A stretch of 1,045 nucleotides of DNA, taken from NCBI RefSeq assembly GCF_003334385.1, contig NZ_QOWN01000132.1; one strand, given 5' to 3'. This stretch comes from Escherichia coli. GTDB taxonomy: Bacteria > Pseudomonadota > Gammaproteobacteria > Enterobacterales > Enterobacteriaceae. The notes under the pieces are model-generated. The model did no database searches. It was not told where the DNA came from and saw only the letters and a list, made by a program, of their open reading frames with translations. A program made the translations under genes and the position numbers. Shown here in pieces: positions 1 to 1,045 of this stretch; position 1 is the stretch's first letter, and each line of letters starts with the position of its first letter.

Positions 1-401
1 GGCCACCACACTTCGCTGGTGGCAGCTTTGATCAGGAAAACATAGCGCCCGCCTTTATCACGCATGGCACTGGCATGTTTCATGATGTAACGCATGCCGG
101 TGATGTATTGCCCCTCATGCTGACTGGCGCGGCTGTACGGGGGATTGCCAAAGGCAGCACCTTTAAGCTCCGCAAGACGTTCTGACCAGTCATGCGCCAG
201 CGCATTGTCTTCCGCCGTGTAATACGCGGCACATTTGGCGTTATCACCGTCAGTGAACAGATCCAGAACAAACGGACCAAACAAGGTGTTAATTCCCCAG
301 AAAATGTTGTCCGGCGTGCGCCACTGATCGCCCACTTCCTTCAGTTCATGGGCTGGTTTGTTCCGCAGTTCTACCAGCGCCTGGCAATATTTATTACTCA
401 T
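1..401 (-). CDS. dam: DNA N6-adenine methyltransferase, phage Dam family; N-terminal 133 aa only, the 3' end lies beyond window position 1
   Basis: Hand translation of the minus strand from the ATG at 401..399 gives MSNKYCQALVELRNKPAHELKEVGDQWRTPDNIFWGINTLFGPFVLDLFTDGDNAKCAAYYTAEDNALAHDWSERLAELKGAAFGNPPYSRASQHEGQYITGMRYIMKHASAMRDKGGRYVFLIKAATSEVWW..., with no stop down to position 1. The catalytic NPPY tetrapeptide is at 146..135 (AAT CCC CCG TAC). DQWRTP (W-x-TP) is at 329..312. The pattern LD-(x)n-NAK-x3-YYT-x-ED-x-L-(x)n-W-(x)n-NPPYS matches what I recall of the phage Dam family (Pfam PF05869 type). A G5 Shine-Dalgarno sits 4 nt upstream, and the start overlaps the upstream stop (TAATG). 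The ORF is absent from the supplied track because it is open at the window edge. Confidence 0.9.
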   Translation of the reverse strand, partial: MSNKYCQALVELRNKPAHELKEVGDQWRTPDNIFWGINTLFGPFVLDLFTDGDNAKCAAYYTAEDNALAHDWSERLAELKGAAFGNPPYSRASQHEGQYITGMRYIMKHASAMRDKGGRYVFLIKAATSEVWW

Positions 402-493
402 TAAGCCCCCACGTAAAAAGCATCCGCAATGTCTCCGGAAGTACACCCCGGATGGGCTTCAATGAATTTCTGAACTTCATTCAAAAGACTCAT
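401..493 (-). CDS. hypothetical 30-aa protein (micro-ORF), resembling the first two helices of a small winged-helix/HTH protein
   Basis: The minus-strand ORF from the ATG at 493..491 to the TAA at 403..401 encodes MSLLNEVQKFIEAHPGCTSGDIADAFYVGA*. An AGGGGG Shine-Dalgarno at 504..499 ends 5 nt before the ATG. The start lies 2 nt after the upstream TGA (GGGGGTGATCATG), and the stop overlaps the dam ATG (TAATG). It exactly fills the only gap between two confident genes. It is too short for compositional evidence, so coding status rests on the RBS and this coupled geometry. Confidence 0.5.
   Translation of the reverse strand: MSLLNEVQKFIEAHPGCTSGDIADAFYVGA
406..410 (-). promoter_or_regulatory. 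Shine-Dalgarno (GGGGG) for the Dam methyltransferase gene, embedded in the last codons of the micro-ORF
   Basis: The minus strand reads ...TAC GTG GGG GCT TAATG AGT. The G5 run ends 4 nt before the ATG at 401. The context (G5, short spacer, ATGAGT) is the same as at the micro-ORF start. Confidence 0.6.
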
Positions 494-495
494 GA

Positions 496-1045
496 TCACC
501 CCCTGAATCCTTCCGGGATCTGGCTGTAGTCCACGTTGTCGTAACTGGCTTTGAAGTACGGGTCCTCGCGTCTGGCTGCAGATACCGCAGGAACTTCCCA
601 GGATTCTTCGAAATGACGATCCGGACCAAAGAACGTCGACGCCTGCTTCACGAACTGGGTACCGGTATTTCCAGAGACACGCACCCAGGCGGCATAGCGT
701 TTCACACCGTCGAGCATGGTTTCGGGTGTCACACCTTCCCTGATACGGGCTTTCCAGGCTTTGAAGGCTGCTGACTTGGAATTGCCACCAGCACGTTTGG
801 GATACTCCTGCCAGGCCTGTTCAAATTCCGGTGAATATTCCTGTCGGGCAGAACGCGCTGGCGCAGACGCGTCAGCGGATGCATCAATAGTGTTTTTAGT
901 CTCCGTTGTAATCTCTGTAGTAATCTCTGTATTTGTATCAACATTCGGCGTACCCCCTGTTCCGTTATGACGTCGGGGGGTGTTCCGTTTTAACGTAATA
1001 GCTGTATCGCTGATTGCATTATTGCTGTTACTTTCTGGCGAAACA
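496..1045 (-). CDS. phage early-operon protein, C-terminal 182 aa (5' end beyond window); low-complexity linker plus conserved C-terminal domain; tentatively a replication-initiator (O-like) or replication-associated protein
   Basis: The track lists this ORF as 496..732 starting with M, but that codon is GTG (732..730) and the frame stays open upstream to the window end. Hand translation: ...VSPESNSNNAISDTAITLKRNTPRRHNGTGGTPNVDTNTEITTEITTETKNTIDASADASAPARSARQEYSPEFEQAWQEYPKRAGGNSKSAAFKAWKARIREGVTPETMLDGVKRYAAWVRVSGNTGTQFVKQASTFFGPDRHFEESWEVPAVSAARREDPYFKASYDNVDYSQIPEGFRG* (TGA at 498..496). I recall the FExxWxxYPKRxGxxxKxxAxKAWxxR block as recurrent in C-terminal domains of phage replication-region proteins. 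The functional label is inference from that recollection and from synteny. Confidence 0.7.
   Translation of the reverse strand, partial: VSPESNSNNAISDTAITLKRNTPRRHNGTGGTPNVDTNTEITTEITTETKNTIDASADASAPARSARQEYSPEFEQAWQEYPKRAGGNSKSAAFKAWKARIREGVTPETMLDGVKRYAAWVRVSGNTGTQFVKQASTFFGPDRHFEESWEVPAVSAARREDPYFKASYDNVDYSQIPEGFRG
499..504 (-). promoter_or_regulatory. Shine-Dalgarno (AGGGGG) for the 30-aa ORF, embedded in the last codons of the upstream gene
   Basis: The minus strand reads ...TTC AGG GGG TGA TC ATG AGT. The purine-rich G5 run ends 5 nt before the ATG at 493. Confidence 0.55.
908..931. repeat. perfect 12-bp tandem duplication, gtaatctctgta x2 on the plus strand, with a degenerate third unit at 896-907
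   Basis: Positions 908-919 and 920-931 are identical base for base. Unit 896-907 (ttagtctccgtt) matches at 8 of 12 positions. The repeat is in frame on the minus strand and encodes TEIT-TEIT within ...NTEITTEITTETK... Confidence 0.9.
958..989. repeat. 9-bp direct repeat tgttccgtt (958-966 and 981-989), 23 bp centre to centre
   Basis: Both copies are exact. They are preceded by C5 (953-957) and G6 (975-980) respectively and are separated by atGACGTC, which contains a 6-bp palindrome at 969-974. The 23-bp offset is not a multiple of 3, so the two copies are read in different codon phases of the minus-strand CDS (NGT versus KRNT context). Confidence 0.85.

Follow-up and report, generated by a model that had tools for sequence, protein, structure and literature searches.

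A 30-codon open reading frame upstream of a prophage dam gene in Escherichia coli is a deletion allele of a yfdN/orf40-type gene

What is a 30-codon open reading frame between the replication gene and the dam gene of an Escherichia coli prophage, and does it encode a functional microprotein? The frame lies in a 1,045-nucleotide stretch of DNA, here called the window, in which all genes run on the minus strand. An earlier note, made from the sequence alone, saw in it the front half of a small winged helix of the PapI/FaeA type. Two explanations were offered: a genuine microprotein, possibly a leader for dam translation, or the remnant of a longer winged-helix gene whose 3′ half had been displaced by an incoming dam module. 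We conclude with high confidence that the micro-ORF is what a 396-bp in-frame deletion has left of a yfdN/orf40-type gene, and that its product is probably translated and most likely inert.

The short frame and its parental gene

The features of the window are listed from the replication gene towards dam.

496..1044, minus strand: replication protein gene, C-terminal 182 codons and TGA (498..496); runs off the window; identified from the annotation of near-identical genomes
499..504, minus strand: Shine-Dalgarno-like AGGGGG, 5 nt upstream of the micro-ORF ATG; read from the sequence
401..493, minus strand: micro-ORF including its stop, 30 codons; deletion allele of the yfdN/SfV-orf40-type gene that has lost residues 27-158
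416..493, minus strand: 5′ remnant, codons 1-26, corresponding to helix 1 and helix 2 of the parental winged helix; 78/78 nt identical to SfV orf40, helices taken from the structural model
415..416, minus strand: deletion junction GCTTTT/TACGTG, where 396 bp (132 codons) are absent relative to full-length alleles; from alignment
401..415, minus strand: 3′ remnant, the last four parental codons TAC GTG GGG GCT (YVGA) and TAA; from alignment
3..401, minus strand: phage N6-adenine methyltransferase gene (dam), N-terminal 133 codons; Pfam PF05869, E 2.9e-33; runs off the window

The earlier note had a 30-codon frame at 493..401 of the minus strand, bounded by the stop of the replication gene and the phage dam start, and its coordinates, translation and context prove correct. 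The frame opens with an ATG at 493..491, closes with a TAA at 403..401 and encodes MSLLNEVQKFIEAHPGCTSGDIADAFYVGA. Its stop does overlap the dam ATG (401..399), as had been observed, in a TAATG at 403..399. A second possible start, the GTG at 499..497, overlaps the stop of the replication gene as GTGA. Both arrangements recall the coupled, overlapping genes of phages (TAATG/ATGA), and the Shine-Dalgarno sequence of dam (GGGGG, 410..406) falls within the codons of the 3′ remnant, 4 nt upstream of the dam ATG. The window contains 16 ORFs of at least 20 residues, so a length of 30 codons is unremarkable alone; it is homology that makes the micro-ORF non-random. Two plus-strand ORFs that overlap the region (358..465 and 452..529) were taken as chance because they lie antisense to conserved coding sequence. 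An Rfam search of both strands at E up to 1 gave no match.

In near-identical genomes the NCBI annotation pipeline PGAP labels the replication gene 'replication protein' or 'LvrA C-terminal domain-related protein', and a Pfam search with its product gave no match. Within its minus-strand coding sequence, at window 900-931, lies a 12-bp tandem repeat (TACAGAGATTAC, 2.7 copies) that codes for TEIT-TEIT-TETK. Repeat copy number differs among prophages, and one extra copy in E. coli E2 accounts for the difference between 1057 and 1045 nt in length. The repeat could be part of a linker in the protein or, as in lambda O, represent iteron-like repeats of an origin that lies within the replication gene. 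A GATC at window 494-497 (in GTGATCATG) spans the replication-gene stop and the micro-ORF start exactly, and further GATC sites are present in the flanking genes.

A prophage in E. coli NCTC9112 matches the window at 99.9% identity, and numerous lambdoid prophages and phages (among them SfV, mEp460, Stx phages and cdtI) match at 92-98%. In most lambdoid relatives this match splits in two, with ~396 extra bases in between. The extra bases belong to a gene annotated as a 'PerC family transcriptional regulator', which is yfdN in K-12-type prophages and orf40 in SfV. Alignment of window 340-560 with phage SfV and the E. coli AR_0017 prophage gave a single gap, exactly 396 columns long, flanked by perfectly colinear sequence. 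Of the micro-ORF, the first 78 nt agree with the start of SfV orf40 at every position (78/78), and the last 15 nt with the end of that gene (15/15). The full-length proteins of SfV and AR_0017, 162-164 residues long, start with MSLLNEVQKFIEAHPGCTSGDIADAF and finish with YVGA*. The micro-ORF consists of codons 1-26 of this gene, fused in frame to its last four codons and stop, and the AGGGGG ahead of it is unchanged from the full-length gene, being the same in SfV and AR_0017. The alignment demonstrates the origin of the ORF and its exact junction.

YfdN of the K-12 prophage CPS-53 and SfV orf40 occupy the same locus as the micro-ORF, between replication gene and dam, and have the first 26 and last 4 codons with the stop, the Shine-Dalgarno sequence and the TAATG in identical form. 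Unlike them, the micro-ORF has no residues 27-158. Colinearity around a single internal gap, with a full-length orthologue at the same locus in relatives, marks it as a gene remnant, and the parts predicted to be needed for function (recognition helix 3, wing, linker and the entire PerC domain) all fall in the missing segment. Lambdoid prophages of the CPS-53/SfV kind normally have the 162-164-residue gene between replication gene and dam, and in the window a single event removed 396 bp, codons 27-158, in frame. Microhomology at the junction amounts to 1 nt, a T, so that the event was illegitimate recombination rather than repeat-mediated slippage. Our analysis found no evidence contradicting a deletion origin. 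In NCTC9112, O157:H7 NE122 and strain E2, PGAP annotates the stretch equal to window 499..416 as a hypothetical-protein pseudogene ('incomplete; missing C-terminus') that ends exactly at the junction. The micro-ORF is a truncated allele of a known gene, already flagged by RefSeq as a pseudogene, and no new kind of element.

The same alignment bears on the proposal that an incoming dam module took the place of the 3′ half of a small winged-helix gene, leaving a mosaic junction at about 399-410. Lambdoid prophages are indeed mosaic, and the genes that flank the module vary between copies. However, the 15 nt that precede the dam ATG are the genuine end of the parental gene. On either side of the junction the sequence is colinear with a single parental gene, down to its final four codons and the TAATG. 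In SfV, AR_0017 and ~70 other loci a full-length gene meets this dam at an identical TAATG, and E. coli genomes have full-length copies beside it at 3,236 places. The sole discontinuity is the internal 396-bp gap, at 416/415 and not where the mosaic junction had been suspected. Displacement is refuted by this comparison, and we give it practically no chance. The idea of a longer parent was right, and that parent is the yfdN/orf40 gene; a genuine microprotein gives way to a deletion allele of it. Longer homologues were also found, but not in the size of 60-90 residues that had been suggested: they have 162-164 residues and two domains, the C-terminal one being PerC.

Predicted fold of the parent and likely fate of the 30-residue product

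The parental protein is predicted to consist of an N-terminal winged helix-turn-helix (wHTH), a disordered linker and a C-terminal three-helix PerC domain. Pfam PerC (PF06069) matches residues 98-150 of the parent at 38.9 bits against a cut-off of 22.6. MarR_2 matches residues 10-57 below threshold (19.6-21.6 bits against 27) and reaches E 2.4e-4 when the N-terminal 67 residues are searched alone. The parent also matches PHROG 1324, 'transcriptional activator', at E 2.6e-77. The full-length homologue was modelled with AlphaFold2 from 20 enterobacterial homologues, and the model contains the following elements.

Residues 3-13: helix 1, pLDDT 82-91
Residues 19-25: helix 2, pLDDT 82-91
Residues 31-44: helix 3, the recognition helix, pLDDT 82-91
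Residues 47-60: beta-hairpin wing, pLDDT 82-91
Residues 63-84: linker, disordered
Residues 90-149: three-helix C-terminal domain, pLDDT about 90

In this model the remnant ends at residue 26, after helix 2 and before the recognition helix, and the description of the peptide as the front half of a winged helix therefore stands. The micro-ORF itself is not a wHTH: helix 3 and the wing are absent, whereas the parent model has all four elements. It gives no PerC (PF06069) match, and all of parental residues 98-150 are deleted. A product without recognition helix, wing and PerC domain could not act as the parental regulator does, and from these losses we infer that it is most likely inert.

The more specific likeness to PapI/FaeA (PF04703) does not hold. 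A family of small winged helices that acts with Dam methylation at GATC sites would make a position beside dam functional. The parental N-domain is also a small winged helix, its helix 1/helix 2 pattern is real and similarly laid out, and in thousands of prophages its gene directly precedes dam. Yet the searches detected no sequence, profile or specific fold similarity to PapI/FaeA beyond the general wHTH fold. FaeA in Pfam gave no match at E up to 10 to the peptide, the 67-residue N-domain or the full-length proteins, the best weak match being MarR_2, and a family profile returned nothing among PDB sequences at E up to 10. Foldseek searches of the PDB with the N-domain aligned 58-67 residues at rmsd 1.5-3.0, with E above 0.001 throughout. 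The matches were generic winged helices (ArsR/SmtB, MarR, PerR/Fur, DsrD, MecI, SlyA), and PapI, which we take to be PDB entry 2HTJ, was absent from the best 50. In the window the domain is destroyed in any case. Membership of the PapI/FaeA family is rejected here as extremely improbable.

A selected, functional microprotein, for instance one that interferes with full-length YfdN-type regulators of co-resident prophages, has some circumstances in its favour. The allele is widespread (116 genomes, phage cdtI, Salmonella deposits, >100 contigs), and up to four copies of the module per E. coli genome mean that partner proteins could exist. The ORF is also intact in 12 of the 12 copies read, in an allele that is too young and too parent-like for this to be informative. 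Against such a function, the sequence is the parental one and has acquired nothing peculiar to the short form: E6D is a polymorphism already present among full-length alleles, and A30D is confined to cdtI. Twenty-six winged-helix residues without helix 3 or wing are unlikely to fold, PGAP calls a pseudogene, and the many other decayed alleles of the same gene speak for dispensability rather than a new function. We regard a functional microprotein as very unlikely and prefer a deletion remnant with an inert product.

Possible consequences for dam expression

A separate question is whether the remnant matters to the gene that follows it. The possibility of a leader ORF raised in the earlier note has the right architecture: stop and start overlap in the TAATG at 403..399, and the dam Shine-Dalgarno GGGGG lies inside the upstream ORF. 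Among the related loci examined, the upstream frame ends on the dam ATG in 86 of 86. The short form has this overlap from its full-length parent rather than as a trait of its own, and coupling through it is putative. Because both Shine-Dalgarno sequences, the parental ATG and the TAATG are kept, the remnant probably continues to be translated, in which case ribosomes would terminate at the start of dam. The remnant may deliver ribosomes to that start by translational coupling, a reading from sequence that we hold tentatively, at somewhat less than an even chance. Against strict coupling, dam has its own Shine-Dalgarno sequence (GGGGG, 4-nt spacer) and could initiate independently. In addition, +1 and -1 frameshift alleles of the same gene (loci L006 and L008) adjoin the same dam start, which suggests that an intact upstream frame is not obligatory.

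The GenBank record of SfV places a predicted dam -35/-10 promoter in the 3′ part of orf40 (SfV locus 2295-2321), in the segment deleted from the window allele. Coupling would matter more in this allele for that reason. A scan of the window for promoter-like or terminator-like sites found none; with the predicted promoter deleted as well, dam in the deletion allele would most likely be expressed by read-through from the early operon.

The deletion also alters what lies near the dam start. In the minimum-free-energy fold, the dam Shine-Dalgarno sequence and ATG (GGGGCUUAAUGAG) pair with micro-ORF codons 10-13 (UUCAUUGAAGCCC), the minus-strand RNA segments being window 455-468 and 398-410, which the deletion brings from ~460 nt to ~45 nt apart. 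With z -1.33 against shuffled controls, this fold of the micro-ORF/dam junction has no excess stability, which likewise speaks against strict coupling. The deletion alone puts a GTG at 446..444 on the minus strand in frame with dam, 45 nt ahead of its ATG and with no stop between. The record of phage cdtI starts dam at the equivalent position, where it has CTG, giving 699 nt instead of 654 nt. This long annotation is probably an artefact, since the ATG with its GGGGG Shine-Dalgarno sequence is conserved in all loci.

One can also conjecture that the deletion allele is a selected minimal form, in which the regulator has been removed and a short translated leader is now needed for dam. Under such selection the internal dam promoter would have been lost, and dam would rely on early-operon read-through. 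If true, this would explain the recombinational spread of the allele over several replication-gene backgrounds in E. coli and Salmonella; we consider it unlikely. More remote still is a variant in which the 30-residue helix 1-helix 2 peptide would interfere with full-length paralogues of co-resident prophages.

Spread of the deletion and decay of the gene

The deletion allele is not confined to one strain. A 44-mer centred on the junction, which can match deletion alleles only, was matched 122 times, in 116 of 5,426 complete E. coli genomes, and is also found in phage cdtI. The carriers include O157:H7, O111:H8, O103:H2, O91:H21, UPEC, ETEC and avian strains. The deleted 396-bp segment itself was located in 2,588 E. 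coli genomes, at 3,236 places, so that ~3-4% of gene copies carry the deletion. Among 80 IMG/VR loci retrieved with a Dam fragment, 8 have the same junction and 64 an intact 162-residue gene between replication gene and dam; the others comprise 4 with a 3-bp deletion, 1 with a 12-bp deletion, 2 with +1/-1 frameshifts and 1 truncated at a contig edge. Public records list the peptide as 'hypothetical protein' in E. coli and Salmonella enterica, on >100 contigs. Spread of the allele is directly observed in these data.

Junction-bearing loci have at least three different replication-gene backgrounds. Of the three 5′ haplotypes of the deletion allele, two recur without change in full-length alleles. 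Several backgrounds and haplotypes in common with full-length alleles fit a deletion that arose once and then passed between prophages by homologous recombination. That this site was deleted repeatedly and independently is unlikely, given the 1-nt microhomology and the identity of two of the three 5′ haplotypes with full-length ones. Further along the same prophage module, a small LexA-family gene of the SfV orf42 type lies between dam and rusA in NCTC9112 (L001, 7295-7621) and is absent from O157:H7 NE122 and strain E2 (L005, L086), where rusA follows dam directly. It represents a further presence/absence polymorphism of this module.

The yfdN-type gene also decays in other ways. A protein database search with the full-length SfV orf40 protein found other in-frame deletion alleles in public protein clusters, lacking 11, 13, 17, 17, 37, 40, 42 and 43 residues. 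These deletions of 11-43 residues remove parts of the winged helix or of the PerC domain. Further decayed forms include many truncated proteins and read-through fusions to Dam or RusA. In-frame changes (the eight deletion alleles and the 3-bp and 12-bp deletions) stand against frameshifts and truncations, for which the protein-level counts mix contig-edge partials with true frameshifts. Decayed alleles were seen as proteins (P0046, P0051, P0060, P0064, P0078, P0079, P0086, P0088) and at loci (L006, L008, L020, L042, L047, L069, L074). Such frequent decay through in-frame deletions, frameshifts and fusions suggests that the yfdN-type gene is dispensable for prophage maintenance.

The link to PerC places this gene beside the PerC/Pch activators of the LEE regulator ler in EPEC and EHEC: the parental C-terminal domain matches PF06069 above the gathering threshold, and the micro-ORF, unlike PerC/Pch, keeps none of that domain. 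The classical PchA-C genes are short, 315 bp (PMC5931665), and for that reason their products presumably have no N-terminal winged helix. The divergent homologues PchD and PchE show minimal ler activation, with little or no activity in ler reporter assays (PMC5931665). In the literature searched, yfdN comes up solely as the PerC homologue of K-12, removed as a source of background from a ler reporter strain (PMC5931665).

The value of these results is chiefly one of annotation hygiene, as a plausible microprotein turns out to be a deletion allele of a known, functionally uncharacterised prophage gene that RefSeq flags as a pseudogene. The predicted two-domain architecture of the yfdN/orf40-type gene, a winged helix joined to PerC, is relevant to research on PerC/Pch regulators. 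The deletion allele also offers a natural construct with which the translational coupling of phage dam to its upstream gene may be probed.

What the first reader, a model, noticed from the sequence alone, without database searches (positions are those of the whole stretch)
899..989. Iteron-like array of five same-orientation ACRGAR cores inside the linker-coding part of the upstream gene: candidate embedded replication origin
On the minus strand the hexamer ACRGAR occurs five times in one orientation. Plus-strand YTCYGT copies are at 901-906, 913-918, 925-930, 960-965 and 983-988, with spacings of 12, 12, 35 and 23 bp, all near multiples of about 11.7 bp. A hexamer with two 2-fold degenerate positions is expected about once per kb per strand. 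Here there are five copies in 88 bp, and I spotted none elsewhere in the window by eye. The array lies in the low-complexity linker between protein domains and next to an AT-rich stretch (about 986-1035, roughly 36% GC by hand count, versus about half for the window). Phage lambda places its origin iterons and an AT-rich segment inside the O gene at the inter-domain linker. This could be the same architecture with unrelated repeat sequences.
Basis: partly seen in the sequence, partly recalled or inferred. Interest (0 to 1): 0.6.

Follow-up and report, generated by a model that had tools for sequence, protein, structure and literature searches.

The report
Replication origin inside prophage initiator gene
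The flagged repeats are very likely the replication origin of an E. coli prophage, written inside the gene for its own initiator protein as in phage lambda, and one part of it is a 12-base repeat that phages of very different bacteria keep almost unchanged.

Summary
The hexamer count alone is not beyond chance: 23 of 200 shuffles give an equal cluster for some similar motif. The five copies also mix two different repeats.

On the coding (minus) strand the region holds:
- Three 22-23-bp iterons with a TACGTT-NN-AACGKA dyad core, at window 975-997, 953-974 and 932-952. The third is degenerate.
- A tandem 12-mer array, (TACAGAGATTAC)2 plus AACGGAGACTAA, at 896-931.

Both lie in the disordered linker of a 327-aa winged-helix replication initiator (PHROG 270).

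Comparative evidence supports an embedded origin:
- In 58 of 61 relatives from many phyla, the 100 nt upstream of the 12-mers repeat with period 22/23 or 44/45.
- Iteron sequence changes along with the N-terminal domain.
- The iterons are read in different reading frames.
- The 12-mer element is nearly invariant across phyla, always on the coding strand, sometimes in another frame, and it is the local GC minimum.
- Among 39 E. coli alleles, no third-codon position varies in iterons plus 12-mers (0/34), against 91/219 elsewhere.

Origin activity itself is untested.

The parts
496..1045 (-). 3' two thirds (about aa 146-327) of a 327-aa phage replication initiator. The gene runs off the window's right end. 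The full gene is L001:6496-7479(-) in E. coli NCTC9112.
   Evidence: Frame translation. Full gene and RefSeq annotation 'replication protein'. PHROG 270 'replication initiation protein', E=2.6e-77. AlphaFold2 model: aa 1-142 is a confident winged-helix domain and aa 146-249 is disordered.
975..997 (-). Iteron I1: TACGTTAAAACGGAACACCCCCC, with dyad core TACGTT-AA-AACGGA.
   Evidence: 16-nt direct repeat at 23-bp spacing. It matches its own reverse strand with 3 mismatches, which shows the dyad. It is homologous in position and sequence to the TACGTTnnAACGTA iterons of Serratia, Yersinia, Xenorhabdus and Acinetobacter-phage relatives. It is read as TLKRNT, a different frame from I2.
953..974 (-). 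Iteron I2: GACGTCATAACGGAACAGGGGG.
   Evidence: It is read as RRHNGT, shifted by one frame relative to I1 because 23 is not a multiple of 3. Only 4 of 66 iteron positions vary among 39 E. coli alleles.
932..952 (-). Degenerate iteron I3 (TACGCCGAATGTTG), 22 bp after I2. It ends in the conserved leader GATACAAA (932-939) that abuts the 12-mers.
   Evidence: It aligns position for position with the last iteron plus GAGACGTA or AAGACAAA leader of the relatives. The leader consensus AGACAAA is conserved in 60 non-redundant loci although it was not used to select them.
896..931 (-). 12-mer array: TACAGAGATTAC TACAGAGATTAC AACGGAGACTAA, encoding TEITTEITTETK. It is the probable DNA unwinding or single-strand recognition element.
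   Evidence: TRF. GC minimum of the region and of the family. In the 82 family loci, 152 of 169 coding-strand matches lie in the linker and only 7 matches lie on the other strand. Found in at least 120 viral contigs and 115 isolated phages, nearly always inside initiator genes. Read in another frame in 20 of 152 cases. Synonymous-codon bias. 0 of 36 positions vary among 39 alleles, while copy number varies from 1.7 to 4.7.
998..1045 (-). Pre-iteron linker (...SPESNSNNAISDTAI). It is variable and not part of the conserved origin core.
   Evidence: 7 of 56 positions vary among E. coli alleles, against 0 of 36 in the 12-mers. It differs in length and sequence among homologues. GC is 0.40-0.43.
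860..895 (-). Post-array linker and mosaic junction. Similarity to SfV, mEp460 and many Stx phages, which share only the C-terminal domain, stops at window 890.
   Evidence: Megablast hits cover window 1-890 only. SfV orf39 has a different N-terminal domain and different repeats upstream of the shared C-terminal domain.

Best explanation
Window 896-997 (minus strand) is the replication origin of a lambdoid/CPS-53-like E. coli prophage, embedded in the disordered linker-coding part of the phage's own initiator gene.

Proposed mechanism, all inferred by analogy:
1. Dimers of the initiator's N-terminal winged-helix domain bind the three 22-23-bp iterons, whose core is the dyad TACGTT-NN-AACGKA.
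2. The resulting nucleoprotein complex destabilises the adjoining 12-mer array (TACAGAGAWTAC)n. This array is A-rich on the coding strand and is the local GC minimum.
3. The initiator may hold one strand of that array sequence-specifically, as plasmid Rep proteins hold the DUE 13-mers and as lambda O binds its AT-rich single strand.
4. The replicative helicase is then brought in through the exchangeable C-terminal domain.

Shown here:
- The anatomy of the region.
- DNA-level purifying selection on both repeat classes.
- A family-wide 22/23-bp iteron period.
- Iteron sequence that changes with the N-terminal domain.
- Cross-phylum conservation, fixed strand and fixed position of the 12-mer element.

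Not shown: protein binding, melting, helicase loading and origin firing.
For: 1. Gene identity: PHROG 270 initiator; confident winged-helix N-terminal domain followed by a disordered linker.
2. The iterons are not peptide repeats. I1 and I2 are 23 bp apart and are read in different frames. In Acinetobacter phage YMC-13-01-C62 the same 23-nt unit is read in three frames.
3. In 58 of 61 non-redundant homologues, the 100 nt upstream of the 12-mers self-align best at lag 22/23 or 44/45. 25 of these reach at least 0.55 identity, against 0 of the N-domain control segments.
4. Iteron sequence changes clade by clade together with the presumed recognition helix. It also differs between the four N-domain types found in enteric phages.
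5. blastn finds the Acinetobacter phages only over window 891-997, at 74% identity, although the proteins are homologous throughout.
6. 12-mer element: 152 coding-strand hits in the linker, 17 elsewhere and 7 on the reverse strand in 281 kb. It has a conserved, unselected leader and second unit. In the second unit Glu is GAG in 34 of 40 cases against 167 of 420 in the N-domains, and Thr is ACA/ACT in 82 of 87 against 222 of 421. It occurs in at least 120 viral contigs in three N-domain clusters and in 115 phages of many genera, almost all under initiator genes.
7. Among 39 E. coli alleles, third-codon positions vary at 0 of 34 sites in iterons plus 12-mers and at 91 of 219 elsewhere, p=1e-7.
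8. Across 60 loci the 12-mers show a GC trough of about 10 points and an A>T skew, next to GC-enriched iterons (for this locus).
9. No other closely spaced direct-repeat cluster exists in the prophage's 6.5-kb early region.
10. [quoted passage not shown]
Against: - No binding, melting or replication data exist for this initiator family in the literature I could search.
- This allele has only two good iterons plus one degenerate one. Its own autocorrelation is weak (best lag 15, identity 0.42).
- Low diversity in the centre of the gene could partly reflect recent recombination rather than selection.
- The loci in the codon and period tests are not phylogenetically independent.
- The 12-mers are only 33% GC, not extremely AT-rich. 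Their strict sequence conservation goes beyond what a passive unwinding element needs, so their exact role is uncertain.
- In this prophage no helicase or helicase-loader gene follows the initiator.
Confidence: 0.75

Rival explanations
1. The repeats are only a consequence of a low-complexity, slippage-prone protein linker ((TEIT)n and neighbours) and have no function as DNA.
For: The array encodes TEITTEITTE in a disordered linker. 12-mer copy number varies from 1.7 to 4.7 among near-identical alleles, as expected for slippage. Most 12-mers (132 of 152) are in the TEIT frame. The hexamer statistic alone is not significant.
Against: The iterons are read in different frames. 20 of 152 12-mers are read in other frames, for example as YRDY. 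Synonymous positions are fixed. A 36-44-nt stretch stays 88-97% identical between phages of Staphylococcus, Bacillus, Acinetobacter, Xanthomonas and Synechococcus, while N-domains are only 42-50% identical as proteins between such groups in the family studied.
Confidence: 0.04
2. The conserved 12-mer block is mainly a recombination joint. It would be a shared stretch of homology that lets N-terminal (origin-specific) and C-terminal (helicase-specific) modules be exchanged between phages, and would not be a working part of the origin.
For: The same 12-mers sit between at least three N-domain clusters and several C-domain types: Phg_2220_C, DnaB_2 and the window's type. Similarity to SfV and Stx phages ends at window 890, next to the array.
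Against: Exchange between phages of one host range does not explain near-identity across phyla. It also does not explain the fixed 8-9-nt distance from the last iteron half-site with a conserved leader, or the GC trough and strand skew. SfV has the same C-domain but different 12-bp-period repeats. A joint role and an origin role are not mutually exclusive.
Confidence: 0.08
3. The iterons are initiator binding sites used for autoregulation or copy control (an operator or handcuffing site inside the gene), or the conserved block acts at the mRNA level. The true origin would lie elsewhere in the prophage.
For: Initiator binding sites often double as regulatory sites in iteron plasmids (general knowledge; PMC10797057 for the Rep systems). 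The element always has the same orientation as the gene, which is also what an RNA element would show.
Against: No other iteron-like cluster exists in the early region. There is no Rfam match and no significant fold: z=-0.96, and the 12-mers are predicted unpaired. The layout of iterons followed by a low-GC repeat matches known origins (PMC7466680, PMC6316719).
Confidence: 0.1

Closest known systems
Phage lambda ori inside gene O (and Stx phages 933W and P27)
   Same: The origin lies in the middle of the initiator gene. It has direct repeats with internal dyad symmetry spaced about 20-24 bp start to start, bound by the N-terminal domain. A low-GC tract follows on the downstream side in the direction of transcription. 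The linker is tolerated as protein, and the C-terminal domain recruits the helicase (PMC7466680; lambda coordinates).
   Different: There is no detectable sequence homology: Pfam Phage_rep_O matches lambda O but not this protein. The iteron sequence is different. There are two to three iterons instead of four to six. Lambda's AT-rich tract is not a 12-mer array, and its resemblance to the family consensus is not significant (p=0.06). No P-like loader gene follows here.
Bacillus phage SPP1 oriL inside gene 38 (origin-binding protein gp38)
   Same: Direct repeats plus an AT-rich DUE lie within the gene of the origin-binding protein that binds them (PMC6316719). Relatives of the window's protein are annotated 'DnaD-like' or 'replisome organizer and ori-binding protein'.
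   Different: SPP1 has a second origin and a dedicated loader and helicase (gp39, gp40). I did not compare SPP1 sequences. No Pfam DnaB_2 domain is found in the window's protein.
DUE 13-mer repeats of iteron plasmids (RK2 oriV with TrfA, F with RepE)
   Same: Short tandem repeats next to the iterons form the unwinding element. They are essential in sequence, not just in composition. The winged-helix initiator binds them strand-specifically as ssDNA (PMC10797057). This is the best available model for why the 12-mers are conserved in sequence.
   Different: The plasmid origins are intergenic and their Rep proteins have two winged-helix domains (Rep_3 type). The 13-mers differ between replicons, whereas this 12-mer is nearly the same across phyla. 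ssDNA binding was not tested here.
PHROG 270 and DnaD-like phage initiators (Acinetobacter Obolenskvirus gp23, Bacillus BtCS33 and phIS3501, Stx-phage 'O' variants, mEp460 'primosomal protein I')
   Same: Same protein family or sister families. Same linker layout of clade-specific iterons followed by the (TACAGAGAWTAC)n element.
   Different: None of these has a mapped origin in the literature I could search, so they give comparative support but no functional support.

Membership tests
Origin embedded in the initiator gene (lambda ori/O architecture) | The repeats lie inside the initiator ORF, in the segment between the DNA-binding domain and the C-terminal domain | tested here: met
   The repeats span codons about 162-196 of 327. 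The AlphaFold2 model has pLDDT >90 for aa 1-142 and <50 over much of aa 146-232 (block means 47-51 from aa 151).
Origin embedded in the initiator gene (lambda ori/O architecture) | Two or more direct repeats spaced about two helical turns apart, each with internal dyad symmetry | tested here: met
   I1, I2 and I3 are 23 and 22 bp apart. The core is TACGTT-NN-AACGKA. The family-wide period is 22/23 in 58 of 61 loci. Only two copies are well conserved in this allele.
Origin embedded in the initiator gene (lambda ori/O architecture) | Iteron sequence co-varies with the N-terminal DNA-binding domain | tested here: met
   Each clade has its own iteron core along with its own helix sequence. Four N-domain types in enteric phages carry four different repeat types. 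This is qualitative; no formal covariation statistic was computed.
Origin embedded in the initiator gene (lambda ori/O architecture) | An easily melted, low-GC segment flanks the iterons | tested here: met
   The GC minimum of 0.333 is at window 880-939. The family-wide trough is about 10 points with an A>T skew. Melting itself was not tested.
Origin embedded in the initiator gene (lambda ori/O architecture) | The initiator binds the repeats and the segment supports autonomous replication | not testable with these tools
   This needs EMSA or footprinting and a replication assay.
Lambda O protein family (Pfam PF04492 Phage_rep_O) | Sequence match to the Phage_rep_O N-terminal domain | tested here: not met
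   There is no Pfam hit except a sub-threshold HTH_36 match (13.7 bits against a cut-off of 25). Lambda O scores 123 bits in the same search.
PHROG 270 replication initiation proteins | Full-length profile match | tested here: met
   E=2.6e-77 over aa 2-326.
DnaD-like helicase loaders / replisome organizers | Winged-helix N-terminal domain plus a DnaB_2-type C-terminal domain | tested here: inconclusive
   The model is a winged helix. Foldseek against the PDB gives only generic matches, none at E<=0.001, with the DnaD N-terminal domain 2v79 at rank 14. There is no Pfam DnaB_2 hit. PHROG 1701 'DnaD-like helicase loader' matches aa 182-304 at 1.3e-37.
Iteron-plasmid Rep origins (Rep_3 with DUE 13-mers) | An initiator with two winged-helix domains, and an intergenic origin | tested here: not met
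   There is a single winged-helix domain of about 140 aa and no Rep_3 match. The origin is intragenic.

The most novel reading that the evidence does not exclude
The 12-mer array (TACAGAGAWTAC)n with its AGACAAA leader is a previously undescribed, sequence-specific origin element. It is shared by a very large superfamily of phage and prophage winged-helix initiators across Proteobacteria, Firmicutes, Cyanobacteria, Chloroflexota and others, whatever the iteron sequence, the C-terminal domain or the host. It would be the site where a conserved part of the initiator grips one DNA strand to open the origin. In that sense it would be a phage counterpart of DnaA-trios or plasmid DUE 13-mers, but one that is nearly universal and overlaid on a protein-coding linker.
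Probability: 0.35. Interest if true: 0.8.

Novelty: new member of a known kind. Interest (0 to 1): 0.55.

Why it matters
This initiator type is present in 222 of 5,426 complete E. coli genomes. The family was found in 320 bacterial species. Its relatives include initiators of Stx-converting phages, where phage replication drives toxin production (PMC7466680), and of Acinetobacter, Bacillus and Staphylococcus phages.

Knowing the origin gives a cis-acting target for studying or blocking prophage replication. It also gives a handle for building phage-derived replicons.

The cross-phylum 12-mer is a simple sequence marker that could locate origins in thousands of unannotated phage genomes. It is also a clean case of one DNA stretch carrying two codes at once, protein linker and origin. 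If it is bound as single-stranded DNA, it would extend the initiator-ssDNA origin-opening model from DnaA and plasmid Rep proteins to phage O/DnaD-like initiators.

Tried and rejected
1. It is rejected because a motif-agnostic shuffle test gives 23 of 200, and the five copies split into a 12-mer array and 23-bp iterons.
2. The AT-rich stretch at 986-1035 as the unwinding element. It is rejected because it is the most variable linker segment, it is not conserved in homologues, and it is not the GC minimum.
3. Host DnaA boxes or a Dam (GATC) cluster at the origin. There are none in or near the repeats, and counts are at chance level.
4. A known RNA family or a stable single-strand structure. There is no Rfam match at E<=1, and the fold z-score is -0.96.
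5. Homology of the 12-mer element to lambda's AT-rich tract. The local alignment is not significant (p=0.06), so I keep it only as a positional analogy.
6. Solved-structure relatives. Sequence searches find only weak GntR-type HTH matches. Foldseek finds only generic winged helices.
7. Literature searches by sequence string and by keywords found no description of this origin or of the 12-mer. The main review of phage replication modules (Weigel and Seitz 2006) is not in the library, so prior description cannot be excluded.
8. Two papers opened as leads were irrelevant: an A. baumannii plasmid origin and Francisella phage KIRK.

Full report
**What the window is.** All genes are on the minus strand. 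They are a phage N6-adenine methyltransferase (window about 1-401), a short remnant ORF (401-499), and from 496 to the right edge the last two thirds of a 327-aa protein.

The window is 99.9% identical to a prophage of E. coli NCTC9112. There the full gene (L001:6496-7479, minus) is annotated 'replication protein'. It sits in a lambdoid/CPS-53-like early region: CI-like ymfK, Cro-like ymfT, ymfL, Rha, two small ORFs, the initiator, Dam, a LexA-family gene, RusA, KilA-N, DUF968 and Q.

The protein matches PHROG 270 'replication initiation protein' over its whole length (E=2.6e-77). It has no Pfam or NCBIfam family apart from a sub-threshold HTH_36 hit at aa 81-109. An AlphaFold2 model built on 18 homologues gives a confident winged-helix domain for aa 1-142 and a disordered chain from aa 146. 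Foldseek finds only generic winged helices, with the DnaD N-terminal domain far down the list.

**Checking the observation.** YTCYGT occurs exactly five times, all on the + strand, at the stated coordinates, and nowhere else. A cluster of at least five same-strand hits within 90 bp, for some hexamer with two R/Y positions, appears in 23 of 200 dinucleotide shuffles. The hexamer count alone is therefore not evidence.

The five copies are also not one repeat. Three come from a 12-bp tandem repeat. Two come from a 16-nt direct repeat 23 bp apart.

**Anatomy on the coding strand.** The region reads:
- TACGTTAAAACGGAACACCCCCC (I1, window 975-997)
- GACGTCATAACGGAACAGGGGG (I2, 953-974)
- TACGCCGAATGTTGATACAAA (I3, 932-952, degenerate)
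- TACAGAGATTAC TACAGAGATTAC AACGGAGACTAA (896-931)

I1 and I2 share the exact 9-mer AACGGAACA. They are translated in different frames (TLKRNT and RRHNGT), so they are not a peptide repeat. The core is a dyad, TACGTT-NN-AACGKA.

**Relatives.** A sensitive blastn of the N-terminal and linker part against isolated phages hit Acinetobacter Obolenskvirus phages only across window 891-997, at 74% identity. Their initiator is nevertheless homologous over the whole N-terminal domain (45% in the alignment; 47% by tblastn).

That phage's linker has three 23/22-bp units, GTACCACCCTCCTACGTTAGAAA and two variants. They are read in three frames (YHPPTLES, TTLLRSN, VPPHTLKRN). They are followed by ATACAGAGACTACTACAGAGAATACTACAGAT.

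A profile of the N-terminal domain found the family in 320 species. I examined 80 loci from Enterobacterales, Acinetobacter, many Firmicutes, Cyanobacteria, Chloroflexota, Atribacterota and Rickettsiales.

In 58 of 61 non-redundant loci, the 100 nt upstream of the 12-mers self-align best at lag 22/23 or 44/45. 25 of these reach at least 0.55 identity, against none of the control segments in the N-terminal domain. Iteron sequence differs by clade and tracks the sequence of the presumed recognition helix. Examples are TACGTTnnAACGT, TACAAAATTTTGT, GTCCCGAAATTTCGGG and GGCGCCACAGCGCC, and most are palindromic.

**The 12-mer element.** TACAGAGATTAC with up to 2 mismatches gives 152 coding-strand hits within 400 nt downstream of the N-terminal domain, in 68 of 82 loci. 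There are 17 coding-strand hits elsewhere and 7 on the opposite strand, in 281 kb.

The consensus is G..AGACAAA|TACAGAGAWTAC|TACAGAGAWTAC. The leader and the second unit are conserved although they were not used for selection. The distance from the last iteron half-site is fixed.

Twenty of the 152 hits are read in another frame, for example VYRDYLEITTK in a Planococcaceae locus and TENNYRDYHRDYP in a Lachnospiraceae locus. In the second unit Glu is GAG in 34 of 40 cases, against 167 of 420 in the N-domains of the same genes. Thr is ACA or ACT in 82 of 87 cases, against 222 of 421.

The exact pattern TACAGAGAWTACWACAGAGAWTAC occurs in at least 120 viral contigs. The ORFs that hold it fall into three N-terminal-domain clusters that BLAST does not link. 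All have the initiator layout of an N-terminal domain, then the repeat-bearing linker, then a variable C-terminal domain, and each has its own upstream repeats.

A 44-nt probe hits 115 isolated phages of Acinetobacter, Bacillus, Klebsiella, Staphylococcus, Escherichia/Stx, Erwinia, Xanthomonas, Burkholderia, Pseudomonas and Synechococcus. Almost every hit lies under a gene annotated as replication initiator, O-like, DnaD or primosomal protein. More distant members keep degenerate versions (Staphylococcus phage 96, TP21-L, a Listeria phage).

Across 60 loci the element is a GC trough of about 10 points with a strong A>T skew on the coding strand, next to iterons of above-average GC. In this locus it is the GC minimum of the 2.1 kb profiled.

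Among 81 genes (39 unique alleles) carrying this N-terminal domain, the share of variable sites is:
- 18% in the N-terminal domain
- 12.5% in the pre-iteron linker
- 6% in the iterons
- 0% in the 12-mers
- 20% downstream

Third-codon positions vary at 0 of 34 sites in iterons plus 12-mers and at 91 of 219 sites elsewhere (p=1e-7). The 12-mer copy number varies from 1.7 to 4.7. Part of the low central diversity could come from recombination history, and the alleles are not independent, so I treat this as supporting evidence and not as proof.

**Interpretation.** The layout has four parts: the gene of a winged-helix initiator, dyad-symmetric 22-23-bp iterons specific to the N-terminal domain, a low-GC repeat immediately downstream, and an exchangeable C-terminal domain. 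This is the layout of lambda ori in gene O and of SPP1 oriL in gene 38 (PMC7466680, PMC6316719).

The protein is not a member of the lambda O Pfam family. The iterons are unrelated to lambda's. The resemblance of the 12-mer consensus to lambda's AT-rich tract is not significant.

The strict sequence conservation of the 12-mers, together with their asymmetry and their position, fits best with the DUE repeats of iteron plasmids. Those repeats are bound strand-specifically as ssDNA by the winged-helix Rep protein (PMC10797057). That step is inference.

I found no DnaA boxes, GATC cluster, Rfam family, stable single-strand structure or second repeat cluster in the prophage's early region.

**Rivals.** A pure protein-linker reading is contradicted by the frame changes and by the synonymous-site conservation. 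A recombination-joint role for the 12-mers is compatible with the mosaic junction at window 890 and with the several N- and C-domain combinations. It does not explain the cross-phylum identity or the fixed geometry, and it may coexist with an origin role. A purely regulatory or RNA role cannot be excluded without experiments.

**Novelty.** An origin inside an initiator gene is a known kind of thing, so this is a new, uncharacterised member. I found no description of the 12-mer element in the searchable literature. The key review is not in the library, so I rate the claim that it is new as possible and not established.

Noticed in passing
window 401-499 (and the join to the Dam gene at about 401): The short ORF between the initiator and the Dam gene is annotated in RefSeq as an incomplete pseudogene. 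Many other E. coli genomes match the window in two pieces spanning 1,441-1,453 bp, with a PerC-family regulator (yfdN) at this place. The window's prophage therefore seems to have lost about 400 bp of that gene.
   Followed up: partly
window 496-600; L164-L166 and L050 (alignment A2, columns 880-1000): Alleles with the same N-terminal domain, iterons and most of the C-terminal domain differ in the last 35-45 residues. The window's tail (...SQIPEGFRG, shared with SfV) is followed by no loader gene. In L164-L166 a different C-terminal tail is followed by an 'ATP-binding protein' gene, possibly a DnaC-like loader; L050 shares HNSQ2209's tail but its downstream gene was not examined. The extreme C-terminus may set the helicase-loading partner.
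   Followed up: partly
L292:2190-2380 (phage SfV orf39, minus strand): SfV's initiator shares the window's C-terminal domain but has a fourth type of N-terminal domain and its own iterons (GGTGCAGGAGATTCAC-like, about five copies). Downstream of them is a different 12-bp-period repeat, GAACCAGTCAAW, in three to four copies. The layout 'iterons followed by a 12-bp-period array' may be more general than the TACAGAGAWTAC sequence.
   Followed up: no
window 975-980 (C6 run between I1 and I2); locus L040: The spacer between iterons 1 and 2 is a run of six C. One viral contig (L040) has seven C, which frameshifts the initiator. This may be a slippage-prone tract or a sequencing error.
   Followed up: no
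protein P0018 (alignment A1): One homologue from a JGI metagenome has a DnaA N-terminal domain (PF11638) fused in front of this initiator N-terminal domain, and its source names it 'chromosomal replication initiation ATPase DnaA'. This hints at recruitment of host helicase or DnaA partners.
   Followed up: no
Escherichia phage bumzen MN850635.1:81422-81460 (hit H255): This is the only listed hit of the 44-nt 12-mer probe that is not under an initiator gene. It lies under 'membrane protein | repeat_region' in an 87-kb phage.
   Followed up: no
window 862-877: The imperfect palindrome CGCAGACGCGTCAGCG lies in the part encoding ADASADASA. Some alleles carry a 6-bp deletion just downstream of it (ASADASARSA instead of ASADASAPARSA).
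   Followed up: no
L001:7476-7775 (upstream of the window): A 99-aa ORF overlaps the initiator's start codon, and a similar-sized ORF (99-108 aa) directly precedes the initiator in NCTC9112, P15-385 and HNSQ2209 but is absent in OkiPb01715. It was not examined and could be a second replication or regulatory component.
   Followed up: no
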